Source: Candidatus Omnitrophota bacterium
Lineage (GTDB): Bacteria > Omnitrophota > Gorgyraeia > Zapsychrales > Zapsychraceae
DNA: 64,000 bases
Direction of reading: 5' to 3'
Assembly: GCA_028280285.1 (NCBI GenBank)
Contig: JANQMA010000026.1
Coordinates: forward strand, 64,822 to 128,821
Shown here: one piece after another, positions 1 through 64,000 of the stretch
How the letters are laid out: the number at the start of each line of letters is the position of its first letter
How positions within the stretch are numbered: the first letter of the stretch is position 1
The notes under the pieces: generated by a model
Seen by the model: the letters and a program-made list of their open reading frames with translations, nothing else
Database searches by the model: none
Told to the model about the DNA's origin: nothing
Program-made: the position numbers and the translations under genes

Positions 1-769
1 GAATATTGCCGAGATTAATGTTGGTGTTTATTGTTTTAAGGCGCAGGAGCTTTTTAAAGGCCTTAAATCGATTCAATTAAATACGAAGAAGAAAGAATTT
101 TATTTAACGGACATTATTGAACTCTTTACGGACAACGGACAGAAGGTTGCGGCTATTGAAACGGAAAATCCGGAGGAAGGTTTAGGCATTAATTCCCGTG
201 AGGATTTAGCGACGGCTGAGGCCGTTATTCGCAAACGTGTTTTACAAGATGTTATGGCGCAGGGCGTCACTGTGATTGATCCTAATTCAACCCATATTGG
301 GGCGAATGTTAAAATTGGACAGGATACCGTGATTAAACCTTTTACGGTGATTGAAGAGGATGTCAAGATTGGCAGTGGTTGTACGATTGGGCCGTTTGCG
401 CATCTGCGTCCTGGTGTGCGTATTGAGGATCATGTTGAGATCGGCAACTTTACAGAAGTATCACGGACAAAAATCGGGGCGAAAACACTGGTTAAGCATT
501 TCAGCTTTTTAGGCGATGCCACAGTCGGTAAAGGCGTTAATATTGGCGCTGGTGTTGTAACAGCCAATTATGATGGTGTCAGTAAAAATGCGACGAAAAT
601 AGAAGACAATGCTTTTATCGGTTCGGATGCGGTTTTAATTGCTCCGGTTAAAGTCGGAAAAAAGGCGACGGTTGGCGCCGGAAGCGTTGTAACGAAAAAA
701 GCTAACATTGCGGATAACACAACGGTCGTGGGCAGCCCGGCTAAAAAAGTAGAGAAAGGCAACGCATGA
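1..769 (+). CDS. glmU: GlmU, bifunctional UDP-GlcNAc pyrophosphorylase / GlcN-1-P acetyltransferase (5' partial, runs off window start)
   Basis: The frame of the 254..769 ORF stays open back to nt 2 and translates as an N-terminal nucleotidyltransferase-like sequence (EINVGVYCF...YLTD). The C-terminal part is a left-handed beta-helix with hexapeptide repeats. It is followed by prs, as in the glmU-prs-ctc-pth cluster. Confidence 0.85.
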   Translation, partial: NIAEINVGVYCFKAQELFKGLKSIQLNTKKKEFYLTDIIELFTDNGQKVAAIETENPEEGLGINSREDLATAEAVIRKRVLQDVMAQGVTVIDPNSTHIGANVKIGQDTVIKPFTVIEEDVKIGSGCTIGPFAHLRPGVRIEDHVEIGNFTEVSRTKIGAKTLVKHFSFLGDATVGKGVNIGAGVVTANYDGVSKNATKIEDNAFIGSDAVLIAPVKVGKKATVGAGSVVTKKANIADNTTVVGSPAKKVEKGNA

Positions 770-1713
770 ATGGTCTAGCGCTTATTGCCGGCAATGCCAA
801 TGGCGAATTAGCTCAAAAGATAAGTGACGAACTGGAAGTTCCATTGACGGACGTTTTGGTGTCGCGTTTTAGTGAAGGGGAAGTTAGGGTTGAGATTTTA
901 GAAAATATTCGTGGGAAAGATTTATTTATCATACAGCCCACATGTCCACCGACGAATGATAATTTGATGGAGTTGTTGATTATCATGGATGCGGCCAAGC
1001 GGGCTTCGGCCGATAGGATTACGGTGGTTATGCCGTATTATGGGTATGCACGTCAGGATCGTAAAGATCAGCCGCGTGTTCCGATTACAGCCAAACTTGT
1101 TGCCAATTTAATTGTCGCGGCAGGGGCTGACCGTGTTTTGACAATGGATTTGCATGCCAATCAGATTCAGGGGTTTTTCGATATTCCTGTGGATCACTTG
1201 TATGCCATTAATGAGTTGTGCAGTTATTTCAAATCAAAGGATTTGAAAGATCCGGTGGTTGTTTCCCCGGATGTGGGTGGTATTAAGATGGCCCGTGCGT
1301 ATGCCAAGCAGCTCAACGCAGGGTTGGCCATTGTTGATAAAAGGCGTTATTCACCGACGGATACGGAAGTGATGCATATCCTTGGTGAGGTGGAAGGCAA
1401 AACAGCTATTTTGGTTGATGATATCTGCGCAACCGCAGGATCATTGGTCGAGGCTATTGAGGCGTTAAAAAATGCAGGTGTCGGCGATGTGTATGCGACG
1501 GTGAGTCATGGTATACTTTCCGGACCTGCGATTGAGCGTATTCGTGGGTGCACTGATTTAAAAGAGCTGGTTATTACCGATAGTATTCCTCTCGCTGAGG
1601 ATAAGCAATCGGATAATATAAAGGTTGTTAGCATTTCATCGTTGATCGCAGAAGCGATTCACCGGATTCATGATGAAGAATCGATCAGTGTTTTATTTGA
1701 GGATAAGAAATAG
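766..1713 (+). CDS. prs: ribose-phosphate pyrophosphokinase
   Basis: 315 aa with the PRPP synthetase hallmarks (DLHANQIQGFF, VVVSPDVGG, ILVDDICATAGS). Its ATG overlaps the glmU stop. Confidence 0.9.
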   Translation: MNGLALIAGNANGELAQKISDELEVPLTDVLVSRFSEGEVRVEILENIRGKDLFIIQPTCPPTNDNLMELLIIMDAAKRASADRITVVMPYYGYARQDRKDQPRVPITAKLVANLIVAAGADRVLTMDLHANQIQGFFDIPVDHLYAINELCSYFKSKDLKDPVVVSPDVGGIKMARAYAKQLNAGLAIVDKRRYSPTDTEVMHILGEVEGKTAILVDDICATAGSLVEAIEALKNAGVGDVYATVSHGILSGPAIERIRGCTDLKELVITDSIPLAEDKQSDNIKVVSISSLIAEAIHRIHDEESISVLFEDKK

Positions 1714-1792
1714 ATTTGTTGTTAGTTGTCGGTTGATGGTTGTTGGTGATCCAAGCTCCAACAACAAACAACGAACAACCAACAACAATTAA
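1714..1792. repeat. imperfect palindrome, gttgtt-unit family (ttgttgttagttgtcggttgatggttgttgg ... ccaacaacaaacaacgaacaaccaacaacaa)
   Basis: It is an inverted repeat in the prs/rplY intergenic region and belongs to the same family as 15324-15397. Confidence 0.7.
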
Positions 1793-1821
1793 AATAACAA
1801 ACAAAAGAGACGGTAAATCAA

Positions 1822-2550
1822 ATGGAAGAAGTAAAGTTAGATGTACAGGTAAGAAAAATTGTCGGAACGCGTTCGGTTAAATCAACGCGTCGTGACGGGT
1901 TTGTGCCGGCTGTTGTTTATGGTGGGGGCAAACACGGACCGACATCGATTAAAGTTGACCGGCGTAATTATGAAAAAATAAAACGTGAGCATCACGGACA
2001 AAGTGTTGTTTTTCATCTTAATGTCCTTGAGGGCGATAAAAAATTACGCGATTACTCTGCGATCGTCAAAGAAGAGCAGTTTGAGCCGGTTTCCGAAGGT
2101 CTTTTGCATATCGATTTCAAACGTATTTCTTTAAAGGAAGAGATCGAGGTCAAAGTTCAGATCAAGCTTATGGGTGAGGCTGTCGGTGTTAAGCAAGATG
2201 GCGGATCACTTGATCAGGCGATATGGGATCTGGATGTTGTGTGTTTGCCGACTAATCTTCCGGAGGCGATTGAAGTGGATGTCTCTGAACTTCATATCGG
2301 GCACGGTATTCATGTTAAGGATTTGAAGCTTCCACAAGGGGTAACAACCAAACATGATCCAGACTCTATGATCGCATCTGTTGTTGCGCCTATGAAAGAG
2401 GCGGAAGAGGAACCAGCGGAATCTGATACTGATGCGGAACCGGAAGTCATTGGAGAAAAAGAGCGTCAAGAGAAGCGCGAGACTAAAGAGGCAGAACAAG
2501 CAGCTAAAGAACAAGACGCAGAGGCTTCTGAGTCAGAAGAAAAATCTTAA
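1822..2550 (+). CDS. rplY: 50S ribosomal protein L25 / general stress protein Ctc, with an acidic C-terminal tail
   Basis: The N-terminus carries an L25 family motif (VYGGGKHGPTSIKVD). Its position between prs and pth supports the call. The C-terminus is an E/K/A-rich extension. Confidence 0.8.
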   Translation: MEEVKLDVQVRKIVGTRSVKSTRRDGFVPAVVYGGGKHGPTSIKVDRRNYEKIKREHHGQSVVFHLNVLEGDKKLRDYSAIVKEEQFEPVSEGLLHIDFKRISLKEEIEVKVQIKLMGEAVGVKQDGGSLDQAIWDLDVVCLPTNLPEAIEVDVSELHIGHGIHVKDLKLPQGVTTKHDPDSMIASVVAPMKEAEEEPAESDTDAEPEVIGEKERQEKRETKEAEQAAKEQDAEASESEEKS

Positions 2551-2569
2551 ATAAGGCAAGGATATTGTT

Positions 2570-3148
2570 TTGTCTGATGTCCGGCTGATAGTTGGTTTAG
2601 GAAATCCGGGAGGTGATTATGAATACACACGTCATAATTTGGGTTTCCTGGTTATATGCCGGTTGTCTGAAAAAATCGGTTTTAAGTTAGGTTTAAGTTC
2701 TTTTACAAATGGTTTAACAGCGGAAGGTGAATACAAAGGCATGGCCTTGTGTTTGCTTATGCCTTTAACATTTATGAATAATTCAGGTAAAGCTGTTAAA
2801 CGGGTCATCGAAGCCAAAGAGATACAGCTGGGAAATATGATTGTTGTTAGTGATGATTTCAATCTGGACTTTTTGCAGTTGAGATTGCGCTCGAAAGGTA
2901 GTGATGGCGGTCACAATGGTTTAAATTCTGTTATAGCATCCTTAGGTAGTGAGAAGTTTTCCCGATTACGTATGGGAATAGGATTGCCAAAGGACGGCGT
3001 GCCGACGGTAGATTATGTGCTTCAGGAATTTACTAAGGCTGAAAGAGAAGACCTTGATGACTATGTCAATGAAGCTGTCGATTGCTGTCTGTTCTGGTTA
3101 GAAGAGGGAGCGGCGAGGGCTATGGAAAAGTTTAATCAAAAAAGGTAG
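2570..3148 (+). CDS. pth: peptidyl-tRNA hydrolase
   Basis: TTG start; the N-terminus LIVGLGNPG plus HNGLNS and GIG motifs mark it as Pth. Confidence 0.9.
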   Translation: MSDVRLIVGLGNPGGDYEYTRHNLGFLVICRLSEKIGFKLGLSSFTNGLTAEGEYKGMALCLLMPLTFMNNSGKAVKRVIEAKEIQLGNMIVVSDDFNLDFLQLRLRSKGSDGGHNGLNSVIASLGSEKFSRLRMGIGLPKDGVPTVDYVLQEFTKAEREDLDDYVNEAVDCCLFWLEEGAARAMEKFNQKR

Positions 3149-3156
3149 AACGAAAC

Positions 3157-3483
3157 ATGGAAAACGAAAAAATTAAAAAGTATGAACTTGTTGTTATTGT
3201 TGATGCGAATCAATCGTCTGATGCAAAAGAAGAGATTATCAAAGATGTTTCTGAAGAGGTAACGAAGTATGGCGCTAAAGTTATCAACAGTGACATATGG
3301 CTTGAAAAACAAAAGCTTTCCTTTGAAATCAAAAAATGCACAGAAGGAACATATTACGTAGTTAATTTTGAAAGTGACGGTTTGACGAATACAAAAATCA
3401 CACGCGCTTTGGAAATTAAAGAAAAAGTATTGCGTTTTATGATCGCGGTTGCTGAAGAAGCAAAAGTAGCAAAAGCAGCATAA
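3157..3483 (+). CDS. rpsF: 30S ribosomal protein S6
   Basis: 108 aa in the rpsF-ssb-rpsR arrangement, beginning YELVVIVDANQ, which is S6-like. Confidence 0.85.
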   Translation: MENEKIKKYELVVIVDANQSSDAKEEIIKDVSEEVTKYGAKVINSDIWLEKQKLSFEIKKCTEGTYYVVNFESDGLTNTKITRALEIKEKVLRFMIAVAEEAKVAKAA

Positions 3484-3530
3484 CAGTTAATTTAAAACAT
3501 CAATGAGAGTGATTGGTAAGGAGGAGTAAA

Positions 3531-3974
3531 ATGGCGAATTTAAATAAAGTATTTTTAATTGGGAATCTGACAAGAGATCCAGAGTTAAGATATACGCCAG
3601 GTGGAACAGCCGTAGCTAATTTAGGTCTTGCGGTGAATCGTAAATTCAAAGATAGTACGGGTGAATTAAAAGAGGAAGTATGTTTTTTAACCGTGACCGT
3701 TTGGGACAAACAGGCCGAAGCATGTTGCCAATATTTATCAAAGGGACGCCCTGTTTTTGTTGAAGGTGTTCTTCAGTCGCGTTTCTGGGAAACAAGTGAT
3801 GGACAAAAAAGAAGTGCGATCGATGTGCGCGCGGAAAGAGTTCAATTCCTCGGAGCGTATTCTAATGATAAAGGTAATGACACCAGTGAGGCAAATAAAA
3901 AAGCTGATGAGGCTTTAGCCGAAGTAACACCAGGTGAAGCAATTAAGCCTGAAGATATTGCGTGGGACGAATAA
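3531..3974 (+). CDS. ssb: single-stranded DNA-binding protein
   Basis: OB-fold SSB with motifs NKVFLIGNLTRDPELRYTPGG and FRAVVTVWDKQAE and an acidic C-terminal tail (DIAWDE). The start was moved to the ATG behind an AGGAGG RBS, inside the longer tracked ORF. Confidence 0.9.
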   Translation: MANLNKVFLIGNLTRDPELRYTPGGTAVANLGLAVNRKFKDSTGELKEEVCFLTVTVWDKQAEACCQYLSKGRPVFVEGVLQSRFWETSDGQKRSAIDVRAERVQFLGAYSNDKGNDTSEANKKADEALAEVTPGEAIKPEDIAWDE

Positions 3975-4059
3975 TATTGATTATCGAGAGATGTTATCCC
4001 ACCGTTTGCACAAGCGGTGGGATTATCCCACAACATCTCATAGCAAGGAGAGAAGCTAA

Positions 4060-4314
4060 GTGAAACGCACAACAAAACCAAAACCAAGAAGAAGAATTAA
4101 TAGGCTCAAAAATTCAGCTAAATACAAGTTAGCTCCAGACGCTGTTATTGAGTATAAGAACATTCCACTGTTGCAGAAATATATTACGGAAAGAGGAAAA
4201 ATCATTCCTCGCCGTATTACAGGGGTAACAGCGAAAGAACAGCGTCAATTAACGACAGCGATTAAGCAGGCAAGATTTCTTGCATTGCTTGAAACCGGAG
4301 GAGTTAATAAATAA
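4060..4314 (+). CDS. rpsR: 30S ribosomal protein S18
   Basis: GTG start behind an AAGGAG RBS. The S18 motifs are [19 protein letters not shown] and [14 protein letters not shown]. Confidence 0.9.
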
Positions 4315-4316
4315 TT

Positions 4317-4760
4317 ATGGAAGTTATTCTTATTAAAGATGTAGACAATTTGGGAAAGACAGGCGATGTGGTCAAAGTTAAAGATGGCTATGCCCGTAAT
4401 CGACTTCTTCCACAGAAACTGGCCTATGTGGCAACAGCTGGCAATTTGAAAAGAATTGAAAGGCTTGAAAAAAATCGTAAAGCACAATATGACGATGCCA
4501 AAAAACAGGCTCAAGAACTTGCCGAGAAAATTGCTAAGGCCTCACCGACGGTAAGTGTTGAGGTCAATGACTTGGAAAAATTATATGGTTCAGTAAGTGA
4601 AGTGGATATTGTTAAAGCGCTCGAAGTTGAAGGCTTTACAATTGATAAAAAACTAATCGTTATCGAAAAACCGATTGAAGAATTAGGTATTTTTGAAATT
4701 GATGTTAAACTTCATCCCGAAGTGACAGCCAAAGTGCGACTATGGGTAGCCAAGAAGTAA
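4317..4760 (+). CDS. rplI: 50S ribosomal protein L9
   Basis: MEVILIKDVDNLGKTGDVVKVKDGYARN is a typical L9 N-terminus. Confidence 0.9.
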   Translation: MEVILIKDVDNLGKTGDVVKVKDGYARNRLLPQKLAYVATAGNLKRIERLEKNRKAQYDDAKKQAQELAEKIAKASPTVSVEVNDLEKLYGSVSEVDIVKALEVEGFTIDKKLIVIEKPIEELGIFEIDVKLHPEVTAKVRLWVAKK

Positions 4761-6064
4761 AAGTACCTCCTCAAAATATCGATGCCGAAAAATCTGTTCT
4801 GGGAGCCATGTTGATTGACGATGAGGCTATCGGAACGGTTATCGAAATCGCTGATGAGTCGTGGTTTTACGATGACTCCCACCAAAAAATTTATCGTGCT
4901 ATTATTGATTTGTATAATGGCCGCAAGAATGTCGATCTTATAACTTTATCCGACAAACTTCGTGATGATAATGCCCTTGACAGCGTTGGGGGCGCATCCT
5001 ATTTATCCGAACTTATTGACGGTGTGCCGACTTCAGCCAACGTTGCGCATTATGCGCAGATTGTCAAAGAAAAGGGTATTCTTCGTCAGCTTATCCGCAA
5101 CTCCACCAAAATTATTAATGAAAGTTATGCGCCGAAGAACGCAATTGACGAAGTTGTTGATAATGCGGAGAAATTAATTTTTGAAATCGCGGATATGAAG
5201 CAGGCGCAGCAGTCGATTCATATTAAAGATGTGGTTAAAACCAGTATTGCGAAAATTGAGCATTTGTATCACCGTAAAGAGAGCATTACAGGCGTTCCGA
5301 CCGGCTTTGTGGATATCGATAAAATGACATCCGGTCTGCAGCCTTCAGATTTGATTATTGTCGCTGCACGGCCTTCAATGGGAAAGACGGCGCTGGCGAT
5401 TTCGATTGCCGAACATGTCGGGATTGATTATGAAGGTGGTGTGGGGATTTTTAGCCTTGAGATGTCAAAAGAGCAGTTGGTTCAGCGTATGCTTTGTTCA
5501 CAGGCGCGCGTGGATGCGCAAAAGGTACGGGGGGGATTCTTGCCTTCATCCGATTGGCCGAAGTTAACGAAAGCGGCCGGGCAATTGTCGGCTTCCAAAA
5601 TATATATTGATGACACGCCGGCTATCTCTGTGATGGAACTGCGTGCTAAAGCGCGCAGGCTTAAGGCCAATCATGATATCAATATGATTGTGCTTGATTA
5701 TATTCAGCTTATGCGAGGGCATAGTAAATCTGAAAGCCGACAACAGGAAATTTCTGAAATTTCACGAGCGCTTAAGGCGCTTGCGCGGGAATTGAATGTG
5801 CCGATTATTGCACTTAGCCAACTTTCACGTGCCGTTGAATCACGCCAGGACCACCGTCCACAATTATCGGATTTGCGTGAATCGGGGGCCATTGAGCAGG
5901 ACGCCGATGTGGTCCTTTTACTCATGCGTGAGGAATATTATAATCCCACCGAAGAAAACCGCAATAAAGCCGAGATTATTATCGCCAAGCAGCGTAACGG
6001 GCCTGTCGGCTCGGTGGAGCTGACCTTCATTAAAGAATTTGTCCGGTTTGAAAATCTTGCATAA
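4742..6064 (+). CDS. dnaB: replicative DNA helicase DnaB
   Basis: 440 aa with a DnaB N-terminal domain, Walker A (ARPSMGKTA), and the IALSQLSR and SDLRESGAIEQDADVV motifs. Confidence 0.9.
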   Translation: MGSQEVKVPPQNIDAEKSVLGAMLIDDEAIGTVIEIADESWFYDDSHQKIYRAIIDLYNGRKNVDLITLSDKLRDDNALDSVGGASYLSELIDGVPTSANVAHYAQIVKEKGILRQLIRNSTKIINESYAPKNAIDEVVDNAEKLIFEIADMKQAQQSIHIKDVVKTSIAKIEHLYHRKESITGVPTGFVDIDKMTSGLQPSDLIIVAARPSMGKTALAISIAEHVGIDYEGGVGIFSLEMSKEQLVQRMLCSQARVDAQKVRGGFLPSSDWPKLTKAAGQLSASKIYIDDTPAISVMELRAKARRLKANHDINMIVLDYIQLMRGHSKSESRQQEISEISRALKALARELNVPIIALSQLSRAVESRQDHRPQLSDLRESGAIEQDADVVLLLMREEYYNPTEENRNKAEIIIAKQRNGPVGSVELTFIKEFVRFENLA

Positions 6065-6068
6065 CTGA

Positions 6069-6097
6069 TTGACATCATTATTTTTCATCCGTATAAT
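6069..6097 (+). promoter_or_regulatory. sigma70-type promoter with perfect consensus (TTGACA, 17-nt spacer, TATAAT) upstream of bamA
   Basis: The sequence reads ttgaca tcattatttttcatccg tataat and lies about 50 nt upstream of the bamA ATG. Confidence 0.5.
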
Positions 6098-6146
6098 CAG
6101 ACCAACTGAAATGAAAGCCTATATAATCTAAATAGTTAGGATTTAT

Positions 6147-8459
6147 ATGAGAGTACTAGTACGTATTTTCTGCCTTTCGCTTTTTATAATTACATCTATT
6201 ACAGCTACAGGGTTTGCCCAAAATGCCGGCTCTTCATCAGACAAAAAAGTTGTTACGGCTATTGAAGTTGTGGGCAATAAGACCATCAGCATTGCAACGA
6301 TCCTCTCCAAAATCAAGACACGGGTTGGACAGAATTATCTGCAAACGGTTATCAGTGATGATTTGAAAAGGCTTTATAATACCGGTTATTTTGCCGATGT
6401 CCGTGTGGACCGTGAGGAGTTTGAAGGTGGTTTTAAAGTTGTTATCCTTGTCGATGAAAAGGCGATCATCGAAGAGATTACCTTCTCAAAGACCAAAAAA
6501 ATCCGTCCTAATGCCATCAAAAAGCAAATTAATTCCCAAGTTGGTAAGTTTTTAGACAACAAAGTTTTGAAAGATGATGTAAAAACAATCCGCGATATGT
6601 TCGATAAAAAAGGTATGTCGCTTGCCGAGGTCGAAGTAGAGACTTTTATCGACGATGTGACGAATAAGGTAAGTCTGCATTTTATTATTCGTGAAGGCTA
6701 TCAAGTCAAGATTGACAAAATTAATATCGGGGGCAATGCTTCTTTTAAGGACAGAAAACTTAAAAAACAACTTAAGTCAAAGACATCAAATATATTTAGA
6801 GGCGGGTATTTGAAGGAAGATCTATTAAAGGAAGATATGGAGCGGCTGACAGCGTTTTATGAGCAGAATGGGTATATTGATGCGCGTGTATCATACAATG
6901 TCGAACACCTTGTCAAAGGAAAGGTGTTGGTCAATATTAGTATAGAAGAGGGTAAGCGCTATAAAGTAGGTGATGTTTTTGTCGAAGGTAATGAAGTTGT
7001 CTCAGAGAAAGAAATCCGCCGTGCCATGCGGACGATTGAAGAAGGAAATATTTTTAGTCGTGAGAAATTGAAACTCGATGTGGCGAACATCCGCACACTT
7101 TATTTTGACCGCGGCTATATTTTTGCTGCGGTTAATGAAGCTTCATCTTTAGACGGTGAGACCGGGATGGTTGAGGTGAAGATTAATATTCAAGAAGGCG
7201 GACTGGCATACATTGAACGCGTTAAAGTGCAAGGTAACACACGCACAAGAGATATTGTTGTCCGCCGGGAATTACGTTTATATCCTGGAGACCGGTTTGA
7301 TGGTTCGAAATTAAGAAGAAGTAAAGAGCGTTTAAGCAACCTGGGTTATTTTGAAGATGTATCGTTTGATATTGAGGATACCGATACATTCGACCGTAAA
7401 AATCTTGTTGTTCAGGTCAAAGAAGCAAAGACGGGTTCGTTTAGTTTTGGCGGTGGATTTAGTACAGTAGACCGCGTTGTCGGGTTTATTGAAGTGGAGC
7501 AGCGCAACTTTGATATCACAAATTGGCCGACTTTTGTCGGGGGAGGTCAAAGACTTCAAGTACGCGCCGAAACAGGTTCAAGCAAAAACAATTTACTTCT
7601 CAGTTTTACCGAACCATGGGTCTTTGATCGGCCGATTTCTTTCGGATTTGATTTATATGCCCGTGACCGTGAGCGTGAAGATGATACCGGTTATGCGTAT
7701 GATGAAGAACGTGTTGGTGGGAAATTACGTTTGAGTAAACAGTTTGGCGAGTTTGATCGTGCAGGCATATCTTATAAATGGGAAGAGGTTGAAATTTCTA
7801 ATTTTGAACCAGGTGTGTCTGCCGCCCTGTTAGCGGAAGCCGGAACCAATGCGGTGAGTGTCTTCGGTATCAATTACACACACGATGAACGTGACAGTGT
7901 TTTTAATCCAAGAAAAGGTTGGGTTTTTAACTCTGGTTTTGATATTGCCGGTGGTATTCTTGGGGCAGATAAGGATTTTTATCGTGTGACGCTAGGGGGG
8001 AGTTACTATGTTCCTCTTGCGTATGATTCTGTCCTAGAGTTTAGGGCCCGTACCGGTATTGTCGATGCTTATGGGGACTCCAGCTCAGTACCTATTTTTG
8101 AACGGTTTTTCGCCGGTGGTGCCAGCAGCATCCGGGGTTATGAACAGCGTGGCGTCGGCCCGCAGGATGCCACCACCAAAGATCCTATTGGTGGGGAAAG
8201 CATGATTGTCTCCACAGTTGAGTACACTGTGCCGCTTCTTGATTTTCTTAAACTTGCGGTCTTTGTTGATAGTGGTGGTGTTTGGGAAAAGGTTGGCGAT
8301 TACGGCGACAGCGGATTTAAAACAGGCGCAGGTGTAGGCGCGCGTATTAAAACACCTATCGGCCCGATCAGTTTAGACTACGGTTATCCACTTAATGACG
8401 AGCCGGGCGAAGAAGACCAGTCCGGCAAATTCTACTTTAATGTAAGTCGAGGGTTCTAA
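6147..8459 (+). CDS. bamA: outer membrane protein assembly factor BamA (Omp85)
   Basis: 770 aa with a signal peptide, repeated POTRA-like units and a C-terminal beta-barrel ending in an aromatic residue (VSRGF). It is followed by skp and lpxD. Confidence 0.9.
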   Translation: MRVLVRIFCLSLFIITSITATGFAQNAGSSSDKKVVTAIEVVGNKTISIATILSKIKTRVGQNYLQTVISDDLKRLYNTGYFADVRVDREEFEGGFKVVILVDEKAIIEEITFSKTKKIRPNAIKKQINSQVGKFLDNKVLKDDVKTIRDMFDKKGMSLAEVEVETFIDDVTNKVSLHFIIREGYQVKIDKINIGGNASFKDRKLKKQLKSKTSNIFRGGYLKEDLLKEDMERLTAFYEQNGYIDARVSYNVEHLVKGKVLVNISIEEGKRYKVGDVFVEGNEVVSEKEIRRAMRTIEEGNIFSREKLKLDVANIRTLYFDRGYIFAAVNEASSLDGETGMVEVKINIQEGGLAYIERVKVQGNTRTRDIVVRRELRLYPGDRFDGSKLRRSKERLSNLGYFEDVSFDIEDTDTFDRKNLVVQVKEAKTGSFSFGGGFSTVDRVVGFIEVEQRNFDITNWPTFVGGGQRLQVRAETGSSKNNLLLSFTEPWVFDRPISFGFDLYARDREREDDTGYAYDEERVGGKLRLSKQFGEFDRAGISYKWEEVEISNFEPGVSAALLAEAGTNAVSVFGINYTHDERDSVFNPRKGWVFNSGFDIAGGILGADKDFYRVTLGGSYYVPLAYDSVLEFRARTGIVDAYGDSSSVPIFERFFAGGASSIRGYEQRGVGPQDATTKDPIGGESMIVSTVEYTVPLLDFLKLAVFVDSGGVWEKVGDYGDSGFKTGAGVGARIKTPIGPISLDYGYPLNDEPGEEDQSGKFYFNVSRGF

Positions 8460-8556
8460 TATCCCTCAAATTTTTAAATTGCCCCGCTTATTAATAAGTG
8501 ATATCATAGCGGATTAATTCACAATTGTAACAGGGTGATGATTAAAGGAGGAACAC

Positions 8557-9060
8557 ATGAAATTGAGTAAGTTTGTCTTAGTATTTATATTTATCCTATC
8601 TTTATTTGTTTCGACGCAGGCTAGTGCGGAAGAAAAAATAGGATATGTTGATTTAAGTATTTTATTTGACGAATACTATAAAACCAAAGAGTTTGACGCA
8701 ATGCTTGAACAAAAACATAATGGCTACGAAGCAGAAAAGCAAGCCAAGCTTGAGAAATTACAAGAAGCCCAAGGTAAGTTGGCGCTTCTCAAAGAGGATA
8801 AAAAAGCCGAGCTTGAGGGCCAAATCGAGCAAATGCGTGCCGAATTGGTTGAATATGATCAGCAGCAAAAAACAACGCTCACCAAAGAAAGAAACGAAAA
8901 AATTCGTGACATATTGCTTGAAATCGAGAAGGTTGTTAGCACCTATGCAGAAAAAGAAGAGTACTCTATTATCCTCAATGATAGGGTTTTAATTTACGGA
9001 CAGCAGACACATAATCTTACCGAAAAGATTTTGAATATTTTAAATGCTGGCCAGGAATAG
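8557..9060 (+). CDS. skp: periplasmic chaperone Skp/OmpH family
   Basis: 167 aa with a signal peptide and a coiled-coil K/E-rich body. It sits in the conserved position between bamA and lpxD. Confidence 0.7.
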   Translation: MKLSKFVLVFIFILSLFVSTQASAEEKIGYVDLSILFDEYYKTKEFDAMLEQKHNGYEAEKQAKLEKLQEAQGKLALLKEDKKAELEGQIEQMRAELVEYDQQQKTTLTKERNEKIRDILLEIEKVVSTYAEKEEYSIILNDRVLIYGQQTHNLTEKILNILNAGQE

Positions 9061-9073
9061 TAGGTTTTAGTTT

Positions 9074-10105
9074 ATGAAAATCACCCTGGCCGAAATTGCC
9101 AAGATAGTTGATGGTAAGGTTGTCGGTGATGAAAGTCTTACGGTTACGGGCCTCAGTGGTATCCAAGAAGCAGAAGAAGGCCAGTTAACTTTTATTGCCG
9201 ATAAAAAATTCACAACTTATCTTAAAGACACAAAAGCATCCGCCGTTATCGTTCCTCAAGGCTTTGCCCTAGACGATAAATCTGTTGTGCAAGTTGATAA
9301 TCCTTCTCTAGCATTTTCCAAAGTTATTTCTGCTTTATTTGAACCGTATACACCCTCATTTAAGGGGGTTGATCCAAAGGCATCTGTCGGTGCAGATGTT
9401 TCACTAGGTAAAGATGTTGTTATTGCTCCTTTTACGGTGATCGACGATGGATGTGTCATTGGTGATAATACGATTATTATGCCGGGAGGGTATGTTGGGC
9501 AAAATACACACATTGGCAGTAACTGTACAATTCATGCCAATGTTTCTGTGTATCATGATACGCGCATCGGCCATAATGTTATTATTCACAGCGGTACAGT
9601 GATTGGATCCGACGGTTTTGGTTATACACAGCAAGATGAGGCTCATCATAAAATACCGCAGATAGGTCATGTTGTTATAGAAGATGATGTTGAAATTGGG
9701 GCTAATGTGACGATTGACCGGGCCCGGTTTAATCAGACTATTATCCGGCGCGGCACTAAAATCGATAATCTTGTACAGATTGCTCATAACGTTGATATTG
9801 GCGAAGCGGCACTCATCATTTCGCAAGCCGGTGTTTCCGGCAGCGTTAATATTGGTAAAGGAGCAATCTTAGCTGGGCAGGCCGGCATTGCCGGTCATTT
9901 ATCCATCGGTGATGGTGCGATTGTCGCTGCGCAAGGTGGCGTGACAAAATCAGTCCCGTCAGGAGAAATGGTTTCCGGATATCCGGCCAAGCCGCACAAG
10001 GAGGCTCAGAAAGTCAACGCCGCACTGCAAAGATTGCCAGAGTATGTTAAAACAATCAGAGAATTAAAAAAGCGTGTGGACGAGTTAGAGAAGAAAGATA
10101 AATAA
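9074..10105 (+). CDS. lpxD: UDP-3-O-(3-hydroxyacyl)glucosamine N-acyltransferase
   Basis: 343 aa with hexapeptide repeats and an LpxD N-terminal domain, in the bamA-skp-lpxD context. Confidence 0.9.
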
Positions 10106-11439
10106 TGACGGTTAAACAACGGACAATTAAAAAAGAAACAACCATCTCAGGCATAGGTTTACATACGGGTAATGAAATCCATTTGACACTTAAACCGGCC
10201 GCCGAGGATTTTGGTATCACTTTTGTCAGGGTTGATCTAGAGGGCACACCGGCGATTAAAGTATGCCCGGAAAGTATTTCGGACCATTCGGAACTGCCCA
10301 GATGCACATCGATCGGTGTAGGCAATGCGCGTGTGCATACGGTTGAACATTTGATGAGCGCGCTTTATGGCCTTGGCATCAATAACTTAATTGTTGAAAT
10401 TGACGGCAACGAGCTTCCCGGTCTTGACGGTAGCAGTAAAGAGTATTTGGAAGTATTGGAAAAAGCAGGTATTGAAGAACAGTCGAAGGATGCAGAGTTT
10501 TTTACCGTACGTACACCGATCGGTGTGACCGATGGTGATTCGGCTATTTATATTTTTCCTGCCGACGAATTTAAAGTAACTTACGCGCTCAGCTATGACC
10601 ATCCTTATTTAAGATCGCAGTTTTTTTCCCTTGTTGTTAATGAACAAACTTACAAAGAAGATATCGCCCCTTGCCGGACATTTTGTTTGGAAAGCGAAGC
10701 TAATCAGTTAAAAGAGTTGGGATTGGGTAAAGGCGCGACACATCAAAATACGCTTGTGATCGGTGATGACGGGCCGATTGATAATACACTGCGTTTTGAT
10801 GATGAGTGCGTTCGTCACAAGATATTGGATTTCATTGGAGATCTTTATTTGCTGGGAATGCCGATCAAAGGGCATGTCTATGCGACTAAAAGCGGACATA
10901 AGGCGAATTTTGATCTGCTTAAGAAAATATACAAACAACATGTAAAGTCTAAGGAAAAAGGCATTATTGTCGGCTATGATTATGGCGATAAACCTGAGAT
11001 CGATATTGCCGGGATTATGAAGATTTTGCCGCATCGTTATCCGTTTTTATTGGTCGATCGCGTTGTTGAAATCGAGAAGGGTAAAAGCGCGGTTGGCATC
11101 AAAAATGTGACCATTAATGATGGGTTTTTCCAGGGGCATTTCCCCACCAAGCCGGTTATGCCGGGTGTTTTGATGATTGAGGCCATGGCCCAGACGGCCG
11201 GGGTTGTCATATTGACGAACGAACAGCACCATGGTAAGGTAGCATTTTTTATGGCCATTAATAATGTGAAATTCCGCAAAGTCGTTGCCCCGGGAGACCA
11301 GTTATTGATGGAAGTGAATATTGTCCGGGATAAGAGCAAAACAGCGCAAGTCCATGGGATAGCTAGAGTTGGCGACCAAATCGTGGTTGAAGCCGATATG
11401 ATGTTTTCTTTTACCGATGCCTCGTATCTTGATGAATAA
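10105..11439 (+). CDS. lpxC-fabZ: bifunctional LpxC (UDP-3-O-acyl-GlcNAc deacetylase) / FabZ (3-hydroxyacyl-ACP dehydratase) fusion
   Basis: The N-terminal ~290 aa are LpxC (HTVEHLMSAL, HKILDFIGDL). The C-terminal ~145 aa are FabZ (LPHRYPFLLVDRV, FFQGHFP, PGVLMIEAMAQ). It is one continuous ORF. Confidence 0.9.
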   Translation: MTVKQRTIKKETTISGIGLHTGNEIHLTLKPAAEDFGITFVRVDLEGTPAIKVCPESISDHSELPRCTSIGVGNARVHTVEHLMSALYGLGINNLIVEIDGNELPGLDGSSKEYLEVLEKAGIEEQSKDAEFFTVRTPIGVTDGDSAIYIFPADEFKVTYALSYDHPYLRSQFFSLVVNEQTYKEDIAPCRTFCLESEANQLKELGLGKGATHQNTLVIGDDGPIDNTLRFDDECVRHKILDFIGDLYLLGMPIKGHVYATKSGHKANFDLLKKIYKQHVKSKEKGIIVGYDYGDKPEIDIAGIMKILPHRYPFLLVDRVVEIEKGKSAVGIKNVTINDGFFQGHFPTKPVMPGVLMIEAMAQTAGVVILTNEQHHGKVAFFMAINNVKFRKVVAPGDQLLMEVNIVRDKSKTAQVHGIARVGDQIVVEADMMFSFTDASYLDE

Positions 11440-11525
11440 GCCTCTGTGAGCTACGCAAGCTCACACGGCCTAACAAAACTGACTTTTTGGTTTCAAAGGG
11501 CCTTGATCTAGGTTACAATAACCAT

Positions 11526-12311
11526 ATGGAAAACTTAAGGATACATAAAACAGCCATTATTCACCCAGGAGCTGAGCTGTCTTCAGGGGTCACGGTCGGG
11601 CCTTATTCGATTATTGAAGAAGGGGTTCGCCTAGGGGATAATGTTCGGGTGGGGAGTCATTGTGTGATTACAGGCCAGACAATCATTGGGCGTAATACAA
11701 AGATTTACACCGGTGCTGTTATCGGTAGTGCTCCACAGGATAAAAAATATGCCGCTGATGACAATGTCTTCTTAAATATTGGCGAAAATAATGTTATCCG
11801 CGAATATGTCACCATGAATCCCGGCACAGCCCAAGGCGGGGGGAAAACAACCATCGGTGATAATAATCTATTTATGGCCTATTCGCATATCGCCCATGAT
11901 TGCATTATCGGCAATCATTGTGTGATGGCCAACAGTGCGACTTTGGCCGGGCACGTTACCTTGGAGGATAATACCGTGATTGGCGGCTTAAGTGCAGTTC
12001 ATCAATTTGTGCGTTTGGGGCGTTTATCGATTGTAGGTGGGTGTACAAAAGTTATTCAGGATATACCGCCGTTTTCGATGTGTGTAGGGCATCCGGCCAA
12101 AGTCATTAAACCTAATACGATTGGTCTTAAACGGGCAGGTTTTAAAGATGACTTAATTAAAAGGCTTAATCTTGCATTTAAAATATTATTCCGTTCAGGT
12201 TTAAGTAAAACAAACGCGATCGAACGTGTTGTCAAAGAGATCGATCAATGCCCTGAACTTGAGCATTTGATTTTCTTCTGTAAAACGACTAAACGCGGTC
12301 TTTGCAGCTAA
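11526..12311 (+). CDS. lpxA: acyl-ACP--UDP-GlcNAc O-acyltransferase
   Basis: It has hexapeptide repeats and the LpxA C-terminal helical domain. The start was moved to the ATG whose product begins MENLRIHKTAIIHPGAEL. Confidence 0.9.
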   Translation: MENLRIHKTAIIHPGAELSSGVTVGPYSIIEEGVRLGDNVRVGSHCVITGQTIIGRNTKIYTGAVIGSAPQDKKYAADDNVFLNIGENNVIREYVTMNPGTAQGGGKTTIGDNNLFMAYSHIAHDCIIGNHCVMANSATLAGHVTLEDNTVIGGLSAVHQFVRLGRLSIVGGCTKVIQDIPPFSMCVGHPAKVIKPNTIGLKRAGFKDDLIKRLNLAFKILFRSGLSKTNAIERVVKEIDQCPELEHLIFFCKTTKRGLCS

Positions 12312-12334
12312 CCAAAACCTTTCCTTTTAACAAT

Positions 12335-13144
12335 ATGAGTCAGAAAATATTAGGACTTATTGCCGGCAGTGGAAAATTTCCTTTTGCGTTTGCAAAGAAA
12401 GCAAAAGAAAAAGGTTATCATGTTGTGACCGCCGGCATTAAAGGCGACACTTCTTTTTTCTTAAGATTTTTTACCGATCAAATATCGACATTTCCCGTCG
12501 GAGAATTGGATAAAATATTTTCTTATCTGCGTGATAGTGGTGTTAAAGAGGTTATTATGGCAGGTCAGGTGAACCCAAATAATTTGTTTGAAGAAGATTT
12601 ACATCTTGATCAGGAATTTACAAAATTATTTGCCGCCATTAAAGATCGTAAGGCTGATACCATCTTTGCCGCGCTTGGTGAAAAGTTAAAAGACTATGGG
12701 ATCAAATTGATTGATTCAACGTTTTTGATTCAAGACCATCTGGCGCCGGCATGTGTTTTAACACAACGTAAGCCCACGGAAAACGAAAATGCCGATATTG
12801 AGTTTGGCCGTGAAATCGCCAAAGCGATGGGGGGCCTTGATGTCGGACAGACAGTTGTTATCAAAGATAAGGCGATTGTGGCCATTGAAGCAATGGAAGG
12901 AACGGATAAAACCATTTTAAGGGGTGGCCATATTGCCCAGCGCGATGCGGTTGTTGTTAAGATGAGTAAGCCCAATCAGGATTTGCGTTTCGATGTGCCT
13001 GTGATTGGTCCGCGCACCATCCGTAATATGAGACGATCCAATGCCAGTTGTATCGCGGTCGAGGCCGGCAAGACCATCATTATTGACCGCGATAAGACAA
13101 TTGATCTGGCGGATAAAGCGGCTATTTCGATTGTGTCCCTTTAG
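12335..13144 (+). CDS. lpxI: UDP-2,3-diacylglucosamine hydrolase LpxI (DUF1009 family)
   Basis: The N-terminus ILGLIAGSGKFP and the overall size fit LpxI, and it sits immediately after lpxA. Confidence 0.65.
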   Translation: MSQKILGLIAGSGKFPFAFAKKAKEKGYHVVTAGIKGDTSFFLRFFTDQISTFPVGELDKIFSYLRDSGVKEVIMAGQVNPNNLFEEDLHLDQEFTKLFAAIKDRKADTIFAALGEKLKDYGIKLIDSTFLIQDHLAPACVLTQRKPTENENADIEFGREIAKAMGGLDVGQTVVIKDKAIVAIEAMEGTDKTILRGGHIAQRDAVVVKMSKPNQDLRFDVPVIGPRTIRNMRRSNASCIAVEAGKTIIIDRDKTIDLADKAAISIVSL

Positions 13145-13241
13145 TTTTCTTCTTCGAAAAAATAATTACAAGAATCTTCCGATAAGTCTATAACACTATG
13201 TTTTCCAATAATTTATGATTTTTTGTGTATTTTTATCTTCA

Positions 13242-13270
13242 TTGACACCTATTATCATTTAACTTATAAT
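13242..13270 (+). promoter_or_regulatory. sigma70-type promoter with perfect consensus (TTGACA, 17-nt spacer, TATAAT) upstream of lysS
   Basis: The sequence reads ttgaca cctattatcatttaact tataat. A leader of about 175 nt follows and contains a long palindrome. Confidence 0.5.
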
Positions 13271-13346
13271 CATTTGTCTATAGTAATAATAGTATTAAAG
13301 TATACGTTAAATATTAATTTAATAATTTTAAATAAAATAGCAGTAT

Positions 13347-13433
13347 TGATGCTAGATCCTGGATGCTAGATGCTTGTGTGGCTAGTACAACTAGCATCAA
13401 GCATCTAGATACTAGCATCCAGAATATAGAAAG
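13347..13433. repeat. palindrome of the gatgctag-unit family, in the lysS leader
   Basis: The inverted repeat is tgatgctagatcctggatgctagatgcttgtgtggctagtacaactagcatcaagcatctagatactagcatccagaat. Confidence 0.75.
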
Positions 13434-13446
13434 CAGGTTTCAGCTA

Positions 13447-14904
13447 ATGGAAGTGGATGAATTAAAACAGGTTAGATTAGATAAACTTAATAATCTAAAG
13501 GAGTTAGGCATTACTCCTTATGGTCATAGATTTGAACGCAGCCACGCGCTTGCGGATGTTTTAAATGATTTTAAGGAAGATCAAAGTGTTGTGGTGGCTG
13601 GACGCATCATGGCCAACCGTAAACATGGCAAGGTTATGTTTATGGACCTTCAAGACCAGACGGCGCGGATGCAGCTTTTTGTCAAGAAAGATAACTTAAC
13701 GGAAGAGACATTTGCTTTGCTTAAAGAGCTCGACATTGGTGATATTATCGGTGTTAGCGGAGAGACTTTTGTGACCAAGATGGGGGAAGAAAGTCTGCGG
13801 GTCAAAGATCTAACGGTTTTATCAAAGTCCCTTTTAACACTACCGGAAAAATTTCATGGGCTTAAGGATGTTGATACGCGTTACCGTCAACGCTATGTTG
13901 ACTTAATTATAAATAATGATGTGCGCGATGTTTTTATCAAGCGCAGTAAGATTACCTCACTGATCCGTAATTATCTTGACGGGCAAGGTTTTCTGGAAGT
14001 AGAAACGCCGATGCTGCAGACAATGGCAGGCGGCGCGCGCGGCAGACCTTTTAAGAGCAAACATAATGCTTACGGTTTGGATGTTTTCCTGCGTATAGCC
14101 CCGGAGCTTTATCTGAAGCGTCTTTTAGTCGGGGGGCTCGAACGTGTTTATGAGCTTAACCGTAATTTCCGTAATGAAGGTGTTTCCACGCGGCATAATC
14201 CGGAGTTTACTATGCTTGAAGTATATCAGGCCTACGGAAATATTGAGGATATGATGAACCTGACGGAGAACATGATCAGTTCTTTGGCTCATGAAATCAC
14301 GGGCTCCTATAAAGTGACATTTGCCGGTAAAGAAATTGATTTTACGACTCCCTGGGAGAGACGTTCCTTTGCACAAGTGGTTAAAGATAAATTTGACATT
14401 AATCCTGAAGATAATGCCGAAGCGATGCTTGCCAAAGTCAAAGCTGTGCGTGGCAATGTGAAGGTTGAGACGCTGACCAAAACAGCGATAATGAATATCG
14501 TCGAGGAGGCATTAGAAGAGGATGAGATTACCAATCCCGTCTTCTTCACCGATTATTTTACATTTCTTTGTCCGCTGGCCAAGACACGTCCGGATAATGC
14601 GCATATATCGGAACGTTTCGAGGTGTTTGTGGCCGGTATGGAAATCGGCAACGCGTATTCCGAGCTGAATGATCCGCAGGAACAGAAGGAAAGGTTGTTA
14701 GAGGATTTGGGAGAAGATTTAGAAACAGGAAATCGAACGATTGATGAGGATTTTGTCAATGCCCTGGAATACGGCATGCCGCCGGCCGGAGGACTGGGCA
14801 TTGGTATTGACCGACTCGTTATGCTGCTTACAAATTCACCGTCAATCCGGGATGTTATATTATTTCCGCTTATGAAACCAGTAGGGCATGACGAGGAGAG
14901 CTGA
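13447..14904 (+). CDS. lysS: lysyl-tRNA synthetase (class II)
   Basis: The N-terminal anticodon-binding OB domain and the class II motifs (FRNEGVSTRHNPEFTMLE, GGLGIGIDRLVM) are present. The start was moved downstream of the upstream palindrome. Confidence 0.9.
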   Translation: MEVDELKQVRLDKLNNLKELGITPYGHRFERSHALADVLNDFKEDQSVVVAGRIMANRKHGKVMFMDLQDQTARMQLFVKKDNLTEETFALLKELDIGDIIGVSGETFVTKMGEESLRVKDLTVLSKSLLTLPEKFHGLKDVDTRYRQRYVDLIINNDVRDVFIKRSKITSLIRNYLDGQGFLEVETPMLQTMAGGARGRPFKSKHNAYGLDVFLRIAPELYLKRLLVGGLERVYELNRNFRNEGVSTRHNPEFTMLEVYQAYGNIEDMMNLTENMISSLAHEITGSYKVTFAGKEIDFTTPWERRSFAQVVKDKFDINPEDNAEAMLAKVKAVRGNVKVETLTKTAIMNIVEEALEEDEITNPVFFTDYFTFLCPLAKTRPDNAHISERFEVFVAGMEIGNAYSELNDPQEQKERLLEDLGEDLETGNRTIDEDFVNALEYGMPPAGGLGIGIDRLVMLLTNSPSIRDVILFPLMKPVGHDEES

Positions 14905-15305
14905 TGGAACTTATTTCTTCAGAAAATATCACCCGTGATTTATTGCGGGCACACTTTGATCAGGCCTATTTTAATACCGGGCTTGATGATAAGGGAAGTT
15001 TATTTGTTAAAGATAAGTTTAAGATTTATATCGATGTCGGCAAGAAAAAACAAAACGTAACCTTTAGTGTCTATTTTAACTTTCAAGACGGCGCGGTTGA
15101 AGCCGACCGGAAAGTCCTGGTTGAGATTATTAATGCGAGTTTGATGCAGGTTAAGGCGGTGCTTTCGAAAAATATTTTGACGCTGGAATATGATCTTTGG
15201 ATTGAGGGGGGCGTTCAGCCTAAAAATATTATTTTGGCCTACCGCGGTTTTGTTTCACAAATCAGTGCCGCATTGGCCAAAGATGAAAAACGTGTTTTGA
15301 AGTGA
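14904..15305 (+). CDS. hypothetical protein (possibly YbjN-like)
   Basis: 133 aa ORF that overlaps the lysS stop and has no strong motif. Confidence 0.35.
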   Translation: MELISSENITRDLLRAHFDQAYFNTGLDDKGSLFVKDKFKIYIDVGKKKQNVTFSVYFNFQDGAVEADRKVLVEIINASLMQVKAVLSKNILTLEYDLWIEGGVQPKNIILAYRGFVSQISAALAKDEKRVLK

Positions 15306-15323
15306 GATTTGAAAAAGATTTAA

Positions 15324-15397
15324 TTGTTGTCTGTTGTTAGTTGTTTGTTGTTGGATTTTCAAACTAACAACCATCAACTAACACCCAACAACTGGAG
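15324..15397. repeat. imperfect palindrome, gttgtt-unit family (ttgttgtctgttgttagttgtttgttgttgg ... ctaacaaccatcaactaacacccaacaac)
   Basis: It lies between the hypothetical gene and lolE. The tracked lolE ORF start falls inside this element. Confidence 0.7.
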
Positions 15398-15401
15398 TTT
15401 T

Positions 15402-16595
15402 ATGAGTTTTGAAAACTGGGTCAGCCGTAAATACACCCGCGCTAAAAAAGAAAAGTTTTTAGCATTTCTCAATATTATTTCGATTGTCGGTGTGGCGATC
15501 GGTGTGGCTTCGCTCATTATTGTGATCTCTGTTATGACAGGTTTCGGCAATAATTTGCGGGAAAAAATTATCGGGACCATGCCCCACATCATGATCGATA
15601 AAGAAACGCGCATTAATGATTTTAATCAAATCATTGTTCAGCTGCGTGATATCAATGGCGTTGAAGGGGCCGCCCCGTATATTCAAGGCAATGTATTTTT
15701 AGAAACGACGCAGCAGGCGGTCGGTTTGGTGCTGCGCGGGATTGATCCACAACGTGAATCGGGCGTGACATACGTTCATCAATATCTTAAAAAAGGTTCA
15801 TTGACAGACTTAACGGACGAGACGGTTATTATTGGCGAGGAGTTGGCGCGCTATTTTAATCTAACAGTCGGAGATTTTGTTACGTTTATTGCCCCGGGCT
15901 CAGGACTTGCGGGAGAAGGGTGGCGCTATAAACTGAAGGTCGCCGGTATTTTCCGCACCGGGATGATTGACTATGACATGAATTTGGTTTTGACCGATTT
16001 GGCCCAGGCACAGACCATTTTTCAGTTTCCGGATAATATGTCATCCGGTATTGGGCTGCGTTTAAAAAATCCTGAGGCGGCGGATGCCATAAAGAAAGAT
16101 ATCTATGATGTGATTGGTTATAAATTTATTGTCAGAAGCTGGATTGATATTAACCGCAATCTATTTGACGCATTGTTTCTTGAGAAGTGGGGATTGTTTA
16201 TCATTTTGACGCTGATGATTTTAGTCGCGTCATTTAATATTATCAGCACGCTTGTTGTGACGGTTACCAGTAAAATAAATGAGATCGGCATTCTTAAAGC
16301 AATCGGTGCACCAGCGTCATCGATTAAGAAAATTTTTATTAATCAAGGGATGCATATCGGTTTATACGGCATATTTTGGGGCGTTTTAAGTGGCGTTGGA
16401 TTTTGTTATGTGCTCGGTAATTATGTGAAAGTACCAGAGGCTATTTATTCGATTGACCGTGTTCCAGTGGATGTTCAGTTCTATGACATGGCAGCCATCA
16501 TATTGGCGGCAGGGCTAATTACGTTTTTTTCAACTATTTATCCGGCATCAAAAGCGGCAGCTATGCAGCCTGTTGATGCCCTGCGGTATCAGTAA
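15402..16595 (+). CDS. lolE: lipoprotein-releasing system permease LolC/LolE family (FtsX-like)
   Basis: It has an N-terminal TM helix, a large periplasmic loop and a C-terminal FtsX 3-TM domain, and is followed by the LolD ATPase. The start was moved out of the upstream palindrome. Confidence 0.75.
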   Translation: MSFENWVSRKYTRAKKEKFLAFLNIISIVGVAIGVASLIIVISVMTGFGNNLREKIIGTMPHIMIDKETRINDFNQIIVQLRDINGVEGAAPYIQGNVFLETTQQAVGLVLRGIDPQRESGVTYVHQYLKKGSLTDLTDETVIIGEELARYFNLTVGDFVTFIAPGSGLAGEGWRYKLKVAGIFRTGMIDYDMNLVLTDLAQAQTIFQFPDNMSSGIGLRLKNPEAADAIKKDIYDVIGYKFIVRSWIDINRNLFDALFLEKWGLFIILTLMILVASFNIISTLVVTVTSKINEIGILKAIGAPASSIKKIFINQGMHIGLYGIFWGVLSGVGFCYVLGNYVKVPEAIYSIDRVPVDVQFYDMAAIILAAGLITFFSTIYPASKAAAMQPVDALRYQ

Positions 16596-16603
16596 GGGCG
16601 CAT

Positions 16604-17284
16604 ATGATACTCGAAGCCGTCAATATTCACAGGTCGTATGCATATGACGACAATGAAATAGAAGTTTTGAAAGGAATTGATTTTAAGGTTAAAGCCGGCG
16701 AGGTCGTGGCCATTATTGGTCCGTCTGGCGCGGGAAAATCAACGCTCTTAAATATTATCGGTGGATTGGATCAGCCTAATCAGGGAGAAGTATTTGTTAA
16801 TCAACAGAATGTTTACGGATTGACAGAGAAAAAAAGGGCTGAGCTGCGTAATCAAAGCATCGGTTTTGTCTTTCAGTTTTATTATTTGCTACCGGAGTTA
16901 ACGACGCTTGAAAATGTTGTTTTACCGGCACTCATCAAAGACAAAACAGATAAATTTGCTGAATACACCGAGCAGGCAAAAGAATTACTCGATTGGATGG
17001 GCCTTTCAGAGAGGCTTAAGTCCAAACCGAATCAACTCTCTGGAGGTGAGCAGCAGCGCGTGGCCATGGCGCGTGCTTTAGTGAATCAACCGCAGCTCAT
17101 TTTGTGTGATGAGCCGACAGGAAATTTAGATTCGGCCAGTGGTAAGGAACTCATTGATTTGTTATTTGCCTTTAATAAAAAAAATAAACAGACCTTTGTT
17201 ATTGTGACACATGATGAAAATATAGCGCAGTGTTCTCATCGTCGCGTACATATTAAAGATGGGTTGTTGGTTGACGATCAATAA
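16604..17284 (+). CDS. lolD: ABC transporter ATP-binding protein LolD
   Basis: It has Walker A (GPSGAGKST), the ABC signature LSGGEQQRVA, and Walker B (ILCDEPTGNLD). Confidence 0.85.
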   Translation: MILEAVNIHRSYAYDDNEIEVLKGIDFKVKAGEVVAIIGPSGAGKSTLLNIIGGLDQPNQGEVFVNQQNVYGLTEKKRAELRNQSIGFVFQFYYLLPELTTLENVVLPALIKDKTDKFAEYTEQAKELLDWMGLSERLKSKPNQLSGGEQQRVAMARALVNQPQLILCDEPTGNLDSASGKELIDLLFAFNKKNKQTFVIVTHDENIAQCSHRRVHIKDGLLVDDQ

Positions 17285-17295
17285 TTGAGAATTGA

Positions 17296-17478
17296 GAAAG
17301 AAAAAGTAAAAAAGAAAATTTAAAAGTTAAAATTTAAAATCGTATTTAGTAGTTAGTAATTGGTAATTAGAGATTGCAACCCCGAACCAATTACTAATTA
17401 CCAACGACTAAATACCAAACACAATTTAATTTTTTAATTTATTTCAATTTTTCATTTTCTTTTTTACTTTTAATTTTT
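17296..17478. repeat. long AT-rich inverted repeat (arms ~85 nt, phased A-tracts) with core gtatttagtagttagtaattggtaatt
   Basis: The left arm is gaaaaagtaaaaaagaaaatttaaaagttaaaatttaaaatcgtatttagtagttagtaattggtaattag. The loop is agattgcaaccccgaacc and the right arm is the reverse complement. It lies in the lolD/ilvE intergenic region. Confidence 0.75.
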
Positions 17479-17507
17479 TATTTTTACATTTTTATAGAGA
17501 GGACATC

Positions 17508-18371
17508 ATGAAAGTATATCTCAACGGACAATTAGTTGATAAAAAAGATGCGAATATTTCGATATTCGATCATGGTTTTTTATATGGGGATGGTGCGTTC
17601 GAAGGAATACGTTCTTACGGCAGTTTTGTGTTCAGATTAAAAGAACATATTGACCGGCTTTATGAAACGTGTCATTCGATGATGATTGACATTTCTCTGA
17701 CAAAAAAGCAAATGGAAAAAGCGATCCTTGATACTCTTAAGGCTAATAAATTAAAAGATGCCTATATTCGTGTTATCATAACGCGCGGTGTCGGCGATCT
17801 AGGTTTGGATCCGCGCAAGTGCAATGGCAACGCTAGTATTATCGTGATTGCCGATAAAATCACTCTGTATCCGAAGGAATTATATAAAAAAGGGATGGAG
17901 ATTATTACAGTACCGACATTGCAAAACGGACCTAATGCGCTCAACCCGCAACTTAAGTCGCTGAACTACCTGAATAATATTATGGCCAAAGTGGAGGCCA
18001 GTAATGCCGGATATAACGAAGCGATTATGATGGACGATCAAGGCTATGTTACCGAATGCACGGGGGACAATATTTTTCTGATTAAAAATGGTATTTTGTC
18101 GACCCCGGTTCAAGGGCATTTGAAAGGCATTACCCGGCAGGCTGTTTTGGATATTGCGAAAAAAACCAAAGTTGAGATTCGCGAAAGCTTTATCACGCGA
18201 CACGAAGTCTATATTGCTGATGAGTGTTTTTTAACCGGAACGGCAGCGGAAGTAATACCGATTGTTAAAGTCGATGGGCGGACTATTGGCTCCGGCAAAC
18301 CGGGTAAGCTCACATTGGACTTTATCGATAAGTTTCATGCGTTAACGAAAAAGGATGGGGTTAAGTATTAA
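17508..18371 (+). CDS. ilvE: class IV aminotransferase (branched-chain amino acid / D-amino acid aminotransferase)
   Basis: 287 aa with the fold-type IV PLP motifs (GDGAFEGIR and ECTGDNIFLIKNG). Confidence 0.75.
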   Translation: MKVYLNGQLVDKKDANISIFDHGFLYGDGAFEGIRSYGSFVFRLKEHIDRLYETCHSMMIDISLTKKQMEKAILDTLKANKLKDAYIRVIITRGVGDLGLDPRKCNGNASIIVIADKITLYPKELYKKGMEIITVPTLQNGPNALNPQLKSLNYLNNIMAKVEASNAGYNEAIMMDDQGYVTECTGDNIFLIKNGILSTPVQGHLKGITRQAVLDIAKKTKVEIRESFITRHEVYIADECFLTGTAAEVIPIVKVDGRTIGSGKPGKLTLDFIDKFHALTKKDGVKY

Positions 18372-18380
18372 ATGGATTTT

Positions 18381-18440
18381 GGCCTTGGGGGTTGGGACTT
18401 AGGACTTAGAATCCAAGTCCCAAGTCCTAACGCCTAAGTC
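18381..18440. repeat. imperfect palindrome (gggacttaggacttagaat ... caagtcctaacgcctaagtccc)
   Basis: It is an inverted repeat in the ilvE/mcsB intergenic region. Confidence 0.6.
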
Positions 18441-18455
18441 CCAGGTACTAAAATT

Positions 18456-19502
18456 ATGGATAATTTCATCGACAATACAGGGCAGTGGCTTAAGGGTGAG
18501 GGTGCTCATTCGGACATTGTTATGTCATCACGCATAAGGCTTGCGCGTAATCTTGCGCAGCATCCGTTTCCGAGCAAGGCCGGCAAAAAGGAATTAACCA
18601 AATCCCTGGATGTTGTCCACAAGGGCATGGAAGAAGCGCATCTGCTTAAGAACTTTTTATTTCTTAAGATCAATGAATTGGATAATGTCGATAAACAGTT
18701 TCTCATTGAGCGTCATTTGATGAGCCACGACCATGCAAGTAATACAGAAGGCAAGGCGCTTGTCGTGTCCAAAGATGAATCATTGGCGATTATGGTCAAT
18801 GAAGAAGATCATCTGCGTATTCAGGTGATGCATTCGGGCTTTGATTTAGAGACGGCCTGGAAAACCGCTGATTCGCTCGACGATGAGCTTTCGGGCAAAC
18901 TCGATTTTGCCTATGATATTAATTGGGGTTATTTAACCGCATGTCCCACGAATACCGGAACAGCTATGCGCGGCAGTGTGATGATGCATTTACCGGCGCT
19001 GGTTATGACCAAACAAATTAATAAAGTTATGGCCGCTGTATCTAAACTTAACTTCGCTTCACGCGGTTTTTACGGCGAAGGGACACAGGCGAGCGGAAAT
19101 TTTTATCAGATTTCTAATCAAGTGTCACTCGGCCATAGTGAAGGTGATGTGATCGCCAACATTAACGGTCTTATAAGTCAAATCATTGAACAGGAAGAGC
19201 AAGCCCGGCAAGCTTTGCTTGTGCAAAATCGTCCGATGTTAGAAGATAAAATCCATCGTTCGTACGGCATCCTTAAAAATGCTTATATTATTTCCAGCCA
19301 GGAAACAGTCGATCTATTGTCTATGCTGCGTTTGGGTGTGGATTTGGAAGTTGTTAAAGACATTGACCGCCCGTCGATCAATGAACTTTTGATTACCATT
19401 CAGCCGGCACATTTGCAAAAGATTGAAGGAAAAAAACTATCCGCATCAGATAGAGATATGAAAAGAGCAAGTCTTATACGTGAAAAGTTAGGAGGCAAGT
19501 AA
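18456..19502 (+). CDS. mcsB: protein arginine kinase McsB
   Basis: The guanidino kinase domain ([10 protein letters not shown]) is present and it sits directly upstream of clpC. Confidence 0.8.
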
Positions 19503-19503
19503 A

Positions 19504-21924
19504 ATGTTTAACCGATTTACCGAAAGAGCCAGAAAAGTTATCGTTTATGCGAAAGAAGAAGCCCGACGTTTTAATCACGACTATATTGGTACGGAACATT
19601 TATTATTAGGGCTTGTCCGTGAAGGCGAAGGTGTTGCTTCGGCCGTATTACAAAAGTTAGGTTTGGATTTAGAAACCATCCGTATTGAGGTGGAAAAACT
19701 CGTTCAGCCTGGACCGCAAACGCAAGTTTTGGGGGATATCCCATTTACGCCGCGTTCAAAAAAAGCGCTTGAGCTTTCCGCCGAAGAAGCACGTGCCTTG
19801 GGTCATAATTATATCGGCACCGAGCATCTTCTCTTGGGGCTTGTTAAAGAAGGCGAAGGTATGGCTTACCGGGTTCTGCTCAATCTTGGTCTTGACCTTG
19901 GTAAATTGCGCAATGAAGTGATGGAGCTTTTAGGCTCAGGTATTCCGGGATACACCGGAACCGAAGCCGCCAAAACAGGGGACAAAAGTCCCGCGATCGA
20001 TGCCTATGGGCGTAACTTAAATAAACTCGCCCGCGATGGCAAACTGGATCCGGTGATTGGGCGTAGTGAAGAAATTGACCGTATCCTTCAAATTTTGTGC
20101 CGCCGCTCTAAAAATAATCCTGTTCTTCTCGGAGAGGCCGGCGTTGGAAAAACAGCGATTGTTGAAGGGCTCGCCCAAAGAATTGAAAAAGGTGAAGTGC
20201 CGGAAATCTTAAGAGATAAAAAAATTATCATGCTTGATTTAGCGATGATGATTGCCGGAACAAAATACCGCGGGCAGTTTGAAGAACGGATTAAAGCGAT
20301 TATGGATGAGCTTAAACGTTCCGGAAAAATTATTCTTTTTATCGATGAGTTGCACACGCTTGTTGGCGCTGGGGCAGCGGAGGGCGCGATCGATGCGGCT
20401 AATATTTTAAAGCCGGCGCTCGCGCGTGGTGAGATCCAATGTATTGGGGCCACAACGCTTGATGAGTACCGTAAATATATCGAAAAAGACGCGGCGCTTG
20501 AAAGACGGTTTCAGACAATTACAGTTGATCAGCCGTCGGTTGATGAAGCCGTTCAAATTTTACACGGCCTACGTGATAAATACGAAGCGCATCACCGTGT
20601 TAAATTTTCCGATGAGTCGCTTGAGGCGGCCGTCCATTTATCGGAACGCTATATCTCAGGACGCGCCTTGCCGGATAAAGCGGTTGATATACTCGATGAA
20701 GCCGGCGCGCAGGCACGCCTTAAGGCCATGGTTGTGCCGCCTGATCTTAAAGAGCTAGAAGCGGAAATAGAATCGGCTAAACAGGAAAAAGAAGCATTTA
20801 TCAAATCGCAGGATTTTGAAAAGGCGGCGATGATGCGGGATAGAGAACGTGAGAATCGTCAAAAGCTTGATGATGTTAAAAACGAATGGGCGCAGGAGCG
20901 CGACAAAGTAACGCTTACCATCGGTTACGATGAAGTCGCCAAAGTTGTGTCCCAATGGACCAAGATTCCTCTTGTGCGCTTGGAGCAGGAAGAGAGTGAA
21001 CGCCTGCTTAAAATGGAGGAGTTTTTGAACAAACAAGTTATCGGTCAAGGTGATGCGATCGGGGCGATTGCCCGGGCGGTACGGCGTTCACGGGCAGGGA
21101 TTAAAGATCCTAAACGTCCGATTGGGTCATTTATATTTCTTGGCGCAACAGGTGTTGGTAAAACATTACTCGCCCAATCATTGGCCGAATTTATGTTTGG
21201 CAGTAAGGATTCGTTAATCCAGGTCGATATGTCGGAGTACATGGATAAATATAATGTTTCGCGTTTGATCGGAGCACCTCCGGGGTATGTCGGTTATGAA
21301 GAAGGTGGTCAGTTAACCGAGAAGGTTCGTCGCAAACCGTATTCGGTAATCCTGCTCGACGAAATCGAAAAGGCGCATCCGGATGTGTTTAATCTTCTTC
21401 TGCAAGTCTTTGAGGAAGGAAGATTAACAGATAGCTTGGGACGTAAAGTTGATTTTCGAAATACCGTTATTCTTATGACATCGAATATCGGAGTTGAACT
21501 TCTTAAAAGCCAAGGTTCGCTTGGGTTTGTTGAATCTAAAGAAAGCCTAAGTTATGAGGAGACAAAAGAAAAATTACTTGAAGCGGTTAAAAAGGCGTTT
21601 AAACCGGAATTTTTAAACCGGATTGACGATACCATTGTCTTCCGTTCACTTACGCGTGAAAACTTAGAAGATATTGTCAAAATCGAAGTGGATTATGTGG
21701 CTAAGCGTTTGGAAGATAAAGAAATTTCCATTGAGCTTGAAAAAGAAGCTTTCGCCCTTTTAACGGAAAAAGGATTTGATCCTGTTTATGGGGCGCGTCC
21801 TTTAAAAAGGACGATCCAGCGTTTGCTTGAGGATCCCCTGGCTGAGGAGATTATCTCTGGAGCATTCAAAAAAGGATCGGTTGTGAAAGTTAAACGTAAA
21901 AAAGATGAACTAGTATTTACTTAA
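19504..21924 (+). CDS. clpC: ATP-dependent Clp protease ATPase ClpC
   Basis: 806 aa with two N-terminal Clp repeats, two AAA+ modules (GEAGVGKT and GATGVGKT) and a UVR-like linker. Confidence 0.9.
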
Positions 21925-21926
21925 AG

Positions 21927-22874
21927 ATGCACAAAGTAATTTGGTTTTTATTGTTTGTTATCCTGACAGCGGCATCCAGCGATGCCGCTGTTGTCTATCC
22001 TTTCGAGGGTGAATTTGATTTCCGCACCAAGGAGTTTAATATCACCGTTTTGTCGAAAGAAGATGGCAAGGCTGTTATTACTAACCGTTTGATCGAGGAC
22101 AAAGGTTATGAACTTTCCGCCAAAATCGATCATTTCAACACGGAGAGTTCCGATTTATCGAGTGATTTTACAGCTGTGTTCACTAAAAGCGTTGATGTCG
22201 ACAATGCCATTGTCTATAACGGAACGCTCAATACGCAATATATGCTGGTCGATTTTAAACCAATCCGTGAATTGTCAGGCGATTTTTTTATTAAAGATAA
22301 AGTTTTGACGTTTAGTTCGCTTAAATTCGGTGGTGTCAATTGTACGGGTTCTTTTGATTTTGAAAGTCCCCATGCGGTTAACCTGGCCATTAACATCGAC
22401 CGTATCCCGATGGATAAGTTTTTAGATGTCTGGCAGCCGAGTAGAACATATGATGCCGATGGTCTTGTTTCAGGCATCATAAAAGTAACCGGCGATTTGG
22501 ACGCTCTTTATCTTAAAGGCAAGTTAGACGGAGCGGATGGGTATATAAAAACTTTTGACTTTGACGAGATCCATTTGGATATCGAAGGGGTTTATCCCCA
22601 TTTGCAGATCGCCCAATCAAAGGTTCTTAAGAAAGACGGTTTGAATTTTGAATTTGAAGGGCCGATTAATTTGCGTGACCGGAAAAATTTTAAGAAACAA
22701 ATCAAAGAATTAACTTTTAAGCCGGTTGTGCGTGGATCAGAATCTGAAAGAGAATGGACGATACGCCAGGTTAAAGATGATTCAACGGGGGCAACCTCGC
22801 TTAAATATTTGCTGCGCAAAGAAACCGACGATGTATCGGGCATGCTCGGCATAGAAAAATCACTGGAATTTTAA
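21927..22874 (+). CDS. hypothetical secreted protein
   Basis: 315 aa with a signal peptide and no recognisable motif. It is inserted between clpC and radA. Confidence 0.45.
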   Translation: MHKVIWFLLFVILTAASSDAAVVYPFEGEFDFRTKEFNITVLSKEDGKAVITNRLIEDKGYELSAKIDHFNTESSDLSSDFTAVFTKSVDVDNAIVYNGTLNTQYMLVDFKPIRELSGDFFIKDKVLTFSSLKFGGVNCTGSFDFESPHAVNLAINIDRIPMDKFLDVWQPSRTYDADGLVSGIIKVTGDLDALYLKGKLDGADGYIKTFDFDEIHLDIEGVYPHLQIAQSKVLKKDGLNFEFEGPINLRDRKNFKKQIKELTFKPVVRGSESEREWTIRQVKDDSTGATSLKYLLRKETDDVSGMLGIEKSLEF

Positions 22875-24239
22875 ATGGTTAAAACGAAAACACTTTTTGT
22901 TTGTCAGGAATGCGGGTTTGAAACGCCTCGCTGGGAAGGGAAATGTTCAAGTTGCGGGGCATGGAATGCGTTTGTGGAAGAGGCTATGGTTCCCAAAGCG
23001 GCCAAGCAAAGTGCGGTTTTGCTTAAAAGTGATCCTGTTCAGCTAAAAGATGTGACAGGTGAAGATGACCGTCGGTATTTAACCGATATATCGGAGCTTG
23101 ACCGGGTGCTTGGTGGAGGCCTTGTACCGGGATCAGTTACGTTGATCGGCGGTGATCCGGGGATCGGTAAGTCAACACTTTCGCTTCAAATCGGGTGCAC
23201 ATTAAGCGAGAAACAAAAAAAGGTTCTTTATATAAGCGGCGAAGAATCGGTTAAACAAACTGCCTTGCGTGCTAACCGGATCAGCCCGAAGGATAAACAG
23301 TCACTTTACATCGTTAATCAGGTTGATCTAAATGTTATTCAGGAGCATATCCGCAAAATGCAACCGGATGTAGTTGTCATCGATTCGATTCAGGTTATCT
23401 ATCATCCCGATATCACATCGGCTCCGGGCAGTGTCAGTCAGGTTAGAGAGTGCGCGTCTATTTTAACACATACGGCCAAATCAATGGGTATGTCGCTTTT
23501 TATTATTGGACATGTGACCAAAGAAGGTGTGATTGCCGGGCCACGCGTGCTTGAACATATAGTGGATACGGTTTTGTATTTTGAAGGCGAGCGGTATTCG
23601 AGCTTTCGGATTTTACGCGCGATTAAAAACAGATTTGGCTCAACGAATGAAATGGGCGTGTTTGAAATGACAGGTGAGGGTTTGCTTGAGGTAACCAACC
23701 CTTCTGAAATATTTCTTTCGGAAAGACCGAAGGACACATCAGGCTCTGTTGTGGTGCCGATTATAGAAGGAACGCGGCCGTTTCTGGTTGAAATTCAGGG
23801 ATTGGTGAGTCGTTCCAGTTTCAGCATGGTGCGCCACAAGGCGCAAGGCTTCGATGCCAACCGTCTTGCTCTTCTTGTCGCAGTGCTTGAAAAAAGGCTT
23901 AATCTTAATTTGCAGGATAAAGATGTTTTCTTAAATGTCGTCGGAGGGGTTAAAATTGTCGATCCGTCGGCCGATTTGGCTGTGGCGATGGCGATTGCCT
24001 CGGCGTTATTAGATAAATCCATCCCGCATGATATGGCCGTTGTCGGTGAGGTTGGATTGTCTTCTGAAATTCGCAGTGTGTCACAGCTTGTTTTACGTAT
24101 TAATGAAGCCGATAAGCTTGGATTTAAACGGTGTATCGTCCCGGCTAATAATCTGAAGAATAAAGCCGCCTTGAAAAATAAATCGATTAAACTTATTGCG
24201 GTTTCCAATCTAAAAGAAGCGTTAGAAAACTTAATTTAA
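22875..24239 (+). CDS. radA: DNA repair protein RadA/Sms
   Basis: It has an N-terminal C4 zinc finger (CQECGFETPRWEGKCSSCGAWNAF), a RecA-like Walker A (GGDPGIGKST), KNRFG, and a Lon-like C-terminal domain. Confidence 0.9.
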   Translation: MVKTKTLFVCQECGFETPRWEGKCSSCGAWNAFVEEAMVPKAAKQSAVLLKSDPVQLKDVTGEDDRRYLTDISELDRVLGGGLVPGSVTLIGGDPGIGKSTLSLQIGCTLSEKQKKVLYISGEESVKQTALRANRISPKDKQSLYIVNQVDLNVIQEHIRKMQPDVVVIDSIQVIYHPDITSAPGSVSQVRECASILTHTAKSMGMSLFIIGHVTKEGVIAGPRVLEHIVDTVLYFEGERYSSFRILRAIKNRFGSTNEMGVFEMTGEGLLEVTNPSEIFLSERPKDTSGSVVVPIIEGTRPFLVEIQGLVSRSSFSMVRHKAQGFDANRLALLVAVLEKRLNLNLQDKDVFLNVVGGVKIVDPSADLAVAMAIASALLDKSIPHDMAVVGEVGLSSEIRSVSQLVLRINEADKLGFKRCIVPANNLKNKAALKNKSIKLIAVSNLKEALENLI

Positions 24240-24260
24240 AACAGAAGAAGGGAGAAGGTA

Positions 24261-25238
24261 ATGACCTTATCTTTTATTCGGATTTTATTTATCTTAACCA
24301 GCGGGGTTGTCGGTTATTATGTCGGCACCATATTAAATGAGGAAATTTTAGGCGCGCAGGCAGGGTGTTTACTTGGCCTTGTGGTCATCTTTTTGGAGCA
24401 AAGATTGCAGCGTGTGTCGATGAGTGGACTATCGAGTGTCGTATTCGGTTTGATTCTCGGTATTTTTATGGCGAAACTTATTTCCGCCATTTTGCAACTA
24501 TTGCCTTTGGATGTCTTCACTCTGTCAGTTTCAGAAATTATTATAACATTGATATTTTCTTATATTGGAGCAACCATGGCGTTGCGCGGGAAAGACGAGT
24601 TTAATATTATTATTCCGTATGTGCGTTTTAAGCGGCAAGCCGTTAATGAGAATATAATACTTCTTGATACAAGTGTTTTGATTGACGGGCGTGTGCATGC
24701 GATCTATTTGACTCATTTTTTATCAGGACGATTGGTTGTGCCAAGTTCAGTTTTACAGGAACTGCAGACACTCGCTGATGATGAGAATCCTCTTAAACAC
24801 GAGAAAGGGCGCCGCGGACTCGACTTGGTCAGTCAAATGCTCCATGATAGCAAGATTGAAATCAAAGTCCATGATGATACGTATGATTCGGGCGATTGTG
24901 CGGACGATAAATTACTCATGCTGGCCAAGATGATGGACGGAAGTATTTGTACGACGGACTATAATTTAGGGCGTGTGGCGATCGCGCAGAATATTGAAGT
25001 ATTAAATATAAATGAGCTTGTCGAAGCGGTTAAGCCGTCATTACATAACGGCGATGAGTTTTCTTTGAAGTTATCTAAACCGGGCCGAGAAAAAGACCAG
25101 GCCGTCGGATATATGGAAGACGGCACGATGGTTGTTGTGAAAGATGCTAGAGATAAAATCGGCGAAGAGGTTTCTGTTGAGGTGACTTCTACTTTGCAGA
25201 CGCAAACAGGCCGTATGATCTTTGCCAAATTAATTTAG
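24261..25238 (+). CDS. yacL: membrane-anchored PIN + TRAM domain protein (YacL-like)
   Basis: It has N-terminal TM helices, a PIN domain (ILLDTSVLIDGR) and a C-terminal TRAM-like domain. It sits in the position YacL occupies after radA in Firmicutes. Confidence 0.75.
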   Translation: MTLSFIRILFILTSGVVGYYVGTILNEEILGAQAGCLLGLVVIFLEQRLQRVSMSGLSSVVFGLILGIFMAKLISAILQLLPLDVFTLSVSEIIITLIFSYIGATMALRGKDEFNIIIPYVRFKRQAVNENIILLDTSVLIDGRVHAIYLTHFLSGRLVVPSSVLQELQTLADDENPLKHEKGRRGLDLVSQMLHDSKIEIKVHDDTYDSGDCADDKLLMLAKMMDGSICTTDYNLGRVAIAQNIEVLNINELVEAVKPSLHNGDEFSLKLSKPGREKDQAVGYMEDGTMVVVKDARDKIGEEVSVEVTSTLQTQTGRMIFAKLI

Positions 25239-25243
25239 GATAA

Positions 25244-25921
25244 GTGATGAAGGTTCAAGCAATCATTCCGTGCGCCGGTATCGGGGCAAGGCTTAAAACA
25301 CAGCAGGCGAAATCTCTTATTGATTTGGGTGGACAGCCATTATTTATTCATACTATAAAAGCCTTTGTCACTGCAGAGTCTGTCGACAGCATCATTTTGG
25401 TTGTCCATAAAGATCAAAAACAAAGCATGGAAGATGCTTTAAGTGAGTATGGCTTTGGTCAAGATATCAAGGTTGTGCTCGGCGGCGCAACGCGCCGTGC
25501 GTCTGTTCATAATGGTCTAAAGGCTTGTGATGATGATACCAGTGTAATAGTTGTTCACGACGGGGCCAGGCCGTTGATTGCCTCCGGTCTTATTGATGAG
25601 GCGGTCAAGATGTGCGCAACCAAAAAAGCCGTTATTGTTGCTGTTCCGGTTAAATCGACGATCAAATCAGTGTCTGAAGGTCAGGTGACCGCAACACCTA
25701 AACGCTGCGATCTATGGGAAGTCCAAACGCCGCAGGTTTTTGATAAAGATTTATTACTTACCGCGCATAATTTGGATATCAATCAAGAAGCAACTGATGA
25801 TGCCATGTTGGTTGAGCAGTCTGGCCAGAGTGTGTATGTGATGGCAGGCAGTGACCGTAATATAAAAGTGACAACGCAAGAGGATTTAATCGTAGCAGAG
25901 GCGTTTTTAAAATCAGAATAA
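25244..25921 (+). CDS. ispD: 2-C-methyl-D-erythritol 4-phosphate cytidylyltransferase
   Basis: The N-terminus IIPCAGIGARL and the VVHDGARP motif mark it as IspD, and it is followed by ispF. Confidence 0.85.
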   Translation: MMKVQAIIPCAGIGARLKTQQAKSLIDLGGQPLFIHTIKAFVTAESVDSIILVVHKDQKQSMEDALSEYGFGQDIKVVLGGATRRASVHNGLKACDDDTSVIVVHDGARPLIASGLIDEAVKMCATKKAVIVAVPVKSTIKSVSEGQVTATPKRCDLWEVQTPQVFDKDLLLTAHNLDINQEATDDAMLVEQSGQSVYVMAGSDRNIKVTTQEDLIVAEAFLKSE

Positions 25922-25933
25922 AAAAGAATCAAA

Positions 25934-25998
25934 GCGTCGTTAGTTGTTGGTCATTAGTCATTAGTCATTGGAGGACGAATGACTAAAGACCAGACGCA
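25934..25998. repeat. imperfect palindrome (gcgtcgttagttgttggtcattagtcattagtcatt ... aatgactaaagaccagacgc)
   Basis: It lies in the ispD/ispF intergenic region and contains a gttagttgttgg unit and a tandem tcattag unit. Confidence 0.6.
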
Positions 25999-26028
25999 AC
26001 ATTGTTATTGACTAGTAGGAGTACAAGC

Positions 26029-26508
26029 ATGCGATTCAAAACAGGATTAGGATACGATATTCATAAATTTGTCAACGGGCGTAAATGTATTTTAGGCGGT
26101 GTTGAGCTTCCTTATGAAAAAGGGCTTGATGGTCATTCGGATGCGGATGTTGTGCTGCATGCCGTGTGTGATGCGATTCTAGGCGCGCTTGGCCGTGGAG
26201 ATATCGGTGAGCACTTTCCGAATACCGATCCTGCGTATAAGGATATTGCGTCGATTGAATTATTAAAAAAGGTAGGCGATCAGTTGGCCTCATCGGGATA
26301 TGTGTTAAGCAATGTCGATATTATGATTCAGGCCGAAGCGCCGAAACTTAATCCTCATAAGACGCAGATGCGCACAAACATTGCACAGACACTTGGGATC
26401 GATTTAGAGGATGTTAATATCAAAGCAACAACACAAGAAGGCTTGGGGGCTATAGGCCAGGCGCAAGGCATTGCCGCTTTTGCGGGAGTTTTGATTTATA
26501 AGAATTAG
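26029..26508 (+). CDS. ispF: 2-C-methyl-D-erythritol 2,4-cyclodiphosphate synthase
   Basis: The IspF motifs GLGYDIHKF, HSDADVVLHA and GDIGEHFPNTDP are present. Confidence 0.9.
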   Translation: MRFKTGLGYDIHKFVNGRKCILGGVELPYEKGLDGHSDADVVLHAVCDAILGALGRGDIGEHFPNTDPAYKDIASIELLKKVGDQLASSGYVLSNVDIMIQAEAPKLNPHKTQMRTNIAQTLGIDLEDVNIKATTQEGLGAIGQAQGIAAFAGVLIYKN

Positions 26509-26512
26509 ATGG

Positions 26513-26580
26513 GTCTGTTTATTGTTTAATGTTTAAAGTTTGGGTGATGTAATAAACAATAAACATTAAACTTTAAACGG
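26513..26580. repeat. palindrome of the gttta-unit family (tgtttattgtttaatgtttaaagttt ... aaacaataaacattaaactttaaacgg)
   Basis: It lies in the ispF/cysE intergenic region and belongs to the same family as 55371-55426. Confidence 0.7.
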
Positions 26581-26625
26581 ACTTGGAGTTATTTTATTAA
26601 TATATTTTTTAACAGGTAGGAAATC

Positions 26626-27333
26626 ATGGGATTCATAGGTTTTATTTTTACATTATTTTTAATCACGCTTGCCTTTAGTTTACTGGCGGCTGTCTTTTTT
26701 GCCGAGGAGATTAAATCAACACGGGAAAAAGATCCGGCGGCAGGCGGCTATTTGCAGATTATTCTGCTTTATCCGGGTTTGCATGCGCTCATGGCGCATC
26801 GGATCAATCATCGTTTATGGAAACTAAAATTCCAGTTTTTGGCGCGGCTCTTGTCACAAATAGTCCGTTTTATAACCGGCATTGAAATTCATCCCGGAGC
26901 GCAAATCGGTAAAGGGCTGTTTATCGATCATGGGATGGGTGTTGTGATTGGTGAGACGACTATTGTCGGTGATGATGTGACTCTTTTTCAAGGCGTGACA
27001 CTCGGCGGGACAGGTAAAGAATGCGGCAAAAGGCATCCGACCATCGGCAATAATGTGGTCATCGGAGCCGGGGCTAAAGTGCTTGGCAACATAACGGTTG
27101 GGGATAGTTCTTATATTGGAGCCAATGCGGTTATTTTAAAAGATATTCCTAACAATGCGACGGTGGTTGGTGTGCCGGGGCGTGTGGCCAAACATGAAGG
27201 CAAAAAGGTTGATTCATTGGATCATGTGCACATTGCCGATCCGGTTATGGTGCATATGCGTGATTTGATCAAACGCGTTAAACATTTGGAAAAACACGAA
27301 GAAAACCAAGGCGAAAATGGCGATGGCATTTAA
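26626..27333 (+). CDS. cysE: serine O-acetyltransferase
   Basis: It aligns along its length with the short-form CysE (DPAA...GLHA...[30 protein letters not shown], hexapeptide repeats). It carries an unusual hydrophobic N-terminal extension of about 20 aa. Confidence 0.85.
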
Positions 27334-27948
27334 GGGTAAATTTATTACGTTTGAAGGCTCCGAAGGTTCAGGCAAGAGCACGCAGATGGCATTGCTTAAA
27401 AAATATCTTCAGAAAAGAAAGTGTAAGGTTATTGTTTTGCGTGAGCCCGGTGGCGTTAAGATCAGCGAGACGGTAAGGCGTATTCTTTTGGATACAAAAA
27501 ATAAGGAGATGAATAAAATCTGTGAGACGCTGCTTTACATGGCGGCGCGTGCTCAGCTCGTCGAAGAAAAACTGATTCCGGCCCTTAAAGAAGGTAAGGT
27601 TATTCTTTGTGACCGTTTTTTGGATTCAACCGTTGTTTATCAAGGATACGGCTGCGGGATTGATATTAAGACGGTGCAGTCTATCGGTAAGTTTGCCACG
27701 CAGGCATTGAGCCGGATATGACACTGTTTTTTGATATTGATGTTAAAAAAGGCATGAAGCGTATTCAAAACCGTAAACTGGACCGCATTGAGCAGCGCAC
27801 GCTTAATTATCACAATAAGGTACGCCGTGGTTATTTGGATATGGCACGTAAATATCCCAGGCGGATTAAGGCGATCAAGGTTGATCGATCGATTGATGAG
27901 ATTCATGAGGTTGTTAAAAAATACGTAAATAAAATATTAAAATTGTAG
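27317..27948 (+). pseudogene. tmk: thymidylate kinase interrupted by a -1 frameshift near nt 27708-27715
   Basis: The 27317..27721 ORF carries the P-loop FITFEGSEGSGKST and DRF-DST-YQG. The 27718..27948 ORF in another frame begins with the expected continuation PDMTLFFDIDV...R-DRIE. One base is missing around gagccggat. Confidence 0.7.
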
Positions 27949-28007
27949 GGGCGGCTCGTGAGCCGCCCTAATATGTCGATAAATTAGGGTCGCTCGCGAG
28001 CGACCCG
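27948..28007. repeat. nested GC-rich hairpins (gggcggctc gtg gagccgccc, ctaat...attag, gggtcgctc gc gagcgaccc)
   Basis: Two perfect 9-bp GC stems are joined by a third inverted repeat, in the tmk/holB intergenic region. No U tract follows. Confidence 0.7.
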
Positions 28008-28028
28008 TACAATATTAATATAATTCTT

Positions 28029-29006
28029 ATGGCAACACAGGCTATTTCAATTCACGAAAATATTTTAAAAAGGTTCGCCGATTTAGAGGCAAAAGGCTGC
28101 CTGGCCCACGCCTATCTTTTCGTCGGGCCGCATGATGTGGGGAAAAGCGAAACGGCATTGGCGGTTGCCAAACTGCTTAACTGCGAAGATCAAGCAAGTG
28201 TTAGTCAAGGCACTTTTTGCGGGACATGTCCTAATTGTGTAAAAATAGAAGCCGGGACTCATCCGGATGTGCGTGTCATTCAAGCAGAACCGGGTGAAAA
28301 AATCAAAATCGAAGCTGTCCGGGATATATTGGGCCAAATTAAACTCAAGGCGTTTTTCGCACGGAAAAAAATATTTATTATTAAGAACGCGGATCTTTTT
28401 ACGCCGGAGGCGGCGAACGCGCTTTTAAAAACGCTTGAGGAACCGTCGGATAACAGCCTTTTGATTTTAACCAGCGCGGTGATGGAAAATATTTTACCGA
28501 CGGTCAAATCCCGTTGTCATTTGGTCAGGTTTCTGCCGTTTAGCAGCGATGAGTTAGAGGCGAAGCTCGTTCACGAGCAGGGCGAAAATAAACAGGATGC
28601 GCATTTCTTAGCTTATTACGCGCAAGGGTGTTTCAACAAAGCGCTCCGTTTGAAAGACAGCGGTGCGATCGCGGATAAAAACAATATGATCGATCAATTT
28701 ATTTTAAATCGCAACAGTGATGACTATATGAAAAAGATTTTGGCGGATAAAGAGAAAACGCGCGCGTTTTTAGAAGTCCTTTTAAGCTGGACGCGCGATG
28801 CGATTTTGCTTAAAAGCGGGGGTGCCGAGCAGATGATTATCCATTTGGATCGTAAAGCAGATTTAAACACTTTCGCTAAGAAATTTAGTTTCGCAGAATT
28901 AACACATTTGGAGGAAGACATCGTTCAAATGTTTAAGATGCTTGTGGAAAATTTTAACCTTAAAATTCCACTGGCGATTATAAAGGAGCGCATATGGGCA
29001 AATTAG
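28029..29006 (+). CDS. holB: DNA polymerase III subunit delta'
   Basis: It has an AAA+ clamp-loader fold (HAYLFVGPHDVGK), a zinc module (CGTCPNCVKIEAGTHPD) and SRC (TVKSRCHLVRF). Confidence 0.8.
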   Translation: MATQAISIHENILKRFADLEAKGCLAHAYLFVGPHDVGKSETALAVAKLLNCEDQASVSQGTFCGTCPNCVKIEAGTHPDVRVIQAEPGEKIKIEAVRDILGQIKLKAFFARKKIFIIKNADLFTPEAANALLKTLEEPSDNSLLILTSAVMENILPTVKSRCHLVRFLPFSSDELEAKLVHEQGENKQDAHFLAYYAQGCFNKALRLKDSGAIADKNNMIDQFILNRNSDDYMKKILADKEKTRAFLEVLLSWTRDAILLKSGGAEQMIIHLDRKADLNTFAKKFSFAELTHLEEDIVQMFKMLVENFNLKIPLAIIKERIWAN

Positions 29007-29785
29007 TGCAAGTCCAGCTGGGCGAATACAGACAAGCCCAGTTTTATGACTTAAATAATATAGAATGTAAACGCGGTGACTATGTTGTGCTTGAGGTCGA
29101 TCGTGGCAGTGAGTTTGGCCAGGTGATAACGGATGTTGAAAATACCTGCGCAGGTAAAACAGATCAGGCTAAGGGAAAAATTATAAGGAAATGCACCAAC
29201 GGAGATCTTAAGCAGATCGAAAATAATCGCGGTAAAGCGCGCGATGCTATCGGTATCTGCAGCCGTAAAATTACCGATCGCAAGCTCGATATGCAATTGG
29301 TCAAGGCCGAGTATGTCTTTGACAGCAGTAAAATCATTTTCTTTTTTACGGCCGACGGACGGGTGGATTTTAGAAATCTTGTGAAAGACTTGGCGCGTGT
29401 TTTTCGTGTGCGCATCGAGCTTAAACAAATCGGTGTGCGGGATAAAGCAAAGATTATAAGCGGTTACGGCGTGTGTGGGCGTGAGCTTTGCTGTTCTTCT
29501 TATATGCTTGATTTTCATCAACTGTCGATCAAGATGGCGAAAGAACAAGGCCTGCCGCTTAATCCTTCGCGGATTTCCGGTGTGTGCGGGCGGATTAAAT
29601 GCTGCATGGCCTATGAGTTTGATGTGTATAAGCAATACACCAAGCATCTTCCAAGGGTAGGTGAGACCGTTAGTACGCCGGAGGGTAAGGGCAAGGTGGT
29701 TGAGCTTAACGTGCTTAAAAAATACGCCAATGTCGATGTGGGCGAGGGGAAAGTCGTTCGCAAGGACTATGTGTTTAGCGTGTAA
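28994..29785 (+). CDS. ricT: PSP1 domain protein (YaaT/RicT-like)
   Basis: The PSP1 C-terminal domain with conserved Cys pairs (CGRELCCSSY, CGRIKCC) is present, and it follows holB as in Bacillus tmk-holB-yaaT. Confidence 0.75.
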   Translation: MGKLVQVQLGEYRQAQFYDLNNIECKRGDYVVLEVDRGSEFGQVITDVENTCAGKTDQAKGKIIRKCTNGDLKQIENNRGKARDAIGICSRKITDRKLDMQLVKAEYVFDSSKIIFFFTADGRVDFRNLVKDLARVFRVRIELKQIGVRDKAKIISGYGVCGRELCCSSYMLDFHQLSIKMAKEQGLPLNPSRISGVCGRIKCCMAYEFDVYKQYTKHLPRVGETVSTPEGKGKVVELNVLKKYANVDVGEGKVVRKDYVFSV

Positions 29786-29796
29786 TTACAAATTAA

Positions 29797-30092
29797 AAAG
29801 TAAAAAGTCAAAAATAAAATGAAAAAATGAAATAAATTTATAAAGTAAAATTAAAATTCGTATTTGGTAGTTAGTAATTGGTAATTGGTTTTCTAAAAAA
29901 TAATAATTTAAAAATGATATATTATTGTGCCAAGCAAAAAATATTAAAACTCTTGAAATCCATTTTCTATTATGAATCCGATTTATAAATTGTTCACCAA
30001 TTACCAAATACCAATTACTAAATACATTTTTTATTTTTTATTTTCTTTCAATTTTTTAATTTTCTCTTTTAATTTTTATTTCACATTTTTGA
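29797..30092. repeat. long AT-rich inverted repeat of the same family as 17296-17478, with a ~110-bp central insert
   Basis: The arm core cgtatttggtagttagtaattggtaattgg matches ccaattaccaaataccaattactaaatac on the other side. The arms carry phased A-tracts. It lies in the yaaT/metG intergenic region. Confidence 0.75.
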
Positions 30093-30103
30093 ATTAATAA
30101 CTT

Positions 30104-31606
30104 ATGAATAACACATTCTATCTAACAACCCCAATTTACTACGTCAATGACAAGCCGCATATCGGGCATGCCTATACGACGATTCTCGCTGACGTTCTGA
30201 CGCGTTACCATAAACTGCGCGGACAGGATGTCTTTTTTTTAACCGGTCTTGATGAGCACGGCCAAAAGGTCCAGCAGGCCGCCGCAAAACGCGGCATGGA
30301 ACCTCAAGATCACTGCGACGACTTGGCACCTAACTTCACACAGCTGTGGGATAAACTCGAAATCAAATACGACGATTTTATCCGTACGACCGAGGAGCGT
30401 CACAAAAAAGTTGTCCGTGAGGCCTTACAAAAAGTGCATGACGCAGGTGATATTTATGTTGATGAGTATGAAGGCTGGTATTCGGTCAGTGAAGAACGGT
30501 TTATTACGGAAACGGAAAAGGATTCCGGCGAATTTCGTGATGTTAAAAAGCTTAAAGAAAAAAATTATTTCTTTAAGATGAGTAAATATCAGGATCGTTT
30601 GATTAAACATATTGAAGATAACCCTGCGTTTATCCAACCTGAGCATCGCAAAAATGAAATCCTTGGATTTCTCCGTCAGCCCTTAAACGATTTATGTATT
30701 TCCCGCCCCAAGGAGCGTTTGAACTGGGGGATTGAATTACCCTTTGACAGTGATTATGTGACGTATGTCTGGTTTGACGCGCTGCTTAATTACACCTCGG
30801 CGCCGGGTTATTTGTCGGATGAGGATAAGTTTAGTAAATGGTGGCCGGCGAGTGTCCATTTAATCGGTAAGGATATTTTAACGACGCATTGTGTGTATTG
30901 GCCGACAATGCTATTTTCCCTCGGGGTTGAGTTGCCTAAAACTGTGTTTGCCCACGGCTGGTGGCTTATGGGGGAATCGAAGATGAGTAAGTCGTTAGGG
31001 AATGTTGTCAGCCCGCTTGATTTGATCGAGGAGTATGGGGTTGATCCGGTCCGTTATTATTTGATGCGTGAGATGGTCCTTGGACAAGATGCGAACTTCA
31101 CAATGGAGTCGTTTATTAAACGGTTTAACAGCGACCTGGCCAATGACTTTGGTAACTTGCTTAATCGTTTAAGCGGACTTATCGGTAAATATTTCGACGG
31201 TGTTGTCCCTGATCCGGGAGAACTGACTGAGGCCGAACAAGATCTTCAAGCGCGTGCCACAGGTCTTGATGAAAAGATTGTCGAACTCATTGATAATTTT
31301 CACGTTAATGAAGCGATTGAAGAAACATTGCAGGTTGTCCGTTTTATCAATAAATATATGGAAGCCCAGGCGCCGTGGAAGGTGGCAAAGGAAGATGTGA
31401 AGGCCGCCGGACGTATTCTCTACGCAGCAGCCGAGACCTTGCGTATCTGTGCGGTGCATTTGGCGCCGGTTATGCCGGATAAGTGTAGTCAGGTGTTACA
31501 CGTTATGGGGTGTGAGAATTTACATTCTGCATGGGGCGGCCTTCTGCCGGGAGTTAAATTAAAGGAACATGAAGCATTGTTTCCGAGGTTGGAGATAAAT
31601 GAGTAA
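30104..31606 (+). CDS. metG: methionyl-tRNA synthetase (short form, no C-terminal tRNA-binding domain)
   Basis: Both class I signatures are present: HIGH (PHIGHAYT) and KMSKS (KMSKSLGN). At 500 aa it ends after the anticodon-binding domain. Confidence 0.9.
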   Translation: MNNTFYLTTPIYYVNDKPHIGHAYTTILADVLTRYHKLRGQDVFFLTGLDEHGQKVQQAAAKRGMEPQDHCDDLAPNFTQLWDKLEIKYDDFIRTTEERHKKVVREALQKVHDAGDIYVDEYEGWYSVSEERFITETEKDSGEFRDVKKLKEKNYFFKMSKYQDRLIKHIEDNPAFIQPEHRKNEILGFLRQPLNDLCISRPKERLNWGIELPFDSDYVTYVWFDALLNYTSAPGYLSDEDKFSKWWPASVHLIGKDILTTHCVYWPTMLFSLGVELPKTVFAHGWWLMGESKMSKSLGNVVSPLDLIEEYGVDPVRYYLMREMVLGQDANFTMESFIKRFNSDLANDFGNLLNRLSGLIGKYFDGVVPDPGELTEAEQDLQARATGLDEKIVELIDNFHVNEAIEETLQVVRFINKYMEAQAPWKVAKEDVKAAGRILYAAAETLRICAVHLAPVMPDKCSQVLHVMGCENLHSAWGGLLPGVKLKEHEALFPRLEINE

Positions 31607-31697
31607 TTAGCGTTTAGCGTATAGCGTTTAGGGAGTGGTTAGTTATTAGTCACTAATCACTTTCTATTCGCTATCCGCTATGCGCTGTACGCTAAAA
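31607..31697. repeat. palindrome of the tagcg-unit family (tagcgtttagcgtatagcgtttaggga ... tcgctatccgctatgcgctgtacgctaaa)
   Basis: It lies in the metG/mtnA intergenic region. Confidence 0.75.
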
Positions 31698-31699
31698 TT

Positions 31700-32740
31700 A
31701 TGCCAATACAAACAATAAAATGGGTAAACGGTTCCGTTCGCCTCATTGATCAAACAAAACTGCCGAACCGCTTAACCTATTTGACATGCCGTGATGTTAA
31801 ATCACTGTGGCATGCGATCAAACGTTTAAGTGTGCGCGGTGCGCCGGCGATCGGTGCGGCGGCGGCCTTTGGCGTTCTTTTAGGTATTAAATCTTTCCGC
31901 GGCAGTACGCGCGCGGCATTTGATAAACATATTAAAAAGGTATCTGATTATATTGCAACCTCGCGTCCGACGGCAGTGAATCTCTTTAATGCGCTCGCAC
32001 AGATGGAGGCTGTTTTAAAAAATAATCCCAAGGCAGATCTGAAAAAGATCAAAGCGCTTTTGCATAAAGAGGCCATGACAATTTTTAAAGAAGATCAACG
32101 TGTGTGCCGCAAAATGGGAGAGTATGGTGCTAAGTTGATTAAAAAAGGCGTGAATGCATTGACTATTTGTAATGCCGGAGCGCTTGCGACCGTTGACTAT
32201 GGAACGGCCCTCGGTGTTTTTTATGCGGCGAAAAAGGCTAGAAAGAAATTTCATGTCTATGCGTGTGAGACGCGTCCGCTTCTGCAGGGCGCGCGCTTAA
32301 CCGCCTGGGAGCTGATGCAATCAAAGATCGATACAACGCTTATTTGTGACAGCATGGCGGCGACACTGATGAAGCAGGGCAAGGTCGATATTATTTTCAC
32401 TGGCGCCGACCGTGTGGCCTCTAATGGGGACGCCGCGAACAAAATCGGCACATATAATCTTGCCGTACTTGCCAAGCATCACGGCGTGCCGTTTTATATC
32501 GTTGCGCCTTATTCGACATTTGATTTAACAATTAAAAACGGCAAGCAAATTCCGATCGAAGAACGCGGCCGTGATGAGGTGATTAATTTTCGCTCGGTCC
32601 AGACGGCGCCTAAAAAAGTAAAAGTTTATAATCCGGCCTTTGATGTGACGGAAAACAGTTTGATTACGGGCATCATCACCGAATACGGCATTATCAAAAA
32701 TCCAACCCGCAAAAAAGTCAAAAAAGTTTTAGGGAAGTGA
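31700..32740 (+). CDS. mtnA: S-methyl-5-thioribose-1-phosphate isomerase (eIF-2B alpha/beta/delta family)
   Basis: 346 aa in the MtnA/eIF2B-like family (VRGAPAIG, TICNAGALAT, GADRVASNGD). Confidence 0.7.
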   Translation: MPIQTIKWVNGSVRLIDQTKLPNRLTYLTCRDVKSLWHAIKRLSVRGAPAIGAAAAFGVLLGIKSFRGSTRAAFDKHIKKVSDYIATSRPTAVNLFNALAQMEAVLKNNPKADLKKIKALLHKEAMTIFKEDQRVCRKMGEYGAKLIKKGVNALTICNAGALATVDYGTALGVFYAAKKARKKFHVYACETRPLLQGARLTAWELMQSKIDTTLICDSMAATLMKQGKVDIIFTGADRVASNGDAANKIGTYNLAVLAKHHGVPFYIVAPYSTFDLTIKNGKQIPIEERGRDEVINFRSVQTAPKKVKVYNPAFDVTENSLITGIITEYGIIKNPTRKKVKKVLGK

Positions 32741-33642
32741 AGACCTCATTATCAAAGCTAGGCGAATTCGGCCTGATTGATTTTATCAAAAAACGCATCG
32801 ATAAAAATGCGTCCGTGATCGAGGGTATCGGTGATGATACGGCGATTGTTTCTTACCCGGCGAATAAGAAATTGCTTCTGACAACCGATATGCTCATTGA
32901 AGATGTGCATTTTACCAAAGACATCCCGGCGCGTGTGATCGGCCATAAGGCACTAGCTTGCAGCATCAGTGATATTGCCGCGATGGGTGGTGTGCCGCGT
33001 CATGCGCTGGTATCGCTGGGTGTTTCAGGACGGACTAAAACGCAGTATGTTAAAGAGATTTACAGCGGCATCAACCGTCTGGCGCGCAAGCATAAAGTGG
33101 CGATTGTCGGGGGGGACACAGTCAAAAGCGATAAGCTTATTATTAATATTGCGCTCACCGGGGAGGCGGAGTTAAAACATGTGATTAAACGCAGCGGCGC
33201 GCGTGTGGGCGATCAGATATTTGTGACCGGTCGACTGGGTGGATCACTTGAGACAGGGCGGCATTTAACGTTTCAACCACGCCTTAAAGAATCAAAATAT
33301 TTGGTTAAGTATTTTAAACCGACGGCCATGATTGATATCTCCGACGGCCTGGCGCCGGACTTAAAGCATATCCTTGAAGCATCTGACGTCGGTGCGCATT
33401 TAATTGAAGAGAATATCCCGGTTCATGCGGATGTTTCGGTGGTGAATGCCATGTATGACGGTGAGGATTTTGAGCTGTTATTCACTTTACCCAAGGCGCA
33501 GGCTAAACAATTAATGAAAAGAAAATTGACAATGAAGTTTTACCCTATTGGCGAAATTGTTGATAAAAAAGATAAGTTTTGTGTCATTGACCGTGAGGGG
33601 CGTAAAAAAGATTTAACCCGCAAAGGCTTTCAGCATTTCTAA
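32737..33642 (+). CDS. thiL: thiamine-monophosphate kinase
   Basis: GTG start. It has the AIRS/PurM-like fold and the ThiL motifs GEFGLID, GDDTAIV and TTDMLIEDVHF. Confidence 0.75.
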   Translation: MKTSLSKLGEFGLIDFIKKRIDKNASVIEGIGDDTAIVSYPANKKLLLTTDMLIEDVHFTKDIPARVIGHKALACSISDIAAMGGVPRHALVSLGVSGRTKTQYVKEIYSGINRLARKHKVAIVGGDTVKSDKLIINIALTGEAELKHVIKRSGARVGDQIFVTGRLGGSLETGRHLTFQPRLKESKYLVKYFKPTAMIDISDGLAPDLKHILEASDVGAHLIEENIPVHADVSVVNAMYDGEDFELLFTLPKAQAKQLMKRKLTMKFYPIGEIVDKKDKFCVIDREGRKKDLTRKGFQHF

Positions 33643-34106
33643 TGATTACTGTTAAAACCGAAAACGAAAAAGAGACGAAAGCATTGGCTGCGAGGCTTGC
33701 CAAATTGCTTAAGCCCGGGGATATTGTCTTTCTTAACGGTGATCTGGGAACGGGGAAAACAACCTTTGTTAAGGGGGCGGCTAAGCATTTTAAAGTCGAT
33801 GAAACTAAAGTGGTGAGCCCGACTTATGTGCTGCTTAATATCTATGACGGGAAGTATGAGATCTATCACTTTGATCTTTATCGTCTAGATAACATGAATC
33901 AGATTAATACGATCGGTTATGAAGAGTTTTTTTATGGCGAGGGCATTTCTTTTGTCGAGTGGCCTGAAAGATTGGGTGATGCTGCGCCGAGTGAGTATTT
34001 GAAGGTGACGATCGCTCATCGTACGGAAGGTAAACGGACGATTAAGATAATGGCCCGTGGGACCCGTTATAAGAACCTATTAGAAAAAATCAAAGAATTA
34101 AAATAG
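33642..34106 (+). CDS. tsaE: tRNA threonylcarbamoyladenosine biosynthesis protein TsaE
   Basis: It has a P-loop (LNGDLGTGKTTF) and the YDGKYEIYHFDLYRL and YGEGISFVEWPE motifs. Confidence 0.85.
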   Translation: MITVKTENEKETKALAARLAKLLKPGDIVFLNGDLGTGKTTFVKGAAKHFKVDETKVVSPTYVLLNIYDGKYEIYHFDLYRLDNMNQINTIGYEEFFYGEGISFVEWPERLGDAAPSEYLKVTIAHRTEGKRTIKIMARGTRYKNLLEKIKELK

Positions 34107-34197
34107 CGCTTAGCGTATAGCGTTTAGCGAATAGGAAGTTTTCAGTGTTGACAACTGCAGGCTTTCTAAACGCTAACCGCTATACCCTATACGCTAA
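34107..34197. repeat. palindrome of the tagcg-unit family (gcttagcgtatagcgtttagcgaatagga ... ctaaacgctaaccgctataccctatacgctaaa)
   Basis: It lies in the tsaE/tsaB intergenic region. Confidence 0.75.
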
Positions 34198-34204
34198 ATT
34201 CATT

Positions 34205-34873
34205 ATGAATCTATTACTAATCGACACTTCGACTAAAAACTTAAGTATTACCGTTGCCAAGGATGATAAGGTGTTATCTTTTTCCAACGCGAAGATGACA
34301 AAGACGCTTAATACCGCGATTATTCCGGCGATCGATAAACAACTTAAGAAGAATAAGCTTAAGATGGATGATATTGATTGTATTGTGATCGGTCAAGGAC
34401 CGGGGGCGTTTACATCGCTGCGTGTCGGTATGGCAACAGTCAAGGGCTTGGCCTTTTCCCGCGGCTTGCCGCTTATCGGCGTGTCGAGCCTGGATGCTGT
34501 TGCGATGAATGTGAAGGGCGATGTTACAGGGTTATGTGTGGTGAGTGACGCCAAGCGCAAACTTGTGTATGCGGCGACCTACGATAAGATAGATGGGACG
34601 CTTATAAAGCAAATGGACTACACATTGTGTTCCATCGACGATTTGCTTAAAGCAGTGCCTGATGATGCGACATTTATCGGTGACGGGGTTCCCTTATATA
34701 GAGAAGCGATTGAGAAGAAGCACATGGTGATTGAGGACGAAGAGTTGTATAAGCCGCAGGCGAAGAATTTTCTGGGGCTCATTCAAGATCGGTTAAAGGC
34801 AAAGGAGTATGATGATATCGATACCCTTGAGCCGCTGTACTTGTATCCTGAGGATTGTCAGGTTAGGCAATAA
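34205..34873 (+). CDS. tsaB: tRNA threonylcarbamoyladenosine biosynthesis protein TsaB (YeaZ)
   Basis: It has a Kae1/YgjD-like inactive-protease fold (LLIDTST, GQGPGAFTSLRVG). The start was moved to the ATG after the upstream palindrome. Confidence 0.8.
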   Translation: MNLLLIDTSTKNLSITVAKDDKVLSFSNAKMTKTLNTAIIPAIDKQLKKNKLKMDDIDCIVIGQGPGAFTSLRVGMATVKGLAFSRGLPLIGVSSLDAVAMNVKGDVTGLCVVSDAKRKLVYAATYDKIDGTLIKQMDYTLCSIDDLLKAVPDDATFIGDGVPLYREAIEKKHMVIEDEELYKPQAKNFLGLIQDRLKAKEYDDIDTLEPLYLYPEDCQVRQ

Positions 34874-34884
34874 TGTAATAATTT

Positions 34885-34982
34885 AATTAAGCGTATAGGG
34901 TATAGCGTTTAGCGAATAGGTAGTAATTAGTGTTTTAGTCTGATAACTACCTAAACGCTATGCGCCGTACGCTAAACGCTAA
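34885..34982. repeat. palindrome of the tagcg-unit family (aagcgtatagggtatagcgtttagcgaataggtagt ... actacctaaacgctatgcgccgtacgctaaacgct)
   Basis: It lies in the tsaB/alr intergenic region. Confidence 0.75.
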
Positions 34983-34987
34983 ATATT

Positions 34988-36151
34988 ATGGTTAATAAAT
35001 CTTCACAACACACCTATATCGAAATTGATAAGAAGGCTATTCAATATAACTTGAAGCAGCTTAAAAAATTGATTATCAAAAATTATCAATTCTCTTTGCC
35101 AACCCGCCCAAAGCCGAAAAATCCTCCTGAGTTACTCACGATCATCAAAGCCAATGCGTATGGGCACGGGATGTGCGCGGTGGTCGATGTCTTAAGAAAA
35201 GAGGGGATCAATTTTTTTGGGGTCTCGGATATTGCCGAAGGAGTGGTTTTGCGCAAACACAAAATCAAAGATCCGATTTTGATCCTGGAAAGTGTTTTAC
35301 CGAATCAAGTCGATGATATTATCAAATATAATTTTACGCCGATGATCTGTGCGTATGATGTGGCCGTTAAGCTCAATAAGGCCGCCAAGGCGAAAAACAA
35401 ACGCGTTGATATTCACATTAAAGTTGATACCGGGATGGGACGTCTCGGGGTATGGCACAATGACGCGATCGATTTTATTGCGCGGGTAAATAAGCTGGGA
35501 AATCTGCGCATCATGGGGCTTATGACGCATTTCCCGGCGGCGGACACCGATAAGGTATTCACCCAAAAGCAGCTTGATATTTTATATGAGATAGTAACCA
35601 CTTTAGATCAAAGCGGGCTGATTATTCCCTATATTCACGCGGCCAACAGCATGGGGCTGGCCGGGTATAAAACTCATATTTTGAATTTGGCGCGTCCCGG
35701 CATTATGCTTTACGGGCTTTATCCGCATCCGAGTCTTAAGACAAAGGTGAATCTCAAACCGGTGATGGGGGTTAAATCAAAAGTGATCTTTTTTAAAAGT
35801 ATTGAGCAGGGCCAGAGCATAAGCTATGGCCGGACATTTTTTACCAAAAAACCGATGTGTATTGCCACCATTCCGATTGGGTATAATGACGGGTATTTTC
35901 GCAGTCTGTCCAATAAGGCCGAGGTGCTGATTGAAGGCAAACGCTGCCCGGTTTTGGGCGTAGTGACCATGGATCAGATTATTGTGGATGCGACGCATAT
36001 CGATAAATTGCGCTTGGGAACACCGGTCACTATAATAGGGAAGCAAGGCCCTGAAGAAATCACGGCCGATGAACTTGCGCTTGCCGCCGGGACGATTAAT
36101 TATGAGGTGGTGTGTTCACTTGGAAATAGACTTGAGCATGTTTATAAATGA
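34988..36151 (+). CDS. alr: alanine racemase
   Basis: The PLP-binding region (IIKANAYGHG) and the C-terminal beta domain are present. There is a short insert near the N-terminus. Confidence 0.85.
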   Translation: MVNKSSQHTYIEIDKKAIQYNLKQLKKLIIKNYQFSLPTRPKPKNPPELLTIIKANAYGHGMCAVVDVLRKEGINFFGVSDIAEGVVLRKHKIKDPILILESVLPNQVDDIIKYNFTPMICAYDVAVKLNKAAKAKNKRVDIHIKVDTGMGRLGVWHNDAIDFIARVNKLGNLRIMGLMTHFPAADTDKVFTQKQLDILYEIVTTLDQSGLIIPYIHAANSMGLAGYKTHILNLARPGIMLYGLYPHPSLKTKVNLKPVMGVKSKVIFFKSIEQGQSISYGRTFFTKKPMCIATIPIGYNDGYFRSLSNKAEVLIEGKRCPVLGVVTMDQIIVDATHIDKLRLGTPVTIIGKQGPEEITADELALAAGTINYEVVCSLGNRLEHVYK

Positions 36152-36157
36152 AATTGG

Positions 36158-36240
36158 TGATCTGTGATCTGTGTTCTGTGATCTGGAAAATAATATCATA
36201 GATTTATTCGGACCACAGACCACTGAACACGGACCACAAT
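36158..36240. repeat. imperfect palindrome (gtgatctgtgatctgtgttctgtgatctgg ... ccacagaccactgaacacggaccacaat)
   Basis: It lies in the alr/chrA intergenic region. Pairing is better with G-U wobble, so it may be an RNA-level structure. Confidence 0.6.
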
Positions 36241-36252
36241 AGGAGCTTTTTA

Positions 36253-37326
36253 ATGAGCAAGTTACTCGAACTCTCAGTCATTTTTCTTAAACTTGGGACA
36301 GTTGCCTTCGGTGGTCCGGTGGCGCATATCGCGATGATGGAAGAGGAGTTTGTCGAAAAACGCAAGTGGCTCACCCGTGATCATTTCCTGGATCTGATTG
36401 GCGCAACCAATTTGATCCCGGGGCCAAACTCGACGGAGATGGCCATGCATTTGGGCTTTGTGCGTGCACGGTTTGCCGGGCTTGTTGTCGCCGGCGTTTC
36501 TTTTATCCTGCCGGCGGTGTGTTTAACAGGGGCGCTTGCGTATCTTTATATTCACTACGGCTATTTGCCGAAGTTTGAAGCGGTCTTTTTAGGGATTCGT
36601 GCGGCGATCCTTGCGCTTATTTTAAGCGCGATCCTCAAACTTGGCAAAAAGGCGGTTAAGAATCGCACACTCGGTGTGATCGGTATTATCGCGCTTGCGC
36701 TTGTATTATACGGAGTGAATGAAGTCGCGGCACTCTTTATTGCCGGGCTACTGGGGACGGTGTGGACCTATTCGAGCGATACGTTTTTTAAACGCGGCTC
36801 GCCTAAGGTGGCACTTGTGCCGCTCTTTTTAGTGTTCCTTAAAATCGGCGCGATTCTTTTTGGCAGCGGGTATGTCTTGATTGCGTATCTACAAGGGGAG
36901 TTGGTCGAGGGCTTGCATTGGTTGAATGAGGCAGCTCTTCTTGATGCTGTGGCGATCGGTCAGATGACACCGGGGCCGGTGCTCTCCACCTCAACGTTTA
37001 TCGGGTATTATTTAAGCGGAGTGGAAGGGGCGATTGTGGCAACGGTAGGGATGTTTCTGCCGGCCTTTTTCTTTGTGGCTGTCACATCACCCTTTATCAG
37101 CAAAATCCGCCGTGTCCCAATCCTTGGGTGTTTTCTTGATTCGGTTAATGTTGCCGCTGTTGGCCTCATGAGCGCGGTCTTGATCCATCTTGTTCAAACC
37201 TCCATCGTCGACGCCAAATCTGCCACCATCTGCGTCCTGGCGGTTGTGTATGTGTATTTTGTGAAGAAAGTTAATGTGTTTTTGTTGGTAGGGGTGAGTG
37301 CTGTGGCAGGGTTTGTATTGTTTTAA
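36253..37326 (+). CDS. chrA: chromate transporter ChrA family (two fused CHR domains)
   Basis: 357 aa, polytopic, with the ChrA motifs (GGPVAHIAMM and LPGPNST) repeated in both halves. Its 3' end is duplicated downstream of a palindromic insertion. Confidence 0.8.
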   Translation: MSKLLELSVIFLKLGTVAFGGPVAHIAMMEEEFVEKRKWLTRDHFLDLIGATNLIPGPNSTEMAMHLGFVRARFAGLVVAGVSFILPAVCLTGALAYLYIHYGYLPKFEAVFLGIRAAILALILSAILKLGKKAVKNRTLGVIGIIALALVLYGVNEVAALFIAGLLGTVWTYSSDTFFKRGSPKVALVPLFLVFLKIGAILFGSGYVLIAYLQGELVEGLHWLNEAALLDAVAIGQMTPGPVLSTSTFIGYYLSGVEGAIVATVGMFLPAFFFVAVTSPFISKIRRVPILGCFLDSVNVAAVGLMSAVLIHLVQTSIVDAKSATICVLAVVYVYFVKKVNVFLLVGVSAVAGFVLF

Positions 37327-37410
37327 ATTTAGCGTCTAGCGGATAGCGGTTAGCGTTTAGGAAGTAATCAGTAACTAGTCGCTATACGCTGTACGCTAAA
37401 CGCTAGTAAG
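37327..37410. mobile_element. tagcg-family palindrome inserted at the chrA 3' end, flanked by a ~57-bp duplication of the gene end (MITE-like)
   Basis: The element (tagcgtctagcggatagcggttagcgtttagga ... gctatacgctgtacgctaaacgcta) separates two copies of gt(t/g)aatgtgtttttgttggtaggggtgagtgct...ttttaa, at 37270-37326 and 37411-37467. Confidence 0.6.
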
Positions 37411-37523
37411 GTGAATGTGTTTTTGTTGGTAGGGGTGAGTGCTTTAGCGGGATTTTTATTATTTTAATTTGGAGAAAAGTATGTTTAGAAGAATCCCGGG
37501 GACACGTACGTAATTAATGAAAG

Positions 37524-37572
37524 GCCTATTCAACTGACGCAGTTGAATGGGTAACGCAGTTGAATGGGTAGG
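37524..37572. repeat. hairpin of the cctattcaactg family, with the right arm tandemly duplicated
   Basis: The sequence is cctattcaactgacgcagttgaatgggtaacgcagttgaatgggtagg. Confidence 0.65.
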
Positions 37573-37586
37573 CATCTAAGAGTAGA

Positions 37587-37620
37587 ATAAAAAAGGGCCA
37601 GGATTGCTCCTGGCCCGACT
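37587..37620 (-). terminator. terminator-like hairpin oriented for the minus strand (A tract on + strand = U tract on - strand)
   Basis: On the plus strand it reads ataaaaaa gggccagg attgctc ctggccc. No annotated minus-strand gene lies upstream of it. Confidence 0.35.
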
Positions 37621-37708
37621 CGTAACTCAAACTTTCTTTTCGCAAGTTACTTTAAATATAAAGGATAATGCAGGATTTTTCAATAACAATCACTAACCGA
37701 GGTTAATC

Positions 37709-38764
37709 ATGAAACATAAATTAACAGCAAAGTATTTTTCGCAGGAGGATTTGCTTAAGTCCGGTTGCCTGGATTTAAAGATGGCGATTAAGGCGGCGGA
37801 AGAGGCCCTGCTTGAGCACAGTGACGGGGAGGTGCTTTTTCCGGATAAAATTGTTCAGATATTTAATCATGACACGCAGGAAAGAATCAATTGTCTGCCG
37901 GCCACATTCTTTAAAGAGAAAATTTGCGGCATGAAATGGGTGTCTGTCTTTCCGCCTAATCCGGCGCGCCATGGCCTGCAAAACCTTTCGGCGGTTATGA
38001 TTTTATCGGAAATTGAAAAAGGGTTTCCGCTGTGTTTTATGGAGGGGACATTATGTTCTAATGTCCGTGTCGGCGCGATGGGGGCGCTGGCGGCCAAACA
38101 TTTGGCCAAAAAGGATCCTAAATCGATCGGCTTTATCGGCAGCGGCGAGCAGGCTAAGATGCATTTGATTGCCATGAAAACAATTTTTTCAACGATTGAG
38201 GAGTGCCGGGTCGCGGCTAAGGAAGATGTGGAAGAAGAGGCATTCATCTATGAAATGAAGGCGATTTTTCCTGATATCACATTTCAAGCCGCGCAAACAG
38301 AATTAGAGCGATCGGTCGATGGGGCGGACATTGTTGTCACCGCCACCAGTGTGCAGGCGCCGCTCCTTAAAGCCGATTGGGTTAAGCCGGGCGCCTTTTA
38401 CAGCCATATCGGCGGATGGGAAGATGAGTATGCCGTTGCCAAACAATCCGATAAAATTGTCTGTGACGACTGGGAAACCGTTAAGCACCGCACACAAACA
38501 TTGAGCCGTATGTATAAGGACGGTGAGCTCAAAGATGATGATATCTATTGTAATTTGATCGATATTGTGCGCGGTGAGAAAAAAGGGCGCGAGTCGGAGG
38601 ATGAGAGGGTTTATTTTAATGCGGTAGGGCTCGCGTATGTGGATGTGGCGATCGCAATCGCAATGTACAACCGTGCTTTAGAGTCCGGGGTTGGACAAGA
38701 TCTAACCATTCAGGACTGCATGATTTTTCAACACGAAGAAATCAAAGACTGGATTCGTTTGTGA
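37709..38764 (+). CDS. ornithine cyclodeaminase / mu-crystallin family protein
   Basis: 351 aa with a Rossmann motif (IGFIGSGEQA) and the OCD/mu-crystallin architecture. Confidence 0.75.
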   Translation: MKHKLTAKYFSQEDLLKSGCLDLKMAIKAAEEALLEHSDGEVLFPDKIVQIFNHDTQERINCLPATFFKEKICGMKWVSVFPPNPARHGLQNLSAVMILSEIEKGFPLCFMEGTLCSNVRVGAMGALAAKHLAKKDPKSIGFIGSGEQAKMHLIAMKTIFSTIEECRVAAKEDVEEEAFIYEMKAIFPDITFQAAQTELERSVDGADIVVTATSVQAPLLKADWVKPGAFYSHIGGWEDEYAVAKQSDKIVCDDWETVKHRTQTLSRMYKDGELKDDDIYCNLIDIVRGEKKGRESEDERVYFNAVGLAYVDVAIAIAMYNRALESGVGQDLTIQDCMIFQHEEIKDWIRL

Positions 38765-38771
38765 ACACAAA

Positions 38772-38798
38772 GCCTATTCAACTGCGGCAGTTGAATAG
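38772..38798. repeat. perfect hairpin of the cctattcaactg family, immediately after the OCD stop
   Basis: The hairpin is cctattcaactg cg gcagttgaatagg. Confidence 0.7.
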
Positions 38799-38824
38799 GT
38801 AGTATTTATATTGAGGAGAAAATT

Positions 38825-39352
38825 ATGCCATCAACAAAGTTGGTCGCAGGGGCGGCGTTTCCTGAGATAAAAGTAAAAAGTTTAGAAGGTGAGGACATGG
38901 AGTTCGGCAAACCAAGGGGCGATGCGGATTGGCGGATGGCCATTGTGTATCGCGGACGGCATTGTCCTTTATGCACAAAGTTCCTTAATAAGCTTGACGG
39001 GTATATCAAGCGGCTTTTGGATGTGGGCATTGCGTTGGATATTGTCTCCGGTGATAGCAAAGAGCAGCTTGAGGAGCATTTGACGCGTCTTGAGGTGAGC
39101 TTCCCTATATACTATGGATTAACCGTTGAGCAAATGAAAATATTGGGTCTTTATATTTCTCATCCACGATCGGAAAAGGAAACAGATCATCCCTTTGCCG
39201 AACCGGGTATGTTTATTCTCAATGAGAAGGGCACATTGCAAGCCGTTGATATTTCTAACAATCCTTGGGCCCGTCCTGATCTGGAGGTTATGGTCTCAGG
39301 GCTGGAATGGATCCGTAGTAATAATTACCCTATTCGTGGGACGTATGAGTAA
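38825..39352 (+). CDS. thioredoxin-fold protein (peroxiredoxin/redoxin-like, CPLC motif)
   Basis: 175 aa carrying RGRHCPLCTKF in a thioredoxin-like context. Confidence 0.45.
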   Translation: MPSTKLVAGAAFPEIKVKSLEGEDMEFGKPRGDADWRMAIVYRGRHCPLCTKFLNKLDGYIKRLLDVGIALDIVSGDSKEQLEEHLTRLEVSFPIYYGLTVEQMKILGLYISHPRSEKETDHPFAEPGMFILNEKGTLQAVDISNNPWARPDLEVMVSGLEWIRSNNYPIRGTYE

Positions 39353-39385
39353 AAATTTCGGGGACATAATACATAATTATTAACT
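39353..39385 (+). repeat. 30-nt 3'-flank repeat aaaatttcgRggacataatacataaNtatt (copy 1)
   Basis: It immediately follows the thioredoxin-fold gene stop. The second copy is at 40751-40785, after the lipoprotein stop. Confidence 0.6.
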
Positions 39386-39557
39386 AAGCCTGCTCCGTTC
39401 AATACTGCGTTCTACAAAATTTAAATGTTTGCATGTTTAAATTTTGCAGTACTCGTGTTGAACTCCGCAGGTAAATTCGTTGTAACAACTTACGTTGCTC
39501 CCGCTGCATTATTACGAATGCTGGCAGCGGGATCTGCCGTAAGGTGAACACTCATTT
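39386..39557 (+). repeat. ~100-nt repeat (copy 1) plus a variable hairpin, ending in cattt immediately before the gmhB ATG
   Basis: aagcctgctccgttcaatactgcgttctacaaaatttaaatgtttgcatgtttaaattttgcagtactcgtgttgaactccgcaggtaaattcgttgtaa is near-identical to 42795-42894. It is followed by the hairpin cccgctgc...gcagcggg. Confidence 0.7.
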
Positions 39558-40103
39558 ATGAAGCGAGCAATTTTTCTAGACAGAGACGGAACAATCAACG
39601 AGGATGTGGGGTATTTTTGCACACGGGATAAGTGGGAATATATTCCAGGATCGATTGAAGCACTTAAAATTCTTCAGAAAGATTATGTTCTTTTTATCGT
39701 GACCAATCAATCGGGTGTGGCCCGGGGATTTTTTACAGAAGAAGAGCTTATTAAGTTTAATGGTGAAGTTGAACAGATGCTACGCAAAGAAGGCATCATT
39801 ATTCAAAAAACATATTATTGCCCGCATATGGGGGACGAAGAGCATTGCAATTGCCATAAACCGTCGCGCTTTTTTTTAGACCAAGCCAAGAAAGAGTTTA
39901 ATATCGATCTTGAAAACTCTTTTGTCATTGGCGATCATCCGCATGATGTGGAGTTTGGCCAGCAAGTCGGCGCGACGTCGATCTATGTGTTAACAGGGCA
40001 TGGTGAGAAACACAAAGACGAGCTCACCGACATTGATCCACCGGACTTCATCGCCAAAAATTTGTACGAAGCAACAATGTGGATAAATAATCAAAGGAGT
40101 TAA
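39558..40103 (+). CDS. gmhB: D-glycero-D-manno-heptose 1,7-bisphosphate phosphatase-like HAD-IIIA hydrolase
   Basis: It has the HAD motif I (FLDRDGTIN), a Zn-binding insert (CPHMGDEEHCNCHKP) and GDHPHD. Confidence 0.7.
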   Translation: MKRAIFLDRDGTINEDVGYFCTRDKWEYIPGSIEALKILQKDYVLFIVTNQSGVARGFFTEEELIKFNGEVEQMLRKEGIIIQKTYYCPHMGDEEHCNCHKPSRFFLDQAKKEFNIDLENSFVIGDHPHDVEFGQQVGATSIYVLTGHGEKHKDELTDIDPPDFIAKNLYEATMWINNQRS

Positions 40104-40105
40104 TT

Positions 40106-40750
40106 ATGTTATCGTTTTCTAAAACAAATAGTTTTTTTGCAAGCACATTATTTATCTTGCTAATTCTTTTAACCGCTTGTGGCACGCAGGCATCCAGCGA
40201 TGTCAATTTATCGGCATCCGCTCTTCAAAAAGGAGTGGGGCTTGTTAAGTGGGGCGCTGATCCAGAAAAGTTGGATAAACTACAAGCGATTCAAAAAGAT
40301 GTTGTATTGAACTTCGGCGGTGTTAATCCGTTTGATGCCTTTGAGCAACAATCCGACATTAAGGTATATCAACATCCTGATGCGCCGATTCAATTAGGTA
40401 AACAAGTTATTGAAGAAGTAAAGTATTACGCACGGGACGGTAAAGGGATTGTGGCCGCACGCATTATTTTGGCGGATAAACCTCACAAGGCGGATCCGTT
40501 TCTTTTAAAGGGGCTGGATAAGGAGACGATCGCAAATTTAGTTTTAAGGGGGTATCCTTTTTATGAACTGATTAATAAATCTGCGACACTGCTTAATGAA
40601 AATTTTAACTCACCGACAGGTTATCCTTGGTTTCTATGGGGTGTTGGCGGCACTAAAGAGAAGCCGAACGTAACCATCATGGCTGGTAATTGGCGCGGTT
40701 CGGAAAGTTTGGATAATAAATATGTGCTTCATATTTACAAGGTAGAATAA
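40106..40750 (+). CDS. hypothetical lipoprotein
   Basis: It has a signal peptide with a lipobox (LLTAC) and no other recognisable motif. Confidence 0.45.
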   Translation: MLSFSKTNSFFASTLFILLILLTACGTQASSDVNLSASALQKGVGLVKWGADPEKLDKLQAIQKDVVLNFGGVNPFDAFEQQSDIKVYQHPDAPIQLGKQVIEEVKYYARDGKGIVAARIILADKPHKADPFLLKGLDKETIANLVLRGYPFYELINKSATLLNENFNSPTGYPWFLWGVGGTKEKPNVTIMAGNWRGSESLDNKYVLHIYKVE

Positions 40751-40785
40751 AATTTCGAGGACATAATACATAACTATTTTGAAAT
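40751..40785 (+). repeat. 30-nt 3'-flank repeat aaaatttcgRggacataatacataaNtatt (copy 2)
   Basis: It immediately follows the lipoprotein stop and lies upstream of the SDR gene. Confidence 0.6.
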
Positions 40786-40811
40786 AGAAAATTTAATTGG
40801 AGGAGAGAACA

Positions 40812-41624
40812 ATGGCACAAACAATTTTTATTACAGGTTCATCAACCGGGATTGGCCGCGCAACAGCGAAACTGTTTCACCAAAATGGCTGGAATGTGGT
40901 GGCCACCATGCGCAGCCCTGAAAAAGAAGAAGAACTTAAGGCGCTGGATAATGTGCTGGTCACACAATTAGATGTGTTGGATCAAGCTTCCATTGACGCT
41001 GCGGTTAAAGTAGCCGTTGATCAATTCGGCCAAATTGATGTATTGCTTAACAATGCCGGTTACGGCATCATGGGTCCGATGGAAACACTGGATGATGCGC
41101 TCATCCGTCGGCAATTTGACGTGAATTATTTTGGCGTCATCGATTGCATGAAGGCTGTTTTGCCGCATATGCGTCAAAGAAAAAAGGGAATGATCATTAA
41201 TGTTTCTTCGATCGGCGGACTTGTGGCGTACCCTTATTTGACGATTTATAATTCAACCAAGTTTGCGCTTGAGTGTTTGACCGAAGGGGCGCAATACGAA
41301 TTAAATCCACTTGGGATTAAACTGAAATTGATTGAACCGGGTGCGATTAAAACGCAGTTTGGCGGTTCGATGCAGCTTAGTGAGACAGGCGCCATTGAAG
41401 ATTACAAACCAGGTTTTGGGACCATGGTCAGTAAACTGGAAGGCATGCTGGATAATGCCTCATCGCCTGAACTTGTTGCCGATGTGATTTGGCAGGCGGC
41501 CACCGATGGCACCGATCAGGTGCGTTATCTGGCCGGTCAAGATGCGGTAGATAACTGGGCTACGCGCAGACAAATGGAAGATGCGGCATTTAAAAATATG
41601 TTTGTCGAGCAGTTGGGGCTTTGA
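40812..41624 (+). CDS. short-chain dehydrogenase/reductase (SDR)
   Basis: It has TGSSTGIGRA, NNAG and the S...YNSTK catalytic tetrad. The start was moved to the ATG behind a GGAGGA RBS. Confidence 0.8.
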   Translation: MAQTIFITGSSTGIGRATAKLFHQNGWNVVATMRSPEKEEELKALDNVLVTQLDVLDQASIDAAVKVAVDQFGQIDVLLNNAGYGIMGPMETLDDALIRRQFDVNYFGVIDCMKAVLPHMRQRKKGMIINVSSIGGLVAYPYLTIYNSTKFALECLTEGAQYELNPLGIKLKLIEPGAIKTQFGGSMQLSETGAIEDYKPGFGTMVSKLEGMLDNASSPELVADVIWQAATDGTDQVRYLAGQDAVDNWATRRQMEDAAFKNMFVEQLGL

Positions 41625-41630
41625 TACATA

Positions 41631-42224
41631 GTGTCAGATCCAAGAAAAATAGTGAAAGCAACACCAAATGATTGTGAAGCATTGGCGAAAGCGATGAGCC
41701 GTGCATTTATCAATGAGCCGTATTGCCGGTGGCTTTTTCCGTCGGATAAAGACTGGATTAATCGATCTGAACAATTTTTTACGTATGATCTTAAACATGG
41801 TCTGCGTTATGGGAATCTTTCTAAAACCGAAGATAATGGTGCGGCGATGCAATGGGCGTTTGTAGGTCAAAACGAAGAGAAAAATAACTGGAGCGATTTT
41901 GAATATTTGTGGCATACCTTTTTGCAGTTTGGTCTAAGGACGCGTGATATATATCGCGTCTTTGATTTGTTTAAAAAACATATGCCTGACGCACCGTTTG
42001 TTTACATAGAATTTCTCGGCGTTGATCCTGACAAACAGGGTCGGGGCTATGGTAAGGCGATGATCGAGTACGCGATCGCAGAATCAACAAAAAACAATTG
42101 TCCGGTTTATCTGGAAACATGCGACGAAAAAACGGTTCGGTTTTATGAAAAGCTTGGTTTTTCTGTCAGTAATCAATTTGATTTTGCGCCGGGGGCAAAA
42201 GCCTTTTGTATGATTCGCAGATAA
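41631..42224 (+). CDS. GNAT family N-acetyltransferase
   Basis: GTG start. It has an acetyl-CoA-binding motif (QGRGYGKAMIEYA) and a GNAT fold. Confidence 0.65.
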   Translation: MSDPRKIVKATPNDCEALAKAMSRAFINEPYCRWLFPSDKDWINRSEQFFTYDLKHGLRYGNLSKTEDNGAAMQWAFVGQNEEKNNWSDFEYLWHTFLQFGLRTRDIYRVFDLFKKHMPDAPFVYIEFLGVDPDKQGRGYGKAMIEYAIAESTKNNCPVYLETCDEKTVRFYEKLGFSVSNQFDFAPGAKAFCMIRR

Positions 42225-42314
42225 CGTTGTGCGTTCATTTAATTTTTCTTGGAAAAAAGTCCGCGCATGATATACTCCTAGTAAAGAAGATTTTGTCCAT
42301 TAAAGGGAACAGTT

Positions 42315-42515
42315 ATGATTAAAATACGTGATATAGAAAAAGCGGTGTCAAGTCTACCCAAAAAAGATTTTATGAAATTTCGTGCATGGTTTCATAAATT
42401 CGATGCGCTTAAATGGGATGAGCAGTTGAAAAAAGACGTCCACAGCGGTAAGCTGGACAAGCTTGCTGAAAGTGCGCTCAAAGATTTCAAAGATGGTAAA
42501 TGCAAAGAATTATGA
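42315..42515 (+). CDS. putative addiction-module antitoxin (small partner of RelE/ParE toxin)
   Basis: 66 aa with a WDEQL...GKLDKLAESALKDFKDGK-type C-terminus. It overlaps the downstream toxin gene by 16 nt. Confidence 0.55.
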   Translation: MIKIRDIEKAVSSLPKKDFMKFRAWFHKFDALKWDEQLKKDVHSGKLDKLAESALKDFKDGKCKEL

Positions 42516-42766
42516 AGCATTTAACCAGTCCTTCTTTTTGGAAATGTTACGAACGCCTGCCTTCATCTATTCGGAAAATAGCTGACAAAAATTTTACTTT
42601 ACTTAAGAAGAACGCAAAACACCCTTCACTTTATTTTAAGAAGATCGGCAAGTATCGTTCAGTTAGAATTGGCACCCGTCATCGAGCACTTGCGGTTGAG
42701 AATGATAAGGATTTACTCTGGTTCTGGATTGGCTCGCATGCGGATTACGATAAGCTCGTTAAATAA
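42500..42766 (+). CDS. RelE/ParE family toxin
   Basis: 88 aa. The KYRSVRIGTRHRALAVENDKDLLWFWIGSHADYDKL motif matches the RelE/ParE fold signature (R...R..Y-less ParE type). Confidence 0.7.
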   Translation: MQRIMKHLTSPSFWKCYERLPSSIRKIADKNFTLLKKNAKHPSLYFKKIGKYRSVRIGTRHRALAVENDKDLLWFWIGSHADYDKLVK

Positions 42767-42794
42767 TAGAGGGCGGCACCCCGTTTAATTAAAA

Positions 42795-42939
42795 AGCCTG
42801 CTCCGTTCAATACTGCGTTCTACAAAATTTAAATGTTTGCACGTTTAAATTTTGTAGTACTCGTGTTGAACTCCGCAGGTAAATTCATTGTAAGACTTAT
42901 GTTCAGCGCTGTGCGCTTCCATAAGTCTAACATTCATTT
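42795..42939 (+). repeat. ~100-nt repeat (copy 2) plus a variable hairpin, ending in cattt immediately before the methyltransferase ATG
   Basis: The ~100-nt core matches 39386-39485 with about 3 mismatches. It is followed by the hairpin agacttatg...cataagtct. Confidence 0.7.
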
Positions 42940-43572
42940 ATGAAATCTACTTCAGAAAAATTTTGGAATAAGACGGCCCGCAAGTACGCCAAGGATCCGA
43001 TTAAGGATATGGCGGGCTATGAAAAGACACTCGCAGATACGAAAAAATATCTAGGCGCGGATAAGTGTGTACTTGAATTCGGCTGCGGGACCGGGATGAC
43101 GGCCCTTAAACTTGCGACGTACACAAAGGAATATACAGCGACGGACATCTCCACGGAGATGATTACCATTGCCAACGAAAGAAAGGCTGCCGAAAAGGCA
43201 GATAATCTGCATTTTGTTAAAGGCACATTAGATGATGCCTCGCTTAAAAAAGGCGCCTATGATGTAATTTTAGGGTATAATATTATTCACTTACTTGATG
43301 ATACAAACGCAGCGCTCAAACGCATCCATGCGCTGCTTAAGCCGGGGGGAGTTTTTATTTCCAAAACACCCTGCCTGCGCGAGAAAAGTTGGTTCTGGCC
43401 GATCGCCGCGCCAATTGTCGCCGCCGTCCTCGGCGTTGGTACGATCAAAAGTTTTACAGTCGCTCAATTAGAAGAAATTATAATATCCCAAGGTTTTCAT
43501 ATCATCGACCGTCACCTCTACTCATCCACAATGTCTAGACCTTTTTGGGTTGCGAAGAAATCCTCTATTTGA
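42940..43572 (+). CDS. class I SAM-dependent methyltransferase
   Basis: It has motif I (VLEFGCGTGMTA) and the post-I acidic residue (TATDIS). Confidence 0.75.
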   Translation: MKSTSEKFWNKTARKYAKDPIKDMAGYEKTLADTKKYLGADKCVLEFGCGTGMTALKLATYTKEYTATDISTEMITIANERKAAEKADNLHFVKGTLDDASLKKGAYDVILGYNIIHLLDDTNAALKRIHALLKPGGVFISKTPCLREKSWFWPIAAPIVAAVLGVGTIKSFTVAQLEEIIISQGFHIIDRHLYSSTMSRPFWVAKKSSI

Positions 43573-43573
43573 G

Positions 43574-43600
43574 CCTATTCAACTGCCGCACTTGAATTGG
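43574..43600. repeat. hairpin of the cctattcaactg family, immediately after the methyltransferase stop
   Basis: The hairpin is cctattcaactgccgcacttgaattgg, with 2 mismatches. Confidence 0.65.
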
Positions 43601-43626
43601 CATCTTTATTCTGCTAGGATAGGTCC

Positions 43627-44919
43627 ATGCAATTTTACACGGATCTGCATTTGCATTCCCATTATTCCCGCGCGACGAGTAAGAACTTAAATCTGGAACA
43701 TCTTAATCTCTGGGGACAGCTCAAAGGCATTAACATTGTCGGCACCGGAGATTTTACTCATCCGGCCTGGTTTAAAGAGCTTCAGGAAAAGCTCGAGCCT
43801 GCCGAAGAGGGATTATTCAAACTTAAAAAAGAGTATCAAGAAATCGCCAAAAAAGAACTCCCCGCAGCGTGCAAGGGTGAGCTACGCTTTATGCTCACCG
43901 TTGAGATTTCTAATATTTATAAACGGCTTGATCGTGTGCGCAAGGTCCATAATGTGGTCTTTGCGCCGAGCTTTGAGGCGGCTGGAAAAATTAGAGACAG
44001 GTTGGATAAGATCGGCAATCTCAATGCCGATGGACGGCCGATTCTGGGACTCGACTCCCGCGATCTTTTGGAAATCGTACTTGAATCCGATCCGCTGAGC
44101 TATCTTGTGCCGGCGCATATCTGGACGCCGTGGTTCTCGGCCATGGGATCCAAAAGCGGATTTGATCGGATGACTGATTGCTTTGGGGATTTAAGCGATC
44201 ATATCTTTGCGGTTGAGACAGGGCTCTCATCCGATCCGACCATGAATTGGCGCTTAAGCCAACTGGATCCGTATGTGTTGGTCTCCAATGGGGACGCGCA
44301 TTCACCGCAAAAGCTTGCACGCGAGGCAACGATTTTTGACACCGAGATGTCCTATCCGGCGATTTATGATGCGCTGCGTAATCCGCAAACTAATAAAGGA
44401 CTCATTGGCACGGTCGAATTTTTTCCGGAAGAAGGCAAGTATCACTATGACGGCTGTCGTAATTGTCAGATGCGTATGCATCCAAAGGAAACGGTCGAGC
44501 ATAGCGGTGTTTGCCCGTCATGTGGTAAGCCGGTGACTGTCGGTGTTATGGCGCGTGTGGAAGAACTCGCCGATCATCCGGAAGGGCGCAAGGCGCCGAA
44601 CTGGCGGCCGTTTTTTAGTTTGATTCCATTGCCGGAGATTATCGGGGATTGTGTCGGCGTTGGTCCGAACAGTAAGACCGTGCAAAATCAATTCAGGACA
44701 TTATTATCGACGCTCGGTAATGAAATGTTTATTCTGCGTGATTGCCCACTTGATCACATTCAAAAAGCCGGTGGAGCACGTTTGGCGCAAGCGATTGAAC
44801 GGATGCGAAAAGGAGACGTTAACATTGCCGCTGGTTATGACGGGGAATACGGAAAGATTAAAATATTTTCTGCTGACGATGTTGTGCCTGAAGAAACAGA
44901 TCAGTTGACTTTATTTTGA
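43627..44919 (+). CDS. PHP-family metal-dependent phosphoesterase with C-terminal Zn ribbon (COG1379-like)
   Basis: It has N-terminal H-x-H (DLHLHSHYSRATS), further PHP His/Asp motifs (NGDAHSPQ) and a C4 Zn ribbon (CRNCQ...CPSCGKP). Confidence 0.7.
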   Translation: MQFYTDLHLHSHYSRATSKNLNLEHLNLWGQLKGINIVGTGDFTHPAWFKELQEKLEPAEEGLFKLKKEYQEIAKKELPAACKGELRFMLTVEISNIYKRLDRVRKVHNVVFAPSFEAAGKIRDRLDKIGNLNADGRPILGLDSRDLLEIVLESDPLSYLVPAHIWTPWFSAMGSKSGFDRMTDCFGDLSDHIFAVETGLSSDPTMNWRLSQLDPYVLVSNGDAHSPQKLAREATIFDTEMSYPAIYDALRNPQTNKGLIGTVEFFPEEGKYHYDGCRNCQMRMHPKETVEHSGVCPSCGKPVTVGVMARVEELADHPEGRKAPNWRPFFSLIPLPEIIGDCVGVGPNSKTVQNQFRTLLSTLGNEMFILRDCPLDHIQKAGGARLAQAIERMRKGDVNIAAGYDGEYGKIKIFSADDVVPEETDQLTLF

Positions 44920-44925
44920 AAATAA

Positions 44926-44960
44926 AAAAGGCCAGGAATAATAATTCCCGGCCTTTTTCT
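44926..44960 (+). terminator. rho-independent terminator after the PHP gene
   Basis: A ggccaggaa..ttcccggcc hairpin followed by TTTTT, 7 nt after the stop codon. Confidence 0.6.
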
Positions 44961-45009
44961 ATAGCTTAATGGCTCCCTGACTAAGATCTAATTTAAATAT
45001 ATAATAAGA

Positions 45010-46533
45010 ATGAACTCTGAGCAACAAAAATCTGTTCTTCACCGCGGCAGTCACTTACTCATCGTCGCCGGGCCCGGGACGGGCAAGACACACACCTTAA
45101 CTCACCGGATTGCCGCATTAGTTAAAGAGATTGCTGACAATAAACAAATCATTGCCATCACTTTCACTAATAAAGCGGCCGATGAAATGCGTACGCGCCT
45201 TGCTAAACTCATCAACGAAGATTTAAGTGAATGCATTGTCTGCGGAACCTTTCATCAGTTTTGCCTGCGGTTATTAAAAGAATATCAAGTGCACACATCA
45301 TTGCCCGACAATTTTCGTGTGGCATCCCCCGAAGAAATCCAAACATGCATTAAACAATCCTGGCCCGAGTTAACGAATAAAGAGAGAAAGGACCGGTTAA
45401 ACGCAATTTCCAATTGGAAATCATCGGTATTCACAGCAGAAGAACCTGAGACCGTCACCGAGTACAATCAATTATTAGCCAAAGAAGGTTTTCTTGATTT
45501 TGATGATGTGCTTTTACAGGCCTATTATCTTTTGCGGAATAATAAAGATGTTTTAGACAAAGTCCAATCCCAATATCCTACCATTTTTGTCGACGAGTAT
45601 CAGGATATTAATGGCATACAACATGCTTTGCTGAAAACTTTAGTTGGACCTAATAGTCATATAACAGCGATAGGGGATCCTAATCAAGCGATCTATGGCT
45701 TTCGCGGATCTGATGTGCGTTTTTTTCATAGTTTCGCCGAAGACTTTGCCGGGGCAACAGTTTTTTATTTATCTGATAATTACCGCTCATCACAAAATTT
45801 ATTGACTGCTTCAGGTCAAATGATTGCGCAAACCGCAAGTGCGCATGTTCCGGCCTTAACCGCACAACTTTATCAAGAAGGGCGTTTAACGATTTATCAG
45901 GCGCCAACAGATAAGGCCGAAGCCGAGTATGTTGTTCATCAAACCGAGAAGATGGTTGGCGGCACATCGATGTTTTCGCATGATTCAGGCCGCGTGCATA
46001 ATTTCGCTGAGTGCGAAATGAGTTTTGGGGATGTGGCCGTGCTTTACCGGCTTAACAGCCAGCGCCATGCGCTTATCAAAGCCTTTGACCGGATGGGTAT
46101 TCCCTATCAGGTATGCGCGAAGGCGAATATCGAAGAGGACGGCCTATCCGATGATGTCTGCCCGGAAAGGACAGAAGATGTTGATCTTGATCATGAGCGT
46201 GTGAGCCTCATGACTTTACATGCGTCCAAAGGACTTGAGTTTCCGGTTGTGTTTATTGTGGGCTGTGAAGAAAATTTGCTGCCGCTTGATATAGCCGGAC
46301 TGACATCGAGCAAAGAAGAAGAAAGGCGTTTGCTTTATGTCGGTATGACACGCGCTAAATCCCTGCTGTATCTTTGCCACAGCCAGAAGCGCATGCTCTT
46401 TGGTCAATCTCACCAGTCGAAACCATCAGAATTTCTGCAGGACATCGAGGAAGAACTTAAAAGTTACGATGTCGCTAAGCAAAAACCCAAACGCCCCGCC
46501 AAAAAAGAAGATTTCCAGATGACATTGTTTTAA
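45010..46533 (+). CDS. minimal UvrD/PcrA-like SF1 helicase (507 aa, reduced 2B domain)
   Basis: The SF1 helicase motifs are present: I (AGPGTGKT), Ia (TFTNKAADEM), II (DEYQD), III (GDPNQAIYGFRG), IV (YRSS), V (LHASKGLEFPVVFIV) and VI (YVGMTRAK). It is about 200 aa shorter than canonical UvrD. Confidence 0.85.
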   Translation: MNSEQQKSVLHRGSHLLIVAGPGTGKTHTLTHRIAALVKEIADNKQIIAITFTNKAADEMRTRLAKLINEDLSECIVCGTFHQFCLRLLKEYQVHTSLPDNFRVASPEEIQTCIKQSWPELTNKERKDRLNAISNWKSSVFTAEEPETVTEYNQLLAKEGFLDFDDVLLQAYYLLRNNKDVLDKVQSQYPTIFVDEYQDINGIQHALLKTLVGPNSHITAIGDPNQAIYGFRGSDVRFFHSFAEDFAGATVFYLSDNYRSSQNLLTASGQMIAQTASAHVPALTAQLYQEGRLTIYQAPTDKAEAEYVVHQTEKMVGGTSMFSHDSGRVHNFAECEMSFGDVAVLYRLNSQRHALIKAFDRMGIPYQVCAKANIEEDGLSDDVCPERTEDVDLDHERVSLMTLHASKGLEFPVVFIVGCEENLLPLDIAGLTSSKEEERRLLYVGMTRAKSLLYLCHSQKRMLFGQSHQSKPSEFLQDIEEELKSYDVAKQKPKRPAKKEDFQMTLF

Positions 46534-46760
46534 TGGAATGCCCACTTCGGCTGGGTATATTTCATTTTAGCAAGCAGCCTCGTGGGATAACTTCGCTGTA
46601 ACAGTTTACGTTCGTCGCGGTAATAATAATTTACAAAATCTGCTTTCGTAAATCACATTTTTTGCTTCGCAAAATAATGTGATTGTCTCCAGCAGTAAAT
46701 TCGCAGACGTTTCACTATAGTTTAGCTTCGCTGGCGCTTGCTAAACTATCTGCTCATTTA
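46534..46760 (+). repeat. degenerate relative of the 39386/42795 element (gtaaattcgcagacg...hairpin...ctgctcattt)
   Basis: It shares the gtaaattc...gtaacagtttacgtt...cattt layout and contains the hairpin tagtttagc...gctaaacta. It lies between the helicase and lptG. Confidence 0.45.
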
Positions 46761-47873
46761 TCAATTAGCAAAGTCAAACTCTATGACCAGAAGTCCTATC
46801 CCCGTAAAGATAATCGGGGCGGTCCAGGCAGAAAGCGTGGGGGGCAGCACCCCGCCTTTGCCGAGGGCAAGCGCAACGGCATTGGCGACATAATAGAGAA
46901 AACCGATGGCCATGGCAATACCAAGCGAAGTAAAGGTGGTGCCTTTGCGGTTTTTCATCATCAAAGCAAACGGCAGGCCTAACAGCACAATGACAAAATT
47001 ACCGAACGGATAAGCAATCTTTTGGTGATAATCAACACGCAGTTTGTTAAGCGCTTTGTTAGCCCCGCTGTCGGCGAAGCGTTCAATATATTGTCCCAAC
47101 TCACGGATGTTCATCGCGCGCACATTAAGACGCTGTTTAACAAAATCACGCGGGGTCTCTTTAATATCCATGAGCTTTTCATTATATACCTTAATTTTAA
47201 GAGGACTTCTTACCCCCTTTTCGCCGTACGTTGTAATCTGCGCGCGGTAAAACTTCCAGGCGATGCCGGTCCAGCGGCCTTCGAGCGCGATGATCTTTTG
47301 CACTAAATTTTGATTGTTATCGTATTCGAGAATAGTGATACCGGAGAGTTTATTTTCTTTGGCCGCGAATGTGTCGATGTAATACAACCTGTTTCTCAGT
47401 CCGTAAAAGGTGAGGTTTTTGATAATCTTTTCTTTTTTGTATTTGCGGTCGACTTCAAGGATCATGTATTGATTTTCGATTTCTTTTTGTTCGGCGGTGG
47501 CATAAGGAACAAATTTTTCATTCACCCAGAAAATAACGACGGACAGAAAAAGCGCGAAAATTAGTGCCGGCCTTACGATTTTCCAAAAGTTCATACCGCT
47601 TGCGCGCATAACAGTGATTTCATTGTGATTGCTTAAAGCGCTGTACGTTAAAAGTACAGAGATAAGACAGGCAATTGATGATGTCTGCGAGACAATATCA
47701 GGCATGGCGTAAAGATAATACTGGATGATAATCTCCAGAGGAATTTTACGGTCGATGAATTCATCCAAATGGCCCGTCGAATCAAAGAGAATAAAGAGCC
47801 CCGTAAAAATGACAAGCGTTGCGATAAACGTGGTCAAGATGGATGTTGATATGTAGCGGTCTAAGAGGCGCAT
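46761..47873 (-). CDS. lptG: LPS export permease LptG (YjgP/YjgQ family)
   Basis: It has 6 TM segments and a periplasmic beta-jellyroll insert. It is the second of two tandem, overlapping YjgP/YjgQ genes. Confidence 0.7.
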   Translation of the reverse strand: MRLLDRYISTSILTTFIATLVIFTGLFILFDSTGHLDEFIDRKIPLEIIIQYYLYAMPDIVSQTSSIACLISVLLTYSALSNHNEITVMRASGMNFWKIVRPALIFALFLSVVIFWVNEKFVPYATAEQKEIENQYMILEVDRKYKKEKIIKNLTFYGLRNRLYYIDTFAAKENKLSGITILEYDNNQNLVQKIIALEGRWTGIAWKFYRAQITTYGEKGVRSPLKIKVYNEKLMDIKETPRDFVKQRLNVRAMNIRELGQYIERFADSGANKALNKLRVDYHQKIAYPFGNFVIVLLGLPFALMMKNRKGTTFTSLGIAMAIGFLYYVANAVALALGKGGVLPPTLSAWTAPIIFTGIGLLVIEFDFAN

Positions 47874-48946
47874 TTGATATTAAGTATGGTTGCGGCCGTT
47901 AAGCCGATAACATTCGGTGCCCACATAATATAGTAGGCGCTCATGATTCCTTCGCGGGCCAGGGCTTCGGCTCCTATGGTCAAAAGATAATACGTCGAGC
48001 CGCAAATAAAGGCCACGACGACATTGGCAGACTTCTCCCGTTTATTAGTAATAACGGCAATCGGAAAACCAAGCAGGATAAAAACAATGGGTGATAAGGA
48101 AATGGTTATTTTACGCATGTATTCTGTTTCATAGCGGTGTGTATCTACCAGAAGTACTTTAAGCTTTTCGATTTCTTTTTCTAATTCTTTAAGCGTCATG
48201 CTCTTTGGTTTTTTCTGCAGTTTTTTCTTATCCTTATTTAAATCAAGCGTCATGAAATAGTTTTTGAAATTCAGTTTATAGAAGCTGCTGCCGTCATTCA
48301 TGTTGGGCTCATCGGAAGTTCCGTCCATGAGTTTGAGTTTGATTTGATCGGTACCGGGGATATGGGTAAACTCACCTTTTTTGGCAATGATGGTGCGTGT
48401 CGGTCCGTTTTCTTTCGGCTGGTATATGGTGATATTTTCCATCTTGCTGCCGTCGATCTTATGGATAAAGACAACTTGTCCTTGAAAGGCGTGGATGAAT
48501 ACGCCGGCTTCAAGCATGGCGGTTGGGTTTTGAACGCCGATATTTTTAAGCAGTTTATGGCGCGCGTGATGAGCGTAGGGAATCAGTTTATCGTTTAAGA
48601 TCAGCGCAAAAAGACTCATAATAATACTGAGTGTTACAAGCGGAATGAGAAGTTTAAGAATATGAAAACCACTGGCCCGAAGCGCCAGGATTTCATTGTC
48701 GGTGGACATCCGGCTGAAGGCAACAATAACGGCAAAAAGCGTTGCGATCGGAAGTGTATAGCCGAGTAAAAGGGGTATGGAAAGGACAAAAGCCTGGCTA
48801 ACAACGGAGACCGGCACACCTTTGTTGATCACAAGGTTCGCCAGATTAATCAGATTTCCCAGAAGAAAGACAGAAGTCAGGACCGTAAGCGCAATAATAA
48901 AGGGAAGAAAGCATTCTTTAAGAATGTAGTTACGGATAATGCGCAT
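47861..48946 (-). CDS. lptF: LPS export permease LptF (YjgP/YjgQ family)
   Basis: It shares the architecture of the downstream paralog and is the first gene of the pair. Confidence 0.7.
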   Translation of the reverse strand: MRIIRNYILKECFLPFIIALTVLTSVFLLGNLINLANLVINKGVPVSVVSQAFVLSIPLLLGYTLPIATLFAVIVAFSRMSTDNEILALRASGFHILKLLIPLVTLSIIMSLFALILNDKLIPYAHHARHKLLKNIGVQNPTAMLEAGVFIHAFQGQVVFIHKIDGSKMENITIYQPKENGPTRTIIAKKGEFTHIPGTDQIKLKLMDGTSDEPNMNDGSSFYKLNFKNYFMTLDLNKDKKKLQKKPKSMTLKELEKEIEKLKVLLVDTHRYETEYMRKITISLSPIVFILLGFPIAVITNKREKSANVVVAFICGSTYYLLTIGAEALAREGIMSAYYIMWAPNVIGLTAATILNIKCAS

Positions 48947-48952
48947 AAAAAA

Positions 48953-49681
48953 TTAGGTTGCGATCGCCAGGCAAAATACGCCGACTTGCTTGGCCCCGTT
49001 AAGTTTAAGTGTTTTAGCTGCCTCAGACGCTGTTGCTCCGGTTGTGAGTAAATCATCAATCAACAGAATGGATTTGCCGCAAACGCCATCGGGGTGCCTT
49101 ATTTTAAAAGCCCCCTGTATGTTTGTAAAGCGTTCTTTTTTATCTAATTGCGCATGATTCTGGGTGTTTTTCTTCTTGATGAGGTTATTTTTACTAATAT
49201 TAATATTATATTTCTTTTTTATTTCCAGAGCCAGCAGCTCTGCCTGATTATAGCCACGCTCACGGTGCTTGCTTGGAAAAAGCGGGATGGGCATAAGCAG
49301 ATCAAATTGGTCAATATCCAGTTTATAGTGTGTGAGAAATTCCTGCATGCAGTAGCCAAAGAGCTTGCGCAGTCCCGTTTTTTGACGGTATTTAAAGCCG
49401 TGGATCAGTTCGCGCAGCCGTCCGTGAAAATGGCACGCGCACCAGGCAAAGTCAAAGTCCGGGTTTTGTTTTTGGCAGATACAGTTTTGGTTGTGCGTCC
49501 CGCGGCGATGTATGTGGCGCATGCACTTGGCGCAAAACGGCGGATGATTGAAGCGAATAAATTGTTGAAAGGCCGGGCAGCAATCTTTATGGGGATGAGG
49601 CTCTGCGCTATATTTCGCGCAAACAGGGCAGATCGGGGGGTAGACCAAATCGCATAGTCCATGCCATAAGGCCGTGATCAT
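48953..49681 (-). CDS. comF: ComF family phosphoribosyltransferase-domain protein
   Basis: It has an N-terminal Cys-rich Zn finger (CPVC...C...C) and a C-terminal PRTase motif (LLIDDLLTTGAT). Confidence 0.7.
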   Translation of the reverse strand: MITALWHGLCDLVYPPICPVCAKYSAEPHPHKDCCPAFQQFIRFNHPPFCAKCMRHIHRRGTHNQNCICQKQNPDFDFAWCACHFHGRLRELIHGFKYRQKTGLRKLFGYCMQEFLTHYKLDIDQFDLLMPIPLFPSKHRERGYNQAELLALEIKKKYNINISKNNLIKKKNTQNHAQLDKKERFTNIQGAFKIRHPDGVCGKSILLIDDLLTTGATASEAAKTLKLNGAKQVGVFCLAIAT

Positions 49682-49786
49682 AAAAAGACTTTAACACAGT
49701 CTTGGGCCACCGTCAAATTTGAGGATGTTGGAATTTGCATCGCAGGCTTTTCGATGTATAATATGGGCAGTATTTAAATAGACAGC

Positions 49787-49853
49787 GATGCTCGTTGCTA
49801 GATGCTGGTTGCTAGGCTCCACGAGCGACTAGCATCGAGGATCTAGCATCCAA
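49787..49853. repeat. palindrome of the gatgctag-unit family (gatgctcgttgctagatgctggttgctagg ... cgagcgactagcatcgaggatctagcatcc)
   Basis: It lies in the divergent region between comF on the minus strand and the small secreted ORF. Confidence 0.65.
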
Positions 49854-49874
49854 AATCTAAGAATTGGTCATAAT

Positions 49875-50186
49875 ATGAAAAGACTACTGCTTTTAGCTTG
49901 TTTTATCTTTGTTTCTGCCGCTCCTGCAGCCTCCTTTTTGTATGAAATCAAGATGTCTTCCACGGAGGAAATTAAGGCCATGAATGACAAGGCCTTGACC
50001 GATGCCTATATTGAGGCCAAGATTGAAGAAAAGGCCAGCCGTGAATTTGTGGAGGCCGCCGGGTTTAATTCCGCTAAAGATTATGGTAACCGGAAAAAAC
50101 TTTTGCGTTACATATTTGATTTGCGGCGCGAAATCGGCACGCGGGCATCGATTAATATCGATGATATTGATAAGTATTTGGAGTAA
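49875..50186 (+). CDS. hypothetical small secreted protein
   Basis: 103 aa with a signal peptide and no other motif. It is followed by a 25-bp-stem hairpin. Confidence 0.4.
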   Translation: MKRLLLLACFIFVSAAPAASFLYEIKMSSTEEIKAMNDKALTDAYIEAKIEEKASREFVEAAGFNSAKDYGNRKKLLRYIFDLRREIGTRASINIDDIDKYLE

Positions 50187-50187
50187 T

Positions 50188-50244
50188 AATTAAGGGGACA
50201 CAATACTTAATTAAAAAATAATTAAGTATTGTGTCCCCTTAATT
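50188..50244 (+). terminator. perfect 25-bp-stem hairpin after the small secreted ORF
   Basis: The hairpin is aattaaggggacacaatacttaatt aaaaaat aattaagtattgtgtccccttaatt, with no clear U tract. Confidence 0.45.
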
Positions 50245-50267
50245 ACGAAAAATAGAAAGAAGGACGC

Positions 50268-50822
50268 ATGAGTATTGAAGAACAAAAAAAAAGGCTTCTG
50301 GAAATTATCAAAACAACAGCCTATTTTCGTGAAAAAATTGTATTATCATCGGGGAAAGAGAGTGACTATTACGTTGACGCGCGTTTGGTGACGCTGACAC
50401 CCGAGGGTGTGTCGCTTACCGCCAGTTTGATGCTTGACCTTGTCAAAGATGATGCTATTGATGCGATCGGTGGTCCGACGCTCGGTGCCGATCCGATGAT
50501 CGGCGCACTTGGTGTCATTAGCCTTCAGAACGGACGACCGTTGAATAATTTTATTATCCGCAAAGAACCGAAGGGGCATGGCCGCGGACGCATGGTCGAA
50601 GGGCCTGCAATAAAAGAAGGAAGCAAGGTGGTGATTGTCGACGATGTCGCTACCACCGGCAAGGCCTTTTTGCATTCTCTGGATGTGATGAAAGAGATGA
50701 ATGTTGAGGTTGTTAAATGTGTGGCGATTGTTGATCGCGAAGAAGGCGCGGCTGAGGCTATAGCCGCTAAAGGCAGTCAATTAGTTTCAATATTTAAAGC
50801 AACAGATATTCATGTGAAGTAG
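50268..50822 (+). CDS. pyrE: orotate phosphoribosyltransferase
   Basis: It has the PRTase PRPP-binding motif (VVIVDDVATTGKA) and the PyrE N-terminal hood. Confidence 0.85.
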   Translation: MSIEEQKKRLLEIIKTTAYFREKIVLSSGKESDYYVDARLVTLTPEGVSLTASLMLDLVKDDAIDAIGGPTLGADPMIGALGVISLQNGRPLNNFIIRKEPKGHGRGRMVEGPAIKEGSKVVIVDDVATTGKAFLHSLDVMKEMNVEVVKCVAIVDREEGAAEAIAAKGSQLVSIFKATDIHVK

Positions 50823-50837
50823 CGAATAAACAAACAG

Positions 50838-50898
50838 TTGCTCGTTGCTAGATGCTAGTCGCTCGTGGATGCTAGCAACCAGCAACAAGCAACCAGCA
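50838..50898. repeat. palindrome of the gatgctag-unit family (gttgctcgttgctagatgctagtcgc ... gatgctagcaaccagcaacaagcaaccagcaac)
   Basis: It lies in the pyrE/maf intergenic region. Confidence 0.65.
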
Positions 50899-50903
50899 AC
50901 TAA

Positions 50904-52235
50904 ATGAAAAAGATAATCCTCGCCTCCAACTCGGCCCAACGCAAAAATCTGCTTAAGATGACGGGTCTTGCTTTTACGGTCAAACCATCTAATGTTGAAG
51001 AAGACAAAGTTATTACCTCCACATGTGCCGCGCTTGTGAAAAAGAATGCGTTTCTTAAAGCCCGGGATATCGCCTCGCGGCTTAAAGACGGTATTGTGAT
51101 TGGTTCTGACACAGTTGTTTATTTAGGGAAGAAAAAAATTATTCTCAAACCAAAAACGCTTAAACAAGCTAAAAGTGATCTGAAAAAGTTAATGGTGCGC
51201 CCTCAATGGGTGTATTCGGGGGTGGCCGTCATCAATGCCAAAACAGGACGCACACTCATCGATTATGAAAAGACAAAAGTGTTTATGAATAAGTTGAGTG
51301 ATAAAGAAATTAAAGCCTATCACAGAAAAGTTAATCCGCTGGATAAGGCCGGTGGGTTTGATATCGAGGGGCTTGGGAGTTTATTTATTCATCGTGTGGA
51401 AGGATGTTACACGAATGTCATTGGCATGCCGATGGCGAAATTAAAAAAGATGCTCGCCAAGTTTGGCGTCAGTATTTTAAGTGTGTTATTGGTGGTAACG
51501 GCCGGTGGATGCACGTCTGAGTTTAATCTGGCAACTAATCAGCAGGAATATCATATGTATAGCACGGCTAGAGAAGTTAAGATGGGGGCCAAGGTGGCCG
51601 CAAAGATTAATGAGAAGTTGGATCTTTATCATGGCGTTGAAGAGGATGAACGTGTGCGTGAGATCCTTGACCGTATCGTCGCGGTGTGTGACCGTCGGGA
51701 TATCCTTTATCATATCAAGATCATTGATGAAGATGTGGTCAATGCCTTTGCGCTTCCCGGAGGTTTTATTTATGTGTTTAAAGGCTTGATTGATGAGGCA
51801 GACACGGATGATGAGTTAGCCAGTGTTATTGCCCATGAAGTTGCTCATATAACAGCCCGGCATAATGTTAAGCGCCTGCAGGCCTCTTACGGGGCGATGT
51901 TGACTCAAATTGCTGCAACGAGTGTTGAACATCAAGGCTCAGCCGGTGCGGTGAGCTTTGCGATTGCGTCGATGATGAGCACTTATTCACAGGAAGCCGA
52001 GCATGAGGCCGATAGGTTATCGGTCAAATATCTGAAGGCAGCCGGCTATAATCCCAATGCCGCAGCTGATTTTCTGGAAAAGTTGAAAAAGAAAAACGAA
52101 GAGGCGGGTCCTCGCCGCTTTAGTTACTTTAAAACACATCCTAATACGGCGCGTCGTATCGGCGTTGTCCGTCAAGAAATTACCGGGCAACTTAATTTCC
52201 GCGATTATCTTAATATAACCGAAAATGAATATTAG
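50904..52235 (+). CDS. maf: Maf nucleotide pyrophosphatase fused in-frame to a lipoprotein-type M48 metallopeptidase
   Basis: The first ~185 aa are Maf (ILASNSAQRKNLL...GSDTVV...VIGMP). At residue 183 a signal peptide with a lipobox (MLAKFGVSILSVLLVVTAGGC) begins, followed by an M48 domain with HEXXH (HEVAHITARH) and a downstream E. Confidence 0.7.
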   Translation: MKKIILASNSAQRKNLLKMTGLAFTVKPSNVEEDKVITSTCAALVKKNAFLKARDIASRLKDGIVIGSDTVVYLGKKKIILKPKTLKQAKSDLKKLMVRPQWVYSGVAVINAKTGRTLIDYEKTKVFMNKLSDKEIKAYHRKVNPLDKAGGFDIEGLGSLFIHRVEGCYTNVIGMPMAKLKKMLAKFGVSILSVLLVVTAGGCTSEFNLATNQQEYHMYSTAREVKMGAKVAAKINEKLDLYHGVEEDERVREILDRIVAVCDRRDILYHIKIIDEDVVNAFALPGGFIYVFKGLIDEADTDDELASVIAHEVAHITARHNVKRLQASYGAMLTQIAATSVEHQGSAGAVSFAIASMMSTYSQEAEHEADRLSVKYLKAAGYNPNAAADFLEKLKKKNEEAGPRRFSYFKTHPNTARRIGVVRQEITGQLNFRDYLNITENEY

Positions 52236-52662
52236 AATCCTATTTTGTTTGGTGTGTGTCTTTTTGTCTTTTGGATGTTCGGCCCAGGCGCGTGACCAAG
52301 TGTGTATGAAAACGTATTGTTTTGATGTTGAGGTGATGCGCACAGCCGAGGAGCAAAGCCGCGGTATGCAGAATCGTGCACAAATAACCGAGAATGAAGG
52401 CATGTTGTTTGTGTTTAATTATGATGGCAGACATTCTTTTTGGATGAAGAATACACTAATCGCGCTTGATATGATCTGGATCGACCGCAATAATAAAGTT
52501 GTGACGATTGTCAAACAAGCCGGACCTTGCCTATCAGAGCGTTGTCCTGTTTTTAAACCTGAAAAAAAAGCGCGGTATGTTTTAGAAATTGGTGGCGGCT
52601 TAAGCGACAAGCTTGGCATTACTGTTGGCGATGATGTCGTTATGCGAATTATTGACAAATAA
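52225..52662 (+). CDS. DUF192 family secreted protein
   Basis: It has a signal peptide and conserved MLFVF...W and DMIWID motifs typical of DUF192. Confidence 0.6.
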   Translation: MNIRILFCLVCVFLSFGCSAQARDQVCMKTYCFDVEVMRTAEEQSRGMQNRAQITENEGMLFVFNYDGRHSFWMKNTLIALDMIWIDRNNKVVTIVKQAGPCLSERCPVFKPEKKARYVLEIGGGLSDKLGITVGDDVVMRIIDK

Positions 52663-52708
52663 CCGCAACAAGCACCGGGTGCCTGGGCACCCGGTGCTTG
52701 TTGCGGTT
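52661..52708 (+). terminator. perfect 23-bp-stem hairpin (terminator-like, no U tract) after the DUF192 gene
   Basis: The hairpin is aaccgcaacaagcaccgggtgcc tgg gcacccggtgcttgttgcggtt. Confidence 0.45.
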
Positions 52709-52787
52709 AAATAGAAAAATGATTGATAAGAGGACACTTTTTTATTACATTAACTTTGGGCATAACAATAAAACGAGGGTGACGTAA

Positions 52788-53219
52788 ATGAAACCGGTTA
52801 ATATACTTTTGGCAGAAGACAGCCCTACTGATGTGAAGATCATTGAATGGGTGCTGGAGAAAGAACTTCCGGAAAGACATTTATTTAAGGTAGGTGATGG
52901 CCAACAGGCCCTCGATTTTATTTTTCATACAGGTGATTATGAGGGTAAGGAAGATAAGGCGCCAACACCGGATTTGATTCTGCTTGATATAACAATGCCG
53001 AAAGTGGATGGTATTGAAGTGCTTAGAAAGGTTAAAGCCGACCAACGGTTTTGTGATATCCATGTGGTTATCTTAACTCATTCTCAGGATGAAGAAGATT
53101 TAAACAAGAGCTTTGAGCATGGCGCTGTTAGCTTTGTCCGCAAGACAGAAACCTACGAAGAGCTTCATAGTGTTCTTGAATTATTCCGTTCGTATTGGAC
53201 GGATAAACATGGTGATTAA
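52788..53219 (+). CDS. stand-alone response regulator receiver domain protein
   Basis: It has a CheY-like fold with the acidic pocket (LLAED), the phospho-acceptor D in LLDITMP, and a conserved K. Confidence 0.8.
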   Translation: MKPVNILLAEDSPTDVKIIEWVLEKELPERHLFKVGDGQQALDFIFHTGDYEGKEDKAPTPDLILLDITMPKVDGIEVLRKVKADQRFCDIHVVILTHSQDEEDLNKSFEHGAVSFVRKTETYEELHSVLELFRSYWTDKHGD

Positions 53220-53221
53220 AA

Positions 53222-53292
53222 TAAAAAAGCCGTAGGCCATAAGCTGTAAGCCATATGATATGGCTTACAGCTTATGGCCTACTGCTTTTTTG
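53222..53292. terminator. bidirectional rho-independent terminator between convergent genes
   Basis: An ~29-bp-stem palindrome (agccgtaggccataagctgtaagccatat g atatggcttacagcttatggcctactgct) is flanked by an A tract and a T tract. Confidence 0.65.
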
Positions 53293-53312
53293 TCCTGATT
53301 TCTAATCTCTAC

Positions 53313-53525
53313 TTAGTCGCAGCAAAGTACGTCATGTGGACGGATCGTTTTACGGCCGTTCGCTTCGCAACGTAATTGCGCTTGTTCAACCAGCCAGTAA
53401 ACATATTTGTTGATTGCATCAAGTGTATCGCCAGAAACGTTAAATGTTTTTTTGCCGCTTCCTTTAAGGGCTTCTTTTGTCTTTGATCCAACGATTAACA
53501 TATCCATTTTTTTCCCTTTTGCCAT
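53313..53525 (-). CDS. histone-fold singlet protein (bacterial histone-like, DUF1931-type)
   Basis: 70 aa (MAKGKKMDMLIVGSKTKEALKG...DTLDAINKYVYWLVEQAQLRCEANGRKTIRPHDVLCCD). A GRKTI(R)xxD(V/I) motif follows a long helix, as in archaeal HMf-type and bacterial singlet histones. A strong AAGGAG RBS lies 6 nt upstream, and the gene sits 10 nt after the lpd stop. Confidence 0.55.
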   Translation of the reverse strand: MAKGKKMDMLIVGSKTKEALKGSGKKTFNVSGDTLDAINKYVYWLVEQAQLRCEANGRKTIRPHDVLCCD

Positions 53526-53535
53526 TTTGTTCTCC

Positions 53536-55347
<1,812 letters not shown>

Positions 55348-55370
55348 GAGTTAGTCCTTTTACTGCGTAT

Positions 55371-55426
55371 ATTGTTTAATGTTTAGAGTTTAATGTTTTA
55401 AACAATAAACATTAAATTTTAAACAA
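55371..55426. repeat. palindrome of the gttta-unit family (attgtttaatgtttagagtttaatgtttt aaacaataaacattaaattttaaac)
   Basis: It lies between the E2 and E3 cistrons, inside the pyruvate dehydrogenase operon. Confidence 0.7.
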
Positions 55427-55444
55427 ATTTTTCTATTTCTATTG

Positions 55445-56740
55445 CTACGTTACTTCGATTTTTTGCTCAAGCGCTGTACAAATAAACCGCAAGAACCGTG
55501 CTGCATCAGCACCATCAATAATGCGGTGATCATACGATAAACACAAAGGAAGTTTAAGCCGCGGTTCAAACTTGTCCCCATTCCATGTTGGCTCAAAGCC
55601 GCCGCGTGAAACACCGAGGATAGAAACTTCCGGCCAATTCACAATCGGTGTAAAAGCGTGTCCGCCGATGCCACCGAGATTAGTGACGGTAATGCTTCCG
55701 CCTTGTAAATCATTGGGTAAAACTTTGCGGTCGCGTGCTTTTTGCGCAACGCCCGTTAAATCATCGGTGATCGCCACGATGCCTTTTTGATCGACATCAC
55801 GCAGAACAGGAACAAGGAGACCGTTCGGTGTATCGACCGCCACACCGATATTGACATATTGTTTGAATATAATTTCATTGCTATCCGTATCAATACTGCA
55901 ATTAAACTGTGGAAATTCTTTTAGTGCATCGGCTAACACTTTAATCAAAAACGACGTCACGGTTATTTTGCGCTCAGGTGTTGAGACTTCTTTACGATAT
56001 TTATCTAAATCGGTAACATCCGCCTTATCAAATTGGGTGACGTGAGGGATGGTTTCCCAGCAATGTGCCATGTGATCTTTGGTCACTTGGCGGATCTTGG
56101 ACATCTTTTCACGTTTAACCGCGCCGAATTTGGTGAAATCAGGAAGCGGCTTAGTTTGCTTAACGGCACCACCACCGGATAAGACGATTTGTTTAGTAAA
56201 GGCTTTAACATCGTCTTTAGAAATGCGTCCGCCCGGACCGGTGCCGGGGACTTGCGAAAGATTAATGCCGAGCTCGCGGGCCAGACGTCTTACTGCCGGT
56301 GAAGCGGCGACATCGCCTTGGGCCGGGATAGCGTGATTGGGAAGAGGTGTGCGTGCGCTAACTGTTGCCGTTTGTGCTGCGGCCGCGGCCGGTTGCGGTG
56401 CGCTCGTCGGTGCCGGCGCTGGCGCCGCAGGAGCCGGTGCAGGAGCTTTTTTTGCTTCCGGTTTTTTTTCTTCAGCCGGTGCCGGTGCAGATGCAGCACC
56501 ACTTCCGCTCTCCTCAATGCGCATAACAACCGCCCCGATGTCAACCTCATCACCTTCATTAACCAAAATTGCGCGGACAACACCATCGCACGGGGCCGGG
56601 ACAGGAAGGGAGGCCTTATCTGTCTCTACTTCCAGGAGGTCTTGGTTTGCGGTGATCGTGTCACCGACTTTGACCAAAACGCCAATCACTGTTCCTGATG
56701 TTATGCCTTCGCCAACTTCTGGCAATGTGAAATCTAACAT
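55445..56740 (-). CDS. aceF: dihydrolipoamide acetyltransferase (E2), single lipoyl domain
   Basis: It has a lipoyl domain, an Ala/Pro-rich linker, a peripheral subunit-binding domain (SPAVRRLARELGINL) and a catalytic domain with DHRIIDGA. Confidence 0.9.
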   Translation of the reverse strand: MLDFTLPEVGEGITSGTVIGVLVKVGDTITANQDLLEVETDKASLPVPAPCDGVVRAILVNEGDEVDIGAVVMRIEESGSGAASAPAPAEEKKPEAKKAPAPAPAAPAPAPTSAPQPAAAAAQTATVSARTPLPNHAIPAQGDVAASPAVRRLARELGINLSQVPGTGPGGRISKDDVKAFTKQIVLSGGGAVKQTKPLPDFTKFGAVKREKMSKIRQVTKDHMAHCWETIPHVTQFDKADVTDLDKYRKEVSTPERKITVTSFLIKVLADALKEFPQFNCSIDTDSNEIIFKQYVNIGVAVDTPNGLLVPVLRDVDQKGIVAITDDLTGVAQKARDRKVLPNDLQGGSITVTNLGGIGGHAFTPIVNWPEVSILGVSRGGFEPTWNGDKFEPRLKLPLCLSYDHRIIDGADAARFLRFICTALEQKIEVT

Positions 56741-56762
56741 GATTTAAAGATCCTATTCTTTA

Positions 56763-56880
56763 AAATAGTGATAAAGTGATACAGTGATAGTAGTGGTAGT
56801 TAAAACTTTAATTTTTAAACATAAAGAGGCTTGAGTTTTACTATGAATATTGTTTTATCACTCAAGCACTTTATCACTTT
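56763..56880. repeat. long imperfect palindrome, gtgat-unit family (aaaatagtgataaagtgatacagtgatagtagtg ... cactcaagcactttatcactttagcactttta)
   Basis: It lies between the aceE and E2 cistrons, inside the pyruvate dehydrogenase operon. Confidence 0.65.
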
Positions 56881-56899
56881 AGCACTTTTAACGATTAAT

Positions 56900-59590
56900 T
56901 TAGCTAATCAACGGGTTTTTCTTATCAGGGTTAATGCCTAAGTCTTTTGCCGATTTTTCAAGAGTGTCTTTATCAATCTTTCCGTCTTTATAAAGCGAAC
57001 CGAGGGTCGCAAAAACAATATGCTTCGCATCGACCTCAAAAAAGTCGCGCAGCGCACGGCGTGTTTCACTGCGTCCGAATCCGTCGGTGCCGAGGACAGC
57101 TGTTGTGCCCGGAATCCATTTGGCAATACCTTCAGGGAGAATTTTCATATAGTCCGACGCAAAAGTAAATACGCCTGATTCGGATTCAAGAATTTGTTGC
57201 ACATAAGGTTTTTTAGGTTCATCCGGGGCGTTAAGCAAATTCGTGCGTTCCACATGAAGTGCATCCTTACGTAGTTCAGTGTAGCTGGTGACACTCCATA
57301 CATCGGTGGACACATTGTATTTTTCTTCGAGTATTGTTTGGGCCTCCAGCACGCTGTTTGTAATCGAACCGCTGCCAAAAAGGTGTGCTTTAAGTTCTGC
57401 TTGCTTTGCGGAGGCTTTGAATTTATACATGCCTTTGAGAATGCCTTCATCAATATGCTCGCCCTGCGGTTTGGCCGGCATTTTATAATTTTCATTACCT
57501 ACGCTGACGTAGTAAAAAATATTTTCTTGTTCCTCGCCATACATGCGACGGATACCGTCACGAATAATAACCGGAATTTCATACGCAAAGGACGGATCAT
57601 AGGCCACCATATTCGGGACAGAGGAAAGAAGCACGTGGCTGTGGCCGTCTTGATGCTGGAGACCTTCGCCGTTAAGCGTTGTGCGTCCGGCTGTTCCGCC
57701 GATGAGAAATCCGCGGCAGCGCGAATCAGCGGCAGCCCAAATCAAATCCCCCACACGCTGCGGACCAAACATAGAGTAATAAATATAAAAAGGAATCGTA
57801 TTAATGCCGTAATTGGAATAAGCGGTTCCCGAAGCGATGAAGGAGGCCATGGAGCCTGCTTCGTTAATGCCTTCTTCCAAGATTTGTCCGTCGATTGATT
57901 CTTTGTAATAGAGAAGGCTGTCGGAATCCACCGGTTCATACAACTGACCGACACTTGAGTAAATGCCGCATTGGCGGAACAGGGATTCCATGCCGAAGGT
58001 GCGCGCCTCATCAGGAATGATCGGCACAATCAACTTTCCAATATCTTTATCTTTTAATAACTTTGATAAAATACGCACATACACCATAGTGGTGGAGACT
58101 TCGCGATCGCCGGAACCTTCATCGAACTCGGCGAGTGATTCGGCCGACGGTGTCGGCAGTGGATCATTGGTCTCAGCGCGTTGCGGGACATAGCCGCCGA
58201 GCGCCTTGCGGCGTTCGTGTAAATACTGCATTTCTTCGGAATCTTCCGGTGGCAAATAAAACGGCATCTTTTCGACATCTTCGTCAGAAAGAGGGATGTT
58301 GAACCGCGAACGGAACTGTTTCATTTCTTCTTCGTTGAGTTTCTTCTGATTGTGGGCGACGTTTTTACCCTCGCCACTTTCGCCAAGGCCGTAGCCTTTA
58401 ATCGTTTTACAAAGAATAACACTCGGCCCGTGCTTATAATCAAAAGCCGCTTTATACGCGGCATAAACCTTGGCCGGATCATGGCCACCGCGTTGAAGTT
58501 TTTCGATATCGTGATCAGACATGTTTTCGACTAATTTAGCAACATCTTGATCCTTGCCGAAGAATTCTTTACGGGCATAGCCGCCGTCTTCGACCGAAAA
58601 TTTTTGGTATTGTCCGTCAACGGTCTCACCCATGATGCGGGCCAGTTTGCCGGTTGTATCGTTTTTCAAAAGAGGGTCCCAGTTGCTGCCCCAAACAACT
58701 TTAATGGTATTCCACTGGGCGCCGCGGAAGAGGGCTTCCAGTTCCTGGATAATCTTGCCGTTGCCGCGCACAGGTCCGTCCAAACGCTGCAAGTTACAGT
58801 TAATGACAAAAATCAAATTGTCGAGCTTTTCGCGCGAGGCCATATTGATTGCCCCAAGGGTTTCCGGCTCATCCGTTTCCCCATCGCCAATAAAACACCA
58901 AATCGTTGCATCATCTTTTGGTTTAAGTCCGCGGTTTTCAAGATATTTCATATAACGCGCGTGATACAGCGCATTGATGGGGCCGAGCCCCATAGATACT
59001 GTTGGAAATTGCCAGAAGTTCGGCATAAGCCATGGATGCGGATAAGACGAGAGGCCTTGCTCTTCCTGAAGCTCCCGTCGGAAATTACTTAAATTCTGAT
59101 CATTGAGGCGTCCTTCAATATAAGCCCGCGAATACATTCCCGGTGACGCATGCCCCTGAAAGTAAACAAAGTCGCCGCTAAAATCTTTTGTGCGTGCACG
59201 GAAAAAATGATTAAATCCGACTTCATACAGAGTGGCTGATGAGGCGTACGTCGAAATGTGTCCGCCAATGCCGTTTTCGGCTTCATTGCCTTTGACAACC
59301 ATAGCCATCGCATTCCAACGGACAATACTTTTAATACGCCGCTCGATCTCACGGTTGCCCGGATAATGGGGCTGATTATCGGTACCGATCGTATTGACAT
59401 AAGGCGTGTTAACGGAAAAGGGGAGGGTTACGCCGGCTTCCTGAGCACGGATTTGCAGTCTTTGTAAGATTTCTTTGGCTTGTTCGTGGGATCCGTTTTT
59501 AAGGACATATTCCAGTGAGTCAAGCCACTCGCGGATTTCGATTTCCTTGACTTCTGTGTTATGGGAGTTGGCGGCGCCTTCAGAACTCAT
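56900..59590 (-). CDS. aceE: pyruvate dehydrogenase E1 component, homodimeric AceE type
   Basis: 896 aa single-chain E1 with a ThDP-binding region (GDGETDEPE) and the typical AceE N- and C-terminal domains. Confidence 0.9.
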   Translation of the reverse strand: MSSEGAANSHNTEVKEIEIREWLDSLEYVLKNGSHEQAKEILQRLQIRAQEAGVTLPFSVNTPYVNTIGTDNQPHYPGNREIERRIKSIVRWNAMAMVVKGNEAENGIGGHISTYASSATLYEVGFNHFFRARTKDFSGDFVYFQGHASPGMYSRAYIEGRLNDQNLSNFRRELQEEQGLSSYPHPWLMPNFWQFPTVSMGLGPINALYHARYMKYLENRGLKPKDDATIWCFIGDGETDEPETLGAINMASREKLDNLIFVINCNLQRLDGPVRGNGKIIQELEALFRGAQWNTIKVVWGSNWDPLLKNDTTGKLARIMGETVDGQYQKFSVEDGGYARKEFFGKDQDVAKLVENMSDHDIEKLQRGGHDPAKVYAAYKAAFDYKHGPSVILCKTIKGYGLGESGEGKNVAHNQKKLNEEEMKQFRSRFNIPLSDEDVEKMPFYLPPEDSEEMQYLHERRKALGGYVPQRAETNDPLPTPSAESLAEFDEGSGDREVSTTMVYVRILSKLLKDKDIGKLIVPIIPDEARTFGMESLFRQCGIYSSVGQLYEPVDSDSLLYYKESIDGQILEEGINEAGSMASFIASGTAYSNYGINTIPFYIYYSMFGPQRVGDLIWAAADSRCRGFLIGGTAGRTTLNGEGLQHQDGHSHVLLSSVPNMVAYDPSFAYEIPVIIRDGIRRMYGEEQENIFYYVSVGNENYKMPAKPQGEHIDEGILKGMYKFKASAKQAELKAHLFGSGSITNSVLEAQTILEEKYNVSTDVWSVTSYTELRKDALHVERTNLLNAPDEPKKPYVQQILESESGVFTFASDYMKILPEGIAKWIPGTTAVLGTDGFGRSETRRALRDFFEVDAKHIVFATLGSLYKDGKIDKDTLEKSAKDLGINPDKKNPLIS

Positions 59591-59948
59591 ATTTTGCTCT
59601 TTCTGTTCTATATAAAGGTTAGAATATGTTGAAAAAAGTTGTAAAAGGTTGAAAGAGGGGTTAGGTTACCCAATGTTGCTTAGTGCTAATTAGAGTAACT
59701 TTTTGGAACATCATGCAACGTCAAATCTTTTTTCAACGTTTTCCAACCTATTTAAACCTTTTTGAACCTTAATATATTAATATAGTTATTATGTTTGTGC
59801 TTGTAAGCGAAGCTATTGTAGTATGCAAGGGAGTAATGTGCAAGCATATTTTGCTGTCTAATAGGCAATATAAGGTGATTATTCTGTTGTATGTGCTATC
59901 CATGATTGCTACAATTCTCCTAAGCGCGGAAACTTATTAAAGGACAAT

Positions 59949-61577
59949 ATGGCTCAAATGAAACGGTTTTTAGCGGAAATTGAAGAAAAAAAGGGAATTT
60001 TGTACGTATTTTTGACCGTTGCGACGTTTTCCGTGTACAGTTTTTCCTTACCTAACGGCTTTATTTGGGACGATTATATGGTCCTGGTGGACAATACATT
60101 TGTTCATGACCTTGTGCGTTTACCCGAAGTATTCACCAAAGACTACATCACCTCACCGAAAAATCTTCCTTTTATCGATACAGGGGAATACGGTTCCGGA
60201 GAAGGCAGCTACCGGCCGGTGACCACCTTGATCCATTTTTTGGAATACCGGCTCTGGGGGCTGACACCGTTTTTCTATCATTTGGTCAATGTGGTCTTGC
60301 ATTGCATTATGGTTTGTTTGGTGTTTTGTGTGCTTGAGCTTTTATTTAAAAATCTTTTTATTTCCCTTGTGACGGCCTTGCTGTTTGCGGTTAACCCGGC
60401 CCATAGTGAGGCTGTTTTGACCATATCGTTTCGGGAGGATTTACTGTGCGGCATGTTTTTTATGGCCGCGTTTATTTGTTTTATTAAAGTGTCTGATCAA
60501 AAAAAGCCGCTCTTTTTGATTTTTTCTATTTTGTTTTACTTACTTGCCCTTTTTTCCAAAGAAATGGCGATTACATTTCCGGTTGTATGTATTTACTATG
60601 AGTATTTTTACAAACGAAACAGGTTTGCTACGGCTGATGCGCTCAGACTTTTTGGCGGCCTTGTTCTTGCTTCGGGTTTTTATTTATGGGTGCGTTTTGT
60701 TATGTTTGCCCCGGCGGCCAGTTTTAAAGCGCTGCATCCATCGGACTCGTTTGGTATCAATGTACTTACAATGATCAAGGTAGTGGGTATGTATTTCGGA
60801 TGGCTTTTAACCGGGCTTAATGTTCATCTCACCAAACCTGATCCTTATCTGATCGAGGTATTTTCTAACTTTTCTTCTATTATTGTTTTTGTTGCTATTG
60901 TTCTGACTTGGATATTGTCTTTATTTTTGTCGTTGCCAAAGCGCCCTTTTTTTCAGTTCTCGCTTGTCTGGTTTTTTGTCACAATTCTTCCGGTTTTGGG
61001 CATCATTCCGATTCACAATATTGTGGCCGGACGGTACCTTTATATTCCTTCTATAGGTTTTTTGCTGATGATTACAGGGTTACTGTGGCTTATTAGAAAT
61101 AAACAATTGCAGGTTGTTGGGGTTGTTTTATATGTTGTATTTTTAAGTGTTTTAACCATCGCGCGCGCGTTTATCCTGTATGATGAGTTAACGGCCCGGA
61201 AGGAGTTTGTGCAGTATTATCCGCAGGATCCGCTCAGTTATCGCTCTTTGAGCGCGGCGTATACGCGCCTGGGGCTCGACGATCATGCGACCGGTGTGCT
61301 GGCGCGGGCGGTCGAATATTTTTCTGACGACTTTAATTTACATATGGATTTGGCCCGGGCTTACCGCAAGGAAGGCGAATACCAAAAAGCATTGGATGTT
61401 CTGGGTAAAGTCTTAGGGGAAGATCCTGGCAACTATTATTTGTTAAACGAGAAATGTATTAATTTGGCTCTATTAAAGAAAAAAGAAGAGGCAGCAGCTT
61501 GTTTTGAAAAGATTTTCATGCTTTTTCCCGATGACAAAGTCGCCAAGGAGAATTTTAGGCGCTTTAAACAATATTAA
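59949..61577 (+). CDS. TMTC-like membrane protein (DUF1736 N-terminal polytopic domain + C-terminal TPR repeats), putative protein O-glycosyltransferase
   Basis: It has about 10 TM helices with a conserved DD in the first loop (FIWDDYMV), then TPR repeats (YRKEGEYQKALDVLGK). Confidence 0.55.
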   Translation: MAQMKRFLAEIEEKKGILYVFLTVATFSVYSFSLPNGFIWDDYMVLVDNTFVHDLVRLPEVFTKDYITSPKNLPFIDTGEYGSGEGSYRPVTTLIHFLEYRLWGLTPFFYHLVNVVLHCIMVCLVFCVLELLFKNLFISLVTALLFAVNPAHSEAVLTISFREDLLCGMFFMAAFICFIKVSDQKKPLFLIFSILFYLLALFSKEMAITFPVVCIYYEYFYKRNRFATADALRLFGGLVLASGFYLWVRFVMFAPAASFKALHPSDSFGINVLTMIKVVGMYFGWLLTGLNVHLTKPDPYLIEVFSNFSSIIVFVAIVLTWILSLFLSLPKRPFFQFSLVWFFVTILPVLGIIPIHNIVAGRYLYIPSIGFLLMITGLLWLIRNKQLQVVGVVLYVVFLSVLTIARAFILYDELTARKEFVQYYPQDPLSYRSLSAAYTRLGLDDHATGVLARAVEYFSDDFNLHMDLARAYRKEGEYQKALDVLGKVLGEDPGNYYLLNEKCINLALLKKKEEAAACFEKIFMLFPDDKVAKENFRRFKQY

Positions 61578-61598
61578 ACTATGATATAATGCCCGACT

Positions 61599-62054
61599 AT
61601 GGGAGAGACAATTGCGACAAACAAAAAGGCCTTCCGCGATTTTGCGATTACCGAGAAGTGGGAGTGCGGGCTTGAGCTCATGGGGGCGGAAGTTAAGTCG
61701 GTGCGCAGCGGGCGTGTGAATTTTAAGGATACATTTGCGCGCATTGATGGGGGACAGGTATTTCTTCATAATCTTCATATTGAGAATTACGCGCAAGCGA
61801 GTTATATGAATGAAGCGGAAGATCGTGTTAGAAGGCTTTTGTTACATAAAAGGGAAATAAAGAAGATTGATCAAAAGGCCAGAGAAAAGGGGCTTACTCT
61901 TGTGCCGACCAAGGTCTACTTTAACAAACGTGGTTATGTGAAAGTCGAGATTGGTTTAGGCAAGGGTAAAAAGATGATTGATAAAAGAGAGACGATTAAG
62001 AAGCGTGATGTTAGTCGTGATATTGGACGGATGGTCAAACATAAGAATAGATAG
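61599..62054 (+). CDS. smpB: SsrA-binding protein SmpB
   Basis: The SmpB motifs (IATNKKAFRDFAI and GAEVKSVRSGRVNFKD), a KRE..K C-terminal tail, and the size fit. Confidence 0.9.
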   Translation: MGETIATNKKAFRDFAITEKWECGLELMGAEVKSVRSGRVNFKDTFARIDGGQVFLHNLHIENYAQASYMNEAEDRVRRLLLHKREIKKIDQKAREKGLTLVPTKVYFNKRGYVKVEIGLGKGKKMIDKRETIKKRDVSRDIGRMVKHKNR

Positions 62055-62068
62055 AAAATATTATTTTT

Positions 62069-63625
62069 ATGAACAAATCGACTCTAATTCCTTTATTTTT
62101 AATTTTATTTGTTTCACTTTTTTTAAGGATCTACGGGCTTAATCAGCAAGGACTCACCTTCATCGACGAGGGAACCTTTATTTATCGCGCCAAGACATTT
62201 CAACTTTTGGCCGAGCATTCCCATAATCCCATCCAACAGCCTGCCAATTACGCGGATAAAAAAATACTCTGGCTCCTTTCGGTTATGGCCGTATTGAGCC
62301 TAACGGATGGCTCGACGATTGCTGTTCAGCTTTTTTCCGTGTTGCTGGGCTTGCTTAGTATACTGTTTACCTTCGTTGTGGCCCAAAAGATTTATGGCTC
62401 AAGGGAAATAGGGTTATTAAGCGCAGCTGTTCTCGGTGTGTCTAATTTGCATATTTTCTACAGTCGTCTGGCCATGCCCGAGATGTTGAATTCGTTTTGG
62501 GTATTATTGATGGTTTTATTTTATTTGAATGCCATGGCGAAAGAAAAATCTGGCCGGTGGGCTTTTGCCTCAGGTGTCATGATGAGCTTTTCCTTTTTAA
62601 CAAATGTCTTTCGGGCCGGACTTATGCCCATTGCACTTCTCTTTATGAATTTTGGAATCGGATTACCTAAGACTTTTAAAACCAACAAAGATAAAACGCG
62701 GTGGGGGTTATATCTTTTAACGGCTGTTTTGTCGACGGTCGTTTTGGTTTTCGGTTTATGGCAGGTCTTAAAAATACAAGGCATTTGGTTATCCCCTTAT
62801 GCCGATGCTGTCAAATCATATATTGGCCAGCATTCTTCGGTGGTTTTCAGTTGGCCATCATTTTTGTATGCGTTAAGTTATATATTTTTTACCGAAGGTA
62901 AACATTATGCCGTCGTATTTTTTTGGGGATTATTTTTTATAAGAGGACGTTACTCAACATTGCTTCCGCTTCTGATTATCGGGCCTTATGTCTTAGCCTG
63001 GGCCTTTGTGGATGAGAAGGCGATCCGTGCATTGACGCCTGTATTGCCTTTCATCGCTATGTATGCAGCAGTAACCATTTATAACATCTATGGGCTTTTT
63101 AAGCCGCGATCACGGTTGCTCTTGATGGCGGCGATTGGGCTTTTGATCGTCGGGCAATTGGTGGGTTTGAGGAAAATTTATACCTTCCGCTCTGATCTTC
63201 TCCCGGCAATCGAATATATAAAACAGAAAAATGCAGGCGCGCGTGTTCTAACCACCAATCAACCGATTGCCCTGGCGCACGATTTTGATTTTCATCGTTA
63301 TGCCCAGCTTACCCAGCAGACCGAAGAGGAGGTGCGGATATTAAACCGGCAAGGGTTTAACTATTTGATAACAGATTTTGTTAAGTATGCGGTCAGTTCG
63401 GTTAATGGTTCCGATGGTATTCATATGAATCCATTTGTTATGAAGGTGGAGAAGAACTGCATCCCGCTTAAAACATTCCCGCATTTCAATGAAGGCCTGC
63501 AACGCTGGATGCTGATGGAGGTTAATCAGTATGCCGGTGATGTCATTTGGCTTGATCACCATATCACTAACCAAACCGGCCAACTTAGAGTCTACGATCT
63601 CGATCGGTGTTTGGAGAAGATATAA
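62069..63625 (+). CDS. GT-C fold membrane glycosyltransferase (PMT/ArnT, GT39/GT83-like)
   Basis: 518 aa with multiple TM helices, an acidic motif in the first periplasmic loop (FIDEGTF) and a soluble C-terminal domain. Confidence 0.55.
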   Translation: MNKSTLIPLFLILFVSLFLRIYGLNQQGLTFIDEGTFIYRAKTFQLLAEHSHNPIQQPANYADKKILWLLSVMAVLSLTDGSTIAVQLFSVLLGLLSILFTFVVAQKIYGSREIGLLSAAVLGVSNLHIFYSRLAMPEMLNSFWVLLMVLFYLNAMAKEKSGRWAFASGVMMSFSFLTNVFRAGLMPIALLFMNFGIGLPKTFKTNKDKTRWGLYLLTAVLSTVVLVFGLWQVLKIQGIWLSPYADAVKSYIGQHSSVVFSWPSFLYALSYIFFTEGKHYAVVFFWGLFFIRGRYSTLLPLLIIGPYVLAWAFVDEKAIRALTPVLPFIAMYAAVTIYNIYGLFKPRSRLLLMAAIGLLIVGQLVGLRKIYTFRSDLLPAIEYIKQKNAGARVLTTNQPIALAHDFDFHRYAQLTQQTEEEVRILNRQGFNYLITDFVKYAVSSVNGSDGIHMNPFVMKVEKNCIPLKTFPHFNEGLQRWMLMEVNQYAGDVIWLDHHITNQTGQLRVYDLDRCLEKI

Positions 63626-63690
63626 ATAGTGCCAGGTACTAATTATTAAAGTTATTTGTTTTTCAAGGGCCTGTGTGGTATTTTAAACAT

Positions 63691-63990
63691 ATGATTAGAA
63701 AATCAGACATATTTGCAACAATCGAAAAGAACTCTGAAGAAATCAAGCTTTTAGGAGTCAAGCGTCTGGCTGTTTTTGGCTCATTTTCCCGCTACACACA
63801 AACCAAAAAAAGTGATATTGATATTTTGGTTGAATTTAAACGTGGAAAAAAGACTTTTGATAATTTTATGGATTTAAAGCATCTTCTTCAAAAAAAGTTA
63901 AAGCGCAGAGTTGATCTTGTCACTAAATCTGCGTTAAAACCACAGTTAAGATCTGCTATTGAAAAAGACCTTTCCTATGCGGGACTCTAA
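63691..63990 (+). CDS. MNT-type nucleotidyltransferase (antitoxin of a HepT/MNT pair)
   Basis: It has the minimal nucleotidyltransferase motif (LAVFGSFSR...SDIDILVEF). Its stop overlaps an ATG (taATGtctatcta) that starts a + strand ORF running off the window, presumably HepT. Confidence 0.65.
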   Translation: MIRKSDIFATIEKNSEEIKLLGVKRLAVFGSFSRYTQTKKSDIDILVEFKRGKKTFDNFMDLKHLLQKKLKRRVDLVTKSALKPQLRSAIEKDLSYAGL

Positions 63991-64000
63991 TGTCTATCTA

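Follow-up and report, generated by a model that had tools for sequence, protein, structure and literature searches.

An endonuclease Q homologue and a partner UvrD-like helicase lacking the 2B domain probably form a DNA-repair module in an Omnitrophota bacterium

The window analysed here, a stretch of 64,000 nucleotides (64 kb) from a Candidatus Omnitrophota bacterium, contains two adjacent co-directional open reading frames that encode proteins of 430 and 507 aa. A preliminary description of this sequence had located both genes exactly, and the motifs that it quoted are present in the translations. The features of the locus are as follows:

43573-43601, + strand: imperfect palindromic hairpin downstream of a methyltransferase gene
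43627-44919, + strand: endoQ, encoding an endonuclease Q (EndoQ) homologue of 430 aa
44455-44523, + strand: C4 zinc finger of EndoQ (C277, C280, C296, C299)
44902-44916, + strand: C-terminal QLTLF of EndoQ, a beta-clamp-binding-type pentapeptide
44925-44958, + strand: hairpin between endoQ and the helicase gene, preceded by an A-run and followed by a T-run, resembling an intrinsic terminator (sequence, RNA fold)
44977-45005, + strand: promoter-like CTGACT-17-TATAAT just 5' of the helicase start codon (consensus scan, 10/12 matches; a consensus match alone)
45010-46533, + strand: gene for an EndoQ-associated SF1A helicase of 507 aa with domains 1A, 1B and 2A
45067-45090, + strand: Walker A (motif I) of the helicase, AGPGTGKT, A20-T27 (translation)
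46120-46188, + strand: 23-residue disordered linker (aa 371-393) in place of 2B
46516-46530, + strand: C-terminal QMTLF of the helicase, a beta-clamp-binding-type pentapeptide after a Lys/Arg-rich tail
46538-46558, + strand: terminator-like hairpin and T-run downstream of the helicase gene (pattern scan)

The pair had been described as bracketed by repeats. The upstream hairpin at 43573-43601 (-9.6 kcal/mol, z -1.6) is indeed repeated, at 38772-38800 (with 3 mismatches; 0 such copies would be expected by chance) and at 37524-37548; it belongs to a small intergenic repeat family, probably serves as the terminator of the methyltransferase gene and lies outside the module proper. No second copy of the stretch after 46534 was found in the 64-kb window, and the pair is thus not bracketed by repeats. 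This downstream stretch looks like an ordinary terminator hairpin (-11.1 kcal/mol, z -1.85). The toxin and methyltransferase genes reported nearby are both present. The toxin, encoded ~0.9 kb upstream of endoQ, is ParE-like (PF24732, E 1e-7), and the methyltransferase belongs to the small-molecule type of class I SAM enzymes, with generic class I SAM domains and UbiE/COQ5 as its best Pfam matches; from these matches it is not recognisable as a DNA methyltransferase. Other neighbours in the window are LptF/G, a phosphoribosyltransferase, Maf-M48, a short-chain dehydrogenase (SDR), a HAD hydrolase and AhpC/TSA, and the module sits here among housekeeping genes.

The product of the first gene consists of a PHP catalytic domain, a Zn-finger domain and a C-terminal helical domain, and carries the strings DLHLHSH, NGDAHS, GCRNCQ and CPSCGKP. 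While the PHP domain and zinc ribbon proposed previously are thus present, the generic label of a PHP phosphoesterase of the Pol X / Pol III type has been replaced by endonuclease Q on the strength of a full-length match and conserved residues. A phmmer search aligned residues 5-413 with residues 5-382 of the 400 in PfuEndoQ (5zb8/7k30; E 5.6e-51, 34% identity). The protein also matches TIGR00375 (E 3.4e-53), with a score of 181.4 bits that is below the curated NCBIfam cut-off of 326.6 bits; homologues 71-76% identical to it are labelled 'endonuclease Q family protein' by NCBI and carry Pfam PF27218. The roles of PfuEndoQ E76, H84, H139, G169, S171 and the Zn-finger cysteines have been described (PMC8307549). 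The catalytic metal ligands E76, H84 and H139 correspond to E93, H108 and H164 of the window protein, and the PHP-motif residues H8, H10, D193 and H195 to H8, H10, D223 and H225; all seven are invariant in our EndoQ alignment (A1). Also conserved are the residues of the lesion pocket by which T and A are kept out, H139, G169 and S171 in PfuEndoQ and H164, G199 and S201 here. The zinc-finger cysteines align with C249, C252, C268 and C271 of PfuEndoQ, and C280, C296 and C299 are invariant in the same alignment. The 430-aa protein is, as its sequence indicates, a full-length endonuclease Q homologue and a putative lesion-specific endonuclease, predicted by homology to nick next to deaminated bases.

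The second protein matches the Pfam families UvrD-helicase (E 7e-69) and UvrD_C (E 1e-35). Across 51 family members G21, P22, G23, G25, K26 and T27 of Walker A are invariant, and the invariant positions extend over SF1 motifs I-VI (G21-T27, T51-T53, D195/E196/Q198/D199, G222-G233, N257/R259, H404-F411 and Y443-R448). The alignment with PcrA (E 1e-67) is confined to PcrA residues 12-382 and 555-648 of 724. PcrA residues 383-554, the 2B domain of roughly 170 aa, have no counterpart, and the ~75 aa at the C-terminal end of PcrA are likewise missing, with only ~20 basic residues and QMTLF lying beyond 2A. The helicase is therefore without the 2B domain and the C-terminal end of PcrA, which bears out, through the PcrA and 51-sequence alignments and the AlphaFold model, the earlier description of a helicase with all UvrD/PcrA motifs that lacks these regions. 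In the model (mean pLDDT 84) the gap in the PcrA alignment is occupied by residues 371-393, a disordered loop with pLDDT <50, and the closest fold matches are UvrD, PcrA, UvrD1 and Rep (E about 1e-32). The helicase reaches none of the NCBIfam cut-offs for these families, scoring 358.8 bits against 911.2 for PcrA, 318.1 against 1144.45 for UvrD and 318.5 against 951.45 for Rep. The 2B domain of Rep and UvrD is auto-inhibitory and binds partners, and the C-terminal Tudor-like tail of PcrA and UvrD binds RNA polymerase.

The linkage of the two genes was surveyed in species genomes at the 80 EndoQ loci nearest to this one, which span 54-65% identity and >12 phyla. EndoQ and helicase are linked at 73 of the 80 loci (91%), a figure valid for these relatives and not for the whole EndoQ family: 62 loci encode a fusion protein in a single ORF of about 1,100 aa, 3 have broken fusions and 8 have adjacent pairs, while 6 have no helicase. 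Fusions also account for 146 of the best 150 cluster representatives at 50% identity, with a median length of about 1,090 aa. A third conserved gene was not found at the 80 loci, the next commonest family being present at only 11. One relative, 76% identical, retains the pair amid wholly different flanking genes. A reverse search of metagenomes found EndoQ directly upstream of the top-scoring helicase relatives and not upstream of generic UvrD-like genes. In a neighbour-joining tree of 138 helicases, calculated without bootstrap support, one clade holds 80 of the 81 EndoQ-linked helicases and none of the 43 unlinked UvrD-like proteins, and the window helicase falls inside it. With both functions linked in 73 of 80 related genomes, 62 times in one ORF, their adjacency exceeds chance, as the preliminary description had anticipated, and the pairing is not coincidental. 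Because the two activities mostly reside in one fused protein in related genomes, the idea of a functional nuclease-helicase module is strongly supported. The EndoQ type characterised in bacteria, that of Bacillales, on the other hand, stands alone, with neither a helicase neighbour nor a clamp motif; together with the 6 of 80 relatives that have no helicase, this means that the helicase is not obligatory for EndoQ function.

A different reading would treat the genes as independent, with the helicase a general substitute for UvrD/PcrA in nucleotide excision repair, mismatch repair and replication/transcription conflicts and only by chance a neighbour of endoQ. The intergenic region lends itself to such a reading. 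The terminator reported there is confirmed as a GC-rich hairpin of -18 kcal/mol (z -4.39; an equally stable fold in 0 of 200 shuffles), so that expression of the two genes may be uncoupled, and the promoter-like site follows it. The SF1A motifs are all intact, and another UvrD-like gene was not found in the 64-kb window; since the window is a small part of the genome, the missing second helicase says little. Membership of a clade whose proteins are in most lineages fused to EndoQ, together with scores that fall well short of the PcrA, UvrD and Rep cut-offs, sets the helicase apart from the housekeeping UvrD/PcrA group, from which by sequence it is distinct. It is also without the 2B domain and C-terminal tail that housekeeping UvrD and PcrA use for contacts with partners and RNA polymerase. 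The preliminary description had named non-adjacency elsewhere, or identity with the housekeeping orthologue, as grounds for abandoning the module; in other genomes the genes are fused or adjacent, and the helicase clade is EndoQ-specific. We regard independence as highly improbable.

Both proteins end in a pentapeptide of the type that binds the beta clamp. Q[LM]x[LF]F occurs at the C-terminus, or within 4 residues of it, in 105 of 120 EndoQ homologues, and the motif follows the EndoQ domain of fusions at a fixed offset in 104 of 182 cases, compared with 3% in shuffles. The helicase motif is found in 109 of 120 helicase homologues, Q503 and F507 being invariant in the 51-sequence alignment, and the C-terminus of the fusion proteins carries it in 160 of 191. 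Each motif is just five residues long, and we consider QLTLF and QMTLF candidate clamp-binding motifs. Clamp-type motifs in bacterial EndoQ homologues have been noted before, and archaeal EndoQ binds and is stimulated by PCNA through a C-terminal PIP box (PMC4858679). Their presence on both proteins would be typical of replication and repair factors and favours a role in repair.

The preliminary description had left the choice between repair and defence open. In an anti-phage system resembling Gabija, EndoQ would nick phage DNA containing uracil or non-canonical bases and the helicase would unwind it and expose it to degradation. An antiviral role has indeed been suggested for Bacillus EndoQ, in a B. 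pumilus paper cited in a review, which also cites a study in which the phage Ugi protein did not inhibit EndoQ activity (PMC8307549). In addition, the ParE-like toxin gene lies ~0.9 kb upstream, the pair moves as a unit between differing genomic contexts, and the PADLOC GajB models match the helicase (E 6e-88). Any UvrD-like helicase, however, is matched by these models, as is the helicase portion of EndoQ fusions; for EndoQ itself PADLOC gave no match, and a GajA/OLD nuclease was not found among the surrounding ORFs. EndoQ was found in none of 50,697 phage records and on one of 72,556 plasmids, a 733-kb replicon. A defence context is likewise missing: no defence gene recurs beside the module in the 80 loci, and the neighbours in the window are the housekeeping genes named above. 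Clamp-binding-type motifs, moreover, typically belong to proteins of replication and repair. Given its absence from phages and near absence from plasmids, the lack of a PADLOC match for EndoQ and the housekeeping context, defence is very unlikely, whereas the repair half of the earlier proposal fits.

We propose that the pair is probably a clamp-tethered nick-and-unwind DNA-repair module, a variant of EndoQ-initiated repair. The observed basis of this model comprises the homologies, the conserved residues, the pattern of fusion and adjacency, the separate helicase clade and the conservation of the motifs; from these we infer the enzyme activities, clamp binding, the polarity and loading strand of the helicase and the order of steps. 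EndoQ, as a Zn-dependent PHP-fold enzyme, would flip out a deaminated or abasic nucleotide (dU, dI, dX or an AP site) and cut directly on the 5' side of the lesion, which would produce a 3'-OH and a lesion-bearing 5'-phosphate. The helicase, a presumed UvrD/PcrA-like 3'-5' SF1A enzyme and dedicated partner of EndoQ, would enter at this nick. Before the cut, both proteins would have docked on the sliding clamp, plausibly one per cleft of the beta dimer. Most simply, the helicase would load on the intact strand and travel 3'-5', both strand and direction being assumptions, and would strip off the strand with the lesion at its 5' end. A clamp-bound polymerase could then extend the 3'-OH, a 5' nuclease would clear the displaced strand and ligase would seal the nick. 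For archaea, a helicase step following the EndoQ nick has been proposed previously (PMC4357722).

The same fusions would equally suit a motor whose task is to shift or release the nuclease. The helicase might act on EndoQ itself: as a turnover factor it would pull the tightly bound enzyme off its nicked product or, as a scanner, it would open the duplex for EndoQ to inspect bases. Excision would then be left to strand displacement by the polymerase. UvrD-type helicases are protein-displacement motors. EndoQ bends DNA sharply, flips the damaged nucleotide and works on both single-stranded and duplex DNA (reviewed in PMC8307549), all of which would suit such a role. All comparative evidence for the repair model is shared by this reading. 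Yet archaeal EndoQ functions with PCNA as its sole partner, and no helicase gene is linked to the characterised Bacillus-type EndoQ, so EndoQ turnover does not generally need a helicase. We consider this reading unlikely.

Returning to the nick-and-unwind model, we tentatively extend it beyond this genome, with somewhat less than even confidence: EndoQ and its own SF1A helicase may constitute a widespread bacterial excision pathway that removes deaminated and abasic bases by nicking and unwinding. Nuclease and helicase would occupy the two clefts of one beta-clamp dimer, coordinating incision, strand removal and resynthesis. The Omnitrophota version is split into two genes, and its helicase, being naturally without 2B, would be constitutively active. 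We found no published description of an EndoQ-helicase link in the literature.

EndoQ has been viewed in the literature as an archaeal enzyme present in few bacteria (Bacillus, Desulfovibrio), and either strand displacement by a polymerase or an unnamed helicase has been proposed for the step after its nick (PMC4357722). With relatives in at least 546 bacterial species genomes from many phyla, its bacterial distribution is wider than reported, and fusion to a specific UvrD-type helicase in the nearest relatives names the likely next enzyme. Thanks to the fusion, a single recombinant protein would suffice to test the pathway. Within the family, SF1A helicases have naturally lost the regulatory 2B domain to varying degrees, and two repair activities may share one beta clamp. 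Annotation can be corrected as well: EndoQ-only proteins are mislabelled "DNA helicase UvrD", and the partner is labelled "ATP-dependent helicase".

The window nuclease resembles the EndoQ enzymes PfuEndoQ, TkoEndoQ, Methanosarcina EndoQ and Bacillus pumilus EndoQ in full-length architecture, Zn ligands, lesion pocket and four cysteines, and its clamp-type motif lies at the C-terminus, the same position as the archaeal PIP box. The characterised EndoQ enzymes stand alone, whereas this protein and most related bacterial EndoQ proteins are coupled or fused to an SF1A helicase. That helicase has domains 1A, 1B and 2A and the seven motifs in common with UvrD, PcrA and Rep, its best matches in sequence as in fold, and differs from them in missing 2B and the C-terminal tail, in belonging to a separate EndoQ-tied clade and in having its own clamp-type motif. 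In nucleotide excision repair and mismatch repair, UvrD comes into play once an endonuclease has nicked the DNA, and the same role is proposed here for the window helicase. Rep engineered to lack 2B is reportedly an active, de-repressed monomer (Cheng 2002 and Brendza 2005, PNAS), of which the window helicase would be a natural counterpart.

Gabija has a similar two-gene arrangement of nuclease and UvrD-like helicase, and GajB with GajA had been offered as a parallel. This analogy is superficial: the Gabija nuclease is the OLD/TOPRIM protein GajA, not EndoQ, with no such partner here, and GajB retains its 2B domain (PMC10781630). Solved GajB matches residues 183-272 of the helicase alone (E 5.6e-18, versus 1e-67 for PcrA), and GajB is not among the best 50 fold matches of the model. 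Lhr, an SF2 helicase, offers another comparison. E. coli Lhr is covalently joined to a uracil-DNA glycosylase domain and, like the EndoQ fusions, unites helicase and uracil-recognising enzyme in one protein (PMC10953399). The lesion enzyme of Lhr is, however, a glycosylase, and that of the EndoQ module, joined to an SF1A helicase, a lesion-specific endonuclease that cuts the backbone directly; domain order and families are unrelated.

Mismatch repair by MutS/MutL, the beta clamp and UvrD shares with the EndoQ module a nick, unwinding by a UvrD-family helicase and beta-clamp-type pentapeptides; the MutS clamp motif, QMSLF, is nearly identical to the QMTLF of the window helicase. In the EndoQ module, by contrast, the nuclease itself would recognise the lesion, MutS/MutL homologues are absent, and the helicase has its own clamp-type motif rather than being recruited by MutL.

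The locus contains both open reading frames that the preliminary description had placed there, and the peptides it quoted occur in their translations:

43627-44919, + strand, gene 1, open reading frame of 430 aa encoding a predicted endonuclease Q (EndoQ)
45010-46533, + strand, gene 2, open reading frame of 507 aa encoding a predicted SF1A helicase

RNA folding agrees with the terminator suspected between them. A hairpin at 44925-44958, preceded by an A-run and followed by a U-run, folds at -18 kcal/mol (z -4.4), and none of 200 shuffled sequences was as stable. Because a promoter-like CTGACT-17-TATAAT (44977-45005) also lies between the genes, this arrangement suggests that separate expression of EndoQ and the helicase is possible in this lineage. 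In the segment 45000-45012 the helicase start codon has no Shine-Dalgarno sequence and lies 4 nt past the perfect TATAAT box, and the helicase transcript might therefore be leaderless. The window has no tRNA or Rfam match. Strong negative AT skew sets 60001-61000 (-0.365) and 62001-63000 (-0.21) apart from the rest of it.

The gene 1 product matches Pyrococcus furiosus endonuclease Q (PfuEndoQ), for which a structure has been solved, over its whole length (residues 5-413 against 5-382, E 5.6e-51). It also matches NCBIfam TIGR00375 with an E-value of 3.4e-53, but the score of 181 bits is below the curated cut-off of 327, and it had no match in our local copy of Pfam. In MAGs of Candidatus Omnitrophota, homologues that are 71-76% identical carry the NCBI name "endonuclease Q family protein" and match the newer Pfam family PF27218 (MJ0043_C). 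The residues with described roles in PfuEndoQ (PMC8307549) are conserved in the window protein:

Functional residues of PfuEndoQ and their counterparts in the gene 1 product, by mapping onto PfuEndoQ
Zn ligands, activity lost on mutation: Pfu E76, H84, H139; window E93, H108, H164
Pocket residues excluding T and A: Pfu G169, S171; window G199, S201
Zinc-finger cysteines: Pfu C249, C252, C268, C271; window C277, C280, C296, C299

Because the match to PfuEndoQ is full-length and the mapped residues are conserved, gene 1 is, judged by its sequence, a bacterial EndoQ. Its product should nick DNA immediately 5' of dU, dI, dX and AP sites, as EndoQ does (PMC4357722). We rejected a generic PHP phosphoesterase like those of Pol X or Pol III, since the PDB and NCBIfam comparisons identify EndoQ over the full length. 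In the EndoQ alignment (A1) the first zinc ligand (C277, nt 44455-44457) is Cys in the window protein and PfuEndoQ and His (DGHRKC) in nine aligned bacterial relatives of the helicase-fused type, which makes it a C4 finger in the window protein and an HC3 finger in those nine.

Gene 2 is predicted to encode an SF1A helicase; its product matches the Pfam families UvrD-helicase (E 7e-69) and UvrD_C (E 1e-35), with all motif residues invariant across 51 relatives. It aligns with PcrA residues 12-382 and 555-648, and the part without a counterpart is the 2B domain. In the AlphaFold model (mean pLDDT 84) residues 371-393 form a disordered loop at the 2B position. Only a short basic tail extends beyond the 2A domain of the protein. 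The closest fold matches are UvrD, PcrA, Mycobacterium UvrD1 and Rep (E ~1e-32). Scores against the NCBIfam models were 359 bits for PcrA (cut-off 911), 318 for UvrD (1144) and 318.5 for Rep (951), and we do not regard the protein as an equivalog of any of the three. Work on Rep-delta-2B reportedly found that loss of 2B de-represses the helicase activity of the monomer.

Several independent lines of sequence comparison indicate that the two genes are functionally linked. A search of 1.84 billion representatives of 50%-identity clusters found 3,867 EndoQ relatives; among the 150 best of these, 146 join the two proteins in one chain (median length ~1,090 aa), in which an N-terminal EndoQ is followed by UvrD-helicase/UvrD_C domains. 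A scan of one genome per species identified at least 546 EndoQ-encoding bacterial species in more than 12 phyla. The 80 best loci come from KSB1, Latescibacterota, Planctomycetota, Omnitrophota, Chloroflexota, Binatia, Bacteroidota, Nitrospirota, Gastranaerophilales, Peribacteria, Actinomycetota (Micromonospora, Streptomyces, Kutzneria and others), Myxococcota (Sorangium) and Desulfobacterota (Desulfonema magnum). EndoQ and helicase are fused in 62 of them, in three more a frameshift or stop interrupts the fusion, and in eight the helicase is the next gene downstream; six have no helicase and one runs off its contig. Linkage thus amounts to 73/80 (91%), a figure valid for the 80 nearest of the at least 546 species; outside it lie the EndoQs of Bacillales and archaea, which are more distant and stand alone. 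Many of the top EndoQ and helicase homologues also sit on contigs of equal size, and an Omnitrophota relative with 76% identity retains the pair although all flanking genes differ. When the 847 flanking ORFs of the 80 loci were clustered, no conserved third partner (such as a ligase, polymerase or exonuclease) emerged, other families reaching at most 11 loci. The window itself holds no second UvrD-like or EndoQ gene.

In the 76%-identical relative a 176-aa ORF without a Pfam match is called downstream of endoQ, its end overlapping the start of the helicase gene (L081, 11307-11837; L082, 8905-9435). Either a small gene has been inserted there or the call may be an artefact. The EndoQ-only proteins P0053, P0078 and P0110 (~430 aa) are labelled 'DNA helicase UvrD' or 'PcrA' by NCBI and JGI, a label probably carried over from the fusion proteins, and P0089, whose 496 residues are labelled 'DNA helicase UvrD, partial', may be another such case or a truncated fusion.

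The association was also approached from the helicase side. Metagenomes were scanned with the helicase family alignment; the matches listed were mostly generic UvrD-like genes, and the scan serves as a control, not a census. EndoQ lay immediately upstream in 16 of 80 loci, 10 of these falling within the 16 best-scoring, and was largely absent upstream of UvrD-like genes of 30% identity. A neighbour-joining tree of 138 helicase sequences, which carries no bootstrap support and is therefore indicative only, placed 80 of the 81 EndoQ-linked helicases (those fused to EndoQ or encoded beside it), including the window protein, in one clade with none of the 43 helicases known to occur without EndoQ. 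Because EndoQ precedes most of its best-scoring relatives and because of this clade, the window helicase is indicated to belong to an EndoQ-dedicated subfamily. The possibility that it is the housekeeping UvrD/PcrA, which the preliminary description had listed among the outcomes that would count against the module, is contradicted by its grouping with EndoQ-linked helicases and its scores below the PcrA, UvrD and Rep cut-offs. The only EndoQ-adjacent helicase outside the clade, from Candidatus Peribacteria (L068, 1914-5145), could reflect independent recruitment or long-branch noise. Members of the clade either have no insert at the 2B position or carry one of ~55-87 aa or ~100-149 aa, compared with ~170 aa in PcrA. 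Split forms without 2B occur in this window, in Omnitrophota and "Planctomycetales" MAGs (L003, L004, L007) and in Gastranaerophilales (L071); fused forms without 2B are proteins of ~960 aa.

Both window proteins end in a peptide of the beta-clamp-binding type, QLTLF in EndoQ and QMTLF in the helicase. The motif Q[LM]x[LF]F lies within four residues of the C-terminus in 105/120 EndoQ and 109/120 helicase homologues, and the fusion proteins carry the C-terminal motif in 160 cases out of 191. A second motif, at a fixed 10 residues past the EndoQ domain, is present in 104 of 182 fusion proteins versus 3% in shuffled controls. Since the dimeric beta clamp offers two clefts, EndoQ and the helicase could plausibly share one clamp. 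In archaea, EndoQ uses a C-terminal PIP box to bind PCNA, which stimulates it (PMC4858679). That paper also pointed out that bacterial EndoQ homologues have beta-clamp motifs at their C-termini; it makes no mention of the helicase motif or of two motifs per module.

We propose that EndoQ and the helicase would dock on the beta clamp, where EndoQ would nick 5' of the lesion. The 3'-5' helicase would load at the nick, most simply onto the intact strand, and displace the strand bearing the lesion at its 5' end. A polymerase could then extend the 3'-OH, a 5' nuclease remove the displaced strand and a ligase seal the nick. This scheme builds on observed features, namely the homologies, the conservation of active site and motifs, the way the genes are fused or adjacent, and the clade of linked helicases, and the reading of the pair as a module draws throughout on comparison of sequences and models. 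A helicase step after EndoQ incision is one option already drawn for archaea (PMC4357722), and the fusion proteins supply a candidate helicase for this step in bacteria. The open-access papers searched describe neither a fusion of EndoQ with a helicase nor an operon of the two (the subscription literature may differ), and no EndoQ paper was among the matches listed there for EndoQ with the beta clamp. Bacterial EndoQ appears in these papers only as a stand-alone enzyme of "a few bacteria" (including PMC4357722). As far as searched, the association is undescribed in the open-access literature, a claim we limit because only open-access papers were covered and because public data on domain architecture show the association.

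The preliminary description had the pair bracketed by repeats, which holds upstream, where a palindromic hairpin recurs, and fails downstream, where the sequence after 46534 has no second copy in the window and resembles an ordinary terminator. The hairpin has three copies:

43573-43601, palindromic hairpin, upstream of gene 1
38772-38800, palindromic hairpin
37524-37548, palindromic hairpin

These intergenic elements of ~25-29 nt share the core CCTATTCAACTGCCGCA.TTGAAT.GG, lie just after or before genes and may be REP-like elements or a shared terminator family. With the flanking-repeat claim only half true, EndoQ in none of 50,697 phage records and in a single plasmid of 72,556, a 733-kb Brevibacillus replicon, we rejected mobile-element cargo. 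The EndoQ on that replicon is stand-alone, lacks a clamp motif and has a NUDIX gene as its neighbour.

The toxin upstream of the pair is ParE-like: at 42315-42766 (+) a 66-aa ORF without a Pfam match overlaps the 88-aa toxin ORF (PF24732, E 1e-7) by 16 nt, and the two probably form a toxin-antitoxin pair whose antitoxin is unclassified. The nearby methyltransferase belongs to the small-molecule type of class I SAM enzymes. At 50904-52235 (+), one 443-aa ORF joins a complete Maf-like domain (residues 3-187) to a peptidase M48 domain (residues 247-424).

The evidence favours repair over defence. Defence against uracil-DNA phages, suggested for Bacillus EndoQ (PMC8307549), would be an improbable role for the EndoQ-helicase pair, given the near absence of EndoQ from phage and plasmid records and the character of the neighbouring genes, which encode LptF/LptG, a phosphoribosyltransferase, the Maf-M48 fusion, a short-chain dehydrogenase, a HAD hydrolase, AhpC/TSA and an ornithine-cyclodeaminase-like protein. 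Nor do the PADLOC models support it: EndoQ has no match, and the helicase matches generic GajB models, which match the helicase part of a fusion as well. On these grounds we rejected Gabija and other defence systems, the GajB models being non-specific and no OLD-family nuclease or GajA lying near the pair. The proteins themselves also differ, in that GajB, the comparator in the preliminary description, keeps its 2B domain (PMC10781630) whereas the window helicase lacks it.

What the first reader, a model, noticed from the sequence alone, without database searches (positions are those of the whole stretch)
53313..53536. Histone-fold singlet gene directly downstream of the pyruvate dehydrogenase operon
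The 70-aa ORF begins at a strong AAGGAG RBS 10 nt after the lpd stop. It carries the GRKTIRPHDV motif after a long amphipathic helix (LDAINKYVYWLVEQAQLRCEA) and a lysine-rich N-terminus (MAKGKK...LIVGSKTKEALK). This matches the histone fold seen in archaeal HMf-type histones (…AGRKTIKAEDI…) and in the bacterial singlet histone family (DUF1931-type). Bona fide histone-fold nucleoid proteins are rare and only recently characterised in bacteria. Here one appears to be co-transcribed with aceE-aceF-lpd, and a bidirectional terminator at 53222-53292 closes the unit. With HU not seen in this window and the genome full of structured palindromes, this protein could be a major nucleoid constituent.
Basis: partly seen in the sequence, partly recalled or inferred. 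Interest (0 to 1): 0.65.

Follow-up and report, generated by a model that had tools for sequence, protein, structure and literature searches.

The report
Bacterial histone gene appended to PDH operon
A real, conserved 70-residue gene for a bacterial histone of the recently described "face-to-face" type sits just after the pyruvate dehydrogenase genes of an Omnitrophota bacterium, but that placement is found in only one close relative, so this is a new member of a known family rather than a new system.

Summary
Window 53313..53525 (minus strand) encodes a 70-aa protein. Its ATG lies 10 nt after the lpd stop codon, an AAGGAG site overlaps that stop, and a very stable bidirectional hairpin terminator (53223-53291) closes the unit.

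The protein is a genuine histone-fold singlet:
- The AlphaFold2 model (pLDDT 86.8) shows alpha1, L1, a long alpha2, L2 and a one-turn alpha3.
- The best structural and sequence match is HLp of Leptospira perolatii (9QT0), ahead of HBb (Bdellovibrio) and the archaeal HTkC.
- It carries the face-to-face (FtF) signature R52/N56/R58/T60/D65 with the published spacing.

That makes it an alpha3-truncated FtF-type bacterial histone, not a true DUF1931 (pseudodimer) protein. Homologues 70-85% identical are common in Bacteriovoracia and Omnitrophota. AceE homologues place the window in Omnitrophota.

The link to lpd is lineage-specific. One close relative shares it. Two slightly more distant relatives have aceE-aceF-lpd without the histone. 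None of 103 other histone loci (65 genomes, 36 metagenome contigs, 2 Logan contigs) has PDH genes beside it. Elsewhere the gene usually has its own upstream region.

The likely function is non-specific DNA wrapping or compaction. Abundance, oligomeric state and co-transcription remain untested. Interest is modest.

The parts
53313..53525 (-). Histone gene: 70 codons plus a TAA stop. It encodes an alpha3-truncated, FtF-type bacterial histone (7.8 kDa, pI 9.3).
   Evidence: Translation. PDB sequence hits: HLp 9QT0 E=1.9e-9, HBb 3.3e-5, HTkC 7.5e-4. Family profile against the PDB: HLp 6.4e-16. AF2 model pLDDT 86.8 with helices 13-21, 32-55 and 63-66. Foldseek top hit 9qt0_A, TM 0.91 normalised to the target, rmsd 1.3 A. 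dN/dS 0.13.
53532..53537 (-). Shine-Dalgarno AAGGAG, 6 nt upstream of the ATG. It overlaps the TAA stop of lpd (53538..53536).
   Evidence: Read directly from the sequence. The orthologous locus L067 has AAAGGAG in a 39-nt spacer.
53223..53291 (.). Bidirectional intrinsic terminator shared by the histone/PDH unit (-) and the convergent response-regulator gene (+).
   Evidence: 34-nt arms, 97% complementary, with A6 and T6 flanks. RNA fold -52.8 kcal/mol, z = -11.3.
53536..55347 (-). lpd (E3 dihydrolipoamide dehydrogenase with an N-terminal lipoyl domain). It is the gene immediately upstream, with no terminator between it and the histone gene.
   Evidence: Pfam Pyr_redox_2 6e-62, Pyr_redox_dim 6e-36, Biotin_lipoyl 2e-21. 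No terminator-like or promoter-like site on the minus strand between 53540 and 55120.
55445..56740 (-). aceF (E2 dihydrolipoamide acetyltransferase), part of the presumed transcription unit.
   Evidence: Pfam 2-oxoacid_dh, Biotin_lipoyl, E3_binding.
56900..59590 (-). aceE (homodimeric-type PDH E1), first gene of the unit. A 358-nt intergenic region with promoter-like sites lies upstream.
   Evidence: Pfam PDH_E1_M, Transketolase_N, Transketolase_C_1. Promoter-like sites at 59842..59815 and 59807..59779.

Best explanation
The gene encodes a small, basic bacterial histone of the alpha3-truncated face-to-face (FtF) class.

**Proposed mechanism (inferred).** Two chains form a head-to-tail histone-fold dimer through their long alpha2 helices. 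Two dimers most likely close into a torus-shaped tetramer through the end of alpha2, loop L2 and the one-turn alpha3 (R52, N56, R58). The tetramer binds DNA without sequence specificity through the alpha1 lysines (K15, K17, K21), the L1/L2 loops (G32, K59, T60) and the Lys-rich N-terminal tail. It wraps roughly 50-60 bp, as shown experimentally for HLp of Leptospira perolatii, and so acts as a nucleoid-associated protein.

**Expression (inferred).** In this Omnitrophota lineage the gene has been moved to the 3' end of aceE-aceF-lpd. It is most likely transcribed by read-through from the PDH promoter(s). It is translated from its own strong AAGGAG site, and the transcript ends at the shared hairpin terminator.

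**Shown here:** the fold, family affinity, signature residues, conservation, purifying selection and gene arrangement.

**Inferred, not shown:** tetramer formation, DNA wrapping, abundance and co-transcription.
For: **Fold.** AF2 model pLDDT 86.8, helices 13-21, 32-55 and 63-66. The top Foldseek hits are all histones: HLp 9qt0 (TM 0.91 normalised to the target, rmsd 1.3 A, 45% identity), then HBb and HTkC.

**Sequence.** phmmer scores HLp at 1.9e-9, HBb at 3.3e-5 and HTkC at 7.5e-4. The family profile scores HLp at 6.4e-16 (61 bits), against 36 bits each for HBb and HTkC.

**FtF signature.** The published conserved residues are R48/N52/R54/T56/D61 in the FtF logo, equal to HLp R49/N53/R55/T57/D62 (PMC11390915, PMC12701072). 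They map to window R52/N56/R58/T60/D65 with identical spacing. Across 43 homologues N56, R58, T60 and D65 are invariant, and position 52 is R (26) or K (17). According to PMC11390915, bacterial dimer histones lack the R and the N.

**DNA contacts.** HLp DNA-contact residues A13, S14, K15, K17, K21, T27, G29, T56 and T57 (PMC12701072) correspond to window G13, S14, K15, K17, K21, V30, G32, K59 and T60. Six of the nine are identical.

**A real gene.** 303 homologous clusters and dN/dS 0.13.

**Taxonomy.** Every named hit among the 120 best AceE homologues (70-75% identical) is Omnitrophica/Omnitrophota. An Omnitrophota contig of 2,008,960 bp (L010) carries a histone homologue, and the AceE homologue P0134 is recorded on a contig of that same length.

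**Operon.** A 10-nt gap, no terminator between lpd and the histone gene, and a strong terminator after it. The same layout occurs in L067.
Against: - No multimer model could be made, so tetramer versus dimer rests on signature residues and on closer similarity to HLp only.
- The subfamily keeps the lysine of the RKT motif (K59), which is typical of nucleosomal and HBb-like dimer histones and is not strongly conserved in FtF histones (PMC11390915).
- It has a 3-residue insertion in L1 relative to HLp.
- HLp interface residues S52, T61 and F63 are A55, H64 and V66 here.
- Identity to HLp is only about 43-45%.
- No expression, proteomic or DNA-binding data exist for this organism.
- A weak internal promoter within the lpd 3' end or in the AT-rich aceF-lpd spacer cannot be excluded.
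- No Pfam model reaches its gathering score.
Confidence: 0.7

Rival explanations
1. The protein is an HBb-like 'bacterial dimer' histone. It stays a dimer and bends DNA (or coats it end-on) like Bd0055/HBb of Bdellovibrio, rather than forming a wrapping tetramer.
For: It has the same alpha3-truncated fold. HBb structures are Foldseek hits 3-6 (TM 0.79-0.82 normalised to the target) and score 3.3e-5 by sequence. The RKT lysine (K59), invariant in this family, is a feature of bacterial dimers and nucleosomal histones (PMC11390915). Many relatives come from Bdellovibrionota.
Against: The family profile scores HLp 25 bits higher than HBb. R52 and N56, the residues that bacterial dimers lack according to PMC11390915, are present, and N56 is invariant. 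The Bdellovibrionota relatives are Bacteriovoracia, where FtF histones rather than dimer histones are reported (PMC11390915).
Confidence: 0.2
2. The histone-fold protein is functionally tied to pyruvate dehydrogenase, for example as a regulator of the operon or an accessory subunit. Its position after lpd would then reflect a shared function rather than chance.
For: It is tightly packed after lpd (10 nt here, 39 nt in L067) under a common terminator in two related genomes.
Against: The adjacency is absent from relatives with AceE 83-84% identical. L071 keeps the same downstream DUF192/Maf-M48/PyrE genes but has no histone. It is also absent from 65 genome loci, 36 metagenome loci and two further Logan contigs. 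Elsewhere the gene usually has its own upstream region: the median gap is about 183 nt, and the upstream neighbour is divergent in 31 of 69 loci. All DNA-contact and fold residues of the family are retained.
Confidence: 0.04
3. It is a spurious or decaying ORF in the terminator-proximal region.
For: It is short (70 aa), no Pfam or NCBIfam model passes threshold, and its GC content is lower than that of the PDH genes (41.9% against 48-51%).
Against: There are 303 homologous clusters at 70-85% identity. Every invariant and nearly invariant family position is kept. dN/dS is 0.13. It has a perfect RBS and a confident histone-fold model.
Confidence: 0.01

Closest known systems
HLp, the tetrameric face-to-face (FtF) histone of Leptospira perolatii (PDB 9QT0/9QT1/9QT2; PMC12701072)
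   Same: It is the best sequence and structure match. Shared features are a similar size, a one-turn alpha3, a shortened alpha2, a basic N-terminal tail, the RD clamp (R58-D65), the tetramer residues R/N/R, and most DNA-contact residues.
   Different: Identity is only about 43-45%. The window protein has a 3-residue insertion in loop L1 (GSGKKT against SKG). It has K59 where HLp has T56, and A55, H64 and V66 at HLp interface positions S52, T61 and F63. The phylum differs (Omnitrophota against Spirochaetota). The gene context differs too: hlp lies next to smc and map in Leptospira, whereas here the gene follows lpd.
FtF-type histones of Bacteriovoracia (Bacteriovorax, Halobacteriovorax), catalogued in PMC11390915
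   Same: These are the closest homologues, 62-79% identical over the full length. The core is about 90% identical between Omnitrophota MAGs and the cultured Bacteriovorax sp. DB6_IX. The invariant residues are the same.
   Different: They belong to a different phylum and have a different gene neighbourhood, usually with their own upstream region and never next to PDH genes. The window and L067 copies sit on longer branches. The Halobacteriovorax copies (L046, L052) and L048 lack the L1 insertion.
HBb (Bd0055), the dimeric bacterial histone of Bdellovibrio bacteriovorus (PDB 8CMP/8FVX/9EZZ; PMC10627809, PMC11317129)
   Same: It shares the alpha3-truncated histone fold and the RKTxxxxD motif. 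It is an abundant nucleoid protein in a bacterium.
   Different: Identity is about 32%. HBb lacks the R and N dimer-dimer residues that the window protein has. HBb bends or coats DNA as a dimer.
HTkC and other archaeal FtF histones (PDB 9F2C; PMC11390915)
   Same: It has the same fold and predicted torus architecture (Foldseek TM 0.87 normalised to the target, 38% identity; profile E 5.6e-8).
   Different: It is archaeal, generally has no tail, and lacks the RKT lysine.
Pfam DUF1931 (Aq_328-type pseudodimeric double histone fold)
   Same: The relationship is only a distant histone-fold one. Some database records label FtF histones 'DUF1931 domain-containing'.
   Different: The Pfam score is 12.9 bits against a 21.8-bit cut-off. 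DUF1931 proteins proper are doublets of about 138 profile positions and form a separate sequence cluster (PMC12701072). The window protein is a singlet.

Membership tests
Histone fold (helix-strand-helix, three helices) | alpha1-L1-alpha2-L2-alpha3 topology with a long central helix | tested here: met
   AF2 pLDDT 86.8 with helices 13-21, 32-55 and 63-66. All 50 listed Foldseek PDB hits are histone-fold proteins.
alpha3-truncated prokaryotic histones (PMC11390915) | alpha3 of only 3-4 residues, and alpha2 shorter than in nucleosomal histones | tested here: met
   Model alpha3 spans residues 63-66 (4 residues) and alpha2 is 24 residues. The best matches are the alpha3-truncated HLp, HBb and HTkC.
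Face-to-face (FtF) histones | Conserved R48, N52, R54, T56 and D61 (HMM-logo numbering), including the dimer-dimer residues R48 and N52 | tested here: met
   Window R52, N56, R58, T60 and D65 have identical spacing. In 43 homologues N56, R58, T60 and D65 are invariant and position 52 is R or K. The reference residues come from PMC11390915 and PMC12701072.
Face-to-face (FtF) histones | Torus-shaped homotetramer (the feature by which the class is defined) | not testable with these tools
   Only monomer prediction is offered and no multimer model was made. This needs AlphaFold-Multimer, SEC-MALS or a crystal structure.
Face-to-face (FtF) histones | Closer in sequence to experimentally verified FtF members than to dimer or nucleosomal histones | tested here: met
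   The profile scores HLp at 61.3 bits, HBb at 36.1 and the archaeal FtF HTkC at 35.8. Nucleosomal and NF-Y types score 22 bits or less.
Face-to-face (FtF) histones | Non-specific DNA binding and wrapping of about 50-60 bp | not testable with these tools
   Six of the nine HLp DNA-contact residues are identical. Binding itself needs EMSA or tethered-particle assays.
Bacterial dimer histones (HBb-like) | Absence of the R48/N52 dimer-dimer residues, and sequence clustering with HBb | tested here: not met
   R52 and N56 are present. HBb scores 25 bits lower than HLp.
Pfam DUF1931 (pseudodimeric histones) | Score above the Pfam gathering threshold, and a double histone fold | tested here: not met
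   12.9 bits against 21.8, with only 33 residues matched in a profile of 138 positions. The protein is a 70-aa singlet.
Pfam CBFD_NFYB_HMF (archaeal histone / NF-Y) | Score above the gathering threshold | tested here: not met
   17.0 bits against 21.4, matching residues 39-68 only.
IHF-related histones of Omnitrophota (PMC11390915) | A structured dimerising C-terminal tail, and an IHF-like gene in the same operon | tested here: not met
   The protein ends 4 residues after alpha3. No IHF/HU-like sequence was found in the window by tblastn, and the neighbours are lpd and a response regulator.
Major nucleoid-associated protein | High cellular abundance and nucleoid enrichment | not testable with these tools
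   No transcriptome or proteome exists for this uncultured organism. There is only an analogy with L. interrogans and B. bacteriovorus (PMC10627809).

The most novel reading that the evidence does not exclude
In this Omnitrophota lineage the chromatin protein has been wired into the pyruvate dehydrogenase transcript. Histone dosage, and hence nucleoid compaction, would then track flux through the acetyl-CoA-producing step of central metabolism. The Lys-rich histone might also be a target of acetyl-CoA- or acetyl-phosphate-dependent acetylation. That would be a bacterial parallel to the metabolic control of chromatin in eukaryotes. The evidence does not exclude this: the packing is tight, the terminator is shared, no internal promoter was detected, and the layout is kept in two genomes. 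Nothing positively supports it either, and the arrangement is evolutionarily young and narrow.
Probability: 0.06. Interest if true: 0.65.

Novelty: new member of a known kind. Interest (0 to 1): 0.3.

Why it matters
Bacterial histones were recognised as real chromatin proteins only in 2023-2025 (HBb, the Leptospira histones, HLp). The published surveys name Spirochaetota, Planctomycetota, Bdellovibrionota and Myxococcota as the main bacterial homes of FtF histones.

This finding adds a well-supported FtF-type histone in Omnitrophota, a phylum of mostly uncultured, very small and possibly host-dependent bacteria. In the papers I searched, only the different 'IHF histones' are mentioned for that phylum.

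It also exposes an annotation gap. No Pfam, NCBIfam or PHROG model recognises the protein, so genome pipelines tend to leave it unnamed or mislabel it; the source names seen for homologues were 'hypothetical protein', 'DUF1931 domain-containing protein' and 'histone H3/H4'.

Finally, the protein is about 90% identical in its core between Omnitrophota and Bacteriovoracia, although synonymous sites have diverged. That indicates either very strong constraint or old transfer between two phyla with predatory or parasitic members. The PDH linkage itself looks like a recent gene relocation and should not be over-interpreted.

Tried and rejected
- **Conserved synteny with PDH.** I ran tblastn of Lpd, AceF, AceE, the response regulator, DUF192 and Maf-M48 against 65 genome loci and 36 metagenome loci, and none lay next to the histone. 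Relatives L070 and L071 have the PDH operon without a histone. A functional PDH link was rejected.
- **Family models.** Pfam gave only sub-threshold hits. NCBIfam gave none and PHROGs none.
- **Phage or mobile origin.** A scan of viral contigs with the family alignment found no relative. The window is ordinary core chromosome, with prs, dnaB, bamA, lysS, clp, radA and metG.
- **RNA elements.** There are no Rfam families and no tRNAs in the window.
- **Internal promoter for the histone.** No sigma-70-like site lies on the minus strand in the last 1.5 kb of lpd. By eye there is only a TATAAA with a poor -35 element, and it is not conserved in L067. This is inconclusive, because Omnitrophota promoters are not characterised.
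- **HU/IHF in the window.** No tblastn hit. I rejected this as evidence about the genome.
- **Recent horizontal transfer between Omnitrophota and Bacteriovoracia.** The proteins are about 90% identical but the DNA only 73-76%, so any transfer is not recent. The NJ tree on about 60 columns is unresolved and has no support values.
- **AFDB fold search.** The library was not available.
- **Multimer prediction.** I did not attempt one, because only window or database sequences may be submitted and the tool predicts single chains.
- **Supplementary files of PMC11390915.** A search for Omnitrophota or Bacteriovoracia found no text hits, so I could not check whether Omnitrophota FtF histones are already in their tables.

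Full report
**1. What is in the sequence**

The finding lies on the minus strand. Window 53313..53525 encodes 70 codons plus a TAA stop: MAKGKKMDMLIVGSKTKEALKGSGKKTFNVSGDTLDAINKYVYWLVEQAQLRCEANGRKTIRPHDVLCCD.

- The upstream ORF (53536..55347) is a dihydrolipoamide dehydrogenase with an extra N-terminal lipoyl domain.
- Its TAA stop (53538..53536) overlaps an AAGGAG (53537..53532) that lies 6 nt before the histone ATG. Ten nucleotides separate the stop from the start.
- Further upstream are aceF (55445..56740) and aceE (56900..59590).
- Downstream, 21 nt after the histone stop, is a 34+34-nt inverted repeat (53223-53291). It is flanked by an A-run and a T-run and is shared with a convergent CheY-like response-regulator gene (52788..53219).
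- On the histone strand this repeat folds at -52.8 kcal/mol (z = -11.3 against shuffles) and is followed by a U-run.
- An alternative upstream ATG (85-aa ORF) is not supported, because homologues begin at MAK....

**2. It is a real gene**

A search of 5.8 billion proteins returned 303 clusters with E<=1e-3, and the best 120 are 66-100% identical. An alignment of 43 of them shows 21 invariant and 16 nearly invariant columns, all of which the window protein keeps. Against its orthologue in the closest relative (L067), dN/dS is 0.13. dS is about 1.2 and close to saturation, so the ratio is approximate. The spurious-ORF reading is rejected.

**3. It is a histone fold of the alpha3-truncated, face-to-face kind**

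- **Model databases.** Pfam gives only sub-threshold hits (CBFD_NFYB_HMF 17.0 bits against 21.4; DUF1931 12.9 against 21.8). NCBIfam and PHROGs give nothing.
- **Solved structures, by sequence.** The protein matches HLp of Leptospira perolatii (9QT0, E=1.9e-9), HBb/Bd0055 of Bdellovibrio (3.3e-5) and the archaeal HTkC (7.5e-4). With the family profile these become 6.4e-16, 4.5e-8 and 5.6e-8.
- **Structure prediction.** An AlphaFold2 model built on the 43-sequence alignment has mean pLDDT 86.8, with helices at 13-21, 32-55 and 63-66. That is alpha1, a long alpha2 and a one-turn alpha3.
- **Structure comparison.** Foldseek against the PDB ranks HLp first (TM 0.91 normalised to the target, rmsd 1.3 A, 45% identity). 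HBb and HTkC follow, then NF-Y and nucleosomal histones.

The literature defines FtF histones by a torus tetramer and by conserved R48, N52, R54, T56 and D61 in their HMM logo. R48 and N52 make the dimer-dimer contacts, and bacterial dimer histones such as HBb lack them (PMC11390915). In HLp these residues are R49, N53, R55 and D62 (the RD clamp) (PMC12701072). In the window protein they are R52, N56, R58, T60 and D65 with the same spacing. Across the 43 homologues N56, R58, T60 and D65 are invariant, and position 52 is R or K.

HLp residues that contact DNA in the co-crystals are A13, S14, K15, K17, K21, T27, G29, T56 and T57. They correspond to window G13, S14, K15, K17, K21, V30, G32, K59 and T60.

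The short Lys-rich tail (MAKGKK) fits the published remark that bacterial FtF histones commonly have positively charged tails. Some homologues carry much longer K/A/T-rich tails.

The differences from HLp are a 3-residue L1 insertion, the lysine of an RKT motif (K59), and A55, H64 and V66 at three HLp interface positions.

I file the protein under the FtF class on sequence criteria. The defining tetramer could not be tested here.

**4. Which organism, and how widespread**

Every named hit among the 120 best homologues of the window's AceE (70-75% identical) comes from Candidatus Omnitrophica/Omnitrophota MAGs. An Omnitrophota contig of 2,008,960 bp (L010) carries a histone homologue, and the AceE homologue P0134 is recorded on a contig of that same length. 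The rest of the window is ordinary core chromosome (prs, dnaB, bamA, lysS, clp ATPase, radA, metG, alr). The window is therefore from an Omnitrophota bacterium.

Among one-genome-per-species representatives, 65 loci encode a relative 62-79% identical. Most are Bacteriovoracaceae or Halobacteriovoraceae, including cultured Bacteriovorax sp. DB6_IX and Halobacteriovorax strains. Seven are labelled Omnitrophota.

In a full scan of 1.84 billion 50%-identity representatives the wider superfamily has only 574 clusters at E<=1e-3 and 68 at <=1e-10. Histone doublets of 118-130 aa are among the best hits. The fold is indeed rare in bacteria, but this particular subfamily is well populated and already described for Bacteriovoracia (PMC11390915).

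In the papers I could search, Omnitrophota is mentioned only for the unrelated 'IHF histones'. The supplementary text of PMC11390915 gave no hit for the phylum.

**5. The PDH linkage is young and narrow**

| Group | PDH genes next to the histone? |
|---|---|
| Closest relative L067 (AceE 89%, Lpd 81-83%, histone 73%) | Yes: aceE-aceF-lpd-histone-terminator, 39-nt spacer with its own AAAGGAG |
| L070 and L071 (AceE 83-84%) | No: aceE-aceF-lpd followed directly by convergent genes |
| 65 genome loci | None |
| 36 metagenome loci | None |
| Two further Logan contigs (L068, L069) | None |

L071 keeps the same downstream DUF192, Maf-M48 and PyrE genes as the window but has no histone.

Across 69 loci the histone usually has its own upstream region:
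- The median gap is about 183 nt.
- The upstream gene is divergent in 31 of 69 loci.
- Only 5 loci have a same-strand gap under 60 nt, and 3 of those are the window lineage.

This agrees with the general rule that NAP genes are monocistronic (PMC11390915). L068 shows a plausible TTGACG-N17-TAAATT promoter.

The histone gene's GC content (41.9%, GC3 38.6%) is below that of the PDH genes (48-51%) and close to the window mean (43.5%). That is compatible with insertion at this site.

The simplest history is that the gene was relocated to the 3' end of the PDH operon in the common ancestor of the window organism and L067.

**6. How it is probably expressed here**

No terminator-like or sigma-70-like site lies on the minus strand between the lpd start region and the histone gene. 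There is no room for a promoter in the 10-nt spacer. The only strong terminator follows the histone gene.

Transcripts that cover lpd must therefore run through the histone gene. The histone is most likely made from the PDH mRNA, which could start upstream of aceE (358-nt intergenic region with promoter-like sites) or in the AT-rich aceF-lpd spacer.

Its perfect AAGGAG, stronger by eye than the sites before aceE and lpd, would allow higher translation than the enzymes. This is inference. An unrecognised promoter inside the lpd 3' end cannot be excluded.

**7. Claims that do not hold, or cannot be judged**

- 'HU not seen in this window' is true but carries no weight for a whole genome.
- 'Genome full of structured palindromes' amounts, within this window, to three long perfect hairpins at gene ends between 50.1 and 53.3 kb.
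- 'Major nucleoid constituent' is reasonable by analogy. The L. interrogans FtF histone ranked second to fourth in abundance among quantified proteins (second of 2,433 and fourth of 1,502) and is probably essential, and HBb is a major chromatin component (PMC10627809). It is untested for this organism.

**8. An observation beyond the finding**

Omnitrophota and Bacteriovoracia histones are intermixed in a neighbour-joining tree. That tree has short branches, about 60 columns and no support values.

The 58-residue core is 90% identical between Omnitrophota MAGs L008, L010 and L012 and cultured Bacteriovorax sp. DB6_IX, yet only 73-76% identical at the DNA level. This speaks for very strong purifying selection, possibly after an old transfer between the phyla, and not for recent transfer or contamination. 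No relative was found in viral contigs.

The window and L067 pair sits on longer branches than the other members, so the lpd-linked copies have diverged faster while keeping every conserved position.

**9. Verdict**

The thing is a new member, in Omnitrophota, of a known and recently characterised kind: FtF-type alpha3-truncated bacterial histones.

The operon placement is a lineage-specific curiosity rather than a conserved system.

- Confidence that it is a DNA-binding histone-fold NAP: about 0.9.
- Confidence that it works as an HLp-like wrapping tetramer expressed from the PDH transcript: about 0.7.
- Interest: 0.3.

Noticed in passing
window 53539-55347 (-) and 55448-56740 (-): Lpd (E3) carries its own N-terminal lipoyl domain (Pfam Biotin_lipoyl, residues 3-75). 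That domain is about 71% identical to the lipoyl domain of the adjacent AceF, which suggests domain duplication or gene conversion within the operon. The same architecture is seen in relatives L067, L070 and L071.
   Followed up: partly
window 50187-50245, 52660-52709, 53223-53291: Three unusually long, (near-)perfect hairpins with 24-34-nt arms sit at gene 3' ends within 3.1 kb. Nothing comparable occurs elsewhere in the 64 kb. Their sequences are unrelated to one another. They look like over-long intrinsic terminators rather than a repeat family.
   Followed up: partly
window 50904-52235 (+); L071 7064-8425: A Maf (nucleotide pyrophosphatase) domain and a Peptidase_M48 domain are fused in one 443-aa ORF. 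The fusion is conserved in a related Omnitrophota contig.
   Followed up: no
loci L008, L010, L012 (Omnitrophota) versus L017 (Bacteriovorax sp. DB6_IX): The histone core is about 90% identical at the protein level across two phyla but only 73-76% identical at the DNA level, and the NJ tree intermixes the phyla. This means either H4-like constraint or old transfer between phyla. No viral carrier was found.
   Followed up: partly
proteins P0086, P0033, P0054; P0243-P0251: Some close homologues carry long K/A/T-rich N-terminal tails (up to about 93 aa in total). The best-scoring 50%-cluster representatives are 118-130-aa histone doublets, like the doublet reported for Bacteriovorax sp. ICPB 3264.
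   Followed up: no
window 53316-53525 (-): No Pfam model reaches its gathering score, and no NCBIfam or PHROG model hits this protein. Database names for its homologues range from 'hypothetical protein' to 'DUF1931 domain-containing' and 'histone H3/H4'. Bacterial FtF histones are an annotation gap.
   Followed up: yes
window 53316-53324 (-), residues 68-70, plus C53: The window protein ends in Cys-Cys-Asp and has three cysteines in all. C53 is common in the family, but no aligned homologue has the C-terminal CC. Its significance is unknown.
   Followed up: no
window 52788-53219 (+): A stand-alone CheY-like response-regulator gene converges on the histone gene and shares the terminator. It is absent from the equivalent position in L067 and L071, so this intergenic site seems to accept insertions.
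   Followed up: partly
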